DNA from: Escherichia coli
Lineage (GTDB): Bacteria; Pseudomonadota; Gammaproteobacteria; Enterobacterales; Enterobacteriaceae
Reading direction: 5' to 3' (one strand)
DNA: 64,000 nt
Assembly (NCBI RefSeq): GCF_003018255.1
Contig: NZ_CP027440.1
Shown: piece by piece, positions 1 through 64,000 of the stretch
Layout of the letters: each line of letters starts with the position of its first letter
How positions within the stretch are numbered: position 1 is the stretch's first letter
Notes under the pieces: model-generated
Told to the model about the DNA's origin: nothing
What the model saw: the letters and a program-made list of their open reading frames with translations, nothing else
Databases searched by the model: none
Translations under genes and position numbers: made by a program

Positions 1-1277
1 TTAACCAATGGCAGCTGGCGCTGGATAAAGGTCAATTGCCTACGTTTGTTGTAGGATTGGCACCGCAGCATCCGCAATATGCGGCGATGCATGAATCGTT
101 ACTGGCCTTACTCAGTGACACCAAACCGTGGCCCCAACTGACCGGCAAAGCAACGTTGCGCCCAGGACAGTGGAGTAACGACGTACCGGCGTTGCGCGAA
201 ATATTGCAACGTACAGGCATGTTGGACGGGGGACCGAAAATTACGCTACCTGGCGATGACACGCCAACTGACGCGGTAGTCAGCCCATCCGCTGTTACTA
301 TTGAAACAGCAGAAACTAAGCCGATGGACAAGCAAACTACGTCTCGTAGTAAACCTGCGCCTGTCGTTCGTGCCGCCTACGATAATGAACTGGTGGAAGC
401 CGTTAAACGTTTTCAGGCATGGCAAGGATTGGGGGCAGATGGTGCTATTGGCCCGGCAACGCGTGACTGGTTAAACGTAACGCCCGCCCAGCGTGCTGGC
501 GTGTTGGCACTCAACATCCAGCGATTGCGCTTGCTGCCAACAGAGCTTTCTACCGGGATCATGGTTAACATTCCAGCCTATTCGCTGGTCTACTATCAGA
601 ACGGCAATCAGGTGCTGGATTCGCGAGTCATTGTCGGTCGCCCCGATCGCAAAACGCCGATGATGAGCAGTGCACTTAACAACGTAGTGGTAAACCCGCC
701 GTGGAACGTACCACCAACTCTGGCACGCAAAGATATTCTGCCGAAAGTGCGCAACGATCCGGGATATCTCGAAAGCCATGGCTATACGGTGATGCGCGGC
801 TGGAACAGCAGAGAAGCGATTGACCCATGGCAGGTTGACTGGTCTACAATCACGGCCTCGAATTTACCGTTCCGCTTCCAGCAGGCTCCAGGCCCACGGA
901 ACTCGCTGGGGCGCTATAAATTCAATATGCCGAGTTCAGAGGCCATTTATTTGCATGACACGCCGAACCACAATCTGTTCAAGCGTGATACACGCGCATT
1001 GAGCTCAGGCTGTGTACGAGTGAATAAAGCTTCCGATCTGGCGAATATGCTGTTGCAGGATGCAGGCTGGAATGACAAACGTATTTCTGATGCGCTGAAG
1101 CAGGGCGATACGCGTTACGTCAATATTCGGCAGTCGATTCCGGTGAATCTCTACTATCTGACGGCCTTTGTTGGTGCAGATGGTCGTACCCAGTATCGTA
1201 CAGATATTTACAATTATGATCTGCCTGCGCGATCCAGCTCGCAAATTGTATCGAAAGCGGAACAATTAATCAGGTAA
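1..1277 (+). CDS. ldtD: L,D-transpeptidase LdtD (YcbB), 5'-truncated by window edge; C-terminal ~425 codons present
   Basis: ORF track 36..1277 in frame from window start; recognised YcbB C-terminal sequence; gene order upstream of ycbK-ycbL-aspC. Confidence 0.88.
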
Positions 1278-1457
1278 ATGAAGCAGTTCGGGGAAATCAG
1301 TTGTCGTAATAATTAGCATGATTGGGGGCAATTCTCTGCAGCCCCCGTCACTGCTGGGGTTGAGTCATCTTGACGTCTGCTTTACGGGCGGTTAAGGTGC
1401 CTCTTGTGCGCCAGAAGTGCATATAAACGATAACATTGACCTGTAGACTTGATTATC

Positions 1458-2006
1458 ATGGACAAATTCGACGCTAATCGCCGCAAATTGCTGGCGCTTG
1501 GTGGCGTTGCACTCGGTGCCGCCATCCTGCCGACCCCTGCGTTTGCAACACTCTCTACCCCACGCCCGCGCATTTTGACACTCAATAATCTTCATACCGG
1601 AGAGTCAATCAAAGCGGAGTTTTTCGATGGCAGAGGCTATATTCAGGAAGAATTGGCAAAACTTAACCATTTTTTCCGCGATTACCGCGCGAACAAAATA
1701 AAGTCCATCGACCCAGGATTATTCGACCAGTTGTATCGCCTGCAAGGGTTGTTAGGTACCCGCAAACCGGTGCAACTCATTTCCGGTTATCGTTCCATTG
1801 ATACCAACAATGAACTACGCGCCCGCAGCCGTGGAGTAGCGAAGAAAAGCTATCACACGAAAGGGCAGGCGATGGATTTCCATATTGAAGGTATCGCGTT
1901 AAGCAATATTCGCAAAGCCGCGTTATCTATGCGCGCAGGTGGTGTAGGATATTACCCACGTAGTAACTTTGTGCATATTGATACCGGGCCAGCACGGCAC
2001 TGGTAG
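1458..2006 (+). CDS. mepK: peptidoglycan L,D-endopeptidase MepK (YcbK), Tat-exported
   Basis: ATG at 1458 (MDKFDANRRKLLALGG..., twin-arginine signal); ORF track 1449..2006; sequence recognised. Confidence 0.9.
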   Translation: MDKFDANRRKLLALGGVALGAAILPTPAFATLSTPRPRILTLNNLHTGESIKAEFFDGRGYIQEELAKLNHFFRDYRANKIKSIDPGLFDQLYRLQGLLGTRKPVQLISGYRSIDTNNELRARSRGVAKKSYHTKGQAMDFHIEGIALSNIRKAALSMRAGGVGYYPRSNFVHIDTGPARHW

Positions 2007-2032
2007 CAATTGCTTAACGAAACAGGGGCAGT

Positions 2033-2680
2033 ATGAACTATCGTATTATTCCGGTCACCGCATTCTCCCAGAACTGTTCATTGATCTGGTGTGAACAAAC
2101 CCGCCTGGCCGCACTGGTCGATCCTGGCGGCGATGCGGAAAAAATCAAACAGGAAGTTGACGCCAGCGGCCTGACACTGATGCAGATCCTGCTGACGCAT
2201 GGTCATCTGGACCACGTTGGTGCAGCGGCGGAACTGGCGCAACATTACGGCGTGCCGGTTTTTGGCCCGGAAAAAGAAGATGAGTTCTGGCTGCAAGGCT
2301 TGCCTGCGCAAAGTCGTATGTTTGGTCTGGAAGAGTGCCAGCCGCTGACGCCGGATCGTTGGCTGAACGAAGGCGATACCATCAGCATAGGGAATGTGGC
2401 TTTACAGGTGTTACATTGCCCTGGGCATACGCCGGGTCATGTCGTGTTTTTTGATGATCGGGCAAAGCTGCTGATTTCTGGCGACGTTATTTTCAAAGGC
2501 GGAGTAGGGCGCAGTGACTTCCCGCGTGGCGATCATAATCAACTGATTTCTTCAATCAAAGATAAGTTGCTGCCACTGGGGGATGACGTGACATTTATTC
2601 CGGGTCACGGACCATTATCCACACTTGGTTATGAGCGCCTGCATAATCCCTTCCTGCAAGACGAAATGCCCGTCTGGTAA
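2033..2680 (+). CDS. gloC: metallo-beta-lactamase fold hydrolase GloC (YcbL), glyoxalase II-like
   Basis: 215 aa ORF; HxHxDH metal motif ([10 protein letters not shown]) visible. Confidence 0.9.
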
Positions 2681-2688
2681 AGGCGCAT

Positions 2689-2722
2689 AAAAAAGCCCGC
2701 TTTTTAAGCGGGCTTCATTGTT
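2689..2722. terminator. bidirectional rho-independent terminator between convergent ycbL and aspC
   Basis: GC stem aaaaagcccgc/tttttaagcgggctt flanked by A-run and T-run. Confidence 0.7.
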
Positions 2723-2730
2723 TTTAACGC

Positions 2731-3921
2731 TTACAGCACTGCCACAATCGCTTCGCACAGCGGAGCCATATTATCTGGTGTCATCCCGGCCACGTTTACG
2801 CGACCAGAAGCAACAGCATATACGCCAAACTCTTCGCGCAGACGCAGCACTTGTTCTTTTGTCAGGCCACTGAAGGAGAACATGCCGTTCTGTTTGATGA
2901 TAAAGCTGAAGTCGCGATTTGCGCCTTTTTCCTGCAGCGTATTGACGAACAACTGACGCATACGCTGAATACGCTGGCGCATATCAGTCAGTTCTTGTTC
3001 CCAAATCGCACGTAACGCATCGTTGCTCAGGATGGTGGCAACAACAGAAGCGCCGTGTGCTGGTGGGTTAGAGTAGTTAGCGCGAATCGCCGCTTTCATT
3101 TGGCTGAATGCGCGATCAATGGTTTCACTGTCAGCAGCAACCAGAGTACAAGCGCCAACACGCTCGTTGTACAGGCCAAAGTTTTTAGAGTAGGAACTGG
3201 CAACAATCAGCTCTTTATGCATAGCCGCGAAAGCGCGCAGTCCTTCAGCATCTTCTTCCAGACCACGGGCAAACCCCTGGTAAGCGAAGTCAAACAGCGG
3301 TAACCAGCCTTTCTCAACGGAAAGTTGTGCCAGTGTCTGCCATTGTTCCAGCGTAGGGTCGATACCGGTTGGGTTATGGCAGCAGCCATGGAACAGCACC
3401 ACGTCGCCAGCCTGAGCTTCGTTCAGGCTGTTAATCAGTGCATCGAAGTCAAGGGTGTGATTTTCCGCATCATAATAAGCGTATTCACGAACTTCCAGAC
3501 CTGCAGAGTTAAAGACGCTCTTATGGTTCGGCCAGCTTGGGTTGCTCACCCACACACGCTTAACGCTGGTATTTTTTGCCAGGAAATCGGCAGCCACGCG
3601 TAGTGCGCCAGTGCCACCCGGAGTCTGTGCCGTGCGAGCACGTTTGTCATTGATCAGGGCGCTACCTTTACCAAACAGCAGTTCCTGAGTGCAGCGACCA
3701 AATTCAGGGATGCCGTCAATGCCGAGGTAATTTTTGGTGGTTTCATTTTCGAGCAGATACTGTTCAGCCTTTTTCACACTGGTCAGTACCGGGGTTTTGC
3801 CCGTCTCATCTTTATAGACACCAATCCCGAGGTTAATTTTGCCGGGACGTTCATCGGCACGAAACAGATCGGCCAGGCCCAGAATCGGGTCGGCAGGAGC
3901 GGCGGTAATGTTCTCAAACAT
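2731..3921 (-). CDS. aspC: aspartate aminotransferase
   Basis: 396 aa; [17 protein letters not shown]-terminus and [12 protein letters not shown]-lysine motif. Confidence 0.97.
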
Positions 3922-4050
3922 GACGAGGTTCCATTATGGTTACAGAAGGGAAGTCCGCTATCAGGGTAACGGGAGATTTACAAAATTCCAACTATTACTG
4001 ATGAAAACGCAGGCTGTTTTTGCAAGACGTGAGATTGCTCTGGAAGGCAT

Positions 4051-4083
4051 AAAAAAAACAGGACCAAAGTCCTGTTTTTTCGG
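4051..4083 (-). terminator. rho-independent terminator of ompF
   Basis: hairpin caggac-caaa-gtcctg with flanking A8/T6 runs immediately 3' of ompF stop. Confidence 0.75.
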
Positions 4084-4105
4084 CATTTAACAAAGAGGTG
4101 TGCTA

Positions 4106-5194
4106 TTAGAACTGGTAAACGATACCCACAGCAACGGTGTCGTCAGAACCTACGCCCAGTTTGTTGTCAGAATCGATCTGGTTGATGATGTAGTCAACAT
4201 AGGTGGACATGTTTTTGTTGAAGTAGTAGGTTGCGCCCACTTCAAAGTAGTTAACCAGATCAACATCACCGATACCTTCTACGTCTTTCGCTTTAGATTT
4301 GGTGTAAGCGATGGACGGACGCAGACCGAAATCGAACTGGTATTGCGCAACTAACAGAACGTCTTGCGTTTTGTTGGCGAAGCCGCTGATGTTTGTAAAT
4401 TTATTAGTGATCGGCGTAGCGTTACGGGTTTCACCGTAGTTCGCTGCCAGGTAGATGTTGTTCGCGTCATACTTCAGACCAGTAGCCCACTGTTCAGCTT
4501 TTTTACCGTTGCCAAGAGGTTGAGCTTCTTGCAGGTTGGTACGGTCAGCGGCGCCATAAGCACCAACGATACCAAAGCCTTCGTATTCGTAGCTGATAGA
4601 ACCGCCAACACCGTCGCCGTTAGAGCGGCGTGCAGTGTCACGCTCGTTTTTACCCAGGTACTGAACAGCGAAGTTCAGGCCATCAACCAGACCAAAGAAG
4701 TTGGAGTTACGATAGGTAGCAACGCCGCCAACACGACCAACGAAGAAGTCATCGCTGTATGCCGTGTCACCGCCAAACTCAGGCAGCATATCGGTGTAAC
4801 CCAGTGCATCATAAACCACACCGTAGTTACGGCCGTAATCGAAAGAACCAACGTCAGCGTATTTAAGACCCGCGAATGCCAGACGCGTTTTGTTACCAGT
4901 TTGAGCGTCAGCGCCTTCAGAGTTGTTACCCTGGAAGTTATATTCCCACTGACCATAACCGGTCAGATCGGAATTGATTTGAGTTTCCCCTTTAAAACCA
5001 AGACGGGCATAGGTCATGTCACCATTGCCACCGTAACTGTTTTCACCGTTACCCTTGGAGAAATAATGCAGACCGACAGCTTTACCGTACAGATCTACTT
5101 TGTTGCCATCTTTGTTATAGATTTCTGCAGCGTTTGCAGTACCTGCTACTAACAGAGCAGGGACGATCACTGCCAGAATATTGCGCTTCATCAT
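4106..5194 (-). CDS. ompF: outer membrane porin F
   Basis: 362 aa; [32 protein letters not shown] signal plus mature N-terminus; C-terminal ...VGIVYQF. Confidence 0.97.
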
Positions 5195-5338
5195 TATTTA
5201 TTACCCTCATGGTTTTTTTATGACACCTGCCACTGCCGTCAATAAGTTCTGTCAATAAAAATTTACGGAACTATTGATGAGAGTTTGGTGTCTTTATGTG
5301 TCTGCAGGCATCTTTCCATTCAAACTAACGTTTCGCTA

Positions 5339-5403
5339 CCGTGAAAGTGCTACAAAGATAAAGATTTGGTTTCAAAAAGAAAAAATATGTAACCAAAAGT
5401 AAA
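5339..5403 (-). promoter_or_regulatory. OmpR binding sites F1-F3 of the ompF promoter
   Basis: reverse complement reads tttacttttggttacatattttttctttttgaaaccaaatctttatctttgtagcactttcacgg, matching the OmpR-box array as I recall it. Confidence 0.65.
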
Positions 5404-5753
5404 ATTTAAGGAACTTTGTGAACATCGTCATATTTCCATATAGGCGTGATGATATTTACAGCAATTTTTATCTATTTATATGATTTCCTTATATTTAAAT
5501 TAACTAAACGGAAATTTTGTTTCTGATGGAAACTTTATCGACCTGGCACAAAATCCTCTTTCAGACATCCAGAATGCCAAAAAATAGTATGAAAATTGTG
5601 CTATCAGCTAAGAAAAAACTAATCCGCAATAAGAATGCGGGTTATTTTTTGTGCGTAAATGTTGCAATGTAATATTCCGTAACAGGATGATCGTTATGGC
5701 GGGGTTGCAAATAGATTGCTTGACTTAACAAACAGATAACTTGACAGAAAGGA

Positions 5754-5782
5754 TAAAAAAAGAGCCAGCGGGTGCTGGCTCT
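5754..5782 (-). terminator. rho-independent terminator of asnS
   Basis: stem agagccagc-ggg-tgctggctct; A-run on plus strand gives T-run on coding strand. Confidence 0.7.
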
Positions 5783-5795
5783 TGAAGACGCTAAA

Positions 5796-7196
5796 TTAGA
5801 AGCTGGCGTTACGCGGAGTACGTGGGAACGGAATCACATCACGCACGTTTTGCACACCAGTTACGTAAGCAATCAGGCGTTCAAAACCAAGACCGAAACC
5901 TGAATGCGGAACAGTACCGTAGCGACGCAGATCGCGATACCACCAGTAATCTTCTTTATTCAGGCCCATTTCCAGCATACGCTCGTCCAGCACGTCCAGA
6001 CGTTCTTCACGCTGGGAGCCACCAATGATCTCACCGATGCCCGGAGCCAGAACGTCCATAGCCGCAACGGTTTTACCGTCTTCGTTAAGGCGCATATAGA
6101 ACGCTTTAATATCTTTCGGATAGTTTTTAACCACTACCGGTGCTTTAAAGTGTTCTTCCGCCAGATAACGCTCATGCTCAGAAGAGAGATCGACGCCCCA
6201 GTAAACCGGGTTTTCAAACTTCCTGCCGCAGTTTTCGAGAATGGTCACTGCGTCGGTGTAATCCACCTGCGCGAAATCGGCCTCAATGAAGCGTTCCAGA
6301 CGTGAAACGGCATCTTTATCTACGCGTTCAGCGAAGAATTTCATGTCGTCAGCGCGTTCTTCGAGAACCGCTTTGAAGACATATTTCAGCATGGCTTCAG
6401 CCAGACCCGCGATATCGTTCAGGTTAGCAAACGCCACTTCCGGCTCCAGCATCCAGAATTCCGCCAGGTGACGGCTGGTGTTGGAGTTTTCAGCACGGAA
6501 AGTCGGGCCGAAGGTATAAATTTTGGACAATGCGCAAGCGTAGGTTTCGCCGTTCAACTGGCCAGATACGGTCAGGAAAGACTCTTTACCAAAGAAGTCT
6601 TTGTCGAAATCCACTTTGCCCTGATCGTTACGCGGCAGATTTTCCAGATCCAGCGTAGAAACACGGAACATTTCGCCTGCACCTTCGGTATCAGATGCGG
6701 TAATCAGTGGCGTTGAAACCCAGAAAAATCCCTGCTCGTTAAAGAAGCGATGCAGCGCCTGCGCCAGCGTATGGCGAACGCGCGCGACGGCACCAATCAG
6801 GTTTGTGCGCGGACGCAGGTGAGCGACTTCACGCAGATACTCAATGCTGTGGCGTTTTGCCGCCATCGGGTAAGTGTCTGGATCTTCAACCCAACCAGCA
6901 ACTTCAACCTTGCTGGCCTGAATTTCAAATTGTTGCCCCTGGCCCGGCGACGCCACGACTTTACCCGTCACAATGACCGAGCAGCCGGTGGTCAGACGCA
7001 AGACGTCTTCATTGTAATTGGGCAGAGAATTATTGATGACAGCCTGTACAGGATCAAAGCAGGAACCGTCATAAACGGCGAGGAAGGAGATGCCAGCTTT
7101 TGAATCTCGGCGGGTACGTACCCATCCGCGCACGGTGACTTCGCTGTCAACGGCTACGCGGCCCTGGAGTACGTCGGCTACAGGCACAACGCTCAT
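5796..7196 (-). CDS. asnS: asparaginyl-tRNA synthetase
   Basis: ORF track 5796..7241; start placed at internal ATG giving [20 protein letters not shown]...; class II aaRS sequence recognised. Confidence 0.95.
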
Positions 7197-7332
7197 AATA
7201 TTCTCTCTGTTAATAGTCGGAAAAAATAAACACTTGTCCACCCGTAAATGGGGGGATACCTATGTTACCTGGCATCTGCAATCAGACAAGCAGAATTCGC
7301 AAATGCAGCGAAAGATTTCGGAATTAAAGGTA

Positions 7333-7358
7333 AAAAAAGGGAGCCGATTAGCTCCCTG
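7333..7358 (-). terminator. rho-independent terminator of pncB
   Basis: stem gggagc-cgatta-gctccc with adjacent A-run (T-run on minus strand) just 3' of pncB stop. Confidence 0.6.
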
Positions 7359-7364
7359 ATGATA

Positions 7365-8567
7365 TTAACTGGCTTTTTTAATATGCGGAAGGTCGAACGC
7401 TTTGCGTAGCGCCCGAACAAACGCTTTATCGTGGCAGATAGTTTTGCCTGGGCTGTCAGAAAGTTTCGCCACTGGTTTACCGTTACACTCTACCAACTTA
7501 ATGACAATATTCAGGGGTTTTACCTGGGGGATATCGCAGGTCAGGCGAGTCCCAATACCAAAACTTAATTGCACGCGGGAAGAGAAGTGGCGGTATAGCT
7601 CAACCGCTTTGCGTAAATCCAGATTGTCAGAGAAAACCAGCGTTTTACTCTGTGGATCAATTCCCAGCTTTTCATAATGTGCAATGGCTTTTTCACCCCA
7701 TTCAACCGGGTCACCAGAGTCATGGCGCAGGCCCTGATAGCGACTGGCGAACTCGACACCGAAATCTCGCAGGAAAGCATCCATAGTGATGCAGTCGGTT
7801 AACGCAATGCCAAGTTGGTCGGGATACTCTTCCAGCCAGGCAGCAAGTGCAGCTCGCTGGCTGTTGGCTAGATCCGGGCTGATTTGCTGATGCGCCTGGA
7901 ACCATTCGTGTGCCTGTGTTCCCATCGGCGTGAGGGAAAGCCGACGCGCCAGATCGTAGTTGCTGGTGCCCACGAACCAGGATTCCTGTTGCAGACGTTT
8001 CACGATGGTTTCTTGTACTTCACGAGAAAAACGTCGGCGGGTGCCAAAATCCATCAGATGGAAGCGCGACATATCAAGACCGGCGGTTAATGCCGAGAAG
8101 TCGGCTAATTTGCTTTCCAGCGTGTCGAGGGCTTGCGCAACGTCGGCCTGCGGTGAGCGATAGCGATGTACCATTTCACTGATAACCGCCAGCAAAGGAA
8201 CTTCCCAGAGGATGACTTCACGCCACGGGCCGCTTAAACGAATATCCAGCTTGCCATTATCGTTGGACACGGTGACTTGTTCCGGGTTAAAGCGGAACTC
8301 GCGTAGCCAGTTAAGATAGTCGGCCTTAAAGAAAGGCAGGGCAGAGAGCCACTGATATTCATCATCCTGCAGGCGCAGGTACTGCATCGCCTGAACCTGT
8401 TCACGAATAGCATCGGCATAAATACCCAGCAGATCGTCACCTCGGCAACGAAACTCCGCCGCGACATGCACATCGTAATAGTGATGAAACACGGCTTGCT
8501 GCATATGCAACTTATAAGCATCTGTATCCAGCAACGAGTGCAGAACAGGAGAAGCGAATTGTGTCAT
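7365..8567 (-). CDS. pncB: nicotinate phosphoribosyltransferase
   Basis: ORF track 7365..8615; start at ATG giving [20 protein letters not shown]. Confidence 0.95.
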
Positions 8568-8596
8568 AGGTGCGCAGTAGCGTCCTCGTACAGGAG

Positions 8597-8614
8597 CGTT
8601 TAGTACAATAAACA
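8597..8614. promoter_or_regulatory. putative NadR operator (NAD box) in pncB promoter
   Basis: inverted repeat cGTTTA-N6-TAAACA about 30 bp upstream of pncB start; resembles TGTTTA-N6-TAAACA. Confidence 0.5.
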
Positions 8615-8832
8615 TCTTCAGGAACTGCTGGAGTATACCTTGTTTCGCAATTTATTGAACCCCGATCACACCATATGCCACCTTTCTGGTCGATGGCATT
8701 ACGCGGTGTATGTTATAAAAATGTAGCAATAAAGGCGTTTGTACCTGAAAAGATGAAGATTCTGCATAGCGCGATTTACGCAACAGGAATAGACTGAACA
8801 CCAGACTCTATAAAAGATGCTAAAGGTTATTT

Positions 8833-11445
8833 ATGACTCAACAGCCACAAGCCAAATACCGTCACGATTATCGTGCGCCGGATTACCAGATTACTGATAT
8901 TGACTTGACCTTTGACCTGGACGCGCAAAAGACGGTCGTTACCGCGGTCAGCCAGGCTGTCCGTCATGGTGCATCAGATGTTCCGCTTCGTCTCAACGGC
9001 GAAGACCTCAAACTGGTTTCTGTTTATATTAATGATGAGCCGTGGACCGCCTGGAAAGAAGAAGAGGGCGCACTGGTCATCAGTAATTTGCCGGAGCGTT
9101 TTACGCTTAAGATCGTTAATGAAATTAGCCCGGCGGCGAATACTGCGCTGGAAGGGCTTTATCAGTCAGGCGATGCGCTTTGCACCCAGTGTGAAGCCGA
9201 AGGTTTCCGCCATATTACGTATTATCTCGACCGCCCGGATGTGCTGGCGCGTTTTACCACCAAAATTATTGCCGATAAAACCAAATATCCCTTCCTGCTT
9301 TCCAACGGTAACCGCGTTGCGCAAGGTGAACTGGAAAATGGACGTCATTGGGTACGGTGGCAGGACCCGTTCCCGAAACCGTGCTACCTGTTTGCGCTGG
9401 TGGCAGGCGACTTTGATGTGCTGCGCGACACTTTCACCACGCGTTCTGGTCGCGAAGTAGCGCTGGAGCTGTATGTCGATCGTGGCAACCTTGATCGTGC
9501 GCCGTGGGCAATGACCTCGCTGAAAAACTCCATGAAATGGGATGAAGAACGCTTCGGCCTGGAGTATGACCTCGACATCTATATGATCGTCGCGGTGGAT
9601 TTCTTCAATATGGGCGCAATGGAGAATAAGGGGCTGAATATCTTTAACTCCAAATATGTGCTGGCCCGCACCGACACCGCCACCGACAAAGATTACCTCG
9701 ATATTGAACGCGTTATCGGCCATGAATATTTCCATAACTGGACCGGCAACCGTGTCACCTGTCGCGACTGGTTCCAGCTCAGTCTGAAAGAAGGTTTAAC
9801 CGTCTTCCGCGATCAGGAATTCAGCTCTGACCTTGGTTCCCGCGCGGTAAACCGTATCAATAATGTGCGCACCATGCGCGGATTGCAGTTTGCAGAAGAC
9901 GCCAGCCCGATGGCGCACCCAATTCGCCCGGATATGGTCATTGAAATGAACAACTTCTACACCCTGACCGTTTACGAGAAGGGCGCGGAAGTGATTCGTA
10001 TGATCCACACTCTGCTTGGCGAAGAAAACTTCCAGAAAGGGATGCAGCTCTATTTCGAGCGTCATGATGGTAGCGCAGCGACCTGTGACGACTTTGTGCA
10101 GGCGATGGAAGATGCGTCGAATGTCGATCTTTCCCATTTCCGCCGTTGGTACAGCCAATCCGGCACGCCGGTTGTGACTGTCAAAGACGACTACAATCCG
10201 GAAACTGAGCAGTACACCCTGACCATCAGCCAGCGCACGCCAGCTACGCCGGATCAGGCAGAAAAACAGCCGCTGCATATTCCGTTTGCCATCGAACTGT
10301 ATGATAACGAAGGCAAAGTGATCCCGTTGCAGAAAGGCGGTCATCCGGTGAATTCGGTGCTGAACGTCACCCAGGCTGAACAGACCTTTGTTTTTGATAA
10401 TGTCTACTTCCAGCCGGTGCCTGCGCTGCTGTGCGAATTCTCTGCGCCAGTGAAACTGGAATATAAGTGGAGCGATCAGCAACTGACCTTCCTGATGCGT
10501 CATGCGCGTAATGATTTCTCCCGTTGGGATGCGGCGCAAAGCCTGCTGGCAACCTACATCAAGCTAAACGTCGCCCGTCATCAGCAAGGGCAGCTGCTGT
10601 CTCTGCCGGTGCATGTGGCTGACGCTTTCCGCGCGGTGCTGCTCGATGAGAAGATTGATCCAGCGCTGGCGGCAGAAATCCTGACGCTGCCTTCTGTCAA
10701 TGAAATGGCTGAACTGTTCGATATCATCGACCCGATTGCTATTGCCGAAGTACGCGAAGCACTCACTCGTACTCTGGCGACTGAACTGGCGGATGAGCTA
10801 CTGGCTATTTACAACGCGAATTACCAGAGCGAGTACCGTGTTGAGCATGAAGATATTGCAAAACGCACTCTGCGTAATGCCTGCCTGCGCTTCCTTGCTT
10901 TTGGTGAAACGCATCTGGCTGACGTGCTGGTGAGCAAGCAATACCATGAAGCAAACAATATGACCGATGCGCTGGCAGCGCTTTCTGCGGCGGTTGCTGC
11001 ACAGCTGCCTTGCCGTGACGCGCTGATGCAGGAGTACGACGACAAGTGGCATCAGGATGGTCTGGTGATGGATAAATGGTTTATCCTGCAAGCCACCAGC
11101 CCGGCGGCGAATGTGCTGGAGACGGTGCGTGGCCTGTTGCAGCATCGCTCATTTACCATGAGCAACCCGAACCGTATTCGTTCGTTGATTGGTGCGTTTG
11201 CGGGCAGCAACCCGGCAGCGTTCCATGCCGAAGATGGCAGCGGTTACCAGTTCCTGGTGGAAATGCTTACCGACCTCAACAGCCGTAACCCGCAGGTGGC
11301 TTCACGCCTGATTGAGCCGCTGATTCGCCTGAAACGTTACGATGCCAAACGTCAGGAGAAAATGCGCGCGGCGCTGGAGCAGTTGAAAGGGCTGGAAAAT
11401 CTCTCTGGCGATCTGTACGAGAAGATAACTAAAGCACTGGCTTGA
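8833..11445 (+). CDS. pepN: aminopeptidase N (M1 family)
   Basis: 870 aa; GAMEN and HEYFHNWTGN zinc-binding motifs visible. Confidence 0.97.
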   Translation: MTQQPQAKYRHDYRAPDYQITDIDLTFDLDAQKTVVTAVSQAVRHGASDVPLRLNGEDLKLVSVYINDEPWTAWKEEEGALVISNLPERFTLKIVNEISPAANTALEGLYQSGDALCTQCEAEGFRHITYYLDRPDVLARFTTKIIADKTKYPFLLSNGNRVAQGELENGRHWVRWQDPFPKPCYLFALVAGDFDVLRDTFTTRSGREVALELYVDRGNLDRAPWAMTSLKNSMKWDEERFGLEYDLDIYMIVAVDFFNMGAMENKGLNIFNSKYVLARTDTATDKDYLDIERVIGHEYFHNWTGNRVTCRDWFQLSLKEGLTVFRDQEFSSDLGSRAVNRINNVRTMRGLQFAEDASPMAHPIRPDMVIEMNNFYTLTVYEKGAEVIRMIHTLLGEENFQKGMQLYFERHDGSAATCDDFVQAMEDASNVDLSHFRRWYSQSGTPVVTVKDDYNPETEQYTLTISQRTPATPDQAEKQPLHIPFAIELYDNEGKVIPLQKGGHPVNSVLNVTQAEQTFVFDNVYFQPVPALLCEFSAPVKLEYKWSDQQLTFLMRHARNDFSRWDAAQSLLATYIKLNVARHQQGQLLSLPVHVADAFRAVLLDEKIDPALAAEILTLPSVNEMAELFDIIDPIAIAEVREALTRTLATELADELLAIYNANYQSEYRVEHEDIAKRTLRNACLRFLAFGETHLADVLVSKQYHEANNMTDALAALSAAVAAQLPCRDALMQEYDDKWHQDGLVMDKWFILQATSPAANVLETVRGLLQHRSFTMSNPNRIRSLIGAFAGSNPAAFHAEDGSGYQFLVEMLTDLNSRNPQVASRLIEPLIRLKRYDAKRQEKMRAALEQLKGLENLSGDLYEKITKALA

Positions 11446-11460
11446 TACTTTTGAGCCAAA

Positions 11461-11612
11461 ATGCCGGATGCGACGCTTGACGCGTCTTATCAGGCCTACA
11501 AGTCCGTTGAAAATGCTGGTTTTGTAGGCTGGATAAGGCGTTCACGCCGCATCCGGCAGCCGTGCCCAAATGCCTGATGCGACGCTTGACGCGTCTTATC
11601 AGGCCTACAATC
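11461..11612. repeat. REP/BIME cluster (three REP units, alternating orientation)
   Basis: gccggatgcgacgcttgacgcgtcttatcaggcctaca at 11463-11500 and near-identical copy at 11572-11610; inverted REP gtaggctggataaggcgttcacgccgcatccggcagc at 11524-11560. Confidence 0.8.
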
Positions 11613-11650
11613 CGTTGAAACTGCTGGTTTTGTGTGCCACATCCGGCATA

Positions 11651-12418
11651 TTAACCATGACGCCGAATCGGTTGTTCAGAGTGCCCACGCTGCATCACCC
11701 GTTGCAAAACTTCCGCTTCCAGCTCCGCTAATCGCACCGACCCTAACCGGCGCGGACGGGGGATATCCACCGTCAAATCCAGACCAATTTTTCCCTCTTC
11801 AATTAACAATACCCGGTCAGCCATTGCTACCGCTTCGCTCACATCATGCGTCACCAACAGTACGGTAAAGCCGTGCTCCTGCCAAAGTGACACAATCAAA
11901 TCCTGCATCTCGAGCCGAGTCAGGGCGTCCAGCGCCCCGAGCGGTTCATCAAGCAATAATAAACCCGGTCGATGAATTAACGCTCTTGCCAGCGCCACAC
12001 GCTGTTTCTGCCCGCCAGAAAGTGCGGCAGGCCATTCCCCTGCGCGGTTCTCCAGTCCTACTGCAGCCAACGCCCGACGCGCGGCATCGCGCCACTGGCC
12101 TTTAAGGCCTAACCCAACGTTATCAATCACCGATTTCCACGGTAGCAGACGCGCATCCTGAAACATCATTCGCGTGTCTTCCTGAATCTCAGCCAGCGGT
12201 GTGGTGCCCGCTAACACGTCGCCTGCGGTTGGCGTTTCCAGACCTGCCAGCAGGCGCAGCAGGGTACTTTTGCCACCACCGCTGCGGCCCACCACCGCCA
12301 CAAACTGACCTGCCGGAATATGTAAATCCAGTTGGTTCAGGACGATATTTTCCGCGTATTGTTTGCTTACTGCATTGAGCAACAATGGTGTGCCCTGGTT
12401 CAGACGAGCAGTATTCAT
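11651..12418 (-). CDS. ssuB: aliphatic sulfonate ABC transporter ATP-binding protein
   Basis: 255 aa; Walker [18 protein letters not shown] signature. Confidence 0.95.
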
Positions 12419-13206
12419 ACCGTGGCCTCCTTCAAATGATAAGCCGGGTTCCAGCGCAACCAGAGACGCTCTAACAGCTGCGCGCTGACGTCAGCAAGTT
12501 TGCCGAGCAGGGCGTAAAGAATAATAGCGACTACCACCACGTCCGTTTGCAGAAACTCCCGCGCATTCATCGCCAGATAACCAATGCCGGAATTGGCAGA
12601 AATAGTTTCGGCAACGATCAGCGTCAGCCACATCAGGCCCAAAGCAAAACGCACGCCGACCATAATTGAGGGCAGGGCGCCAGGCAGGATCACATGGATA
12701 AACAGCGGTATGCCGGATAATCCATAGCTACGCGCCATTTCCACCAGACCGCGATCGATATTACGGATGCCGTGCCAGGTGTTGATATAAATGGGGAATA
12801 GCGTGCCGAGCGCCACCAGAAAGATTTTTGCGGATTCATCAATGCCAAACCACAAAATCACCAGCGGGATCAGCGCCAGATGCGGCACGTTACGCAACAT
12901 CTGAATGGAGGTATCCAGCAGTCGTTCTCCCCAGCGAGATAGCCCGCTAATCAGTCCCAAAATCAACCCCAGCGATCCGCCAATTGAAAAGCCAATGAGC
13001 GCCCGCCAGGAGCTGATCGCCAGATGCTGCCACAATTCGCCGCTGGCGGAGAGCGTCCAGAACGCCATCACCACTCCTTCCGGTGAGGGCAAAATACGCG
13101 TTGACAGCCAGCCAACTGAGGAGGCCAGTTGCCACACCGCCACGATGCCCACCGGTAAAAACCAGGGGGCAACGCGCAATAACCACTTTTTCACTGGCGT
13201 TGCCAT
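12415..13206 (-). CDS. ssuC: aliphatic sulfonate ABC transporter permease
   Basis: 263 aa hydrophobic; 4-nt overlap with ssuB. Confidence 0.93.
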
Positions 13207-13217
13207 TATCGTATTCC

Positions 13218-14363
13218 TTAGCTTTGCGCGACGTTACGGGGGATAAAATCATTTGCCACCGCTTCGCCTTGCGGATTCAGCGGCTGCGGCTGGGGAATTT
13301 CCGGGATGGCGACATCCAGATGCGGGAACAGCAACTCGCCAACCCGATACGCTTCTTCCAGATGCGGGTAGCCCGAAAGCACAAAGCTGTCGATGCCAAG
13401 CGCGGCGTATTCGTTGATTCGCGCAGCGACCGTCGGACCATCGCCCACCAGTGCCGTCCCGGCACCGCCGCGCACTAAGCCAACGCCCGCCCATAAATTG
13501 GGGCTGATCTCCAGATTGTCGCGCTTGCCGTTATGTAGCGCCGCCATTCGCTGTTGTCCTACGGAATCCGTCCGGGCGAATGCGGCTTGTGCTTTGGCGA
13601 TAGTCTCATCATCAAGATGCGAGATTAACCGCTCGGCGGCCTGCCACGCTTCGTCGTTGGTTTCACGAACAATCACATGCAGACGAATACCGAAACGAAT
13701 TTTGCGTCCATGCGCGGCAGCTTTCGCCCGCACTTGTTCGATTTTCTCTTTAACCAGTTCCGGCGGTTCGCCCCAGGTGAGGTAGAGATCAACTTGTTCT
13801 GCCGCCAGCTCCTGGGCGACATCTGACGATCCGCCAAAGTAAAGCGGAGGATACGGCTGTTGAATCGGCGGGAAGAGCAGTTTGGCTCCGCGCACATGAA
13901 TATGTTTACCGTTGAAATTGACGGTTTCCCCCAGCAATAAGCGCCGCCAGACCTGGGTAAATTCCGCCGAGGCTTCGTAGCGCTCGCTATGATCAAGGAA
14001 CACGCCGTCGCCTGCCAGCTCTTGTGGATCGCTGCCTGTGACCAGATTAAACAACGCACGACCATTCGAGAGACGGTCAAGCGTGGCGGCCTGGCGGGCG
14101 GCAACGGTAGGTGAGGTTACGCTGGGACGCAGGGCGACAAGAAACTTCAGCCGTTGCGTCACCGGGATCATCGACGCGGCAACCAGCCACGCATCTTCAC
14201 ACGATCGTCCTGTTGGGATCAGCACACCGGTATAACCCAGACGATCCGCCGCTTGCGCAATTTGTTGCAGATAACCGTGATCAACCGGACGTGAACCTTC
14301 TTCCGTTCCCAGATAGTGCCCGTCACCATGGGTCGGTAAAAACCAGAACATATTCAGACTCAT
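13218..14363 (-). CDS. ssuD: FMNH2-dependent alkanesulfonate monooxygenase
   Basis: 381 aa; [19 protein letters not shown] luciferase-like N-terminus. Confidence 0.95.
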
Positions 14364-15319
14364 AATTGTTTTCCTTCCAGTTGAGTGGGCTGCCAGATGC
14401 GCTGGCGAATATCGACTTTTTTCGGCACCAGACGGTTTTCATAAAACAGATCTGCCGTTTGCTGCTGTAAGGCGGCAACTTCAGCGCTCAACGGTTTGAT
14501 GGTGGTGGGAGGACGATGATCCAGATATGAGGCAATAACCGGTGCCGGTAAGCCCATCGTTTTTGCCAGTAAAGCGATGCTTTGTTCGCGCTGGCTGCGG
14601 GTTAACGCATCGGCCTCACTAAAGGTTGTCAGCACACCCTGAATAAAAGCGCCGTTTTTTTCTGCATACGGACGAGCTGCCAGATAAAACGATCCAGTTT
14701 GATTGAGATCGGTGCCGTCTTTCAGCACCCGCACGCCGCCCTGTAATAATGCAGCGGAGTAGTAGGGATCCCAGATAGCCCAGGCGTCAACGTTACCTTG
14801 CTGGAACGCGGCGCGGGCATCGGCAGGCGTCAGGTAAGTGGGCTGAATATCCGTGAATTTAAGCCCGGCCTGGCGAAGGGCTCGCAGTAAAAGATTGTGC
14901 GAACTGGAACCTTTCTGAAAGGCAACTTTGTGACCTTTAAGATCGGCTACGGTTTTGATCGGGCTGTTTTCTGCCACCAGAATCACTTCGGCTTTGGGTT
15001 TCGGTGGCTCGACGCCCACGTATACCAAATCAGCCCCGGCAGCCTGGGCAAAGATTGGCGGAATATCCCCGGTACTGCCGAGATCGATACTGCCAACGTT
15101 TAACGCCTCCAGCATCTGTGGGCCAGCGGGGAACTCCACCCAGGAGATTTTTGTTTGCGGATAGCGTTTTTCCAGTAACTGGTGGCTTTTTGCCAGCACC
15201 ATACCAATACTGCCTTTTTGATAGCCTATACGTAACGCCTCTGGCGAAGACTCCGCGGCAACAGCAAGTGTAGAGACGCTAAGTAAACCCGCCAGCGCCA
15301 GTTTAATGATCTTACGCAT
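14360..15319 (-). CDS. ssuA: periplasmic aliphatic sulfonate-binding protein
   Basis: ORF track 14360..15361; start at ATG giving [21 protein letters not shown] signal peptide; overlaps ssuD and ssuE. Confidence 0.9.
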
Positions 15320-15887
15320 GGGCATTACCTCGCAGAGACAGAAGGTCAGGAACCTGAACATCGCGGCGGTGCAACGCCTGCCAGAAAGTTTCTAGCGCGG
15401 TATCAAGACGAGTTTGCAGATTTGGCGTGAACTGGGGTTTGTGTTGGTAATCAATTACTTGCGAGTCATCGGCAAACACGCCGTGCAGGATCTCCTGGGC
15501 TTTCAGCGTACTTAAAACTGGCTTAAGGGCATAATCGACCGCCAGCAGATGGGCCACGGTGCCGCCTGTCGCCAGCGGCAGCACCACTTTGCCTTGCAAC
15601 GCACGTTCTGGCAGCAGGTCGAGCAGGGTTTTCAGCGCGCCGGAATAGGCGGCTTTATACACAGGCGTGGCGACAATCAGCCCATCGGCCTGTTGCAGCT
15701 GTTCGGTGAAGGTCTTGAGTGCCGGACTATCGAAACGAGCATAAAGCAGATCTTCCGGGACGAAGTTTTGCAAATTCCAGTGATAAACCTCTACATCCAG
15801 GCCATTTAGTTTTTCCCGCGCATATTCCAGCAAGGAGCTGGAGCGAGAAGGAAAGCGAGGACTACCCGCCAGGGTGATGACACGCAT
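15312..15887 (-). CDS. ssuE: NADPH-dependent FMN reductase
   Basis: 191 aa; MRVITLAGSPRFPSRSS N-terminus. Confidence 0.95.
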   Translation of the reverse strand: MRVITLAGSPRFPSRSSSLLEYAREKLNGLDVEVYHWNLQNFVPEDLLYARFDSPALKTFTEQLQQADGLIVATPVYKAAYSGALKTLLDLLPERALQGKVVLPLATGGTVAHLLAVDYALKPVLSTLKAQEILHGVFADDSQVIDYQHKPQFTPNLQTRLDTALETFWQALHRRDVQVPDLLSLRGNAHA

Positions 15888-16123
15888 ACTCTCTCCTTAT
15901 AACCAATTGTTCTTGTTTTGTTAACATTGATAACAATTCGGTCAGTCTGACAGAGGGCGTCCGCGAGTCGAAATGATTTATCTGAGGAAGAAAAGCCAAA
16001 AAAAGCATAAAAAAAGCGCAATAAGAAAACGTTTGCTATTTATTGCCGCAGGTCAATTCCCTTTTGGTCCGAACTCGCACATAATACGCCCCCGGTTTGC
16101 ACACCGGGAATCCAGGAGAGTTC

Positions 16124-17134
16124 ATGTACTACCCCTTCGTTCGTAAAGCCCTTTTCCAGCTCGATCCAGAGCGCGCTCATGAGTTTACTTTTCAGCAATT
16201 ACGCCGTATTACCGGAACGCCGTTTGAAGCACTGGTGCGGCAGAAAGTGCCTGCGAAACCTGTTAACTGCATGGGCCTGACGTTTAAAAATCCGCTTGGT
16301 CTGGCAGCCGGTCTTGATAAAGACGGGGAGTGCATTGACGCGTTAGGCGCGATGGGATTTGGATCGATCGAGATCGGTACCGTCACGCCACGTCCCCAGC
16401 CAGGTAATGACAAGCCGCGTCTCTTTCGTCTGGTAGATGCCGAAGGTTTGATCAACCGTATGGGCTTTAATAATCTTGGCGTTGATAACCTCGTAGAGAA
16501 CGTAAAAAAAGCCCATTATGACGGCGTTCTGGGTATTAACATCGGCAAAAATAAAGATACGCCGGTGGAGCAGGGTAAAGATGACTATCTGATTTGTATG
16601 GAAAAAATCTATGCCTATGCGGGATATATCGCCATCAATATTTCATCGCCAAATACCCCAGGATTACGCACACTGCAATATGGCGAAGCGCTGGATGATC
16701 TCTTAACCGCGATTAAAAATAAGCAAAATGATTTGCAAGCGATGCACCATAAATATGTGCCGATCGCAGTGAAGATCGCGCCGGATCTTTCTGAAGAAGA
16801 ATTGATCCAGGTTGCCGATAGTTTAGTTCGCCATAATATTGATGGCGTGATTGCAACCAATACCACGCTCGATCGTTCTCTGGTTCAGGGAATGAAAAAT
16901 TGTGATCAAACCGGTGGCTTAAGTGGTCGTCCGCTTCAGTTAAAAAGCACAGAAATTATTCGCCGCTTGTCACAGGAATTAAACGGTCGCTTACCGATCA
17001 TCGGTGTTGGCGGCATTGATTCGGTTATCGCTGCGCGTGAAAAGATTGCTGCGGGGGCCTCACTGGTGCAAATTTATTCTGGTTTTATTTTTAAAGGTCC
17101 GCCGCTGATTAAAGAAATCGTTACCCATATCTAA
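16124..17134 (+). CDS. pyrD: dihydroorotate dehydrogenase (quinone)
   Basis: ORF track 16097..17134; start at ATG 16124 giving [21 protein letters not shown]. Confidence 0.95.
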
Positions 17135-17166
17135 TTATTTCTTCGAATTCCTCTTTATAAGATAAT

Positions 17167-17196
17167 CAGGGCTTTATTTTAAGCCCTGGTTGTTTT
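17167..17196 (+). terminator. rho-independent terminator of pyrD
   Basis: stem cagggctt-tatttt-aagccctg followed by ttgtttt. Confidence 0.7.
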
Positions 17197-17307
17197 ATAT
17201 TCATCGCTGTTGCTTATTTAGACATTTTGTACTTTTATTGTTGAGGTTATTAAGCGAAGCGACAATGGATTGTGTTGCTGCGGTTTTATAGGGTAGGGGA
17301 GAGGCAG

Positions 17308-17850
17308 ATGCGAATTAAACCAGACGATAACTGGCGTTGGTATTACGATGAAGAGCACGATCGAATGATGCTCGATTTAGCCAATGGTATGCTATTTCGC
17401 TCACGTTTTGCGCGCAAAATGTTGACTCCAGATGCCTTTTCTCCCGCAGGCTTTTGCGTTGACGACGCCGCGCTCTATTTCTCATTTGAAGAAAAATGCC
17501 GCGATTTTAATTTATCTAAAGAACAAAAAGCCGAACTGGTGCTTAATGCGCTGGTAGCAATTCGTTATCTCAAACCGCAAATGCCGAAAAGCTGGCATTT
17601 TGTTTCCCATGGTGAAATGTGGGTGCCCATGCCGGGCGATGCGGCCTGCGTTTGGTTGAGCGACACTCACGAGCAAGTCAATTTGCTGGTCGTTGAATCT
17701 GGCGAAAATGCCGCACTATGCCTGCTGGCACAACCCTGCGTTGTTATTGCGGGTCGCGCGATGCAGCTGGGCGACGCCATCAAAATCATGAACGACAGGC
17801 TGAAACCGCAGGTTAATGTTGACAGCTTCAACCTCGAACAGGCAGTCTAA
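17308..17850 (+). CDS. zapC: cell division protein ZapC (YcbW)
   Basis: ORF track 17272..17850; start at ATG 17308 giving [24 protein letters not shown]. Confidence 0.9.
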
Positions 17851-18956
17851 CGCGTCAGCTTAAGCGCAGTCTTCGGTACACAGCTACAGCAAAGAATGGT
17901 GCCATCATCGCCCATTGCTGATTTTTTCAGCGGCGTGACTTCGCCTTCTAAAAGCTGAACACGGCAACTTCCACAAATGCCCGCGCGGCAAGAATAAGGG
18001 ATACGAATTCCCTGATTTTCTAATTGCTCCAGCAACACCTGCTGGTTATTTCCACGAAATGCCTGTCCCTGCCAGTCAATATCTACATTTGCGTCCGGTT
18101 GTTGCGTGATGTTGACGGTATCATCAGCGGCGGCTGCGCCGTAAATTTTAGCCGGAGCCGTTGCCAGAACTTCCACCTCATCGCCAACGCGAATTACGCC
18201 GCTATTACGGGCAATTAAATTCTGACCAAAATCGACATCGCCGTTATCCTGGGCAGTGCGGAAAGATTGCAATGTTTTTAATGGTTCGCCTGCCGGATGT
18301 TTTTGCCCTTTTTCTGGACTGACGGTGGTGAAAATACAGCGGCTACAAGGTTTAACCACATCAAACACCACATCACCAATGCGAATCACTTTCCAGCTAT
18401 CTTCTTCCCAGGCTGACGCGCCGGAAACCACCAGATTGGGGCGGAATTGCTCCATTTTTACACTGGCCGGACAACGTTGTTGGAGATCACGTAACGAGGC
18501 TTCGTTAGCAAGAAGGTAAGGATAGCCATCAGCAAATGACAGGGGTACAGTGTTGTGGCGTTTCACGCGCCGCGTCATTTGTGGCCCCACCCAGCGCAAC
18601 TGCACTTCGCGGGAGAAAAATCCACTTAGCCATTTGTTGATCGCGTCTGGTGCAATTCGCGCGGTAAAATGTGTGCCCCAAACTTCGGTTGGTGCGTCTT
18701 GTGTGGCGAAATCAGCAAAACGAACATATGCGCTACTGCCATCTGGTGCGGTGAGATGCAAGCCATCATGCACAGGTGAAGGAGTAAACCGTACCATCTG
18801 GGGAAACTGGCGAGCGGTAATAAACGTACCGTCAGGTTCCGTGATCATAAAGATGCGATCGAAGGCCAGACCACTGACATCTGCCAGGGCATGTGTAAGA
18901 CCAATGCCGCGCATCGATTTAACAGGATGAATAAAAAGCCGGGTTAATGTCGCCAC
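17847..18956 (-). CDS. ycbX: MOSC-domain 2Fe-2S protein YcbX
   Basis: 369 aa; C-terminal ferredoxin-like cysteine cluster (CRAGICGSC). Confidence 0.9.
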
Positions 18957-19199
18957 GGTGCGGTCCTCAAATGAAAATAAGCCCTCAACTTTATGACATG
19001 ACGCGCTTATTAGCTATAATGCGCAACAATTTTCTTAGCGCCTGTCCCATTAGGCTATTTTATTTGTCAGTTTGGCCCAGGGAAGTGCTCGAAATCCTCA
19101 CGTACTTGTGTACGCTCCGGTTTCTCCGCGCTGTCCATGTCCAGACTGACTGCAACAATTACGCCTACTGCGGTAGGCTCTTAGAGTAAAAGTGACGAT

Positions 19200-21308
19200 A
19201 TGAATTCTCTGTTTGCCAGTACGGCCCGTGGGCTGGAAGAGCTGTTAAAAACTGAACTGGAAAACCTGGGGGCCGTTGAATGCCAGGTGGTTCAGGGTGG
19301 GGTCCATTTCAAGGGCGACACACGGCTTGTTTACCAGAGCCTGATGTGGAGCCGCCTGGCCTCGCGTATTATGTTGCCGCTGGGCGAGTGTAAGGTTTAC
19401 AGCGATTTAGACCTCTATCTCGGTGTTCAGGCGATCAACTGGACAGAGATGTTTAATCCTGGCGCGACCTTCGCTGTCCACTTCAGTGGTTTGAATGACA
19501 CCATCCGCAACAGTCAGTACGGCGCGATGAAAGTGAAAGACGCGATCGTCGATGCTTTCACGCGGAAAAATCTGCCGCGTCCAAATGTTGATCGCGATGC
19601 GCCGGATATCCGCGTTAACGTCTGGCTGCATAAAGAAACCGCCAGTATTGCCCTTGATCTCAGTGGTGATGGTTTACATCTGCGTGGCTATCGCGATCGT
19701 GCTGGTATTGCGCCGATCAAAGAAACCCTGGCAGCCGCGATTGTTATGCGATCCGGCTGGCAGCCAGGAACACCGCTGCTCGATCCGATGTGTGGTTCCG
19801 GTACGTTGTTGATTGAAGCGGCGATGCTGGCGACCGATCGCGCACCAGGCTTGCACCGTGGACGTTGGGGCTTTAGCGGCTGGGCACAGCATGATGAAGC
19901 CATCTGGCAGGAAGTGAAAGCAGAAGCGCAAACCCGCGCCCGTAAAGGCCTGGCTGAGTATAGCTCTCATTTTTACGGTTCGGACAGCGACGCACGGGTG
20001 ATTCAACGTGCGCGCACTAACGCCCGTCTTGCGGGGATTGGTGAACTGATCACCTTTGAAGTGAAAGATGTCGCGCAACTGACCAATCCGCTGCCGAAAG
20101 GGCCGTACGGTACAGTGTTGAGCAACCCGCCATACGGTGAACGTCTGGACAGCGAACCGGCGCTGATTGCGCTGCATAGTCTGCTGGGCCGAATCATGAA
20201 AAACCAGTTCAGCGGCTGGAATCTCTCTTTATTCAGTGCCTCGCCGGATCTGTTAAGTTGCCTGCAGTTGCGTGCAGACAAACAGTACAAAGCGAAAAAC
20301 GGTCCATTAGACTGCGTGCAGAAAAATTACCACGTTGCCGAAAGCACACCAGACAGCAAACCGGTAATGGCAGCGGAAGACTACGCCAACCGTCTGCGTA
20401 AGAACCTCAAAAAATTCGAGAAGTGGGCGCGTCAGGAAGGCATTGAATGCTACCGCCTGTACGACGCCGATCTACCGGAATACAACGTTGCAGTTGACCG
20501 CTACGCCGATTGGGTGGTGGTGCAGGAGTATGCGCCGCCAAAAACTATTGATGCGCACAAAGCGCGTCAGCGTCTGTTCGATATTATCGCTGCAACCATT
20601 TCGGTATTGGGGATTGCGCCAAACAAACTGGTGCTGAAAACCCGTGAACGCCAGAAGGGCAAAAATCAGTACCAGAAACTGGGCGAGAAGGGCGAGTTTC
20701 TCGAAGTTACCGAATATAACGCTCACTTGTGGGTGAACCTGACGGATTACCTCGATACCGGTCTGTTCCTCGATCACCGTATCGCCCGTCGTATGCTCGG
20801 TCAGATGAGCAAAGGCAAAGATTTCCTCAACCTGTTCTCTTATACCGGCAGCGCCACCGTGCACGCGGGATTAGGCGGTGCACGCAGCACTACCACCGTG
20901 GATATGTCGCGTACTTATCTGGAGTGGGCAGAACGCAACCTGCGTCTGAATGGCCTAACCGGGCGTGCGCATCGCCTGATTCAGGCCGATTGCCTGGCGT
21001 GGCTGCGTGAGGCAAATGAACAGTTCGATCTGATTTTTATCGATCCGCCAACCTTCTCTAACTCAAAACGAATGGAAGATGCGTTTGATGTTCAGCGCGA
21101 TCATCTGGCGCTGATGAAAGATTTGAAACGTCTGCTGCGTGCTGGTGGGACGATCATGTTCTCGAACAACAAACGTGGCTTCCGTATGGATCTTGACGGA
21201 CTGGCAAAACTGGGACTGAAAGCACAAGAAATTACGCAAAAAACGCTCTCCCAGGATTTCGCCCGTAACCGCCAGATCCACAACTGCTGGCTGATTACCG
21301 CAGCCTGA
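19200..21308 (+). CDS. rlmL: bifunctional 23S rRNA methyltransferase RlmKL (YcbY)
   Basis: 702 aa; [21 protein letters not shown]-terminus, SAM-MTase motifs. Confidence 0.93.
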
Positions 21309-21319
21309 AAGGAATAGTA

Positions 21320-23227
21320 ATGTCATTAATCAGTATGCATGGCGCATGGCTGTCGTTCAGCGACGCGCCGCTTCTCGATAACGCAGAACTGCATATCGAA
21401 GATAACGAACGTGTTTGTCTGGTGGGCCGCAACGGCGCAGGCAAATCGACGTTAATGAAAATCCTCAACCGTGAACAAGGGCTGGATGACGGTCGCATTA
21501 TTTACGAGCAAGATTTGATTGTAGCTCGTCTGCAACAGGATCCGCCGCGTAACGTTGAGGGGAGTGTTTATGATTTCGTTGCCGAAGGCATTGAAGAACA
21601 AGCGGAATACCTGAAACGCTATCACGATATTTCGCGCCTGGTGATGAACGACCCGAGCGAGAAAAATCTCAACGAACTGGCGAAGGTTCAGGAACAGTTG
21701 GATCACCACAACCTGTGGCAGCTGGAAAACCGCATTAACGAAGTGCTGGCGCAACTGGGGTTAGATCCTAACGTTGCGCTGTCGTCGCTTTCCGGCGGTT
21801 GGTTGCGTAAAGCGGCATTAGGACGCGCGCTGGTGAGCAATCCGCGCGTATTGCTGCTCGACGAACCGACTAACCACCTGGATATCGAAACCATCGACTG
21901 GCTGGAAGGATTCCTTAAAACCTTCAATGGGACGATTATTTTCATCTCCCACGACCGTTCGTTTATCCGCAATATGGCGACGCGTATTGTTGATCTCGAT
22001 CGCGGCAAACTTGTGACCTATCCAGGGAATTACGACCAGTACCTGCTGGAAAAAGAAGAAGCCCTGCGCGTGGAGGAGCTGCAAAATGCCGAGTTCGATC
22101 GCAAACTGGCGCAGGAAGAAGTGTGGATCCGTCAGGGGATCAAAGCACGCCGTACCCGTAATGAAGGCCGCGTACGCGCCCTGAAAGCAATGCGTCGCGA
22201 GCGTGGCGAACGTCGCGAAGTGATGGGTACCGCAAAAATGCAGGTGGAAGAAGCCAGCCGCTCCGGTAAGATCGTTTTCGAAATGGAAGACGTTTGCTAC
22301 CAGGTTGACGGTAAGCAACTGGTGAAAGATTTTTCTGCCCAGGTTCTACGTGGCGACAAAATTGCCCTGATTGGTCCGAATGGATGCGGCAAAACCACGC
22401 TGCTGAAACTGATGCTCGGTCAGCTTCAGGCGGACAGCGGGCGTATTCACGTTGGCACCAAACTGGAAGTGGCTTATTTCGATCAGCACCGTGCGGAACT
22501 GGATCCCGATAAAACGGTGATGGATAACCTTGCTGAAGGTAAGCAAGAGGTGATGGTTAACGGCAAGCCACGTCATGTTTTGGGCTATTTGCAGGACTTC
22601 CTGTTCCATCCGAAACGGGCGATGACGCCGGTACGTGCGCTTTCTGGCGGTGAGCGTAACCGCTTGCTGTTGGCGCGTTTGTTCCTCAAACCAAGCAACT
22701 TATTGATTCTTGACGAACCGACCAACGATCTTGATGTTGAAACGCTGGAACTGCTGGAAGAACTGATCGACAGCTACCAGGGCACGGTATTGCTGGTGAG
22801 CCACGATCGTCAGTTTGTCGATAACACCGTTACAGAATGCTGGATCTTCGAAGGCGGCGGTAAAATTGGTCGTTATGTCGGCGGTTATCATGATGCCCGT
22901 GGTCAGCAAGAACAGTATGTGGCGCTCAAACAGCCTGCGGTGAAAAAAATCGAAGAAGCCGCCGCGCCAAAAGCAGAAACTGTAAAACGCAGCAGTAGCA
23001 AACTAAGCTATAAATTGCAGCGCGAACTGGAGCAGCTACCGCAATTGCTCGAAGATCTGGAGGCGAAGCTGGAAGCCCTACAGACGCAGGTGGCGGATGC
23101 TTCCTTCTTCAGTCAGCCGCATGAGCAGACGCAAAAAGTGCTCGCCGATATGGCTGCTGCAGAGCAGGAGCTGGAGCAAGCCTTTGAACGCTGGGAGTAT
23201 CTTGAAGCGTTAAAAAATGGTGGCTGA
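21320..23227 (+). CDS. uup: ABC-F family ATPase Uup
   Basis: 635 aa; two Walker A motifs (GRNGAGKST, GPNGCGKTT), two LSGG signatures, C-terminal coiled-coil tail. Confidence 0.95.
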   Translation: MSLISMHGAWLSFSDAPLLDNAELHIEDNERVCLVGRNGAGKSTLMKILNREQGLDDGRIIYEQDLIVARLQQDPPRNVEGSVYDFVAEGIEEQAEYLKRYHDISRLVMNDPSEKNLNELAKVQEQLDHHNLWQLENRINEVLAQLGLDPNVALSSLSGGWLRKAALGRALVSNPRVLLLDEPTNHLDIETIDWLEGFLKTFNGTIIFISHDRSFIRNMATRIVDLDRGKLVTYPGNYDQYLLEKEEALRVEELQNAEFDRKLAQEEVWIRQGIKARRTRNEGRVRALKAMRRERGERREVMGTAKMQVEEASRSGKIVFEMEDVCYQVDGKQLVKDFSAQVLRGDKIALIGPNGCGKTTLLKLMLGQLQADSGRIHVGTKLEVAYFDQHRAELDPDKTVMDNLAEGKQEVMVNGKPRHVLGYLQDFLFHPKRAMTPVRALSGGERNRLLLARLFLKPSNLLILDEPTNDLDVETLELLEELIDSYQGTVLLVSHDRQFVDNTVTECWIFEGGGKIGRYVGGYHDARGQQEQYVALKQPAVKKIEEAAAPKAETVKRSSSKLSYKLQRELEQLPQLLEDLEAKLEALQTQVADASFFSQPHEQTQKVLADMAAAEQELEQAFERWEYLEALKNGG

Positions 23228-23356
23228 TCGCAAAATAGTCGATTTAAACAGAGACAGCTGACAACGGTAAAATTGCCTGATGAACTGGGTTTATCAGGCA
23301 TGAAAACCAACACTTTGTTAGTCATCTGTAAAATAGCGCATCATTAAGGAGTACCA

Positions 23357-24610
23357 ATGTGCGAACATCATCATGCCGCGAAGCACATCCTGTGCTCGCA
23401 GTGTGACATGCTGGTGGCGTTACCGCGCCTTGAGCATGGTCAGAAAGCGGCATGTCCCCGGTGTGGCACAACGTTAACCGTGGCGTGGGATGCCCCTCGG
23501 CAGCGTCCCACCGCCTATGCGTTGGCTGCACTGTTCATGCTGTTGCTGTCCAACTTGTTTCCTTTTGTGAATATGAACGTTGCGGGAGTCACCAGTGAAA
23601 TTACATTACTGGAAATTCCCGGCGTGCTTTTTTCTGAGGACTACGCCAGCCTCGGCACCTTTTTCCTGTTGTTTGTGCAACTGGTTCCCGCGTTTTGTCT
23701 GATAACCATTCTGTTACTGGTGAATCGCGCAGAATTACCGGTCCGTTTAAAAGAGCAACTGGCACGGGTGCTTTTTCAACTCAAAACCTGGGGAATGGCG
23801 GAGATTTTCCTCGCGGGTGTGCTGGTCAGTTTCGTTAAACTGATGGCTTACGGCAGCATTGGCGTAGGCAGCAGCTTTCTCCCCTGGTGTTTATTTTGTG
23901 TCCTGCAACTGCGTGCTTTTCAGTGCGTTGATCGTCGCTGGTTATGGGACGACATCGCCCCGATGCCAGAACTGCGCCAGCCGCTAAAACCTGGCGTCAC
24001 GGGGATACGCCAGGGGTTACGTTCGTGCTCCTGTTGTACAGCAATTCTTCCAGCTGATGATCCGGTGTGTCCGCGCTGTGGTACTAAAGGGTACGTTCGT
24101 CGTAGAAACAGCCTGCAATGGACACTCGCGCTGCTTGTTACGTCCATCATGCTGTATCTTCCGGCTAATATTTTGCCCATCATGGTGACGGATTTATTAG
24201 GCTCGAAGATGCCATCGACGATTCTCGCTGGGGTCATCCTGTTATGGAGCGAAGGATCTTATCCCGTCGCTGCGGTTATCTTTCTGGCCAGTATTATGGT
24301 GCCAACGTTAAAGATGATCGCCATAGCGTGGTTGTGTTGGGATGCCAAAGGGCATGGCAAGCGCGACAGTGAAAGAATGCATTTGATTTATGAAGTTGTT
24401 GAGTTTGTAGGCCGCTGGTCGATGATTGACGTTTTCGTTATCGCGGTGCTCTCGGCGCTGGTGCGTATGGGAGGTTTAATGAGTATTTATCCGGCAATGG
24501 GTGCATTAATGTTTGCTTTAGTCGTCATAATGACAATGTTTTCTGCTATGACGTTTGACCCGCGTTTGTCGTGGGATCGTCAACCTGAATCAGAGCATGA
24601 GGAGTCCTGA
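23357..24610 (+). CDS. pqiA: paraquat-inducible membrane protein A
   Basis: 417 aa polytopic membrane protein with CxxC pairs; followed by MCE-domain pqiB. Confidence 0.93.
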   Translation: MCEHHHAAKHILCSQCDMLVALPRLEHGQKAACPRCGTTLTVAWDAPRQRPTAYALAALFMLLLSNLFPFVNMNVAGVTSEITLLEIPGVLFSEDYASLGTFFLLFVQLVPAFCLITILLLVNRAELPVRLKEQLARVLFQLKTWGMAEIFLAGVLVSFVKLMAYGSIGVGSSFLPWCLFCVLQLRAFQCVDRRWLWDDIAPMPELRQPLKPGVTGIRQGLRSCSCCTAILPADDPVCPRCGTKGYVRRRNSLQWTLALLVTSIMLYLPANILPIMVTDLLGSKMPSTILAGVILLWSEGSYPVAAVIFLASIMVPTLKMIAIAWLCWDAKGHGKRDSERMHLIYEVVEFVGRWSMIDVFVIAVLSALVRMGGLMSIYPAMGALMFALVVIMTMFSAMTFDPRLSWDRQPESEHEES

Positions 24611-24614
24611 CAGT

Positions 24615-26255
24615 ATGGAATCTAATAATGGGGAAGCCAAAATCCAGAAAGTGAAGAACTGGTCTCCCGTGTGGATATTTCCTATCGTCACGGCGCTCAT
24701 TGGGGCCTGGGTTCTTTTTTATCATTACAGCCATCAGGGGCCGGAAGTGACCCTGATCACCGCGAATGCGGAAGGAATAGAAGGTGGTAAAACCACCATT
24801 AAAAGCCGTAGCGTTGACGTCGGCGTGGTTGAAAGCGCCACACTGGCTGATGATTTGACGCACGTTGAAATCAAAGCGCGGCTGAATTCCGGTATGGAAA
24901 AATTGCTGCATAAAGATACCGTCTTTTGGGTGGTGAAACCGCAGATTGGTCGAGAAGGGATTAGCGGCCTGGGAACGCTGCTGTCTGGTGTTTATATCGA
25001 ACTGCAGCCAGGCGCGAAAGGCAGCAAAATGGATAAATACGATTTGCTGGACTCACCACCGTTGGCCCCGCCTGATGCGAAAGGTATCCGTGTGATTCTC
25101 GATAGCAAAAAAGCCGGGCAGCTCTCGCCAGGAGATCCCGTGCTGTTCCGTGGCTATCGGGTAGGTTCGGTTGAAACCAGCACCTTTGATACGCAAAAAC
25201 GCAATATCAGCTATCAACTGTTCATCAATGCACCTTATGACCGACTGGTGACCAGCAATGTTCGCTTCTGGAAAGATAGTGGCATTGCGGTTGATTTGAC
25301 GTCAGCGGGAATGCGTGTGGAGATGGGTTCATTGACAACGCTGCTTAGTGGCGGTGTCAGCTTTGATGTGCCGGAAGGTCTGGATTTAGGGCAGCCAGTG
25401 GCACCGAAAACAGCTTTCGTTTTGTATGATGATCAGAAGAGCATTCAGGATTCGTTGTACACCGATCACATTGATTATCTGATGTTCTTTAAAGATTCGG
25501 TACGCGGTCTGCAACCGGGAGCTCCGGTAGAATTCCGGGGTATTCGCCTGGGTACCGTAAGCAAAGTGCCATTCTTTGCGCCGAATATGCGTCAGACATT
25601 TAACGATGATTACCGTATTCCGGTACTGATTCGTATCGAGCCAGAGCGGCTGAAAATGCAGCTTGGCGAAAATGCGGATGTTGTTGAGCACCTTGGCGAA
25701 TTGTTGAAACGTGGTTTACGCGGATCGCTGAAAACCGGAAACCTGGTCACTGGCGCACTGTATGTTGATCTCGATTTCTATCCAAATACGCCTGCAATAA
25801 CCGGTATTCGTGAATTTAATGGTTATCAGATTATCCCGACCGTTAGCGGCGGTCTGGCGCAAATCCAGCAACGACTGATGGAAGCGTTGGATAAGATCAA
25901 CAAACTGCCATTGAATCCGATGATTGAACAGGCAACCAGTACGCTTTCTGAAAGTCAGCGCACAATGAAAAACCTGCAAACGACGCTGGATAGCATGAAC
26001 AAGATCCTCGCCAGCCAGTCGATGCAGCAGCTGCCGACGGATATGCAGTCAACGTTGCGTGAATTGAATCGCAGCATGCAGGGCTTCCAGCCTGGCTCCG
26101 CAGCCTACAACAAGATGGTGGCGGATATGCAGCGCCTTGATCAGGTGTTGCGAGAACTGCAACCGGTGCTGAAAACGCTCAATGAGAAGAGTAACGCGCT
26201 GGTATTTGAAGCGAAGGACAAAAAAGATCCAGAGCCGAAGAGGGCGAAACAATGA
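24615..26255 (+). CDS. pqiB: MCE-domain envelope-spanning protein PqiB
   Basis: ORF track 24555..26255; start at ATG 24615 giving MESNNGEAKIQKVKNWSPVW. Confidence 0.93.
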   Translation: MESNNGEAKIQKVKNWSPVWIFPIVTALIGAWVLFYHYSHQGPEVTLITANAEGIEGGKTTIKSRSVDVGVVESATLADDLTHVEIKARLNSGMEKLLHKDTVFWVVKPQIGREGISGLGTLLSGVYIELQPGAKGSKMDKYDLLDSPPLAPPDAKGIRVILDSKKAGQLSPGDPVLFRGYRVGSVETSTFDTQKRNISYQLFINAPYDRLVTSNVRFWKDSGIAVDLTSAGMRVEMGSLTTLLSGGVSFDVPEGLDLGQPVAPKTAFVLYDDQKSIQDSLYTDHIDYLMFFKDSVRGLQPGAPVEFRGIRLGTVSKVPFFAPNMRQTFNDDYRIPVLIRIEPERLKMQLGENADVVEHLGELLKRGLRGSLKTGNLVTGALYVDLDFYPNTPAITGIREFNGYQIIPTVSGGLAQIQQRLMEALDKINKLPLNPMIEQATSTLSESQRTMKNLQTTLDSMNKILASQSMQQLPTDMQSTLRELNRSMQGFQPGSAAYNKMVADMQRLDQVLRELQPVLKTLNEKSNALVFEAKDKKDPEPKRAKQ

Positions 26256-26815
26256 AAAAGTGGCTAGTGACGATTGCGGCACTGTGGCTGGCCGGATGCA
26301 GCTCCGGCGAAATTAATAAAAACTATTACCAGTTACCTGTGGTGCAGAGCGGTACACAAAGCACCGCCAGCCAGGGTAATCGCCTGTTATGGGTTGAGCA
26401 GGTCGCTGTTCCTGACTATCTGGCGGGGAATGGTGTGGTTTATCAAACCAGTGATGTGAAGTATGTGATTGCCAACAACAACCTGTGGGCCAGCCCGTTG
26501 GATCAACAGTTGCGCAACACTCTGGTTGCCAACCTGAGCACGCAACTGCCCGGCTGGGTGGTTGCCTCCCAGCCTCTGGGAAGCGCCCAGGATACGCTCA
26601 ATGTTACCGTAACGGAGTTTAACGGGCGATATGATGGCAAGGTCATTGTCAGTGGTGAGTGGCTGTTGAACCACCAGGGACAACTGATCAAACGTCCGTT
26701 CCGTCTGGAAGGGGTGCAAACTCAGGATGGTTACGATGAAATGGTTAAAGTGCTGGCCAGTGTCTGGAGTCAGGAAGCCGCTTCTATTGCGCAAGAGATA
26801 AAGCGTCTACCGTAA
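26252..26815 (+). CDS. pqiC: lipoprotein PqiC (YmbA)
   Basis: 187 aa; lipobox LAGCSS; 4-nt overlap with pqiB. Confidence 0.9.
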   Translation: MKKWLVTIAALWLAGCSSGEINKNYYQLPVVQSGTQSTASQGNRLLWVEQVAVPDYLAGNGVVYQTSDVKYVIANNNLWASPLDQQLRNTLVANLSTQLPGWVVASQPLGSAQDTLNVTVTEFNGRYDGKVIVSGEWLLNHQGQLIKRPFRLEGVQTQDGYDEMVKVLASVWSQEAASIAQEIKRLP

Positions 26816-26837
26816 TCATAAAGATTTGTAAATATAA

Positions 26838-26876
26838 CCGTCTCCGGTATGTTGCCTGAGGCGGTTTTTTTGTTTC
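26838..26876 (+). terminator. probable rho-independent terminator after pqiC
   Basis: imperfect GC-rich stem ending in ggcggttttttt. Confidence 0.5.
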
Positions 26877-27070
26877 TAAGGTGCGGAAAAAGTTGTTCCT
26901 CTTCACATTTTTTGTACAACTGACATGCCCGTGTAGCTCACAAATATGACAGTGGCGTGAATTTTGCGCATTGACGGCAGTTATGATTCGCGGTATTGCT
27001 TAACTGTGATTGCACATTTAGTAATCACTGTTTTCTTTTCCACCAGAAACCAGTATGAGGGAAACGAGGC

Positions 27071-27238
27071 ATGAAGAGACAAAAACGAGATCGCCTGGAA
27101 CGGGCACATCAACGTGGTTATCAGGCCGGCATCGCCGGACGCTCAAAAGAAATGTGTCCCTATCAGACGCTGAATCAAAGGTCACAATGGCTGGGAGGCT
27201 GGCGAGAAGCCATGGCGGACAGGGTAGTAATGGCCTGA
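27071..27238 (+). CDS. rmf: ribosome modulation factor (55 aa; below the ORF-track size cutoff)
   Basis: read directly from DNA: MKRQKRDRLERAHQRGYQAGIAGRSKEMCPYQTLNQRSQWLGGWREAMADRVVMA. Confidence 0.93.
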   Translation: MKRQKRDRLERAHQRGYQAGIAGRSKEMCPYQTLNQRSQWLGGWREAMADRVVMA

Positions 27239-27249
27239 TTCTGTCTCTT

Positions 27250-27287
27250 TAAAAAGAAACCTCCGCATTGCGGAGGTTTCGCCTTTT
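27250..27287. terminator. bidirectional terminator between rmf and fabA
   Basis: stem aaacctccgc-attg-cggaggtttc with A-run 5' and T-run 3'. Confidence 0.75.
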
Positions 27288-27307
27288 GATACTCTGTCTG
27301 ATTATAA

Positions 27308-27826
27308 TCAGAAGGCAGACGTATCCTGGAACAGACCGACTTTCAGGTCGCTGGCGGTATAGATCAGACGACCATCAACCAGCACTTCGCCATCTGCCAG
27401 ACCCATAATCAGACGTCGATTAACAATGCGTTTAAAGTGAATACGGTAGGTCACTTTTTTCGCTGTCGGCAGTACCTGACCGGTGAATTTCACTTCGCCA
27501 ACGCCCAGCGCGCGGCCTTTACCTTCGCCGCCCAGCCAGCCGAGGTAGAACCCTACCAGCTGCCACATTGCGTCCAGGCCCAGGCATCCCGGCATAACCG
27601 GATCGCCAATGAAGTGGCATCCGAAGAACCACAGATCCGGATTGATATCCAGTTCTGCTTCAACATACCCTTTGTCGAAGTTACCACCCGTTTCGGTCAT
27701 TTTGACCACACGGTCCATCATCAGCATGTTCGGTGCTGGCAATTGCGGGCCTTTAGCGCCAAACAGTTCACCGCGACCAGAGGCAAGAAGGTCTTCTTTT
27801 GTATAGGATTCGCGTTTATCTACCAT
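27308..27826 (-). CDS. fabA: 3-hydroxydecanoyl-ACP dehydratase/isomerase
   Basis: ORF track 27308..28024; start at ATG giving [23 protein letters not shown]; 172 aa. Confidence 0.95.
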
Positions 27827-27894
27827 GTTCTCTGTAAGCCTTATTTTATTGAAGCACGCAGGATAGCTAACACGTGTACGCTGAACAAGTCCGA

Positions 27895-29655
27895 TCAGTT
27901 CGGAATAAACCAGTTCAGCCAACGCAATGGCCATGGAAAACGGTGACGTCCTTCCTGTTGCGATGCTTGCGCGATACGTTCCTGGATGGTTTGCATCAGC
28001 GTCGTTTGGCCTTCGCCATCCCACACCAGATTTAATAATAACGGCAGTGCGTCAGTCACATCGTCTACTGCCCAGATGGTGAATTTGCCTTCTTCTACCG
28101 CTTTCACCAGTTCACTGTGAAGACTTAAATGGCGAATGTTAGCAGTGGGGATAATGACACCTTGTTTCCCGGTTAACTCACGTTGCTGGCAAATAGCAAA
28201 GAAGCCTTCGATTTTCTCATTTAAACCACCGACCGGCTGGGCACGACCGAACTGATCGACTGAACCTGTGATAGCGATACTCTGATTCACCGGCACATCG
28301 GCGAGGGCGCTTATCAGGGCGCAGAGTTCAGCCATCGAGGCACTATCGCCATCCACTTCACTGTATGACTGCTCAAATGTCAGCGATGCTGAGAAGGGGA
28401 TCTGTTGCTCAAGCTGTAGTTCCGACATCAGGAACGCCTGCATGATCATCATCCCTTTCGCATGGATATTGCCGCCAAGCTCCGCTTTGCGTTCGATGTC
28501 GGTGAACTCACCATCGCCAATATGCACAACGCAGCTAATGCGAGAAGGTTCGCCAAAAGCGCGTGGATGACCCGGAAATTCAATGACCGAAAGGGCGTTA
28601 ATTTGCCCGATGCGTTCGCCTTCGGTTTCAATCAGGATTTGCTCCTGAAGAATCTCATCCTGCATGCGTTCAGCGAGGAAACCTTCACGCCATTCACGCT
28701 GCTGCAGCATTAAGTTTAGCTGCTCGCCGGAGAAGGTGTCGCCATCGCACAGGGAGGCGACCTCTTTACACTGGCGGAGGATCCACTGCGGGCTAAGCGG
28801 AAGTGTTTCTTGTTCACCGGTGTAGCGGGCTGCTTCGCGGATAAGTACCGGCCAGGCATCCGCTCCCGGTGCAGGTAAGTGATTATGTCTTGCGGTCAAT
28901 GTTACCCAGCGACACCACTGGCTTACTGACTCCGCATCGACAATCTGCAGAGTATCTTCAAATTCGCTATAAATAGCCTGCTCTGAAAGCTCTGGTTCCA
29001 TCTCCTGGAAATCAGCCAATGATTCGCGTTCGCCTACCAGAATGACTTTCAGCTTCAATGGCATCGAAGGCACAGAGACGGGGAGAGGGCGCGACTCATC
29101 AAACGCAACCCAGTCAAAACGCTCGCGGTTAACGATATTTTTCAGCCGCATCCACAGCAGAGGTTGCGCCAGCAGTGTACGCAAAGAGATGATGAGAATA
29201 CCGCCATTTGCCTGATGCACCAGACCTGGCTGCAGGGTAATGTCGCCATTAAACTGGCGCAGGCAGCCAAAGAGTTGTTCCGCTTCTACCCAGTCGGCAG
29301 CGACAACTTGCGTTAAAGTCGCAAAATTATCATCTGCACTCACTGCGTTACGTAAGCGGATGGTGTGCCCGGAAACCTCATAGTGACCGCCCACCAGTTG
29401 GCCTGCATCGCTTTGTAGCGCACGCGCGGCATCGGCAATAAGATTCAGATACTCAGACTCTTCCGGGGCCTTCGCCAGCATAAAAGAGGAGGATGCTCGC
29501 GTATGCAGCAACTGCTCCAGCGCAAATTGCAGTCGCGGTTGAGTATCACTGAATAAAGGATCGTTTTCGTCAATCAAATGTGGCTGAGCAAATATTTCCT
29601 GATAGCTATCGGTATCAGGAACCAGGTCACGCCATGCAAGTTTCGTAATGGTCAA
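27895..29655 (-). CDS. ycbZ: Lon protease homolog YcbZ (LonH)
   Basis: 586 aa; sequence recognised, Lon-like C-terminal protease domain. Confidence 0.88.
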
Positions 29656-29840
29656 AGTTGATGTTTTTTAGTCTGTTGTCAAAGCCGCGATTATACCGTA
29701 ACCGGCACTACAGCACACGTAGAAAGCACCGACAATACTCCTGGCATGGGCGTTAAAGCTCACAGGATGGAGATTCTTTTCTTCACTGGCCCAAAAAGCT
29801 GATATTCTGTAAAGAGTTACACGGTAACATTGAGATCGCT

Positions 29841-30293
29841 ATGAAATATCAACAACTTGAAAATCTTGAAAGCGGTTGGAAATGGAAGTATCTGGTGAAG
29901 AAGCACCGCGAAGGGGAGTTAATCACCCGTTACATAGAAGCCAGTGCCGCCCAGGAAGCCGTCGATGTGTTGCTCTCGCTGGAAAATGAACCCGTGCTGG
30001 TAAATGGCTGGATTGACAAGCATATGAATCCGGAACTGGTCAATCGCATGAAGCAAACCATTCGGGCCAGACGGAAGCGCCATTTTAATGCGGAACATCA
30101 GCATACGCGCAAAAAATCGATCGATCTGGAATTTATTGTCTGGCAACGTCTGGCTGGTCTTGCGCAGCGTCGCGGTAAAACGCTTTCTGAAACGATTGTT
30201 CAGCTGATTGAAGATGCGGAAAACAAAGAGAAATACGCGAATAAAATGTCTTCTTTGAAGCAGGATCTGCAGGCATTGCTGGGTAAGGAATAA
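29841..30293 (+). CDS. matP: macrodomain Ter protein MatP (YcbG)
   Basis: 150 aa; [26 protein letters not shown]. Confidence 0.92.
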
Positions 30294-30325
30294 CTGACGA
30301 AAGTCAGTTCAATTTTCTAAAGACG

Positions 30326-30356
30326 AAAAAAAACCCCGCAGCAGCGGGGTTTTTTA
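30326..30356. terminator. bidirectional terminator between matP and ompA
   Basis: aaaaaaaaccccgc-agca-gcggggtttttta. Confidence 0.8.
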
Positions 30357-30368
30357 CCAGACGAGAAC

Positions 30369-31421
30369 TTAAGCCTGCGGCTGAGTTACAACGTCTTTGA
30401 TGCCTTTAACTTCGATCTCTACGCGACGATCCGGAGCCAGGCAATCGATCAGTGCAGCACGCTGTTTCACGTTGTCACAGGTGTTGCCAGTAACCGGGTT
30501 GGATTCGCCCATACCACGTGCGGAGATTTTGTCTGCCGGGATACCTTTAGAGATCAGGTAATCAACAACGGACTGAGCACGACGCTCGGACAGAGCCTGG
30601 TTATAAGCGTCAGAACCGATGCGGTCAGTGTAACCCAGAACAACTACGGAACCGTCTTTCGGATCCAGGTTGCTCAGCTGGCTGTACAGCTGATCCAGAG
30701 CAGCCTGACCTTCCGGTTTCAGGGTTGCTTTGTTGAAGGTGAACAGAACGTCAGACTTCAGAGTGAAGTGCTTGGTCTGTACTTCCGGTGCCGGAGCTGG
30801 AGCCGGAGCAACTACTGGAGCTGCTTCGCCCTGACCGAAACGGTAGGAAACACCCAGGCTCAGCATGCCGTTGTCCGGACGAGTGCCGATGGTGTGTGCA
30901 TCACCGATGTTGTTGGTCCACTGGTATTCCAGACGGGTAGCGATTTCAGGAGTGATCGCATACTCAACACCGCCAGCGAAGACCGGAGAAACGCCGGTGT
31001 CGTGGTCTTTAAAGGATGCGCCACCAGGTACGTTAGCCTTGGTGTCTGCACGCCATACCATACCACCCAGACGAGTGTAGATGTCCAGATCGTCAGTGAT
31101 TGGGTAACCCAGTTTAGCGGTCAGCTGAACGCCCTGAGCTTTGTATGCGCCGTTGATGTTGTCGCCTTTGTACGGCATACGACCTAACCAGTCGTAACCC
31201 ATTTCAAAGCCAACATACGGGTTAACCTGGTAACCACCAAAAGCACCTGCACCCAGTTGGTTTTCGTGGGTCGGACCATTGTTAGGAATAAAACCAGTGT
31301 CATGGTACTGGGACCAGCCCAGTTTAGCACCAGTGTACCAGGTGTTATCTTTCGGAGCGGCCTGCGCTACGGTAGCGAAACCAGCCAGTGCCACTGCAAT
31401 CGCGATAGCTGTCTTTTTCAT
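30369..31421 (-). CDS. ompA: outer membrane protein A (variant surface-loop allele)
   Basis: ORF track 30369..31508; start at ATG giving [21 protein letters not shown]; APAPAPAP hinge and OmpA-like C-terminal domain. Confidence 0.95.
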
Positions 31422-31776
31422 TTTTTGCGCCTCGTTATCATCCAAAATACGCCATGAATATCTCCAACGAGATAACACGGTTAAATCCTTCACCGGGGAT
31501 CTGCTCAATATTAACTCTACCGATATCTTCGGCTTATGCCGAGCACCCCTGGCGATGTAAAGTCTACAACGTAGTTGAAAACTTACAAGTGTGAACTCCG
31601 TCAGGCATATGAAAAAAAAGTCTTGTATAAGGTACGTTTAATCTTTTTTGTCAGCGACAATTTACAGAAGAAAATCGCGGAAACCGCTTCAGACAAGCCT
31701 CCGCAAGGAAAATTAGTCACGACTGAAAGCATTGGCTGGGCGACAAAAAAAGTTCCAGGATTAATCCTAAATTTAC

Positions 31777-32286
31777 TTAATGATACAAATTAGAGTGAAT
31801 TTTTAGCCCGGAAAGTTGTCTCGTTGCGTGAGAGGATGCGCTTACCGGACGCATAATAAACCCCATAGCGTTACCTTCATTTGCCGCATCAACAAGTTCA
31901 GCATGCTCTTCTGCAGTCAAATCATCTGCCAACCAACCGATCACCACGCTGTAATTGCCCGTGCGTAAAGCGCGAACCATTGACTCCACGGTGTGGCAAG
32001 GGGAGAGCTGGCTAATCTGCATTACTTTCGTTAAGGGTAGCCCAGATGCCTGAACCCATTCGCGACTCAGTTTTTGTTGCGGTGTTAACCAGAGTTGCCA
32101 GCGCGATTGCTGACCGAGTTGCTGTAACAATGGCAACAGTAGAAGTTGCGTCATCATGGGCTGATCTTCGCGATAGACAACTTCACTGATAAGCCCGGCT
32201 GTAGTGTTTTCCGTAGAGACACGCGCAATTTTACTTGCTGCGGATGAGAACGACGAAGAACGATGTGCATAGCCTGAAGTGTACAT
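31777..32286 (-). CDS. sulA: SOS cell division inhibitor SulA
   Basis: ORF track 31777..32292; start giving [20 protein letters not shown]. Confidence 0.95.
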
Positions 32287-32308
32287 AATCAATCCAGCCC
32301 CTGTGAGT

Positions 32309-32328
32309 TACTGTATGAATGTACAGTA
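32309..32328. promoter_or_regulatory. LexA operator (SOS box) of sulA
   Basis: taCTGTatgaatgtACAGta, a near-perfect CTGT-N8-ACAG palindrome 23 bp upstream of sulA start. Confidence 0.85.
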
Positions 32329-32504
32329 CATCCAGTGACGACAAAGATCAACTCTATTTTCGGAAAGAGCCTCGCAAATTTTGTCGTTGGTGACGGGAAA
32401 ACATAAATTAATCTTGCCCCTTAAGAATAAGTTGCCTATTTTCGTAGTTAACGGATCCGTTAATGTGAATCATTCTTTTATGTTATGATTTTAAAAGGAA
32501 TTTT

Positions 32505-33134
32505 ATGAAAAGCCTCTCCTATAAGCGGATCTATAAATCACAAGAATACCTGGCAACGTTGGGCACAATTGAATACCGATCATTGTTTGGTAGTTACAGC
32601 CTGACCGTTGACGACACGGTGTTTGCGATGGTTTCTGATGGTGAGTTGTATCTTCGGGCTTGTGAGCAAAGTGCACAGTACTGTGTAAAACATCCGCCTG
32701 TCTGGCTGACATATAAAAAGTGTGGCCGATCCGTTACCCTCAATTACTATCGGGTTGATGAAAGTCTATGGCGAAATCAACTGAAGCTGGTGCGTCTGTC
32801 GAAATATTCTCTCGATGCAGCGCTGAAAGAGAAAAGCACGCGCAATACCCGGGAAAGACTGAAAGATTTGCCCAATATGTCTTTTCATCTGGAAGCGATT
32901 CTCGGGGAGGTGGGGATTAAGGATGTACGGGCGTTACGTATACTTGGGGCAAAAATGTGTTGGTTGCGACTGCGGCAGCAAAACAGTCTGGTGACAGAAA
33001 AGATTCTGTTTATGCTTGAAGGGGCCATTATCGGTATTCATGAAGCTGCGCTCCCGGTGGCACGCCGCCAGGAGCTTGCAGAATGGGCTGACTCTCTTAC
33101 GCCAAAACAGGAGTTTCCTGCGGAACTTGAGTAA
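32505..33134 (+). CDS. sxy: competence regulator Sxy/TfoX
   Basis: 209 aa; MKSLSYKRIYKSQEYLATLGTIEYRSLFGSYSL. Confidence 0.92.
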   Translation: MKSLSYKRIYKSQEYLATLGTIEYRSLFGSYSLTVDDTVFAMVSDGELYLRACEQSAQYCVKHPPVWLTYKKCGRSVTLNYYRVDESLWRNQLKLVRLSKYSLDAALKEKSTRNTRERLKDLPNMSFHLEAILGEVGIKDVRALRILGAKMCWLRLRQQNSLVTEKILFMLEGAIIGIHEAALPVARRQELAEWADSLTPKQEFPAELE

Positions 33135-35250
33135 TCTGGCGTTGCAGACGACCAATCTCTGGCAGTAATGCAATCAATAACCCAACTTGTTGTACGACCA
33201 GAGGTTCTTTGCTGTCTGCCCGTGGTTCAAGTTGCTGCATCCGCTGTTTCAGGCCAGCTAATGCCTGATTGACGCGTTCTTCATCAGCAGGTTGATGATG
33301 TAGCGCGTCATCAACATAGCAAACTGCGTCATCAAGAAACGCCAGAATTTCAGGATTAGTTAACTGCTCCCGGTGAGCACCGAGGGCTGAGATATAGCTG
33401 GTAAACGTATGGTTAAGGCACAGCAACCGAAACGCGGCTTCGCGAATTTGCGGGGTAACGTTCGGTTCGCTGGACATATTTGATACCACCGACGCCAGTT
33501 CAGCATCACGGTTGTGTGCATCGCGGCGGGCAATACGATACGCCAGACGGTTATCACGCCCCTGATGGTATTGTTCCAGTATGGCATCGAGATACCGGCA
33601 GTTGGCCTCTGTGGCGCGTTCGAGCATTCGCGGCAGATTGCGAAACTTCCAGTCAGGCCAGATGTAGCTCACTGCCGCCCACGCAATGGCACAACCAATC
33701 AGCGTATCGATTACGCGAGGTAACGCCACTTCAAAACCTTCACCCAGCAAGTTGAAACACAGTAGCACCAAAAGTGTGATGAACATCGTTGCATGGGCGT
33801 ATTGCACGTTACGGAAGGCAAAAAAGAGCACGCCGGTAATAACCAGCAGCACCAGCTGCCCTTCCAGTGATGGCACAAACCACAGCACAGGAATACCAAT
33901 TGCGATACCTACCAGCGTACCAATAATCCTTAACTTCAGGCGGTGGCGCGTGGCGTTATAGTTTGGCTGGCAGACAAACAAACTTGTCAGCAAGATCCAA
34001 TACCCGTGATGCATTCCGGTTATCTGAATGATGGCGTAGCCGAAGCACAACACCAGCGACATTCTTACCGCATGACGGAAGAGGGCGGATTCCGGCGTGA
34101 AGTGACGGCTAAGACGCAGCCAGATATCACTCAATCCGTGCGGGCTGTCATCAGCGAGCTCATTTTCGTCATTATTATGGGGCAGTGCCTGGGCCTGTTC
34201 TGATTCAATTGTTGCCAGTTGGGCATCAATGGCACGTAAATTGTTCAGTAAAAATCCCAGTGTTTTGAGTAAATCAGCAGGAGCGCCGTTATCGCGCATC
34301 CGCTCCAGCGCAGCATCAATATGCGTAAAAGCGCGCTCAAAATGCGGATCATGTTGATAAGGCTGACGCAGCAAAATACAGCGTGACAGTTGCTGGCACG
34401 CCTGGCCCTGCATCGACATCAGCCGCTGAAAACGGAACAGCACGTCGCTGTGGCGAAAATGTTCACGCAATGTTTGATATTGAATATGAGAAGAGCTGGC
34501 ACGCTCGTGAATATCCTGTGCGACAAAGTAATAATGCAGTGTGCGACGCGTTCCTCGTTGACCACGATCGCCACGTAAGCGGGTCAGCAGCGAGAGTTTC
34601 GTCTGATTCAATGTCGCCATCAGCTGACCGTTGGCGAGAGCCAAATCGTACAGCGGTGCCTGGCTTTCATCTTCAATATCAGGATCAAACATGCGCGACT
34701 TGAGCTCAAGATAACGCGCCAGTTGTTCATAGCAACGCGCCAGGTTGTCCTGCAGCGGGCGGACCGGGAACAGCAGATGACCAATAAGTGTCAGGACGTT
34801 GTACCAGACGGCACCGGCCAGAAGATACATCGGCTGCTGATACCAGTGCTCATACAGTGATGTTCCCAACATAGTGTAAATGGCGATCAGCAATGCACCG
34901 AAGGCAATTGTTGCATAGCGTTGACCCAGACCGCCGAGCAAAATGAAGCCGCTGGTAGAGAGCGTTAAGCCAATCGCAAATAGCCAGGGCCAGGGAAACA
35001 GCAATTCTACTGAGGCCGAGGCGATAAAAAAGCAGAACAGCGTAATGATGAGGTTACGCAAACGTCCCGCCAGTCGGTCATCGAGATCGGTCAGCGCCGC
35101 TGCCACCATCCCAAGCGTCAGCGGAATCGTCAGTTTTACATCACCCAGCCACCACGGAAACGCTGTGGTTCCACAAAGCGCAATAAAAATACGCGCGTAA
35201 TACAGCCAGGCGCTGTTCCAGGTATAGCGTTTGAGCAAAGGACTTAGCAT
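33097..35250 (-). CDS. yccS: inner membrane protein YccS (putative efflux/FUSC-like transporter)
   Basis: ORF track 33097..35259 (720 aa); two in-frame ATGs 9 nt apart, so start is ambiguous (35250 or 35259). Confidence 0.88.
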   Translation of the reverse strand: MLSPLLKRYTWNSAWLYYARIFIALCGTTAFPWWLGDVKLTIPLTLGMVAAALTDLDDRLAGRLRNLIITLFCFFIASASVELLFPWPWLFAIGLTLSTSGFILLGGLGQRYATIAFGALLIAIYTMLGTSLYEHWYQQPMYLLAGAVWYNVLTLIGHLLFPVRPLQDNLARCYEQLARYLELKSRMFDPDIEDESQAPLYDLALANGQLMATLNQTKLSLLTRLRGDRGQRGTRRTLHYYFVAQDIHERASSSHIQYQTLREHFRHSDVLFRFQRLMSMQGQACQQLSRCILLRQPYQHDPHFERAFTHIDAALERMRDNGAPADLLKTLGFLLNNLRAIDAQLATIESEQAQALPHNNDENELADDSPHGLSDIWLRLSRHFTPESALFRHAVRMSLVLCFGYAIIQITGMHHGYWILLTSLFVCQPNYNATRHRLKLRIIGTLVGIAIGIPVLWFVPSLEGQLVLLVITGVLFFAFRNVQYAHATMFITLLVLLCFNLLGEGFEVALPRVIDTLIGCAIAWAAVSYIWPDWKFRNLPRMLERATEANCRYLDAILEQYHQGRDNRLAYRIARRDAHNRDAELASVVSNMSSEPNVTPQIREAAFRLLCLNHTFTSYISALGAHREQLTNPEILAFLDDAVCYVDDALHHQPADEERVNQALAGLKQRMQQLEPRADSKEPLVVQQVGLLIALLPEIGRLQRQITQVPQETPVLA

Positions 35251-35268
35251 AAAGGCCATATTAGTGGA

Positions 35269-35715
35269 TTATTGGAAACGACGACGTGCATTGGCTTCGC
35301 GCGCAGCTTGCGCTGTTTCTACCGATACCACGCGACGACCGACCGGCCATAGTGCAATAGCGGCAATTTTAAAGTTCGCAATACCGACAGGAATGCCAAT
35401 GATGGAAATACATTGTGCGATGCCCGTTGCAATGTGCATCAGGCATAACCACCAGCCAAAGAAAATCAGCCAGAAAATATTCAATACCGTACCGCCAGTA
35501 TTTAGCAGCACATTTTTGCCAGCCGGGTTCAGTTCATCGACATGAATAGCTTCATTGCCATAAGGCACCAGAGACAGTTTGGTGATCTCCCAGCAGGATC
35601 GTGTCAGTGGTAAGGTAAAAATCAGCACAATACTGACCAGAGTCGCCAACAGCCAGCCCAGAGTGGTGGCAAATCCGCCAAGCACAAAGTTCAGAATGTT
35701 CAAAACGGTACGCAT
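35269..35715 (-). CDS. yccF: inner membrane protein YccF
   Basis: 148 aa hydrophobic; MRTVLNILNFVLGGFATTLGWLL. Confidence 0.9.
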   Translation of the reverse strand: MRTVLNILNFVLGGFATTLGWLLATLVSIVLIFTLPLTRSCWEITKLSLVPYGNEAIHVDELNPAGKNVLLNTGGTVLNIFWLIFFGWWLCLMHIATGIAQCISIIGIPVGIANFKIAAIALWPVGRRVVSVETAQAAREANARRRFQ

Positions 35716-35837
35716 AAAACCTCGCTTTACTGTGGTTTTCAGTAATGGGCGGCAATTGTAACGTTTTTTTGGGCTGGAGCACGTTTTCTCTGACGGTTAC
35801 ACTGATAAGAAATAATTTCGTGTGGATCTACAGAGTC

Positions 35838-37892
35838 ATGGAACTGAAAGCGACAACGCTTGGAAAACGTCTGGCACAGCACCCTTACGATCGGGCGGTG
35901 ATCCTCAATGCCGGGATTAAAGTCTCCGGCGATCGCCACGAATACCTTATTCCTTTCAATCAATTACTGGCGATTCACTGTAAGCGCGGTCTGGTATGGG
36001 GCGAACTGGAGTTTGTACTGCCGGACGAAAAAGTGGTGCGTCTGCACGGCACCGAATGGGGCGAGACGCAGCGTTTTTACCATCATCTTGATGCTCACTG
36101 GCGGCGGTGGAGTGGCGAGATGAGCGAAATTGCGTCTGGCGTTTTACGTCAGCAACTGGATTTGATTGCCACGCGCACCGGAGAAAATAAATGGCTGACG
36201 CGTGAGCAAACCTCTGGCGTGCAGCAACAAATCCGCCAGGCTTTGTCGGCGTTACCATTGCCGGTTAACCGACTGGAAGAATTCGATAACTGCCGTGAGG
36301 CGTGGCGTAAATGTCAGGCCTGGTTGAAGGACATTGAAGGCGCTCGGTTGCAGTATAATCAGGCGTATACCGAAGCCATGCTTACCGAGTATGCGGATTT
36401 TTTCCGCCAGGTCGAGTCTTCACCGCTGAATCCGGCGCAGGCCCGGGCAGTCGTTAATGGCGAGCATTCTCTGTTAGTGCTGGCAGGTGCAGGAAGCGGA
36501 AAAACGTCGGTGCTGGTGGCCCGTGCTGGCTGGTTACTGGCGCGTGGTGAAGCGTCTCCTGAGCAAATTTTATTGCTGGCGTTTGGTCGCAAAGCCGCTG
36601 AAGAGATGCACGAGCGTATTCGAGAACGACTACATACCGAAGACATTACCGCACGCACGTTTCATGCGCTGGCGCTGCATATTATTCAGCAGGGCAGCAA
36701 AAAAGTTCCGATAGTCAGCAAACTGGAAAATGATACCGCTGCCCGTCATGAACTTTTTATTGCTGAGTGGCGCAAGCAATGCAGCGAAAAGAAAGCGCAG
36801 GCGAAGGGCTGGCGGCAATGGCTGACGGAAGAAATGCAGTGGTCAGTGCCAGAAGGTAATTTCTGGGATGATGAAAAATTACAGCGTCGTCTTGCCTCTC
36901 GCCTCGATCGCTGGGTAAGTCTGATGCGGATGCACGGTGGTGCACAGGCAGAAATGATTGCCAGTGCACCCGAAGAGATTCGCGATCTGTTCAGTAAACG
37001 TATCAAGTTGATGGCCCCGTTATTAAAAGCCTGGAAAGGTGCGCTGAAGGCAGAAAACGCTGTCGATTTTTCGGGCCTTATTCACCAGGCGATTGTGATT
37101 CTGGAGAAAGGTCGCTTTATCAGCCCGTGGAAGCATATTCTGGTTGATGAATTTCAGGATATCTCGCCGCAGCGTGCAGCGTTGTTAGCGGCATTACGCA
37201 AGCAAAATAGTCAAACGACGTTGTTCGCTGTTGGTGATGACTGGCAGGCGATTTACCGATTCAGCGGTGCGCAAATGTCGCTTACCACGGCTTTCCATGA
37301 AAACTTTGGTGAAGGTGATCGCTGTGATTTAGACACGACCTACCGTTTTAACAGTCGTATCGGTGAGGTGGCAAACAGGTTTATTCAGCAGAACCCAGGC
37401 CAGCTTAAAAAGCCGCTAAACAGCTTAACCAATGGAGACAAAAAAGCCGTCACGTTATTGGATGAGGGTCAACTTGACGCTTTGCTGGATAAACTCTCTG
37501 GTTATGCCAAACCGGAAGAGCGCATTCTGATCCTGGCGCGTTACCATCACATGAGGCCTGCCAGCCTGGAAAAAGCAGCAACACGCTGGCCGAAGTTGCA
37601 AATCGACTTTATGACCATTCATGCCAGCAAAGGGCAACAGGCGGATTACGTCATCATCGTTGGCTTGCAGGAGGGGAGTGATGGTTTTCCGGCTGCGGCG
37701 CGGGAGTCGATTATGGAAGAGGCGCTACTGCCACCGGTTGAGGATTTCCCGGACGCTGAAGAACGGCGGTTAATGTACGTGGCGCTGACCCGGGCACGCC
37801 ATCGGGTATGGGCACTGTTTAACAAAGAGAATCCCTCTCCCTTTGTGGAAATACTGAAAAATCTGGATGTGCCGGTGGCGAGAAAACCGTAA
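35838..37892 (+). CDS. helD: DNA helicase IV
   Basis: ORF track 35745..37892; start at ATG 35838 giving MELKATTLGKRLAQHPYDRAVIL; Walker A GAGSGKT. Confidence 0.93.
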   Translation: MELKATTLGKRLAQHPYDRAVILNAGIKVSGDRHEYLIPFNQLLAIHCKRGLVWGELEFVLPDEKVVRLHGTEWGETQRFYHHLDAHWRRWSGEMSEIASGVLRQQLDLIATRTGENKWLTREQTSGVQQQIRQALSALPLPVNRLEEFDNCREAWRKCQAWLKDIEGARLQYNQAYTEAMLTEYADFFRQVESSPLNPAQARAVVNGEHSLLVLAGAGSGKTSVLVARAGWLLARGEASPEQILLLAFGRKAAEEMHERIRERLHTEDITARTFHALALHIIQQGSKKVPIVSKLENDTAARHELFIAEWRKQCSEKKAQAKGWRQWLTEEMQWSVPEGNFWDDEKLQRRLASRLDRWVSLMRMHGGAQAEMIASAPEEIRDLFSKRIKLMAPLLKAWKGALKAENAVDFSGLIHQAIVILEKGRFISPWKHILVDEFQDISPQRAALLAALRKQNSQTTLFAVGDDWQAIYRFSGAQMSLTTAFHENFGEGDRCDLDTTYRFNSRIGEVANRFIQQNPGQLKKPLNSLTNGDKKAVTLLDEGQLDALLDKLSGYAKPEERILILARYHHMRPASLEKAATRWPKLQIDFMTIHASKGQQADYVIIVGLQEGSDGFPAAARESIMEEALLPPVEDFPDAEERRLMYVALTRARHRVWALFNKENPSPFVEILKNLDVPVARKP

Positions 37893-37895
37893 GAA

Positions 37896-37917
37896 ACAGG
37901 TGGCGTTTGCCACCTGT
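37896..37917. terminator. bidirectional hairpin between convergent helD and mgsA
   Basis: acaggtggc-gttt-gccacctgt. Confidence 0.6.
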
Positions 37918-37923
37918 GCAATA

Positions 37924-38382
37924 TTACTTCAGACGGTCCGCGAGATAACGCTGATAATCGGGGATCAGAATATCGACCGCGTCGTTGAAATGCGGCGACT
38001 GGATAATGAAGTCTGCCGTTGCCACGTTGGTGGCAACCGGAATGTTCCATACCGTCGCCAGACGCAGCAAGGCTTTCACGTCAGGATCGTGCGGAACGGC
38101 ATTTAGTGGGTCCCAGAAGAAAATCAATACATCAATTTTCCCTTCTGAGATCAATGCGCCAACCTGCTGGTCACCCCCCATTGGGCCACTCAACATCGCG
38201 TTGACGTTCATGCCGGTTGCACGGGAAATCAAGTTACCGGTAGTGCCTGTTGCATACAGTACGTGTTGTTCCAGTAACGGTTGATGTCGTTCCACCCAGC
38301 TCATCAGCATTTGTTTGCAGTGATCGTGTGCCACCAGCGCAATATGTTTCCGCGCAGGTAAAGTGCGTGTCGTCAGTTCCAT
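37924..38382 (-). CDS. mgsA: methylglyoxal synthase
   Basis: ORF track 37924..38391; start giving [23 protein letters not shown]. Confidence 0.95.
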
Positions 38383-38477
38383 AATGTACATCCGTAGTTA
38401 ACTTTCCTACAGATTACTGTAAGCACTTATCGCTGCAAGAGAAAGACCGAAAAAGCCTGCGCACAGGCACAAAAATC

Positions 38478-39140
38478 TCAGGAGGATGGTTGTTTTTCCG
38501 CCCATTGCAGGAAAGTATTTCGCGTTTGTGGGTCAGCCAGTTTAAACCAATACTTCAGCCGTTGTTCTGTGAGCACCTGAGACTGCGGCGGAATAGCATC
38601 CAGCTCGGAAACACCCGAAAGCAGCGTACTGTCATCTGCCATCATCGTGGCAAATTGCGGTAGTGAAGCGCGTTTCGCGGATTTGTTATAGCGTTCAACC
38701 TCGACCTCATAATCAATCGTTTTTGCAGTTGAGGTAATGGCGAGAATATCCAGCTTTACCGGAATCGGCGTCGCATCGCCATCCAACAATTCAAGGCGCG
38801 GCGCGGCATCAAAATGGTTAGCTTCCCGCTCATTCTCCAGGCGAGGCAGGCGAAAATTGACCTGGTTGATGAGCTGGGTATTAAAACTAACCACCAGTGG
38901 AGGGGAGATATAGAGCCGTTCTTCACTATTGGAAAGATGAATCGTCTTCTCAACGCGAAACACTAACTGATGCGGTCCATTGTCCAGTTCAATGCTGTCC
39001 GCACCACGCAGCAGAGAGCTGGAAACCTTCTTACCGTCGAGTACCAGAAGATCGACATCGGTAGAAAGCCGCAGCGTGGTGGCAAAAACGGATACCGGCA
39101 AACATAATGCAATCAAGGTGGTCACGATGCCGGTTTTCAT
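38478..39140 (-). CDS. yccT: periplasmic protein YccT (UPF0319/DUF2057)
   Basis: 220 aa; N-terminal signal peptide [20 protein letters not shown]. Confidence 0.88.
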
Positions 39141-39312
39141 AGATAGCTCCTGTTAAAAGACCGCCCGAATAATAATGTGTCAAAATTTTTCTTTAATCAT
39201 ACTTACTAACATATAGATATATTTCCCGCTTTTGCTCTCATTCATTCGTATTAGCTGCATGGTTGGCATGTCGGCTTTGTCGTACACTTTGTTAAACAGT
39301 CTGGAGGAAATA

Positions 39313-39768
39313 ATGAAAGAAACCGATATTGCAGGCATTTTAACGTCCACTCACACCATTGCGCTGGTGGGGGCAAGCGACAAACCCGATCGTCCCAGCT
39401 ATCGCGTGATGAAATATCTACTCGACCAGGGGTATCACGTCATTCCTGTTTCGCCAAAAGTTGCCGGCAAAACACTGCTGGGCCAGCAGGGGTATGGCAC
39501 GCTGGCAGACGTTCCGGAAAAAGTCGATATGGTCGATGTTTTCCGTAATTCAGAAGCGGCGTGGGGCGTGGCGCAGGAAGCTATCGCCATTGGTGCGAAA
39601 ACCCTCTGGATGCAACTGGGGGTGATTAATGAGCAAGCGGCAGTGCTGGCGCGTGATGCAGGGCTAAACGTGGTGATGGATCGCTGCCCGGCGATTGAGA
39701 TCCCTCGTCTGGGCCTGGCAAAAAAAAAAAATACCCGGAAGGCGAAAACCTTCCGGGTATGTTTATGA
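39313..39768 (+). CDS. yccU: CoA-binding domain protein YccU; C-terminal tail here reads through an A12 tract
   Basis: ORF track 39232..39768; start at ATG 39313 giving [20 protein letters not shown]; reading frame continues ...[19 protein letters not shown] through the terminator hairpin. Confidence 0.85.
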
Positions 39769-39771
39769 GGA

Positions 39772-40146
<375 letters not shown>

Positions 40147-41337
40147 TTACATGACGCGACAGGCAAACCCTTTCAGATATAGCCCTTCCGGGTAGGTAGC
40201 GATCACCGGATGATCGGCTGCCTGACGGAACTGCTCTATAAATTGTACATCACGACCGGCATCAATTGCGGCATCCGCGATGATTTTCTGAAATAAATCG
40301 CTGGTCATCAGACCGGAACAGGAGAAAGTCAGGAGAACACCGCCTTCATTCAGCAACTGAATCGCCAGCATGTTGATGTCTTTATAACCACGACACGCGC
40401 CCATCAACTGGCTTTTATTCTCAACAAACTTCGGCGGGTCCATCACGATAACGTCAAATTTTTCACCGCGATCGCGATAAGTACGCAGCAATTTAAAGAC
40501 ATCATCACGGACAAACTCAGCCTTGCTCAGATCCAGTTTGTTCAGCTCAACGTTCTGCCGTGCAATATCCAGCGCTTCGTGGGAGGTATCAACGCTGACA
40601 ACCTGGCTGCAACCGCCCATCAATGCCGATACGGCGAAACCACCGGTATAGGAGAAACAGTTAAGTACGCGTTTATTTTCGACGTAGCGGCGGGTAGCCA
40701 GGCGGCTGTCACGCTGGTCCAGGTAGTAGCCCGTTTTGTGTCCGTGCTGAATATCCACCAGCAGTTTCATGCCGTGTTCTTCAATCGGCAGCAGGGCAGG
40801 CGGCAACTCGCCGGTGATGGGGCCCTGAGTCAGCTCCATCCCTTCTTTTTTACGTACCGCGACGTCGCTGCGATCGTAAATAGCACATTCCGGGTACAGC
40901 GTTTGCAGGGCGCTAATTAATGCCGCGCGCTGATACTCTGCGCCAGCACTCAGCAGTTGCAGCACCAGAAAATTACCGAAACGATCGATAGTAATACCCG
41001 GCAGGCCATCAGATTCTCCGGCGATTAAACGATAGCTGTCGAGGCCATCTTTTTGCGCCAGCCAGTCACGCCATTTTTGTGCTTGCTGCAAACGGCGGGT
41101 AAAAAAAGCAATGTCGATAGACTCTGACGGGTCAAACGTCCAGACGCGCGCCCGGATTTGCGAAGCTGGCGAATAAGCGCCGCGTGCTAACCATTTTCCC
41201 TGATGATCAACAATATCGATGGTTTCACCGAGGCTGGCTTTACCTTCCATGCGGGCAACGGCCCCGGAAAAGACCCACGGATGGCGACGAAGTAATGATT
41301 TTTCGCGCCCTTTGGCTAACACTAAACGTACACTCAT
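40147..41337 (-). CDS. rlmI: 23S rRNA m5C1962 methyltransferase RlmI (YccW)
   Basis: 396 aa; [27 protein letters not shown]. Confidence 0.93.
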
Positions 41338-41431
41338 AATTTACTTTTCTGTCGATGCAAAGAAATGGGCGTCATTGTCCGGAGTTTTCCATGGATTTGC
41401 AACGCGTCCATTAAGGATAAGGAGAGCAGCA

Positions 41432-41710
41432 ATGTCGAAAGTCTGCATAATTGCCTGGGTTTACGGGCGAGTTCAGGGCGTAGGATTCCGCTACACCACG
41501 CAGTACGAAGCGAAAAAACTGGGACTAACCGGGTACGCCAAAAATCTTGACGATGGCAGCGTGGAAGTGGTTGCCTGCGGTGACGAAGGGCAGGTGGAAA
41601 AATTAATGCAGTGGTTAAAAAGTGGCGGCCCGCGTTCAGCGCGTGTGGAACGGGTGCTTAGCGAGCCGCATCATCCCTCCGGGGAGTTAACGGATTTTCG
41701 TATCCGTTAA
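41432..41710 (+). CDS. acyP: acylphosphatase (YccX)
   Basis: ORF track 41219..41710; start at ATG 41432 giving [27 protein letters not shown] (acylphosphatase signature); 92 aa. Confidence 0.9.
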
Positions 41711-42036
41711 ATGCATTTTACCGGTTTAGGCAGGCCAGCAATTTTGGTGGCTTGCTTTGCCGGACCTTTCGGGAACAGTCGGTACAGATAGCGGCTATTG
41801 CCTTTCTCTTCGCCAAATTTATTCGCCATCGCTTTTACCAGCATACGAATCGCCGGAGAAGTATTGAATTCCAGATAGAAATCACGCACAAAACGCACCA
41901 CTTCCCAGTGTTCTGGCGACAGCGCAATCCCTTCGTTCTCTGCAATCACCACCGCCAGTGGTTCACTCCACTGGCTGCTTTCTTTGAGATAGCCTTCGGT
42001 ATCCGTTTCTATCTCTTTACCTTCGAAGATCAGCAT
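41707..42036 (-). CDS. tusE: sulfurtransferase TusE (YccK)
   Basis: 109 aa; [18 protein letters not shown]; DsrC-like C-terminal ...PKPVKCI. Confidence 0.92.
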
Positions 42037-42127
42037 AATTCTTTACTACCTTAATCAGACTGGCGGCAGTGTAACAAAAAACAAAGCCCCGCATAAAGCG
42101 AGGCTCGGTAAGTAACCCTGGGCGAGA

Positions 42128-42787
42128 TTAATCGCGGCTGGCGAAGCCCAGAATGCTCAGCAGGCTGACGAAGATGTTGTACAGCGAAACATACAGGCTA
42201 ACCGTGGCACGAATATAGTTCGTTTCACCGCCATGAATGATGTTGCTGGTTTCAAACAAAATAGCGCCAGAGGAGATCAGAATGAAGACCGCGCTGATCG
42301 CCAGATGCAGAGCAGGCAGTTGCAGGAAGATATTAGCAACCATACCAATCAGCACCACCACAATACCCGCCATCAGCATACCGCCAAGGAATGACATATC
42401 TTTGCGGGTGGTCAGCACATACGCAGAGCAGCAGAAGAACACTAACGCCGTTCCGCCCAGTGCCATAGCGATTACGTCACCCATTCCGGCAGACAGATAG
42501 GTGTTCAGAATTGGTCCGAGGATATAACCCAGAAAACCGGTAAAGGCGAATGCGGAGATAATCCCGGTCGGCTTATTCGCCGTTTTGTAGGTCAGGAACA
42601 TCAAACCATACATACCCACCAGCGTCAGAATCAGACCCGGAGATGGCAGCATCAGCACCGTACTGGCAGTTGCGGTAATCGCCGAAAAGGCCAGCGTCAG
42701 GCTCAGCAGAAAATAGGTATTACGCAGCACCTTATGGGTGCTAAGCAGCGATGTACGGTCATGTGAAGAACTAACTATACGATCCAT
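42128..42787 (-). CDS. yccA: FtsH modulator YccA (BI-1 family membrane protein)
   Basis: 219 aa, 7-TM-like hydrophobic profile; sequence recognised. Confidence 0.93.
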
Positions 42788-42957
42788 TGAGTCACTCTCT
42801 ATGACAGATGTAATTAATTAAGCAGCATAATGATAATGTGGGAAGGTACACAGAAGTTTTACCCATCTTTACGCATTTGATCTGAAACAAGTTTCACAGC
42901 GGAGTCTCAGGTCATTAGGCAGTGATATAACGCCCTGAGAATTTCGACAGGCAAAAG

Positions 42958-42990
42958 AAAAAGGGGTTAGCATTTAGCTAACCCCTTATC
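42958..42990 (-). terminator. rho-independent terminator of serT
   Basis: stem aaggggttagc-attt-agctaacccctt; T-run on minus strand immediately 3' of the tRNA. Confidence 0.75.
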
Positions 42991-42995
42991 TTATT

Positions 42996-43083
42996 TGGCG
43001 GAAGCGCAGAGATTCGAACTCTGGAACCCTTTCGGGTCGCCGGTTTTCAAGACCGGTGCCTTCAACCGCTCGGCCACACTTCC
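42996..43083 (-). tRNA. serT: tRNA-Ser (anticodon UGA), 88 nt including encoded CCA
   Basis: minus strand reads GGAAGTGTGGCCGAGCGGTTGAAGGCACCGGTCTTGAAAACCGG...GGTTCGAATCTCTGCGCTTCCGCCA; long variable arm; anticodon loop CUUGAAA. Confidence 0.95.
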
Positions 43084-43509
43084 GGAATGACGCGCACTAT
43101 AAACATCCCGATGCAGCGTGTAAACCCCTAATTTGTTTGTTTGCCTGAAAAACAGCCAAAAGTGCATTGATAGCGTGAAATAACAGCAGATTGATCATTT
43201 CATCACCATGAATTCCTTCTCTTTTACTCGTTTAGCAATCGGCTAAACATCCCCACCGCCCGGTAAAAAGAAAAATAGGTCCATTTTTATCGCTAAAAGA
43301 TAAATCCACACAGTTTGTATTGTTTTGTGCAAAAGTTTCACTACGCTTTATTAACAATACTTTCTGGCGACGTGCGCCAGTGCAGAAGGATGAGCTTTCG
43401 TTTTCAGCATCTCACGTGAAGCGATGGTTTGCCTTGCTACAGGGACGTCGCTTGCCGACCATAAGCGCCCGGTGTCCTGCCGGTGTCGCAAGGAGAAGAG
43501 ACGTGCGAT

Positions 43510-44628
43510 ATGAATAACGAGGAAACATTTTACCAGGCCATGCGGCGTCAGGGCGTTACCCGACGCAGCTTTCTCAAATATTGCAGTCTGGCTGCCACGT
43601 CGCTGGGATTAGGCGCGGGGATGGCACCAAAGATTGCCTGGGCGCTGGAGAACAAACCGCGCATTCCGGTGGTATGGATCCACGGTCTGGAATGCACCTG
43701 CTGTACCGAATCTTTTATCCGCTCCGCTCACCCGCTGGCAAAGGACGTCATCCTTTCCCTGATTTCCCTCGATTACGACGATACTTTGATGGCTGCCGCC
43801 GGAACCCAGGCGGAAGAAGTCTTTGAAGACATCATCACGCAATACAATGGCAAATATATCCTCGCAGTAGAAGGTAATCCGCCGCTGGGCGAGCAGGGGA
43901 TGTTCTGTATCAGCAGCGGTCGACCGTTTATTGAGAAACTCAAACGTGCCGCTGCCGGAGCCAGTGCGATTATCGCCTGGGGAACCTGCGCGTCCTGGGG
44001 CTGCGTGCAGGCCGCGCGACCCAATCCGACGCAGGCAACGCCTATCGACAAAGTCATCACCGACAAACCTATTATCAAAGTACCTGGCTGCCCGCCGATC
44101 CCGGATGTGATGAGCGCCATCATTACTTACATGGTGACCTTTGATCGCTTGCCAGATGTCGACAGAATGGGCCGTCCGTTGATGTTCTATGGTCAGCGTA
44201 TCCACGATAAATGCTATCGCCGTGCTCACTTCGACGCCGGAGAGTTCGTCCAGAGTTGGGATGATGACGCTGCCCGCAAAGGTTACTGCCTGTACAAAAT
44301 GGGCTGCAAAGGGCCTACCACCTATAACGCCTGTTCCTCCACACGCTGGAACGATGGCGTTTCCTTCCCGATCCAGTCAGGTCACGGCTGCCTGGGTTGT
44401 GCGGAAAATGGTTTCTGGGATCGCGGTTCGTTCTACAGCCGCGTGGTCGATATTCCACAAATGGGTACCCATTCCACCGCCGACACCGTCGGTTTAACCG
44501 CGCTTGGCGTGGTGGCAGCGGCTGTTGGTGTGCACGCAGTCGCCAGCGCCGTTGACCAGCGCAGGCGTCATAACCAGCAACCTACAGAAACCGAACATCA
44601 GCCAGGCAATGAGGATAAACAGGCATGA
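43510..44628 (+). CDS. hyaA: [NiFe] hydrogenase 1 small subunit, Tat signal
   Basis: ORF track 43483..44628; start at ATG 43510 giving [29 protein letters not shown] (twin-arginine motif). Confidence 0.95.
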
Positions 44629-46418
44629 GCACTCAGTACGAAACTCAGGGATACACCATCAACAATGCCGGACGCCGCCTGGTGGTCGACCCGATTACGC
44701 GCATTGAAGGCCACATGCGCTGCGAAGTGAATATTAACGATCAGAATGTGATCACCAATGCCGTCTCCTGCGGCACCATGTTTCGCGGGCTGGAGATCAT
44801 CCTGCAAGGGCGCGACCCGCGCGATGCGTGGGCGTTCGTTGAACGTATCTGCGGCGTCTGTACTGGCGTACACGCTCTGGCTTCGGTTTACGCCATCGAA
44901 GATGCCATCGGTATTAAAGTGCCGGACAACGCCAATATCATCCGCAACATTATGCTGGCAACGCTCTGGTGCCACGATCATCTGGTGCACTTCTATCAGC
45001 TTGCCGGGATGGACTGGATCGATGTGTTAGATGCGCTGAAAGCCGACCCGCGGAAAACCTCCGAACTGGCGCAAAGCCTCTCCTCATGGCCGAAATCATC
45101 CCCTGGCTATTTCTTCGACGTACAAAACCGCCTGAAGAAATTCGTTGAAGGCGGGCAGTTGGGGATCTTCCGCAATGGCTACTGGGGGCACCCGCAGTAC
45201 AAACTGCCGCCAGAAGCCAACCTGATGGGCTTTGCCCACTATCTCGAAGCTCTCGATTTCCAGCGTGAAATTGTCAAAATCCACGCGGTCTTTGGTGGTA
45301 AAAACCCGCATCCAAACTGGATTGTCGGCGGGATGCCTTGCGCCATTAACATTGACGAAAGCGGCGCAGTCGGGGCGGTCAATATGGAACGCCTGAACCT
45401 GGTGCAGTCGATCATTACCCGTACGGCGGATTTCATTAACAACGTGATGATCCCCGACGCCTTAGCCATCGGCCAGTTCAACAAACCGTGGAGCGAAATC
45501 GGCACGGGTCTTTCTGATAAATGTGTCCTCAGCTACGGCGCATTCCCGGATATTGCCAACGACTTTAGTGAGAAAAGTCTGCTGATGCCTGGCGGCGCGG
45601 TGATTAACGGCGACTTCAACAATGTGCTGCCAGTGGATTTGGTTGATCCGCAGCAGGTGCAGGAGTTTGTCGATCACGCCTGGTATCGTTATCCCAACGA
45701 TCAGGTCGGGCGTCATCCGTTCGATGGCATCACCGACCCGTGGTACAACCCCGGCGATGTCAAAGGCAGCGATACCAACATTCAGCAGCTGAATGAACAG
45801 GAACGCTACTCGTGGATCAAAGCGCCACGCTGGCGCGGTAATGCGATGGAAGTGGGGCCGCTGGCACGCACGTTAATCGCTTATCACAAAGGCGATGCGG
45901 CGACCGTTGAGTCGGTCGATCGCATGATGTCGGCGTTGAACCTGCCGCTTTCCGGCATCCAGTCAACGTTAGGCCGCATTTTGTGTCGCGCGCACGAAGC
46001 GCAGTGGGCCGCAGGCAAGTTACAATATTTCTTCGACAAGCTGATGACCAATCTCAAAAACGGCAATCTCGCCACCGCCTCCACTGAGAAGTGGGAACCA
46101 GCAACCTGGCCGACAGAGTGCCGTGGTGTCGGCTTTACCGAAGCGCCGCGCGGAGCGTTAGGCCACTGGGCCGCCATTCGCGATGGCAAGATTGATCTCT
46201 ACCAGTGCGTGGTGCCGACCACCTGGAACGCCAGCCCGCGCGATCCTAAAGGGCAAATTGGCGCTTATGAAGCGGCGCTGATGAACACCAAAATGGCGAT
46301 CCCCGAGCAACCGCTGGAGATCCTGCGTACTCTGCACAGCTTTGACCCGTGCCTCGCCTGTTCAACACACGTGCTGGGCGACGACGGTAGCGAGCTGATC
46401 TCCGTGCAGGTGCGTTAA
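44625..46418 (+). CDS. hyaB: [NiFe] hydrogenase 1 large subunit
   Basis: 597 aa; N-terminal RIEGH and C-terminal DPCLACSTH nickel-binding motifs. Confidence 0.96.
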
Positions 46419-46436
46419 CAGCGAAGGAGAATCATC

Positions 46437-47144
46437 ATGCAACAGAAAAGCGACAACGTTGTCAGTCACTATGTCTTTGAAGCACCCGTGCGGATATGGC
46501 ACTGGCTGACGGTGTTATGCATGGCGGTGTTGATGGTCACCGGTTACTTCATCGGCAAACCGCTGCCTTCGGTCAGCGGTGAGGCGACGTATCTGTTTTA
46601 CATGGGCTATATCAGGTTGATTCACTTCAGCGCCGGGATGATTTTTACCGTGGTCTTGCTGATGCGGATCTACTGGGCTTTTGTCGGCAATCGCTACTCA
46701 CGCGAGCTTTTCATCGTGCCAGTATGGCGCAAAAGCTGGTGGCAGGGCGTGTGGTATGAAATCCGCTGGTACCTGTTTCTGGCAAAACGTCCGAGTGCCG
46801 ATATAGGTCATAACCCCATCGCCCAGGCGGCGATGTTCGGCTATTTCCTGATGTCGGTATTTATGATCATCACCGGCTTTGCGCTCTACAGCGAACACAG
46901 CCAGTACGCTATTTTTGCGCCGTTTCGTTATGTGGTGGAATTTTTCTACTGGACGGGGGGCAACTCAATGGACATTCACAGCTGGCATCGGCTGGGGATG
47001 TGGCTGATTGGCGCGTTTGTGATCGGCCATGTCTACATGGCGCTGCGTGAAGACATTATGTCCGACGACACGGTGATCTCCACTATGGTCAACGGCTACC
47101 GTAGCCACAAATTTGGCAAAATAAGTAACAAGGAGCGTTCATGA
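46437..47144 (+). CDS. hyaC: hydrogenase 1 cytochrome b subunit
   Basis: 235 aa membrane protein with conserved His ligands. Confidence 0.93.
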
Positions 47145-47728
47145 GCGAGCAACGCGTGGTGGTAATGGGGCTGGGCAACCTGCTGTGGGCCGATGAAGGC
47201 TTCGGCGTGCGGGTGGCGGAACGGCTGTATGCCCATTACCACTGGCCCGAGGATGTGGAGATTGTCGATGGCGGTACTCAGGGACTGAACTTGCTGGGGT
47301 ATGTCGAAAGCGCCAGTCACTTGTTGATCCTCGATGCCATTGATTACGGGCTGGAACCCGGAACGCTGCGAACATATGCCGGAGAACGCATTCCGGCTTA
47401 TCTCAGCGCGAAGAAAATGAGTCTGCACCAGAACAGCTTCTCCGAAGTGCTGGCGCTGGCAGATATCCGCGGACATCTGCCAGCACATATTGCCCTCGTC
47501 GGTCTGCAACCCGCAATGCTCGACGACTACGGCGGTAGCCTGAGCGAACTGGCGCGGGAGCAACTGCCCGCTGCGGAACAGGCGGCGCTGGCGCAGCTGG
47601 CTGTGTGGGGAATTGTGCCGCAACCGGCTAATGAATCGCGCTGTCTCAATTATGACTGTCTGTCGATGGAAAATTACGAAGGCGTTCGCTTGCGCCAGTA
47701 CCGGATGACGCTGGAGGAGCAGGGATGA
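47141..47728 (+). CDS. hyaD: hydrogenase 1 maturation endopeptidase
   Basis: 195 aa; [16 protein letters not shown] motif. Confidence 0.93.
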
Positions 47729-48123
47729 GCAACGACACGCCATTTGATGCGTTGTGGCAACGAATGCTGGCGCGCGGCTGGACGCCGGTCAGTGAATCCC
47801 GCCTTGAGGACTGGCTCACGCAAGCGCCAGACGGCGTGGTGTTATTAAGCAGTGACCCGAAACGCACGCCAGAGGTCAGCGATAATCCGGTAATGATTGG
47901 CGAATTATTGCGCGAGTTTCCAGACTTTACATGGCAGGTAGCGATTGCTGACCTTGAGCAGAGCGAAGCCATCGGCGATCGCTTTGGCGTCTTTCGCTTT
48001 CCCGCCACATTAGTATTTACCGGCGGAAACTATCGCGGCGTGCTGAATGGTATTCACCCGTGGGCGGAACTGATAAACCTGATGCGCGGGCTTGTCGAAC
48101 CGCAGCAGGAGCGTGCCTCATGA
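47725..48123 (+). CDS. hyaE: hydrogenase 1 operon protein HyaE (thioredoxin-like chaperone)
   Basis: 132 aa; 4-nt overlaps with hyaD and hyaF. Confidence 0.9.
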
Positions 48124-48977
48124 GCGAAACTTTTTTCCATCTGCTGGGGCCAGGAACGCAACCGAACGATGACAGTTTCAGCATGAATCCACTGCCGATC
48201 ACCTGTCAGGTGAATGATGAACCGAGTATGGCGGCCCTGGAGCAATGTGCTCACAGCCCGCAGGTGATTGCGCTATTAAACGAGTTACAACATCAACTAA
48301 GCGAGCGCCAGCCGCCGCTGGGCGAGGTGCTGGCAGTCGATCTGTTAAATCTCAACGCCGACGATCGTCACTTTATCAATACGCTTCTCGGGGAAGGGGA
48401 AGTGTCAGTGCGCATTCAGCAGGCTGACGACAGTGAAAGTGAAATACAGGAGGCGATCTTCTGCGGATTATGGCGGGTGCGCAGACGTCGTGGCGAACAG
48501 TTGCTGGAAGACAAACTGGAGGCTGGCTGCGCACCGCTGGCGTTGTGGCAGGCGGCAACGCAAAACGTCTTGCCAACAGACTCGTTGCTACCGCCGCCCA
48601 TCGATGGCCTGATGAATGGCCTACCGTTGGCCCATGAATTACTGGCACATGTACGTAACCCCGACGCGCAGCCGCACAGCATTAATCTGACGCAATTGCC
48701 CATCAGCGAAGCTGACCGGCTTTTTCTCTCACGTCTCTGTGGGCCGGGAAATATTCAGATTCGTACCATTGGCTATGGCGAGAGCTATATCAACGCCACG
48801 GGGTTACGCCATGTCTGGCATTTACGCTGTACGGACACCTTAAAAGGCCCGTTAATGGAAAGTTATGAAATCTGCCCAATACCGGAAGTGGTGCTGGCAG
48901 CGCCAGAAGATTTGGTCGACTCTGCGCAGCGGCTTAGCGAGGTATGTCAGTGGCTGGCGGAAGGTGCACCGACGTAA
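48120..48977 (+). CDS. hyaF: hydrogenase 1 operon protein HyaF
   Basis: ORF track 48060..48977; start at ATG 48120 giving [18 protein letters not shown]. Confidence 0.9.
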
Positions 48978-49110
48978 AAAGACGGTAAGTATCGCTTTCA
49001 GTCTTATGAATATCGCAATCGGCGAATACCTCTGGTCGTAGAGTTTCAGGATAAAGAGGGAGATCTACCATTATCGGGTTATTTTTCTCTCTTCGCCTAC
49101 AGGAGTGCGC

Positions 49111-50655
49111 ATGTGGGATGTCATTGATTTATCGCGCTGGCAGTTTGCACTGACCGCGCTGTATCACTTTTTATTTGTACCCCTTACCCTGGGGCTGATT
49201 TTTTTGCTGGCTATCATGGAAACCATTTACGTGGTCACCGGCAAAACAATCTACCGCGATATGACGCGCTTCTGGGGTAAGCTCTTCGGTATCAACTTTG
49301 CTCTTGGCGTGGCTACCGGCCTGACCATGGAGTTTCAGTTTGGTACTAACTGGTCATTCTATTCCAACTATGTGGGCGATATTTTTGGCGCACCGCTGGC
49401 GATGGAAGCATTAATGGCCTTCTTCCTCGAATCCACCTTTGTCGGGCTGTTCTTCTTCGGCTGGCAGCGGCTGAATAAATACCAGCACCTGCTGGTGACG
49501 TGGCTGGTGGCGTTCGGTTCAAATCTCTCTGCATTGTGGATATTGAATGCCAACGGTTGGATGCAATACCCGACCGGTGCGCATTTTGATATCGACACCC
49601 TGCGTATGGAGATGACCAGTTTCAGCGAGTTGGTCTTTAACCCGGTCAGCCAGGTGAAATTTGTGCACACCGTAATGGCGGGCTACGTGACCGGGGCCAT
49701 GTTTATTATGGCGATCAGCGCCTGGTATTTACTGCGCGGACGGGAGCGCGATGTTGCATTACGCTCGTTTGCCATCGGTTCCGTCTTCGGTACTCTGGCG
49801 ATTATCGGCACGCTGCAACTCGGAGACAGTTCTGCGTATGAAGTCGCGCAAGTACAACCGGTAAAACTGGCGGCGATGGAAGGGGAGTGGCAAACGGAAC
49901 CTGCACCTGCACCGTTCCATGTGGTTGCCTGGCCGGAACAGGATCAAGAGCGTAACGCCTTTGCTATCAAAATTCCCGCGCTGCTAGGGATCCTCGCCAC
50001 TCACTCATTAGATAAACCCGTGCCGGGTCTGAAGAATTTGATGGCTGAAACCTACCCACGCTTGCAACGCGGACGTATGGCCTGGCTGTTAATGCAGGAA
50101 ATATCGCAAGGCAATCGAGAGCCGCATGTGTTGCAGGCATTCCGGGAGCTGGAAGGCGACCTGGGCTACGGCATGTTGCTCTCCCGCTATGCGCCGGATA
50201 TGAATCATGTCACAGCCGCACAGTACCAGGCGGCGATGCGTGGCGCGATACCTCAGGTTGCGCCGGTATTCTGGAGTTTCCGCATCATGGTGGGCTGTGG
50301 TTCCCTGCTGCTACTGGTGATGCTGATTGCGCTTGTCCAGACGCTGCGTGGCAAAATCGACCAGCATCGCTGGGTGCTGAAAATGGCGCTCTGGAGTTTG
50401 CCGCTGCCGTGGATTGCGATTGAAGCCGGGTGGTTTATGACCGAGTTTGGTCGTCAGCCGTGGGCGATACAGGACATCTTACCGACATACTCCGCGCACT
50501 CCGCCTTAACCACAGGACAACTGGCTTTCTCACTGATCATGATCGTAGGGCTTTACACCCTGTTCTTAATCGCCGAAGTCTACCTGATGCAGAAATATGC
50601 CCGTCTGGGGCCGAGCGCGATGCAGAGTGAACAACCGACGCAGCAACAGGGGTAA
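49111..50655 (+). CDS. appC: cytochrome bd-II ubiquinol oxidase subunit I
   Basis: ORF track 49105..50655; start giving [20 protein letters not shown]. Confidence 0.95.
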
Positions 50656-50666
50656 AGGAGAAAATC

Positions 50667-51803
50667 ATGTTTGATTATGAAACATTGCGCTTCATCTGGT
50701 GGCTGCTGATTGGCGTGATCCTGGTGGTCTTTATGATATCCGACGGATTTGACATGGGGATCGGCTGTCTGCTGCCGCTGGTGGCGCGTAATGATGATGA
50801 ACGTCGGATAGTGATAAACAGCGTTGGCGCGCACTGGGAAGGCAATCAGGTCTGGTTAATCCTCGCAGGTGGCGCATTATTTGCCGCCTGGCCCAGAGTG
50901 TATGCAGCGGCGTTTTCCGGCTTTTATGTGGCGATGATTCTGGTGCTGTGCTCGCTGTTCTTCCGCCCGCTGGCCTTTGATTATCGCGGAAAAATCGCCG
51001 ATGCACGCTGGCGTAAAATGTGGGATGCCGGACTGGTCATCGGCAGTCTGGTGCCGCCGGTAGTCTTCGGTATCGCCTTCGGCAACTTGCTGCTCGGCGT
51101 GCCGTTTGCCTTCACACCGCAATTACGCGTGGAATATCTCGGCAGTTTTTGGCAACTGCTGACGCCATTCCCTTTATTGTGCGGATTGCTCAGCCTTGGG
51201 ATGGTGATTTTGCAAGGTGGCGTCTGGTTACAACTGAAAACTGTTGGTGTGATTCATCTGCGTTCACAGCTGGCGACTAAACGCGCTGCACTACTGGTGA
51301 TGCTGTGCTTTTTGCTGGCGGGTTACTGGCTGTGGGTCGGTATTGATGGCTTTGTACTGCTCGCCCAGGATGCTAACGGTCCTTCCAATCCGTTAATGAA
51401 ACTGGTGGCAGTGCTACCTGGTGCCTGGATGAATAATTTCGTCGAATCGCCCGTTTTGTGGATCTTCCCGCTGCTGGGGTTCTTCTGCCCATTGCTGACG
51501 GTGATGGCGATTTATCGTGGTCGCCCGGGTTGGGGATTTTTGATGGCGTCATTGATGCAATTTGGCGTGATTTTCACGGCAGGCATCACGCTGTTCCCCT
51601 TTGTCATGCCGTCAAGCGTGAGTCCGATCTCCAGCCTGACGTTGTGGGACAGCACTTCCAGTCAGCTGACGCTGAGCATTATGTTGGTAATCGTGCTGAT
51701 ATTTTTGCCCATTGTGTTGCTCTACACTCTCTGGAGCTACTACAAAATGTGGGGGCGCATGACGACAGAAACTCTCCGCCGTAACGAAAACGAGCTGTAC
51801 TAA
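50667..51803 (+). CDS. appB: cytochrome bd-II ubiquinol oxidase subunit II
   Basis: 378 aa; [23 protein letters not shown]. Confidence 0.95.
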
Positions 51804-51815
51804 GGAGCAGGAACA

Positions 51816-51908
51816 ATGTGGTATTTACTTTGGTTCGTCGGCATTTTGTTGATGTGTTCGCTCTCCACCCTTGTGTTGGTATGGCTGGACCCGCGTCTGA
51901 AAAGTTAA
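51816..51908 (+). CDS. appX: cytochrome bd-II small subunit AppX (30 aa; below the ORF-track cutoff)
   Basis: read from DNA: MWYLLWFVGILLMCSLSTLVLVWLDPRLKS, preceded by aaggag RBS. Confidence 0.85.
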   Translation: MWYLLWFVGILLMCSLSTLVLVWLDPRLKS

Positions 51909-51987
51909 CGAACGTAAGCCTGATGTGGCGCATTAGCATCTCATCAGGCAATCAATAATGTCAGATATGAAAAGCGGAAACATATCG

Positions 51988-53286
51988 ATGAAAGCGATCT
52001 TAATCCCATTTTTATCTCTTCTGATTCCGTTAACCCCGCAATCTGCATTCGCTCAGAGTGAGCCGGAGCTGAAGCTGGAAAGTGTGGTGATTGTCAGTCG
52101 TCATGGTGTGCGTGCACCAACCAAGGCCACGCAACTGATGCAGGATGTCACCCCAGACGCATGGCCAACCTGGCCGGTAAAACTGGGTTGGCTGACACCG
52201 CGCGGTGGTGAGCTGATCGCCTATCTCGGACATTACCAACGCCAGCGTCTGGTGGCTGACGGATTGCTGGCGAAAAAGGGCTGCCCGCAGCTTGGTCAGG
52301 TCGCGATTATTGCTGATGTCGACGAGCGTACCCGTAAAACAGGCGAAGCCTTCGCCGCCGGGCTGGCACCTGACTGTGCAATAACCGTACATACCCAGGC
52401 AGATACCTCCAGTCCCGATCCGTTATTTAATCCCCTAAAAACTGGCGTTTGCCAACTGGATAATGCGAACGTGACTGACGCGATCCTCAGCAGGGCAGGA
52501 GGGTCAATTGCTGACTTTACCGGGCATCGGCAAACGGCGTTTCGCGAACTGGAACGAGTGCTTAATTTTCCGCAATCAAACTTGTGCCTTAACCGTGAGA
52601 AACAGGACGAAAGCTGTTCATTAACGCAGGCATTACCATCGGAACTCAAGGTGAGCGCCGACAATGTCTCATTAACCGGTGCGGTAAGCCTCGCATCAAT
52701 GCTGACGGAGATATTTCTCCTGCAACAGGCACAAGGAATGCCGGAGCCGGGGTGGGGAAGGATCACTGATTCACACCAGTGGAACACCTTGCTAAGTTTG
52801 CATAACGCGCAATTTTATTTACTACAACGCACGCCAGAGGTTGCCCGCAGTCGCGCCACCCCGTTATTGGATTTGATCATGGCAGCGTTGACGCCCCATC
52901 CACCGCAAAAACAGGCGTATGGTGTGACATTACCCACTTCAGTGCTGTTTATTGCCGGACACGATACTAATCTGGCAAATCTCGGCGGCGCACTGGAGCT
53001 CAACTGGACGCTTCCAGGTCAGCCGGATAACACACCGCCAGGGGGTGAACTGGTGTTTGAACGCTGGCGTCGGCTAAGCGATAACAGCCAGTGGATTCAG
53101 GTTTCGCTGGTCTTCCAGACTTTACAGCAGATGCGTGATAAAACGCCGCTGTCATTAAATACGCCGCCCGGAGAGGTGAAACTGACCCTGGCAGGATGTG
53201 AAGAGCGAAATGCGCAGGGCATGTGTTCGTTGGCAGGTTTTACGCAAATCGTGAATGAAGCACGCATACCGGCGTGCAGTTTGTAA
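51988..53286 (+). CDS. appA: periplasmic phytase / acid phosphatase (histidine acid phosphatase family)
   Basis: ORF track 51958..53286; start at ATG 51988 giving MKAILIPFLSLLIPLTPQSAFA signal; RHGVRAP active-site motif. Confidence 0.95.
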   Translation: MKAILIPFLSLLIPLTPQSAFAQSEPELKLESVVIVSRHGVRAPTKATQLMQDVTPDAWPTWPVKLGWLTPRGGELIAYLGHYQRQRLVADGLLAKKGCPQLGQVAIIADVDERTRKTGEAFAAGLAPDCAITVHTQADTSSPDPLFNPLKTGVCQLDNANVTDAILSRAGGSIADFTGHRQTAFRELERVLNFPQSNLCLNREKQDESCSLTQALPSELKVSADNVSLTGAVSLASMLTEIFLLQQAQGMPEPGWGRITDSHQWNTLLSLHNAQFYLLQRTPEVARSRATPLLDLIMAALTPHPPQKQAYGVTLPTSVLFIAGHDTNLANLGGALELNWTLPGQPDNTPPGGELVFERWRRLSDNSQWIQVSLVFQTLQQMRDKTPLSLNTPPGEVKLTLAGCEERNAQGMCSLAGFTQIVNEARIPACSL

Positions 53287-53291
53287 TGCAT

Positions 53292-53322
53292 AAAAAAGAG
53301 CATTCAGTTATCTGAATGCTCT
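53292..53322 (+). terminator. rho-independent terminator of the app operon
   Basis: stem agagcattcag-ttat-ctgaatgctct flanked by A6. Confidence 0.7.
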
Positions 53323-53353
53323 GAGGCTGATGACAAACGAAGAACTGTCTAAT

Positions 53354-53390
53354 GCGTAGACCGGAAAAGGCGTTCACGCCCCATCCGGCC
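53354..53390. repeat. single REP element
   Basis: gcgtagaccggaaaaggcgttcacgccccatccggcc, REP-like palindrome between convergent appA and etk. Confidence 0.7.
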
Positions 53391-53405
53391 ACCTTACCTT
53401 CAGTT

Positions 53406-55586
53406 TTACTCTTTCTCGGAGTAACTATAACCGTAATAGTTATAGCCGTAACTGTAAGCGGTGCTGGCGCGTTTAATCACACCATTGAGGATTGCGCCTT
53501 TAATATTAACGCCAGCCTGTTCCAGACGCTGCATTGACAAGCTCACCTCTTTGGCGGTGTTCAAGCCAAAACGCGCAACCAGCAGGCTGGTGCCGACAGA
53601 GCGTCCCACGACCGCAGCATCGCTCACCGCCAGCATCGGCGGCGTATCGACAATCACCAGATCGTAATGGTCGTTCGCCCATTCCAGTAATTGACGCATC
53701 CGATCGCGCATCAGCAGTTCAGACGGGTTAGGTGGCACCTGACCGCGAGTAATCACATCAAAGCCTCCTTTGCTAAAATGCTGGATCACTTTGTTGAGCT
53801 CATCTTTACCTGCCAGATATTCCGACAAGCCATGTTCATTACTCACGGTAAACAGGTTATGCGAATAACCACGGCGTAAGTCGGCATCAATAAATAACAC
53901 TTTTTGATCGGACTGGGCGATCACCGCTGCCAGAGTTGAACTGACAAACGTTTTACCACTGTCTGGCGTCGCACCGGTGATCATCAGAATATTATTCTCA
54001 GTCTCCATCATAGCGAAATGCAGACTGGTTCGTAGCGCACGTACGGCCTCCACAGCAGAATCCGCCGGGTTATCCACCGCCAGGAAGGGGATATTTTTAG
54101 TACGATGGCGCTGCTGATTAGAAAATAAATTTTTCTTACGCAGACGGGTACGTTTATCCAGCCACTCGGACATTGGGATAGTGGCATAAACGCTGATGCC
54201 GTGCTCTTCCAGTTGTTCCGGGGCTTCTACACCACGACGCAACATCGCACGCGCCAGCACGGCACCCACCGAAATAAACAGGCCAAGAATAAAACCAAGC
54301 ACCACATTCAACGCTTTTTTCGGTTTCACTGGCTGCGGCTGAGTGACTGCCGGGTCGATAATCCGCACGTTACCAATCGCACTGGATTTCGAAATACTCA
54401 ACTCCTGCTGGCGGTTAAGTAATTGCAGATATACCGCACGGCCCGCTTCTACGTCACGGCTTAAACGCAATACTTCCTGTTGAGTGGAAGGCATTGCCGA
54501 TACCCGCTTATTCAGGCGTTTGCGTTCTTGCTCCAGCGTCTGGCGTTTTTCCAGTAGCGCACGATAAGTTGGGTGATCTTTCTTGTACAGCTGGGAGATC
54601 TCTGCCTCGCGGAAGGTCAGCTCATTGAGTTGATTATCAACGTTAACAATCTGCTCAAGAACGGCTTTGGCTTCCAGGTTAAGGTCAACCGAATCGCGCT
54701 GTTGGCGATAAACGTTGAGTTTTTCTTCCGCCTGGTCCAGCTCGCTGCGTACTTCAGGCAACTGGCGCTGTAAGAACTCAAGGCTTTGTGAATCCTGCGC
54801 CGCCTGGCGAGCGATATTCTGTTGCAAATAGTTGTTAGCGATGCTGTTCAGAATACGGGTAATCAACTGGGGATCATCACCGGTCATGGTAAGTTCCAGC
54901 ATCCCGCTTTCTTTACTGCGTTCGCTAACGGTAAAGGTTTCCTGCAGGGCGTTAATCGCTTCCAGTTCGGTGCGCTGGCTCAGGACAAACTGTGTTCCTG
55001 CTTTGGCCTTAATGTCCGCGATAGTCAGCGCAACGCCGTCTTTTTCCAGACGCTGGCCGACCATACCATTGACGGTGAACCCTTCACCTTCCAGCGTATA
55101 GTGGCCGTTTTCCCCAACTGTGAGTGTCAGTTGCTGATCCTGACCATTCAGTTGTGGGATGTGCATCCAGCTGATCGCCAGCTCACCTGGTTTCTCTTTG
55201 GTTAATCTCGCCCAGCCGCGACCCACAATAGGAAAATACTTCTGCTCAACCATGTCGCGCAGATTCAGTTCAGCAATGGTTTTACCGAGAATCATGCGCG
55301 ATTGCAGCAGTTGGATCTCCGGTGCTGACTCGGGCGATGAGTTAGGGATCATATCGCTCAGGCCGCTGAGAATGGCGTTGCCCTGTTTCTGCTCAACCTG
55401 GACCAGAGTATCTGCCTGATAAATTGGCGTGCTTAACAGCGAGTAAGCGACAGCGATCAGCGTGAACAACGCGGTCACGCTGACAATAAACTTACGGTGA
55501 TCCCATAACTCGCCGACCAGACGAAGCAGATCGATCTCATTTTCCTGAGTGCTGCCTGGTGGCGTATTCATATTTTTAGTTGTCAT
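53406..55586 (-). CDS. etk: BY-kinase (protein tyrosine autokinase / capsule co-polymerase) Etk
   Basis: 726 aa; Wzc-like with C-terminal Tyr-rich tail (YSYGYNYYGYSYSEKE) and Walker A (GATPDSGKT). Confidence 0.93.
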   Translation of the reverse strand: MTTKNMNTPPGSTQENEIDLLRLVGELWDHRKFIVSVTALFTLIAVAYSLLSTPIYQADTLVQVEQKQGNAILSGLSDMIPNSSPESAPEIQLLQSRMILGKTIAELNLRDMVEQKYFPIVGRGWARLTKEKPGELAISWMHIPQLNGQDQQLTLTVGENGHYTLEGEGFTVNGMVGQRLEKDGVALTIADIKAKAGTQFVLSQRTELEAINALQETFTVSERSKESGMLELTMTGDDPQLITRILNSIANNYLQQNIARQAAQDSQSLEFLQRQLPEVRSELDQAEEKLNVYRQQRDSVDLNLEAKAVLEQIVNVDNQLNELTFREAEISQLYKKDHPTYRALLEKRQTLEQERKRLNKRVSAMPSTQQEVLRLSRDVEAGRAVYLQLLNRQQELSISKSSAIGNVRIIDPAVTQPQPVKPKKALNVVLGFILGLFISVGAVLARAMLRRGVEAPEQLEEHGISVYATIPMSEWLDKRTRLRKKNLFSNQQRHRTKNIPFLAVDNPADSAVEAVRALRTSLHFAMMETENNILMITGATPDSGKTFVSSTLAAVIAQSDQKVLFIDADLRRGYSHNLFTVSNEHGLSEYLAGKDELNKVIQHFSKGGFDVITRGQVPPNPSELLMRDRMRQLLEWANDHYDLVIVDTPPMLAVSDAAVVGRSVGTSLLVARFGLNTAKEVSLSMQRLEQAGVNIKGAILNGVIKRASTAYSYGYNYYGYSYSEKE

Positions 55587-55605
55587 CGTATTTTATAAAC
55601 TCAAA

Positions 55606-56052
55606 TTACCGGCTGAGGCGCTTCGCCCATTCCTGACTGGCGCGCTCCAACATACCGTAGACATGTTCAAATGCGTCCTGACTTTTACGATAGGGATCCG
55701 GGATCTCTTTCTGTTCCAGCCATTGCCCAAACAGCATTGTCTTCCCGCGGACCTCGGGAGCGATTGCGGTAACCTGAGCAATATGTTCCGACTCCATTGC
55801 CAGAATCAGATCGTAATTTCGTGCCATCTCAGCAGTGAGCTTACGTCCGGCATGTCCTTCAAGAGATACGCCATGATTTGCGGCAACATCTGCTGCTGTC
55901 GCATCTGCAGGGTGTTTTACCAGACCATGAACACCTGCCGATTTGACTTTTACGCCTGGCAGACGTTTACGCAGCAAGCGCTCGCCAATGGGCGAACGGC
56001 AAATGTTGCCGGTACAAACCACCAGGATTGAGTTAAATTTTAGTTGGGCCAT
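55606..56052 (-). CDS. etp: low-molecular-weight phosphotyrosine protein phosphatase Etp
   Basis: ORF track 55606..56133; start giving [24 protein letters not shown] (CX5R P-loop). Confidence 0.92.
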
Positions 56053-57179
56053 GTTTGAATCCACCGTGAAGTCTCTGTCAGGTCGTGCACCCCGGAAATC
56101 GTCGGTACCAGCAGAGAAATCACACGGTTCCAACGAGCCAGCGGCGCGGTAGTGACATAAACAATGTCGTAAGGTTCAAGCTGGAATTCCGTTCCGAGTA
56201 TCATTGCCGATGCGTCCTTCGCATTCAGCTGATAAATATTGGCGATTTTGCCATTCTGCTTGTTTTGCGTTGCACGAATAACAAAAATCCCCGTCGCATC
56301 AGCGACATCCTGATTCATACCCTCAGCGTTACCCAGCGCTTCCGCCAGGGTCATACCGCTGCGGTCCATTTTCAGCGTGCTCTGTTTACCCACTTCACCC
56401 ATCACGAAGACTTTCAGATCATCGTTGCGCGGAATAAATAAAATATCGCCCGGGTGCAGCAGTTTGTTCTGGCGCAAGTCGCCACGCTGCATCAGCGCAT
56501 AGAGGTTCACTTTGGTCTTTACGCCATTCTGGGTGAGCACCACGTTGCGCCAGTCTGCATCTGCGGTCAGACCGCCCGCGGCGTTAATCGCATCCATGAT
56601 GGTCAGAGGAATATTGGTAATCGGCTGCTGACCCGATTTGCTGACTTCGCCGGTGACGTACGCTTTTTGCGAGCGGAACGCCGCGACGCTGACATCGACT
56701 TGCGGGCTTTCAATGACTGAATCCAGACGCGCTGTAATCTCGTTGCGTACCTGGGTAAGCGTTTTCCCGGCCACTTTCAGGCGACCAATATAAGGGTAGA
56801 AAATTGCACCATCAGCGTTAACCCAGTTGCCGGTATCACTGGCGCTACGGTATTGCCCTGCGGGGGTGGTTAGTTCCGGGTGATCCCAGACCGTAACCAT
56901 CAACACATCCCCAATGCCGATACGATATTCATAGTTCGCGATTTGCTGCTCCAGCTCCGGATTAGCCTGCGACATAATCGGTTTGGCGCGCAGCTGATCA
57001 ATCAATCCTGGCGTGACGGGATAGATATTGACCATTTTGTCCAGGTCATACTGATTGTCAGGTAGTTCAATGACATCCTTGTTACTGGTCGATAAATTCT
57101 GACCAGGAACAAGGGTACATGCTGTCAAAGACAGAACAGCCAATGTCAGTACCGAAAACTTAAAAATGTTCTTTTTCAT
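56040..57179 (-). CDS. gfcE: Wza-like outer-membrane polysaccharide export lipoprotein GfcE
   Basis: ORF track 56040..57200; start giving [21 protein letters not shown] lipobox. Confidence 0.92.
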
Positions 57180-57224
57180 TGGTTTATATTTATCAGTCAA
57201 TGTAATGTTATGAATTACGTCAGG

Positions 57225-59321
57225 TTATTGTCCAACCGGTACTTCTCGCTCTGCCGTCATTGGATAGAGCTGGTATTTACGTGACAGCATTTGTCCACCA
57301 TCACGCGTCAATGGTGTCCACGAAACCACCGCGCGGTTGCGGTTAGGTCCAATGGTCATCAAGTCGAACGGAATCGAGATATAAAAACCTTTACTAAAGC
57401 CGCCTTCGCCGTAGTCATCTTTTGATACGTTACTGATTGCCGCCCATACCCCTACTGCCACGCCGCTGTCAAAGCGTTTGGCGACGTCGATCGTTGCACC
57501 TTTATCTTTTGCCAGATATTGCCCAACGCTAAGTTTCATCAGTACGCCATTGAGCGTCGGCGGGTTCCAGTAAGCCGTCACGAAACCTGTTGGCGTAGAA
57601 TAATCGGTGAAGCGCATCATGTTGTCCCAGTCACGCTGCTTCACGTAGTTAACGTCCACACCCAGCGCCCAGCTGGCATCTAGCGGGCGATAAAGCAGCT
57701 CGGAACCGACACCGGCATACATCGTTTCCAGATAACCGCCATACACCTGGCCATAGAAACCGTTGCCTAAGTCGGCAAAGTAGTTCGCTTGCAAGTTGTT
57801 GAGATAAACGTCATTGCGAACGTAATCACGGATATGCGTGCGCACGCGGGGCAGGGTAGAGTCCGCGGGTAATAGCGAAGACTTAAACTTGTCGTAGTTA
57901 TTGTAAATATTGGTGAAAATACCGCCATCAAGCAGCAGGTGGTCGGTAAACCAGTAGCGGGCGCTGGACATCAGCCCCAGCTGGAACATATAGAAATCTT
58001 CCGGGCCGCCCAGCGACTGTGAAAGTGTTGGGTTGAAAGAGTAGCTAAAGCGATCTTCACGAATACGGTAGCCCCGACCAAAGGCAGAAAGATCTTCAGC
58101 TTCAACACGTTGTTGTTGCAGTGGCTCTGATTGACCAGGCGCTGTACCGGCCAGTTGTTTGCGCAGGCTGGCTACGTCGGTTTCGGTAGTCACCATCGCC
58201 ATATGCTCGCGCTTTTGCGTCACACTAATCTTCTCAACGCCTTGCGGCAGGTTATTCACCAGAATCCGGTTGGCACGATCGACCGCTTCGCGAGAGTCAC
58301 GGTATTTGTATTGCTGACCAGACATATACAGCGTCTTATCGCGTAGCTGAATTTCTGGCGCGTCAAAGCCCGCGTTATACTTCAGGGCGGTAAGTTGGTT
58401 TGCTACCGTGGTGTACTGCAATCCTTCAGATTCCGGCGCAGGTTGATATGCCGGTTTTGGCGTATCGCGCAGGGCAGGGCGCAGATCGTTGAAATTGGTC
58501 CGTAACGTGAAGCCAAACATCAACGTGTTACCGCGTTCATAACTCAGGTTGAGATCTGCCCAACTGGCAGCGCGATAAACTGCGCCGACGTTGAAATGGC
58601 TTGCCTGCGGCAATTTGCCCGCAAAATCATTCTGGTAATTGTTGCCATCGTATTCGAGTTTCAGACGCAGAGGATTCCACGGCGTTTGATACTCAATACC
58701 GCCCAAAATAGAGGCTGGACCACGAAAGATATCGCTAAAGCTGATATCTCCCGCATCGTGAGACTCTGCGCGATGGCAATATTTATCGCTTACCCGACAA
58801 AACGGGTTGGTAATATTGCCCGCATTACCGGCGTAGCCCCAGGCCATCCCGAGGGTGAAATCGAACGGGCCCGCTTGCTTGCTGGCCACCAAATATTCAC
58901 CGTCAAACAGACCCGTACCAGCAATATCACGTTTACCAAACGCCACTTGCGGTAGCCAGTAACCTTCTTCCCACAGGCGAAGTTTAAAATCGAAAGATTT
59001 GTCTTTGTATGACTGATCGCCGCTGAAATCTTCCCACTGGCTATATTTGCGTGTGCGCACATCCGTATAACGAATGGTGCCTTCCAGCCATGGGAACAGC
59101 GCCACGGAGGTGGAGTAGAAACGGTATTGATCGTTATCCCGGTAGTTTACGCTGAATTCACCTTCCGGTGCGATGCGCGCATTTGGCATCTGCAACAATC
59201 CTGTGCCGCCAAAGTCTGATTGCGACGAACCCAGCGGATCCGGATAGGTTAATACTTCAGCATGACAGGCACTGGAGACGGCAATGGCCAGGCAGCTTAA
59301 AAGATAAGAGTTCTTCTTCAT
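57225..59321 (-). CDS. gfcD: outer membrane beta-barrel protein GfcD (YmcA)
   Basis: 698 aa with signal peptide; sequence recognised. Confidence 0.9.
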
Positions 59322-60067
59322 CAGTCAGGAACACGTTGCGTTAAAACAGACACAATCTGGTCATTTAAATCAGCATATTTTTCGGGCAGTACATGCGCAG
59401 AAAAGCCTAACCAAAGCTGGCTGCCAGGCGGTGGTTCCACATGTCTTTTATTCCACAGGGCAACAGGGGCGACGACAGCCTCACCCTCAGGCGTAATCAC
59501 CATAACGTTATTCTTGTCCGCGCCTGCAAGACGGGTGTGATCTTGCAGATAATCGGTAACGCTACGGCCTGCCAGCCAGGGCAATTGCCCAGCCCCAGAA
59601 ACCGCACCTAGCAGAGTAATAGTCACCGGACGCTGTACGGTATAGAGCGTATAGTCCCCGACCAGCGGGGGATTGCTGTTCTCATCCACTCGTACAAAAT
59701 CAGGGTCCAGTTTGACCGGTAAGCGACCAGTGATATTGAGATTGAGTAACTGCTGGCGCACGGATTTAATCGTTGCCACCACATCGTCGTCAGCTTCTGC
59801 TTCCCAGGAAGCAAGCTGTGCCATGACATGTTGGTAGTCTTTAAGCGCTTTAGCTTTCGCCGCAGAGTCGGTCAGCAAGGCACCAGGCCACCAGAGGCGA
59901 TCGCGCAGTTGCGGTTGTGTCACCAACTGGACAACATTTTCCACGGGGCCAACGGAAAGTGTCTGTTGTTCGCCAGGCAGATAAATAGTCACCGTTCCTT
60001 GCGCAAAGGCATGGGGTGTCATTACGTAAAGTACGCTGGCAATGAAATACGACTGTAATTTATTCAT
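59321..60067 (-). CDS. gfcC: periplasmic protein GfcC (YmcB)
   Basis: 248 aa with signal peptide; operon position. Confidence 0.9.
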
Positions 60068-60708
60068 GGTGCGGGTTTAAGAAACGTCATTTCTACGGGA
60101 ATAACCCCTGCGCCTAACATTTGCCGACTTTGACGAACCTGGCCACTAGCCGAATCGACCCAGAATGTGTTTTGCCACTGTTTTTCTGGCAGCGTGGAAG
60201 TCACCTCTTCCTGCCAGACATTACACAGCACATCGCGACCCGCAATATTCAGCGTCTCTAATCCAGCAAAGGAAAAAGTGGAACTCAGGGTCGCAGAGCG
60301 AAAATGGTTGTCTTCACTCCAGAGAATATCGCGCGTCCAGCGGCTGCCGTCTTTTATTGCCAGCGCGTTACGCAGAGGGTCCTGCCCGGAATTTGTCACT
60401 TCCAGCAGATTATTATTAAGTTTGACGGTTTTTAAAAGACGTCCATTGTGGGTAACCAGCATGGCGTTATCCTGGGATAACCATTTGCTTTGTTCTTGTT
60501 CTATATATCCCAGTACCACAAAGATTCGTTGCCCTTCATTAAGGCGTAAATACATCGTGGAATAAGGCAACGCCTGGATCTGCTGATCCGCTACGGTGAT
60601 ATCCTGATTATCGAAAAGGCTGGCGCGAAATGTATCGACCATACTTTGCTGGCTGTGCGTACATCCCGCAAGAAATAGTGCGAAAATCGATAAAATAAGA
60701 GGGCGCAC
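60064..60708 (-). CDS. gfcB: lipoprotein GfcB (YmcC)
   Basis: 214 aa; lipobox LAGCTHS. Confidence 0.9.
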   Translation of the reverse strand: MRPLILSIFALFLAGCTHSQQSMVDTFRASLFDNQDITVADQQIQALPYSTMYLRLNEGQRIFVVLGYIEQEQSKWLSQDNAMLVTHNGRLLKTVKLNNNLLEVTNSGQDPLRNALAIKDGSRWTRDILWSEDNHFRSATLSSTFSFAGLETLNIAGRDVLCNVWQEEVTSTLPEKQWQNTFWVDSASGQVRQSRQMLGAGVIPVEMTFLKPAP

Positions 60709-60814
60709 CTTTAATCCTTGAAAGGTTAATTAAAAAAATGCAAATCTCTAAAGCCCGGTACGAATATCGCAACCGGGTATCATTTAACTTTAATTTTGAC
60801 GCGTTAAAGCAGTA

Positions 60815-61120
60815 TTAGCGCGTAGTGGACGTGGTGGTTGAGGTGTTATGAGAACCGCCATCGCCACTGTCATTTGCTGCAACTACTGCCAACGTCGCCA
60901 CACCAACAGCCGTTGCCACACCGACAACCGTCGCCGTGCCGACAGCGCCAGCAGCCACGCCACCAGTGGTAGCAGCAGTCGTGGTTGCACCTGTAGTGGT
61001 CGTTGTGGTGCCAGTAGTACCCGTCGTTGCCTCAGTCCCGTTTGCTGCTTCAGGGGCAGCAAATGCAGCTGGCGTCGTCAACATGAAGGCCATAAGGATT
61101 GCAGAAAGCTTGTGTTTCAT
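60815..61120 (-). CDS. gfcA: Thr-rich secreted protein GfcA (YmcD)
   Basis: ORF track 60815..61138; start giving MKHKLSAILMAFMLTTPAAFA; Thr/Gly/Ala/Val low-complexity body. Confidence 0.88.
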   Translation of the reverse strand: MKHKLSAILMAFMLTTPAAFAAPEAANGTEATTGTTGTTTTTTGATTTAATTGGVAAGAVGTATVVGVATAVGVATLAVVAANDSGDGGSHNTSTTTSTTR

Positions 61121-61560
61121 AACTTTTCCTTTATTCATCGCATGGACAATACGTACGCTTGAGATCAGGATTATCTACTTTGAGTATAACATCCTTGTGA
61201 AATCTCCCTTTCCTCATACCGCCAGCACTATATACTGCGGGTGGGAAAGGCGCGCAGAGGGAAATATAAGATTGTTAACTATTCCCCTCTGGAAATACGA
61301 CTTGTGAGCATAAGATAAATCTTAGCAAAATACAAATTAAAGATAAGAAAATTGTTAAGAAAGCTATTAACTATTGTTGGTAATATAGTTTCAAGTGGTA
61401 CTATAACTGGCTGTTAAGTGGCATTTATAACTATTAGGTGCAGAGATATTCGCTTAAATGGATTTGTTGCCCGGTGAAAAAGTAACTTGCGTTATAATTT
61501 ATGGTGTTGACTATTGAGCTATTCCAATAAAACCAGCCAACTTTAAACAAGCAACTCATA

Positions 61561-61773
61561 TTAAGAGAGATAAACATTTGCCGCTGTTGGTCCTCGCAGG
61601 CCATTTACGCGGCAAAATTCCACGCGTAATCCTGGTATAAGCACTTCTGCGTCGCGGGGAGTGAATGCGGAAATATGGACCTGGACTTCTTTACGACCGT
61701 CGGAGGGGATAATGAATCCTTTGCCGCTTTTGCGATCAAAGGTTTTGACAATTCCTGTCATTTTACGGGACAA
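61561..61773 (-). CDS. cspH: cold-shock-domain protein CspH
   Basis: 70 aa; [23 protein letters not shown]. Confidence 0.92.
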
Positions 61774-62058
61774 ACAAATTCCTTACTGAAAATACTGCGC
61801 TGCACTATACGGGGTTAATAAAATAAAGCCAGCGATATTTAAGACCGCCGGACGGCTAAAATAAAATTTGCTTAATCTCAATTATCATGCGTTAATAGCT
61901 GCGTCGGTTTGAAAGACAGACAGCATACAAAGTAGTTTACTAAAGCAGTTCTCATTATCAGGCATTATCCCCTTCTTTTGAGTCTCTCTCCTGAACACTA
62001 AGTAGTTTCTGTACTAAAGCCCTGTTTGCCGAAAGGCCCAAAATGAAGGAAGTAAAAT

Positions 62059-62271
62059 ATGTCTAATAAAATGACTGGTTTAGTAAAATGGTTTAACGCA
62101 GATAAAGGTTTTGGCTTTATCACTCCTGATGATGGCAGCAAAGACGTTTTCGTCCATTTCACCGCCATCCAGAGCAATGAATTCCGCACGCTGAACGAAA
62201 ATCAGAAAGTTGAATTTTCTATTGAGCAGGGGCAACGTGGTCCCGCGGCAGCGAACGTTGTTACGCTCTAA
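62059..62271 (+). CDS. cspG: cold shock protein CspG
   Basis: 70 aa; [23 protein letters not shown] (RNP1 motif). Confidence 0.95.
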
Positions 62272-62470
62272 GGTTGCCGTTATTACTCCACATCTCCATT
62301 TCCGCTGTCCATGTTGTCATGGTTCACAGTACCGCACATCGGCATTCGATGTGACGGAGCGAAATCCTTTAGGGGCAAAGTGTATTTTTTGTAAATCGAC
62401 GATGATCACCTTTGATAACGTCGCGCTGCAAATACGCACTGACCATGCGCCGCTGGATTTCACAAAATAA
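62237..62470 (+). CDS. ymcE: small Cys-rich protein YmcE; start codon uncertain (non-ATG)
   Basis: ORF track 62210..62470; contains ...[21 protein letters not shown]...; no in-frame ATG near 5' end, GTG at 62237 chosen. Confidence 0.5.
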
Positions 62471-62664
62471 TATCAGGCTCCCTCGTGGAGCCTTTTTTAT
62501 ATCTGCCTTATTTTTCTTCAACGCTGTATGTATAGTAAGCGATAACCTGTTGATTATTGAATCTTTCGGGGAGATGGCTTATAACATTTCTTACCTGACC
62601 AGGGTACCGGGAACCAACACCTTACTGGCGTGTTGCTGTCTTTCAAGACCAGAAGAGGTTAACA

Positions 62665-62838
62665 GTGAATATTGAAGAGTTAAAAAAACAAGCCGAAACG
62701 GAAATCGCTGACTTTATCGCGCAAAAAATCGCCGAGCTGAACAAGAATACAGGGAAAGAAGTCTCTGAAATTCGCTTCACCGCACGAGAAAAAATGACCG
62801 GGCTTGAAAGTTATGATGTCAAAATCAAAATAATGTGA
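62665..62838 (+). CDS. gnsA: GnsA (57 aa; GTG start; below the ORF-track cutoff)
   Basis: read from DNA: (M)NIEELKKQAETEIADFIAQKIAELNKNTGKEVSEIRFTAREKMTGLESYDVKIKIM. Confidence 0.85.
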   Translation: MNIEELKKQAETEIADFIAQKIAELNKNTGKEVSEIRFTAREKMTGLESYDVKIKIM

Positions 62839-62885
62839 TTTTGTGAACATCACCCGTGCGAGGTGATGTTCCGCTTGTTGCTAAT

Positions 62886-63959
62886 TTAGTGGCCAATCAT
62901 TGGCGCTTGTGGAATTAAGCGTCGGTACAATTCCTCCGGCACCGGGCTTTGCCATACTCCCGCATACATTGCGTAACCAATCACCGCAAACATAATCCCC
63001 AGAATCAGTAGCGTCATTAACCAGCCAGACAACGCAAAGGCTTTTTTATTTGCCGCAGGTTTTTGCAGTGAAAAGGTCAATGTTGAGGCTACCGGACATG
63101 ACTCTACGCAAGTCATACAGCCGGTACATTCCACTGTTCGTACCTGAATTAATTTATCGACCGGGATCCGTGATGGGCAATTTTTTGCGCATTTGCCACA
63201 GTCGATACAACTTTCGGCATTGCGACGAATCTTAAACGGCGATAATAGCGAAACCACGCCCATCAGCGCGCCATATGGGCAAAGATAACGACACCAGGCA
63301 TGGCGAATAAACAGGCTGGCAATCAGCAAAACGATCATGCTGATTAATGTCGCGGTCCCCATATGACGAAAGAAATTGAGCATTTTAACGTCCATCACCA
63401 CGCTGTAGGGCGACAACATAAAATAGTGAATCGCCTGAGCGGGCATCAATAACGCAATATAGAGAAAAAAACTCAACAGCAAATACTTCACGCCGCGCAG
63501 AGGAGTATCCAGCCAGCGGGGAAGGACAAATTGCCGACCAAACAGTTTGTTACCGAGATCGCCGATTAATTCAGAAAGCGTACCAACCGGGCATAACCAT
63601 GAACAAAAGGCCTTTTTTAATAATAGACTGATGACGATAAAAGCGACCAATAACAGCATCGCGGCGGCGTGGACGGACGGTAACTGGCCTGTTGCAAGGC
63701 TATATTTCAGATTCATCAGACCGGCAATCGGTAGCCAGCCTTCGATACCTCCCGGTCTGGTGACAAATGTCGTACTACCTGCCGTTTCGTAATAGCGCAC
63801 CCAATACCAGAACGTGATGGCAATATAAATATTCATTGCCAACAGTAATAATTGCGTCGCTTTACGCCAGGTCGTGGCATTGCGCCAGTCATTCCACGGT
63901 AATTTGCCGCCCGTCGTGCTTGGCCGCCGCTGCCAGCGGGTTCTTCTTTTCTCTGTCAT
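62886..63959 (-). CDS. yccM: membrane-bound 4Fe-4S ferredoxin-type protein YccM (NapH/MauN-like)
   Basis: 357 aa; polytopic with CxxCxxC clusters (CIDCGKCAKNCP, CTGCMTCVESCP). Confidence 0.9.
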   Translation of the reverse strand: MTEKRRTRWQRRPSTTGGKLPWNDWRNATTWRKATQLLLLAMNIYIAITFWYWVRYYETAGSTTFVTRPGGIEGWLPIAGLMNLKYSLATGQLPSVHAAAMLLLVAFIVISLLLKKAFCSWLCPVGTLSELIGDLGNKLFGRQFVLPRWLDTPLRGVKYLLLSFFLYIALLMPAQAIHYFMLSPYSVVMDVKMLNFFRHMGTATLISMIVLLIASLFIRHAWCRYLCPYGALMGVVSLLSPFKIRRNAESCIDCGKCAKNCPSRIPVDKLIQVRTVECTGCMTCVESCPVASTLTFSLQKPAANKKAFALSGWLMTLLILGIMFAVIGYAMYAGVWQSPVPEELYRRLIPQAPMIGH

Positions 63960-64000
63960 GATTTTGCCAGTCCGTTAAGTTGCATACCAAATGCCACTAT

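Follow-up and report, generated by a model that had tools for sequence, protein, structure and literature searches.

Group 4 (O-antigen) capsule production in Escherichia coli requires all seven genes of its operon, according to one report (PMC4368438). In another (PMC3853201), an in-frame deletion of gfcA leaves EPEC E2348/69 unencapsulated and gfcA alone, supplied in trans, restores the capsule. The gfcA gene, the threonine-richness of its product and the idea that this product is glycosylated have all been published already; to these we add, for the locus studied here, the gene identity and operon context, the composition of the protein, its non-repetitive coding, the purifying selection acting on it, its near-invariant length and the synteny of its family.

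The closest described systems resemble gfcA in part. The simple-sequence contingency loci of Neisseria, Haemophilus and Campylobacter share with it short repeated DNA motifs in a surface-related gene and occasional products of slippage. In contrast to these loci, gfcA has no perfect repeat tract (its longest tandem is 10 nt, two units of 5), all its length changes are in frame at an allele frequency of about 0.2%, and the protein is under purifying selection. Mucin-like, PEP-CTERM and GlyGly-CTERM proteins share with GfcA a signal peptide, Thr/Ser-rich low complexity, a C-terminal hydrophobic segment and a location in a polysaccharide export locus; the resemblance to the PEP-CTERM and GlyGly-CTERM proteins is a lead only. 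GfcA differs from them in several respects: Pro-rich PTS character is missing, as is a PEP or other sorting motif, its hydrophobic segment is not followed by a basic cluster, and neither a cognate sortase nor a cognate glycosyltransferase was identified; an NCBIfam scan, in a library assumed to hold the relevant models, gave no PEP-CTERM or GlyGly-CTERM sorting-signal match. Glycine-zipper proteins and functional amyloids (CsgA; FapC-FapF) share with GfcA a Gly/Ala/Val-rich, beta-branched hydrophobic stretch with a Gly every 6 residues, and the likeness to FapC-FapF extends to the associated outer-membrane barrel, the N-terminal barrel of GfcD resembling FapF (PMC8346858, PMC9603273). GfcA differs from the functional amyloids in that there is no evidence of fibre formation, and the glycine-zipper, curli and Fap models of Pfam did not match it even at E <= 10.

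The stretch of DNA analysed (64,000 nucleotides, hereafter the window) carries an intact seven-gene gfcABCDE-etp-etk group 4 capsule operon, with gfcA as its first gene, positioned between cspH and gfcB:

60815-61120, minus strand: gfcA (ymcD) coding sequence, 101 codons plus a TAA stop, matched to the 306-bp RefSeq CDS of WP_001299283.1.
61127-61131, minus strand: AAGGA Shine-Dalgarno-like motif, 6 nt 5' of the ATG at 61120, read from the sequence.
60064-60708, minus strand: gfcB, YjbF-family lipoprotein (Pfam PF11102, E = 2.7e-69), directly downstream of gfcA.
59321-60067, minus strand: gfcC (Pfam PF20616 and PF06251).
57225-59321, minus strand: gfcD, YjbH-family outer-membrane protein, an intact 698-aa open reading frame (Pfam PF06082, E = 9e-269).
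53406-57200, minus strand: gfcE, etp and etk, intact open reading frames, assigned by positional match to the annotated syntenic locus.

The sequence-only reading had named the gene gfcA, and the coding sequence, the accession and the synteny all agree with this. The peptide that it quoted lies verbatim in a 107-aa open reading frame (60815-61138, minus strand), of which GfcA begins at the second ATG (61120), the upstream in-frame ATG having no ribosome-binding site. The tract that had drawn attention, 60880-61040, corresponds to residues 27-81 of the 101-aa protein. The window DNA is 100% identical over 592 bp to a genome whose coding sequence is WP_001299283.1, for which the RefSeq product name is "threonine-rich inner membrane protein GfcA", and gfcA of O157:H7 carries the same protein accession. 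The window protein differs by 2 residue substitutions from the K-12 allele and by 2 residues from that of E2348/69. K-12 has an IS1 between gfcA and cspH, which the window lacks; otherwise there is no substantive difference from known E. coli GfcA. A promoter and terminator scan of 60700-61600 returned no sites. The sole Rfam match in 60000-62600 was the cspA thermoregulator, an element that precedes cspG and overlaps its start; it is unrelated to the gfcA tract.

That the mature protein would be rich in T, G, A and V was borne out by its composition. After the predicted cleavage, its 80 residues comprise 26 T, 17 A, 13 G and 9 V, that is 81% TGAV (86% including Ser), with an entropy of 2.76 bits and a Thr enrichment of binomial p ~5e-14 for an assumed background of 5.4%. 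The suggested likeness to a mucin did not hold for the protein as a whole, which is not one uniform mucin-like sequence but a succession of distinct segments:

61058-61120, minus strand: predicted Sec signal peptide (residues 1-21), MKHKLSAILMAFMLTTPAAFA; its cleavage motif is A-F-A|A and a lipobox Cys is absent (sequence and hydropathy).
60965-61057, minus strand: Thr/Gly/Ala hydrophilic linker, residues 22-52, 16 of its 31 residues being Thr (composition and hydropathy).
60875-60964, minus strand: Gly/Ala/Val/Thr hydrophobic segment, residues 53-82, GGVAAGAVGTATVVGVATAVGVATLAVVAA, Kyte-Doolittle 19-residue maximum 2.16.
60818-60874, minus strand: acidic, then Thr/Ser-rich C-terminal tail, residues 83-101, NDSGDGGSHNTSTTTSTTR, from alignments of GfcA-type and YjbE-type sequences.

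From the motif in its sequence, the signal peptide would be cleaved after residue 21. The linker is the sole part of GfcA that varies in length, E. coli having 31 residues, E. albertii 24-26 and Cedecea/Enterobacter 13-16, whereas the hydrophobic core is invariably 30 residues long across the 10 GfcA-type sequences, in which the linker ranges from 13 to 31. This core holds three hexapeptide repeats (AVGTAT, VVGVAT and AVGVAT) encoded by an imperfect 18-bp repeat at 60893-60946, a direct-repeat family of 78-100% identity that Tandem Repeats Finder also detects. The tail is the counterpart of a motif conserved across the family, [DN]G[SA]-x-NT-Thr run-T[RQ], and shows no amino-acid change among five E. 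coli alleles. In an AlphaFold2 run on a 6-sequence alignment, the linker had a pLDDT of 34-40 and no secondary structure, and a helix was placed at residues 57-87 with low confidence; with a mean pLDDT of 46.5, this model is too weak for any structural claim. A sequence search of the PDB gave no solved-structure relative. A Pfam scan at E <= 10 gave nothing meaningful, the "New_glue" match being compositional noise, as was the only NCBIfam result, a sub-threshold "WGxxGxxG family" match of 17 bits against a cutoff of 35.

In 77 of 80 loci of Enterobacterales, Escherichia gfc-type loci included, a small gene whose exported product is rich in T/S/G/A/V lies directly upstream of gfcB/yjbF. These 77 products have a signal peptide and 77-90% T/S/G/A/V beyond residue 22; 44 of them are exactly 80 aa long and 63 contain a T7 run. 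Their longest Thr run is written with two to four different codons in 74 of the 77 loci, every T7 run among them. The first gene of the paralogous four-gene module yjbEFGH encodes YjbE (PF11106, "exopolysaccharide production protein YjbE"). Like GfcA, YjbE has hardly any basic residues and consists to 83-90% of T/S/G/A/V; its signal peptide is followed by a middle rich in Gly/Ala/Val and by the C-terminal motif [DN]G[SA]-NT-Thr run. Unlike GfcA, it is 80 aa long and Ser-rich, with no membrane-competent segment (Kyte-Doolittle 1.24 in E. coli). The window GfcA had no match to PF11106 at E <= 10, whereas 18 of 18 YjbE/Pantoea-type sequences and 5 of 10 GfcA-type proteins from other genera matched it (best E = 3.6e-6 among the latter); low-complexity filtering is a likely cause of the missing match for E. 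coli GfcA. BLASTP gave no alignment of GfcA with YjbE, and hhalign aligned their profiles over columns 1-24 only (the signal peptide; probability 96.9%) and nothing beyond. Homology of the two proteins is thus plausible through intermediate sequences, synteny and architecture. A phmmer search of 1.84 billion representatives returned 15 matches, three of them useful distant relatives, and sequence search is poor for this family. Word-indexed protein searches, with GfcA and with an alignment of the family as queries, yielded for the most part variants that were frameshifted, truncated or chimeric, the canonical 101-aa sequences being absent from the collection; as such searches are unfit for a census, lengths were taken from BLAST of E. 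coli genomes and from synteny.

The claim that the tract is a codon-level repeat of ACC, ACT, GGC and GCA does not survive inspection of the coding. All four Thr codons are mixed in gfcA, ACG being the commonest (ACG 12, ACT 7, ACC 7, ACA 2), and Gly and Ala are each divided between two main codons (GGT 6 and GGC 6; GCA 10 and GCT 8). The longest perfect tandem repeat measures 10 nt (GTGGC, present twice in one place), and exact repeats of a word do not exceed 8 nt. Only two arrays in the gene, both of them imperfect, are detected by Tandem Repeats Finder:

60893-60935: imperfect array, 18 bp x 2.4, 84% identity.
60965-61000: imperfect array, 15 bp x 2.4, 76% identity.

When, as a null model, synonymous codons were exchanged at random between identical residues in 2,000 shuffles, the longest exact repeat was equal to or above that observed in 98.5% of the shuffles, and no repeated 9-mer was observed as compared with a mean of 2.2. 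With its mixed codons, its lack of long exact repeats and synonymous shuffles that are equally or more repetitive, the tract owes its repetitiveness to its amino acids and not to its DNA. Among five E. coli alleles, pN/pS is approximately 0.1-0.25, and gfcA of O157:H7 has 5 synonymous differences yet encodes an identical protein. Taken together with the conserved, mixed-codon Thr runs of the family and the near-fixed length, this low pN/pS indicates that the composition of GfcA is selected at the protein level.

We therefore propose, as the probable explanation, that the tract makes up the body of GfcA, an accessory protein of small size that is exported by Sec and serves the machinery of the group 4 (O-antigen) capsule, and that selection on the protein, not slippage of the DNA, maintains its low complexity. 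GfcA would consist of four parts: a signal peptide, a disordered Thr/Gly/Ala spacer, a fixed 30-residue Gly/Ala/Val core and a conserved C-terminal motif, acidic and Thr-rich. The length of the spacer differs among species and is held nearly constant within E. coli, where rare microhomology-mediated replication slips may add or remove 15-21 bp of it, in frame and sparing the core and the tail.

The location of this chain is a matter of finer balance. According to the annotation, GfcA would be a single-pass (type I) inner-membrane protein with a G/A/V anchor, a periplasmic Thr-rich linker and a cytoplasmic tail. In agreement with its RefSeq name, the Kyte-Doolittle maximum of the segment exceeds the 1.6 threshold, its length is fixed at 30 residues, SOSUI predicts one transmembrane segment (PMC10299036), AlphaFold places its low-confidence helix at residues 57-87, and the homologue of Vibrio superstes has a strongly hydrophobic segment (Kyte-Doolittle 2.85). 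Against an anchor, the core sums to approximately +1 kcal/mol on the Hessa scale, which is marginal, and the would-be cytoplasmic flank is acidic (NDSGDGGSH) with no basic residues, contrary to the positive-inside rule, the only basic residue of the mature chain being the C-terminal Arg. Furthermore, the Kyte-Doolittle 19-residue mean reaches 1.6 or more in only 19 of the 77 family members; the other 58, E. coli YjbE among them, have no membrane-competent segment and keep the same C-terminal motif, which must therefore be periplasmic in them. A conventional anchor is for these reasons possible but rather doubtful. Since the paralogue YjbE shares the motif without such a segment, we lean, with modest confidence, towards a mature GfcA chain that lies wholly on the periplasmic side, its hydrophobic core being either sheltered by another protein (the LolA-like lipoprotein GfcB, for instance) or inserted into one leaflet of a membrane.

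A further reading makes GfcA a mucin-like carrier, whose Thr/Ser-rich parts would be O-glycosylated, possibly with O-antigen, and which GfcD would export to anchor or nucleate the capsule. The 30% Thr, the signal peptide, the disordered linker, the Thr-rich C-terminal motif kept across the family and the strict synteny of gfcA/yjbE with gfcBCD/yjbFGH are all in agreement with such a role, and Larson et al. have raised the same speculation on glycosylation (PMC8592465). The resemblance of the N-terminal barrel of the two-barrel GfcD to FapF, an exporter of amyloid subunits (PMC8346858, PMC9603273), and the LolA-like fold of GfcB (PMC8592465) point in the same direction. However, the literature found contains no experimental sign of GfcA modification, some cells of an EPEC waaL mutant still form capsule (PMC3853201), which speaks against WaaL-dependent attachment as a necessity, and modelling of GfcD favours a lipid-anchored polysaccharide as cargo (PMC11494523). 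The linker holds 16 Thr in 31 residues and the tail 10 Ser/Thr in 19, the central 30 residues are hydrophobic, and there is 1 Pro in the mature protein, whereas mucin domains typically have Pro. We know of no general O-oligosaccharyltransferase in E. coli. On this evidence a carrier role seems unlikely. A related and speculative proposal, to which we likewise assign a low probability, is that GfcA and YjbE are not anchors but the protein cargo, or co-substrate, of GfcBCD and YjbFGH: of a disordered, Thr-rich and nearly uncharged chain, GfcB would carry the core across the periplasm, and the conserved Thr-run C-terminus would then enter the FapF-like barrel of GfcD or pass through it, so as to form a surface tether, possibly glycosylated, for the otherwise unanchored O-antigen capsule.

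The model of the sequence-only reading, in which a slippage-prone codon repeat makes GfcA length a contingency-like character of the strain, fares much worse. The comparison of gfcA length that it called for was carried out on 5,426 complete E. coli genomes, of which ~3,600 (3,603) contain the tract. By blastn, 2,529 of the 3,603 (70%) are within one base (>=99% identity) of a single allele, the K-12 linker allele, and only 7 are below 90% identity to it. In evenly spaced samples of genomes, the length of the tract was the same in 59 of 59, 59 of 59 and 38 of 38 (~150 in all), a result at odds with a strain-variable length. Large indels were found in 8 genomes among the matches listed, out of ~3,600 carriers (~0.2%), and an indel of at least 6 bp is possible in at most 45 genomes (1.2%), the 90-95% identity band, with its 38 records, being uninspected. 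These counts rest on sampled rows and identity bands, and the band of 95-99% could conceal indels of 3 bp. Megablast identity bands were unreliable for counting indels, duplications being reported as two high-identity pieces; a megablast query with the 21-bp-duplication allele was uninformative for this reason, while blastn with the K-12 allele gave usable bounds. The length of gfcA is consequently near-invariant in E. coli without being identical everywhere.

The exceptions are three independent events, all in frame and all within a 34-bp spot of the Thr/Gly linker. An allele 15 bp shorter (2 genomes) has a deletion between 5-bp ACCAC repeats, an allele 18 bp longer (5 genomes) has a perfect tandem duplication, and an allele 21 bp longer (1 genome) has a perfect tandem duplication flanked by 7 bp or more of homology. 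The window itself has the standard length, and these alleles come from other E. coli genomes; in the coordinates of the window, their sites are:

60986-61019, minus strand: linker indel spot, with the 15-bp deletion site at 60986-61000, the 18-bp unit at 61002-61019 and the 21-bp unit at 60998-61018.

In both genomes with the 15-bp deletion, an IS5 also lies some 100 bp upstream of gfcA, and the operon that holds this allele may therefore have been disturbed already. The anticipated slippage-type changes thus occur, and in frame, but they are rare. The three events, the two imperfect arrays and a linker length that varies among Escherichia species and among genera speak for the slippage model. 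They are outweighed by the lack of any perfect repeat above 10 nt, by a repetitiveness no greater than that of synonymous shuffles, by the near-constancy of length in the genomes and by the T7 runs of YjbE, which hold their length across genera despite codon drift; moreover, indels that are all in frame provide no on/off switching. The model is largely refuted, and we consider it very improbable.

That the gfcA frame is a compositional accident, or that the opposite strand encodes the functional product, might be suggested by the long antisense open reading frames overlapping the tract (60848-61162 and 60936-61307) and by the absence of a Pfam match of its own for canonical GfcA. This reading has next to no probability in view of the Shine-Dalgarno motif and signal peptide of gfcA, a pN/pS far below 1 in the minus-strand frame and a homologous small gene that occupies this position in 77 of 80 loci from several genera, and it is already refuted by these conservation data together with the complementation of the in-frame deletion by gfcA alone (PMC3853201).

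GfcA is needed for a capsule associated with virulence. With its length near fixed, the gene fails as a strain-typing character. Its tract illustrates that a low-complexity sequence can look like a slippage repeat and yet be held at the protein level, as mixed codons, a length kept despite codon drift and a pN/pS below 1 indicate. A small first gene is near-universal in the gfcABCD/yjbEFGH modules and its product mostly has no membrane-spanning segment, which gently calls into question the label "inner membrane protein".

The interval 60880-61040 falls within a minus-strand open reading frame (60815-61138) in which the second ATG, located at 61120 and preceded by AAGGA, serves as the functional start. 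Read from there, gfcA has 101 codons and matches the 306-bp RefSeq CDS of WP_001299283.1, annotated as 'threonine-rich inner membrane protein GfcA'. Its neighbours are as follows.

Genes around gfcA in the window
Upstream of gfcA: cspH and cspG (cspG at 62059-62271)
Downstream of gfcA, minus strand: gfcB (PF11102)
Downstream of gfcA, minus strand: gfcC (PF20616 and PF06251)
57225-59321, downstream of gfcA, minus strand: gfcD (PF06082), an intact 698-aa frame
Beyond gfcD, minus strand: gfcE, etp and etk, intact frames at matching positions

Since the genes from gfcA to etk are intact and the IS1 insertion of K-12 is not present upstream of gfcA in the window, the group 4 capsule operon is uninterrupted here and in its wild-type form. 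Strain 2012C-4221 (L001; L numbers denote comparison loci in other genomes) shares the 592 bp surrounding gfcA with the window at 100% identity. The window is nevertheless from a different strain, since the divergence over 15.3 kb is 1.5%. In 2012C-4221 (locus 8517-10613, 15324-18067), the annotation gives gfcD an internal stop and marks torS as frameshifted; the gfcD of the window is intact. Two plus-strand frames overlap gfcA in antisense (60848-61162 and 60936-61307; 104 and 123 aa, Pro/Val/Ala- or Arg/Cys-rich); they are the expected shadow of GC-rich low-complexity coding and are without support as genes. An Rfam cspA thermoregulator element (61903-62325, plus strand, 155 bits) lies upstream of cspG and overlaps its start, as expected in a cold-shock gene cluster, and has no relation to the GfcA tract.

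The peptide quoted in the sequence-only reading is an exact match to the translation of the minus-strand frame, and the composition described there is borne out: after the predicted cleavage between A-F-A and A, T, G, A and V make up 81% of the 80 mature residues, 26 of them being Thr (binomial p ~5e-14 for an assumed background of 5.4%), with an entropy of 2.76 bits. The tract is heterogeneous and consists of three distinct parts.

Parts of GfcA after the signal peptide
Residues 22-52: hydrophilic Thr/Gly/Ala linker, 16 Thr
Residues 53-82: hydrophobic Gly/Ala/Val/Thr segment (core) of 30 residues, Kyte-Doolittle maximum 2.16, three hexapeptide repeats
Residues 83-101: tail, acidic then Thr/Ser

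The same reading took the underlying DNA for a codon-level repeat, a description which does not hold. The commonest Thr codon is ACG, ahead of ACC and ACT, and the four codons for Thr are all intermixed; perfect tandems do not exceed 10 nt and exact repeated words 8 nt, while TRF finds 2.4-copy arrays only, of 76-84% identity. When synonymous codons were shuffled among identical residues, 98.5% of the shuffles equalled or exceeded the real gene in repetitiveness. The repeat belongs to the protein, not to the DNA.

To establish whether tract length varies among strains, as had been proposed, gfcA was compared in 5,426 complete E. coli genomes. The 592-bp region has matches in 3,673 of them and the tract is present in approximately 3,604; in evenly spaced samples of the ranking, match and query had the same span in all full-length rows (38/38, 59/59 and 59/59). 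A census by gapped blastn with the linker region of the K-12 allele (129 bp) gave the following distribution.

Identity of the linker region to the K-12 allele
99% or more (indel impossible): 2,529 genomes
95-99%: 1,029 genomes
90-95%: 38 genomes
Below 90%: 7 genomes

A protein search returned an E. coli GfcA variant lacking five residues, and querying with this 15-bp deletion allele exposed eight genomes carrying indels. The deletion is found in two genomes (96 aa), a perfect 18-bp tandem duplication in five (107 aa), including at least two of type O169:H41, and a perfect 21-bp tandem duplication in one (RMDEC465, 108 aa). The deletion sits between 5-bp ACCAC repeats and the 21-bp duplication has flanking homology of at least 7 bp, both of them features typical of replication slippage. 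The three types are all in frame, fall in the linker within the equivalent of window positions 60986-61019, and leave the hydrophobic core and the tail intact. Known large indels thus concern ~0.2% of tract carriers, with an upper bound of ~1.2% for indels of at least 6 bp, whereas 3-bp indels are bounded by sampling alone, at roughly <2%. Slippage events therefore exist, but they occur seldom, keep the frame and all map to a single spot, and the interpretation of the tract as slippage-prone and strain-variable in length is mostly refuted.

Variation of another kind is far commoner at this locus, namely absence of the region and insertion sequences at its 5' end. About one third of the complete genomes (roughly 1,750-1,820 of 5,426) have no match at all to the gfcA region. 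IS1 (in K-12 and others), IS5 and IS3 are found at the 5' end of the gene: the two genomes carrying the 15-bp deletion both have IS5 ~100 bp upstream, IS3 truncates or abuts gfcA in some E. coli, and IS1 occupies the position of gfcA in one genome, an IS1-associated loss. The gfcA-cspH intergenic region (61121-61560) has been hit repeatedly by IS elements in E. coli (loci L002, L004, L007, L015, L097 and L098) and is IS-free in the window. Five matches to the gfcA region are on records labelled as plasmids.

Among five alleles (window, K-12, O157:H7, E2348/69 and one other), pS was 0.02-0.08 and pN 0-0.019, and the O157:H7 allele differs from that of the window by five synonymous changes with an identical protein. 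Variability is highest in the linker, where pN/pS is still ~0.23; neither the signal peptide nor the tail shows any amino-acid change, and the replacements exchange A, T and V exclusively.

Sequence searches perform poorly on GfcA: 15 matches were obtained among 1.84 billion representatives, and the canonical 101-aa protein (window/O157 and K-12 alleles) has no exact match in a word-indexed collection of 15 billion proteins, where mainly frameshifted, truncated or chimeric versions are returned. Low-complexity proteins seem poorly represented in that collection, and negatives for such proteins need caution. Synteny was therefore used, and 80 Enterobacterales loci were recovered with a GfcB/YjbF alignment. 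In 77 of them, a small signal-peptide ORF with 77-90% T/S/G/A/V past residue 22 lies directly upstream of gfcB/yjbF; for two of the three others, <250 bp of upstream sequence is present. Exactly 80 aa are encoded by 44 of the 77 genes (YjbE type: Citrobacter, Enterobacter, Salmonella, Lelliottia and others), and 63 have, close to the C-terminus, a Thr run whose length is exactly seven. The longest Thr run uses 2-4 codons in 74 of the 77 loci, every seven-Thr run included, and in 51 its longest same-codon stretch is two. The length of the run is thus conserved while its codons drift, the opposite of a slippage-driven tract. YjbE (L037-L096) combines 80 aa with exactly seven C-terminal Thr in most of the Enterobacteriaceae genera sampled, the codons of the run differing by genus, an unusually strict conservation for a homopolymeric run. 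The sole large expansion seen in the family is in Mangrovibacter (L043, L066 and L075), where YjbE has 111 aa, with an insert of ~30 residues after the signal peptide carrying repeated GFGQ/SFGQ/VGFGH-like motifs. A contig of 'Chryseobacterium sp. 18061' (L048) bears a Citrobacter-type yjbE-yjbF whose YjbE is one residue off that of 'Citrobacter sp. 18056' (L045) from the same study; this assembly is probably mislabelled or contaminated.

Linker length is 31 residues in E. coli and in a cryptic clade of Escherichia; E. albertii has 24-26, while Cedecea and Enterobacter have 13-16. The hydrophobic core has 30 residues in 10/10 GfcA-type proteins. All groups have in common a motif at the C-terminus in which [DN]-G-[SA]-x-N-T precedes the Thr run and T-[RQ]. 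E. coli YjbE, confirmed by exact look-up adjoining yjbFGH, matches Pfam PF11106 (E = 5e-33), which gives weak matches in 5/10 GfcA-type proteins (best E = 3.6e-6) and none in E. coli GfcA; BLASTP and hhalign find no similarity between GfcA and YjbE past the signal peptide. In position and architecture GfcA thus resembles YjbE, and in sequence through intermediates only.

Group 4 capsule needs all seven genes of the operon (PMC4368438). EPEC E2348/69 with an in-frame deletion of gfcA has no capsule and an altered O-antigen ladder; supplying gfcA by itself in trans corrects both defects, and the gene is strongly transcribed (PMC3853201). The protein has been called 'entirely uncharacterized' (PMC11494523) and 'predicted to be natively unstructured' (PMC8346858). 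Overexpressed from the ASKA library, YmcD (GfcA) survived three rounds of a D-alanine export screen, with a lower intracellular D-Ala that was not statistically significant (PMC10299036); this effect may stem from the hydrophobic segment disturbing the membrane, not from transport.

The annotated arrangement, a bitopic inner-membrane protein, fits the Kyte-Doolittle score and fixed 30-residue length of the core, the single transmembrane segment given by SOSUI (PMC10299036) and a strongly hydrophobic Vibrio homologue. We nevertheless lean slightly against it, because the core is only marginally hydrophobic on the Hessa scale (~+1 kcal/mol), its would-be cytoplasmic flank is acidic with zero basic residues, and 58 of the 77 proteins in the family, YjbE among them (Kyte-Doolittle 1.24), are without a membrane-competent segment yet have the same C-terminal motif, which must be periplasmic in these 58. 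The AlphaFold model of GfcA (pLDDT 46.5) is too low in confidence to arbitrate. On our reading, the linker is probably a flexible periplasmic spacer, with its composition and approximate length under selection, and the constant-length G/A/V core and Thr-run tail would provide the interaction surfaces. The mucin or glycosylation reading, a pre-existing idea, is speculation, and the partial capsule still formed by a waaL mutant (PMC3853201) speaks against an obligatory WaaL-dependent attachment.

Taken together, the observation on the tract holds good for the protein and was overstated for the DNA, and neither the gene nor its unusual composition is new. Mildly new are the rare natural length alleles of gfcA, the Thr-run lengths kept across the family in runs of mixed codons, and the case that 'inner membrane' may be an unsuitable label for the GfcA/YjbE family.

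Follow-up and report, generated by a model that had tools for sequence, protein, structure and literature searches.

The cysteine-rich reading frame behind Escherichia coli cspG is ymcF, a gene with an AUU start codon that covaries with the presence of an upstream csp gene

Directly behind the cold-shock gene cspG of Escherichia coli lies a short cysteine-rich reading frame, which lacks an ATG near its 5' end and which, when followed upstream, remains open into cspG itself. Which gene is this, at which codon does its translation begin, and how is that codon used in a cold-shock operon? These questions are addressed here for a window of 64,000 nucleotides of E. coli DNA (contig NZ_CP027440.1), in which the locus lies close to the 3' end. 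Of 5426 complete E. coli genomes, 5393 carry the 1-kb region around it, and in two of these the sequence is 100% identical.

Read mechanically from stop to stop, the frame occupies 62210..62470 on the plus strand (86 codons), and the first codon in the list of open reading frames is the TTG at 62210. A GTG is found in the same frame at 62237, the stop codon of cspG ends at 62271, and the earliest in-frame ATG is codon 65 of the frame, at 62402. In all these respects, including the lack of an ATG near the 5' end, an earlier note on this DNA is confirmed by the sequence. The sequence TGTCCATGTTGTCATGG, found once, is at 62306-62322. The note had also named the frame ymcE, and this name must be given up. 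Its product matches the Pfam family PF23641 ('YmcF-like') with 162.6 bits (cut-off 27, E = 2.4e-48), and the match, which is above the gathering score, is full-length, with YmcF residues 2-62 aligned to model positions 2-62. RefSeq places 'cold shock small protein YmcF' at 62282..62470 in a 100%-identical genome, while the YmcE models (PF15939, NF007379) give no match on the product of 62210..62470 and instead match 62445..62675, whose product begins MRRWISQNN, with 185.7 bits (PF15939) and 186.8 bits (NF007379). The cysteine-rich frame is, almost certainly, ymcF and not ymcE. The coding features of the locus are then the following.

62059..62271, plus strand: cspG coding sequence, 70 amino acids, ATG start, TAA stop at 62269-62271
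62210..62281, plus strand: mechanical 5' extension of the ymcF frame, 24 codons, 62 nt of it inside cspG, not coding in the ymcF frame
62282..62470, plus strand: ymcF coding sequence, 62 codons plus TAA, from PF23641 and variation dominated by third codon positions
62445..62675, plus strand: ymcE coding sequence, 76 amino acids, ATG start, sharing 26 nt with the 3' end of ymcF in a different frame

The gene ymcF, its position and its ATT start are already known from RefSeq, the K-12 annotation and Pfam. The K-12 counterpart (b4723, 1051684..1051872) has the same place behind cspG, the same length of 189 nt and, as in RefSeq, the same ATT start, and encodes a protein that is about 95% identical; the allele in the window has P3 where K-12 has Q3, and GTT instead of ATT as the codon before the start. 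In all, there are 137 YmcF homologs.

The true overlap at this locus is that of ymcE with the last 26 nt of ymcF. The gene ymcE (b0991; PF15939, NF007379) adjoins ymcF on the same strand, but its protein is unlike YmcF: it is hydrophobic, starts with ATG, lacks the CxxC pair and is read from a different ORF in a different frame. Starting within the 3' end of ymcF, ymcE carries the terminator hairpin of ymcF (62475-62501). By tblastn it is found essentially in Escherichia only. In E. whittamii (L006) and in Escherichia sp. E1V33 (L046) the match falls apart into two HSPs, which suggests a frameshift, and in E. coli E69 (L004) the identity is just 55%. The status of ymcE as a constrained protein gene looks weak. 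Two further neighbours have unusual starts. The gene gnsA (62665-62838, plus strand) begins with the GTG at 62665 and overlaps the end of ymcE by 11 nt, and cspH (61561-61773, minus strand) is annotated from the TTG at 61773 with an ATG four codons in; UUG mRNAs were reported to have an advantage over AUG mRNAs at 20-30 °C (PMC5499595).

Where, then, does ymcF begin? In RefSeq and in K-12 the start is the ATT at 62282, 10 nt past the cspG stop. The earlier note had instead let the frame open inside cspG, with translation from a GTG or a TTG or coupled to cspG termination. Taken literally, this describes an out-of-frame overlapping gene of 70-86 amino acids, starting at GTG 62237 or at a TTG within cspG. 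It agrees with the frame being open from 62195 in Escherichia and with the 70-72 amino acid forms that some pipelines annotate in Citrobacter, Kosakonia and Salmonella. These readings can be separated by comparison, since a frame that is translated in the overlap should be kept open and should be constrained as protein in related species. The comparative set, anchored on the conserved core, contains one locus per species, with 80 Enterobacteriaceae species retained of 191 genome hits; 81 loci were compared, and 29 of them form an aligned subset with the csp stop at -13.

Upstream of ATT 62282 the frame is neither kept open nor constrained as coding sequence in the relatives. The closest in-frame upstream stop is found between -12 and -246 across the loci, and between -12 and -33 in many species, so that an extension towards cspG cannot belong to the protein in those species. 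The candidate start codons are not conserved either. GTG 62237 is confined to Escherichia, the corresponding codon being AAA elsewhere; the position of TTG 62258 holds TCG, TGG or TAG in 13 of the 29 loci; and in five species a TAG stop stands at the position of TTG 62222, so that translation cannot begin at TTG 62210 in them. That the 24 codons of the extension are open is in itself unremarkable, as the probability of this by chance is (61/64)^24, or about 0.3.

The pattern of variation points the same way. In the 29 aligned loci, the positional entropy in the overlap (-72..-14) is 0.25, 1.39 and 0.43 at ymcF-frame positions 1, 2 and 3, so that variation falls on ymcF-frame position 2, which is the wobble position of cspG, and there is no coding constraint in the ymcF frame. 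From the ATT onwards the corresponding values are 0.33, 0.14 and 1.13, which is the wobble of ymcF; the frame switches exactly at the ATT. Downstream of this point the 62-codon core is intact in 81 of 81 loci (57-64 codons). Interruption of the frame in most relatives, which had been put forward as what would refute the gene, is thus found for the 5' extension and not for the core.

The start codon is itself conserved. Nearly all 81 loci have ATT, ATC or ATG at the position that corresponds to 62282, and in the few exceptions an ATG is at most three codons away. Among the 29 aligned csp-adjacent loci this codon is ATT in 26 and ATC in 3, followed by ACT as second codon in 28 of them, as also in many ATG-type loci. 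ATT or ATC further starts ynfQ and the homologs in phage Tritos, Symbiopectobacterium and Phytobacter palmae, so an AUU/AUC initiator at the mapped start is conserved across species. Stand-alone ymcF homologs have their ATG exactly at the position of ATT 62282, which is also where the Pfam model begins. From the frame switch at the ATT, the upstream stops and the conserved start codon it follows that ymcF begins at ATT 62282 without overlapping cspG, and we consider this start very probable. The apparent overlap with cspG is, on the comparative evidence, an artefact of mechanical ORF extension, and an overlapping gene read from a GTG or TTG within cspG, already largely refuted, has become very improbable. 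What remains of the earlier proposal is the unconventional start, which is an ATT, already annotated and now supported by comparison, and the coupling to cspG, which is plausible and has indirect comparative support.

The surroundings of the ATT suggest how it may be used. The relevant features are as follows.

61903..62325, plus strand: match to the cspA thermoregulator (Rfam RF01766; 155.1 bits, gathering score 78, E = 3.7e-42)
62269..62273, plus strand: TAAGG, in which the cspG stop merges into AAGG (62270-62273), a Shine-Dalgarno-like sequence 8 nt before the ATT
62282..62284, plus strand: ATT start codon of ymcF, from RefSeq, the K-12 annotation and homologous codons
62428..62508, plus strand: sub-threshold STnc220-like match (34.1 bits, gathering score 60, E = 7.8e-4), covering the 3' end of ymcF and the terminator
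62475..62501, plus strand: intrinsic-terminator-like hairpin (7 bp, 5 GC) with a T-run, 5 nt after the ymcF stop

The RF01766 match spans the cold-shock leader of cspG, the cspG coding sequence and the first 44 nt of ymcF, and the hairpin at 62475-62501 is the probable end of the cspG-ymcF transcript. The same junction, TGAGG followed by 10 nt and ATT, is found behind cspI in the Qin prophage, where it precedes ynfQ (b4724), the paralog of ymcF, and stop-AGG plus 10 nt plus ATT recurs in the phage Tritos homolog. With the csp leader match, the terminator-like hairpin and the ynfQ parallel taken together, cspG-ymcF looks like a bicistronic cold-shock unit.

At the junction, TRAGG (R = A or G) is present at -13..-9 in 29 of 29 csp-adjacent loci, with the second base alone varying, and together with the 10-nt stop-to-start spacer this gives the layout of a translationally coupled pair. 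The two G's of TRAGG lie outside the coding sequence of cspG and must be conserved for another reason; the conserved AGG would most simply be a weak Shine-Dalgarno sequence 8 nt from the AUU. Coupling could in principle also arise by unmasking, when a hairpin hides the Shine-Dalgarno sequence and the AUU until the upstream gene is translated. Such a hairpin was considered and dropped: the minimum free energy in E. coli has a z-score of just -1.57, RNAalifold gives no consensus structure at the csp-ymcF junction, and two named junction helices pair in 58% and 68% of cells, which is no better than controls slid by ±3. On these predictions, coupling of the unmasking type has no support from a conserved RNA fold between csp and ymcF.

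The 3' end of ymcF also has a possible second role. STnc220 (RF02077) is a Salmonella sRNA family, which scores 102 bits, above threshold, in S. enterica diarizonae L017 (1647-1726), and the match in the window may correspond to an sRNA derived from the 3' end of the csp-ymcF transcript. One could then ask if the frame is translated at all, or is just the 3' untranslated region of cspG and the source of such an sRNA, as STnc220 covers the ymcF 3' end and terminator in Salmonella and has its weak match in the window. The strong dominance of variation at third codon positions, the frame intact in every one of the 81 loci, and homologs that are recognisable down to about 45% identity with invariant cysteines speak against this, while a 3'-end sRNA is compatible with coding. 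We regard an untranslated frame as next to inconceivable.

A more informative pattern appears when the start codon is compared with the presence of a csp gene just upstream.

csp stop 12-13 nt upstream (in one case 32 nt), 40 loci: ATT/ATC only in 40, ATG available in 0
no adjacent csp, 40 loci: ATT/ATC only in 4, ATG available in 36
csp fused in frame, 1 locus: ATT/ATC only in 0, ATG available in 1

Counted by genus, ATT/ATC to ATG is 13:0 for csp-adjacent and 4:15 for non-adjacent loci. A naive Fisher test gives p = 3e-18 when phylogeny is ignored, and the association is phylogenetically confounded; a neighbour-joining tree, short as it rests on only 120 nt, puts the state with ATG and no csp in at least 4 to 6 separate places. 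The upstream contexts of these loci differ among lineages, and their ATG usually stands behind AGGAG. In Enterobacter, Leclercia, Lelliottia and Silvania, ymcF comes straight behind a csp-like leader with no csp ORF between (L063-L083, L044, L050, L052, L053, L069, L070, L075; about -190..-1). These loci share the blocks CGGTTTGA, AAGCA and GCC..AAAGGCCCA, after which come a small ACGTTTTTACGT hairpin and AGGAG-ATG. By direct alignment and blastn the case for a csp-like leader is moderate, consisting of the shared blocks and individual blastn E values of about 8e-4; the Rfam cspA model was discarded as a leader test for the ATG-type homologs, because it is mostly coding sequence and matches only loci with a csp ORF. 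In the Enterobacter-type loci, ymcF would apparently be a stand-alone cold-shock gene. In the Klebsiella oxytoca group and Raoultella (L032, L033, L036, L045, L047, L051; region -40..-1), a remnant of a csp 3' end (…GAATGTTGTAGC…) precedes an ATG-started ymcF, with no adjacent csp ORF. Atlantibacter has ATT and then ATG.

The single fused locus belongs to C. sedlakii NBRC 105722 (L012 1297-1689), where a 19-nt deletion at the csp 3' end creates an in-frame csp-ymcF ORF of 130 codons; an assembly error is possible for this fusion. With csp in frame with ymcF there is no termination upstream, and the ymcF start position is ATG, where related Citrobacter have ATT.

A strict rule by which csp adjacency means ATT was dropped when divergent members were sampled. 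A csp-adjacent homolog starts with ATG in a Morganella phage, in Franconibacter and in Phytobacter sp. V91, and in some of the family such an ATG also has a strong Shine-Dalgarno sequence; the reverse exceptions, ATT or ATC without an adjacent csp, are the Pseudescherichia group, C. freundii M-21 and Cedecea. The association is accordingly a strong tendency within Enterobacteriaceae only. In Franconibacter daqui (L088 1608-2610), a DEAD-box helicase with a DbpA domain lies directly downstream of the csp-ymcF pair, which in this one genus places a gene for RNA remodelling beside the operon. A correlation between start codon and csp adjacency was not found in the literature searched, in a search that was incomplete.

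To see what the pattern may mean, consider how an AUU codon would perform in the cold. In vitro, AUU mRNAs are the most cold-sensitive and the worst competitors against AUG mRNAs at low temperature; AUU is the most IF3-sensitive start, extra IF3 inhibits AUU mRNAs selectively, and cold raises the ratio of initiation factors to ribosomes (PMC5499595). Ordinary 30S initiation at an AUU would, for these reasons, be a poor route of expression in the cold. This paradox of an AUU start on a cold-shock gene was likewise not found in the literature searched, again incompletely.

The mechanism that we propose is the following. The gene ymcF would be the second cistron of a cspG-ymcF cold-shock transcript, which has the csp-type thermoregulatory leader at its 5' end and the hairpin 62475-62501 at its 3' end. 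The cspG stop sits within UAAGG, and the AAGG in it, 8 nt before the AUU, may serve as a weak Shine-Dalgarno sequence. Initiation would occur at AUU 62282, 10 nt past the cspG stop, and the open frame that reaches back into cspG would be left untranslated. Ribosomes fresh from termination on cspG, which is heavily translated, would be the main users of the weak AUU, and YmcF would be made only alongside CspG and at a low, fixed ratio to it. The explanation as a whole, i.e., a cspG-ymcF cold-shock cistron with an AUU start and a zinc-ribbon product, we consider probable. As for its separate parts, the covariation of ATT and ATG with csp, together with poor AUU initiation in the cold, favours termination-reinitiation coupling of ymcF to cspG, and this coupling we give an even chance; the start-codon covariation suggests, and does not prove, reinitiation coupled to csp termination. 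For the family at large coupling is not required, since there are csp-adjacent homologs with ATG and homologs with ATT or ATC in the absence of csp. Direct data on the initiation site, the N-terminus or the expression of YmcF itself were not found in the literature searched, which was incomplete.

The main competitor is independent, IF3-gated initiation, as in infC. The 30S subunit would then bind the AAGG and start de novo at the AUU with no need for cspG translation, and the rare codon would make YmcF synthesis inversely sensitive to IF3 or would merely throttle it. The conservation of AUU/AUC, as in infC, fits this well, and so do the invariant Shine-Dalgarno-like AGG, whose GG is not constrained by cspG coding, the few loci that keep ATT or ATC without an adjacent csp, and the selective repression of AUU mRNAs by added IF3 with the cold-induced rise in the ratio of initiation factors to ribosomes (PMC5499595). 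It leaves unexplained, however, why loss of the adjacent csp has nearly always gone with a change from ATT to ATG, and under it a cold-induced gene would be hardest to translate at the very time of its transcription. We consider de novo initiation unlikely as the main route.

A step further than coupling as such is the tentative idea, to which we give somewhat less than an even chance, that the AUU/AUC of ymcF and ynfQ in Enterobacteriaceae is an evolved coupling device, by which YmcF is made almost only by ribosomes that have terminated on csp and escape full scrutiny by IF3. If this is true, a low ratio of YmcF to Csp is hard-wired by the start codon, and lineages that lose the upstream csp must turn AUU into AUG and gain a strong Shine-Dalgarno sequence. 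Then ymcF and ynfQ would also offer a natural system, replicated by evolution, in which to study how ribosomes reinitiate after termination and how faithfully start codons are selected in the cold.

The short distance between the genes also invites a different reading, namely that a CspG-YmcF fusion protein is made by programmed +1 frameshifting or by readthrough at the cspG stop. The gene ymcF is in the +1 frame, and wherever the csp stop lies at -13, no stop in the ymcF frame intervenes before the ATT; the end of cspI, CUU UGA G, resembles the prfB site, the cspI-ynfQ junction being CTT TGA GG; and C. sedlakii has the 130-codon fusion ORF in its genome. The final sense codon of csp is, however, CTC in 18 of the 29 loci and GTA, CGC or CAC in others, none of which is slippery, and the site has no upstream Shine-Dalgarno sequence, so that the combination of CUU_UGA and Shine-Dalgarno sequence known from prfB is not found. 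Furthermore, the stop is offset by -12 (in frame, in Kosakonia), -13 or -32, with spacers of 13-18 nt elsewhere, which fits no single mechanism, the homologous position never lacks a start-type codon, and there are stand-alone homologs. A fusion by frameshifting or readthrough is rejected as highly improbable, and we return to initiation at AUU 62282 as the source of a separate YmcF protein.

What kind of protein is this? Its two predicted metal knuckles are:

62306..62317, plus strand: first knuckle, C9-P-C-C12 (C-P-x-C invariant in the family), from conservation
62381..62392, plus strand: second knuckle, C34-I-F-C37, from conservation

The family is small, with 42 cluster representatives at E<=1e-3 among 1.84 billion, and its members come only from Enterobacterales and from a few phages of these bacteria. 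In 43 diverse members, C9, P10, C12 and C37 never vary, and C34 is conserved to at least 90%; Q16, R18, S20, N28, G31, A32, I35, F36, K38 and M41 are invariant as well, and the C-P-x-C … C-x-x-C set is accompanied by the blocks GSQYR and GAKCIFCK. The middle cysteine of 'CPCC' and the histidine are not conserved in the family, from which it follows that the ligand set is CPxC…CxxC, i.e., two CxxC knuckles with four predicted ligands. An AlphaFold model based on 24 close homologs was unusable (pLDDT 57); AlphaFold2 rerun with the 43 diverse sequences gives residues 11-40 a pLDDT of at least 90, with a tail of low confidence. The top fold matches of this core, with weak scores, are the zinc ribbons of TFIIE and TFIIB, and an independent AF3 model of YnfQ has a rubredoxin-like topology (PMC13348028). 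A sequence-profile search of the PDB returned short, non-significant knuckle matches only (E 0.014-1), to the CPxCHG of UvrA and to the Rieske box II CPCHGSQY, at YmcF residues 8-16 (62303-62329). The Rieske resemblance was not counted as evidence, box I being absent and the extra cysteine not conserved.

The small zinc-ribbon-like peptide of the earlier note is therefore still the best structural reading, with the invariant CPxC…CxxC and the weak top matches to TFIIE and TFIIB behind it, and a four-cysteine metal ribbon is likely in view of the models. YmcF would be a protein of about 7 kDa, in which the four invariant cysteines would most likely coordinate a single metal ion, as part of a zinc-ribbon core at about residues 7-42, followed by a variable and probably disordered tail. 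From its context, YmcF may act in cold adaptation, perhaps on RNA or on the ribosome. The ribbons with which it can be compared are TFIIE-alpha, the N-terminal ribbon of TFIIB and NrdR, as well as rubredoxin-like knuckle proteins.

The relatives of ymcF outside the cspG locus extend this picture. Cold-shock induction has been listed for ynfQ (PMC11228462), and tagged YnfR (YnfR-SPA), from the small ORF just downstream of ynfQ, rises strongly after cold shock (PMC6001520). In K-12, ynfR (L084 8189-8254) has 21 codons, starts 2 nt past the ynfQ stop and crosses the hairpin of the terminator, similarly to ymcE behind ymcF (window 62445-62520). As YnfR is cold-induced across a hairpin, transcription and translation must pass this terminator in the cold. 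Care is needed with names. The 37-amino-acid 'YnfQ' in Table 1 of VanOrsdel et al. 2018 (PMC6001520) is ynfT of the current RefSeq, at K-12 1632890-1633003 (L084 2891-3004), and YnfU, considered as a paralog of YmcF, belongs to a different family (PF23499), the true paralog being ynfQ. A YnfU-family gene (PF23499) is found in Phytobacter palmae (L090 61-231, minus strand), about 470 nt upstream of csp-ymcF on the opposite strand, which echoes the ynfU/cspB neighbourhood in the K-12 Qin prophage, where YnfU is the other small Cys-knuckle protein.

Among the phage records with homologs (H14-H17, H19), the ymcF/ynfQ homologs in the lambdoid E. coli phages mEp460_ev081, 2H10, PhiR63_1 and PhiR42_1 are unannotated, and in phage HannyBb a hypothetical ORF on the opposite strand is annotated over the locus. 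They have probably been missed since gene callers ignore ATT starts.

The main value of this analysis is a correction, as the frame is a mislabelled gene that had already been annotated. Its start codon nevertheless invites comparison with known systems. The AUU of infC is a sensor of infC's own product. The AUU of ymcF is unlike it, as the stop of a very highly translated gene precedes it by 10 nt, and it gives way to AUG when that neighbour is lost. Like ymcF, infC, which encodes IF3, and pcnB have a phylogenetically conserved AUU/AUC, and AUU is discriminated against by IF3 (PMC5499595). A study from 2017 counts these two as the AUU-initiated genes of E. coli (PMC5499595); ymcF and ynfQ add two to this set, and they do so in cold-shock operons, where AUU is the initiator that performs worst in vitro. 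With termination-reinitiation pairs, cspG-ymcF, as a candidate for such coupling, shares a short distance from stop to start, a Shine-Dalgarno-like element over the end of the upstream gene and a weak start. The comparative pattern, with AUU or AUC where a csp stop lies just upstream and AUG where it does not, leads to a simple hypothesis on termination-reinitiation and IF3 proofreading in the cold, which can be tested directly.
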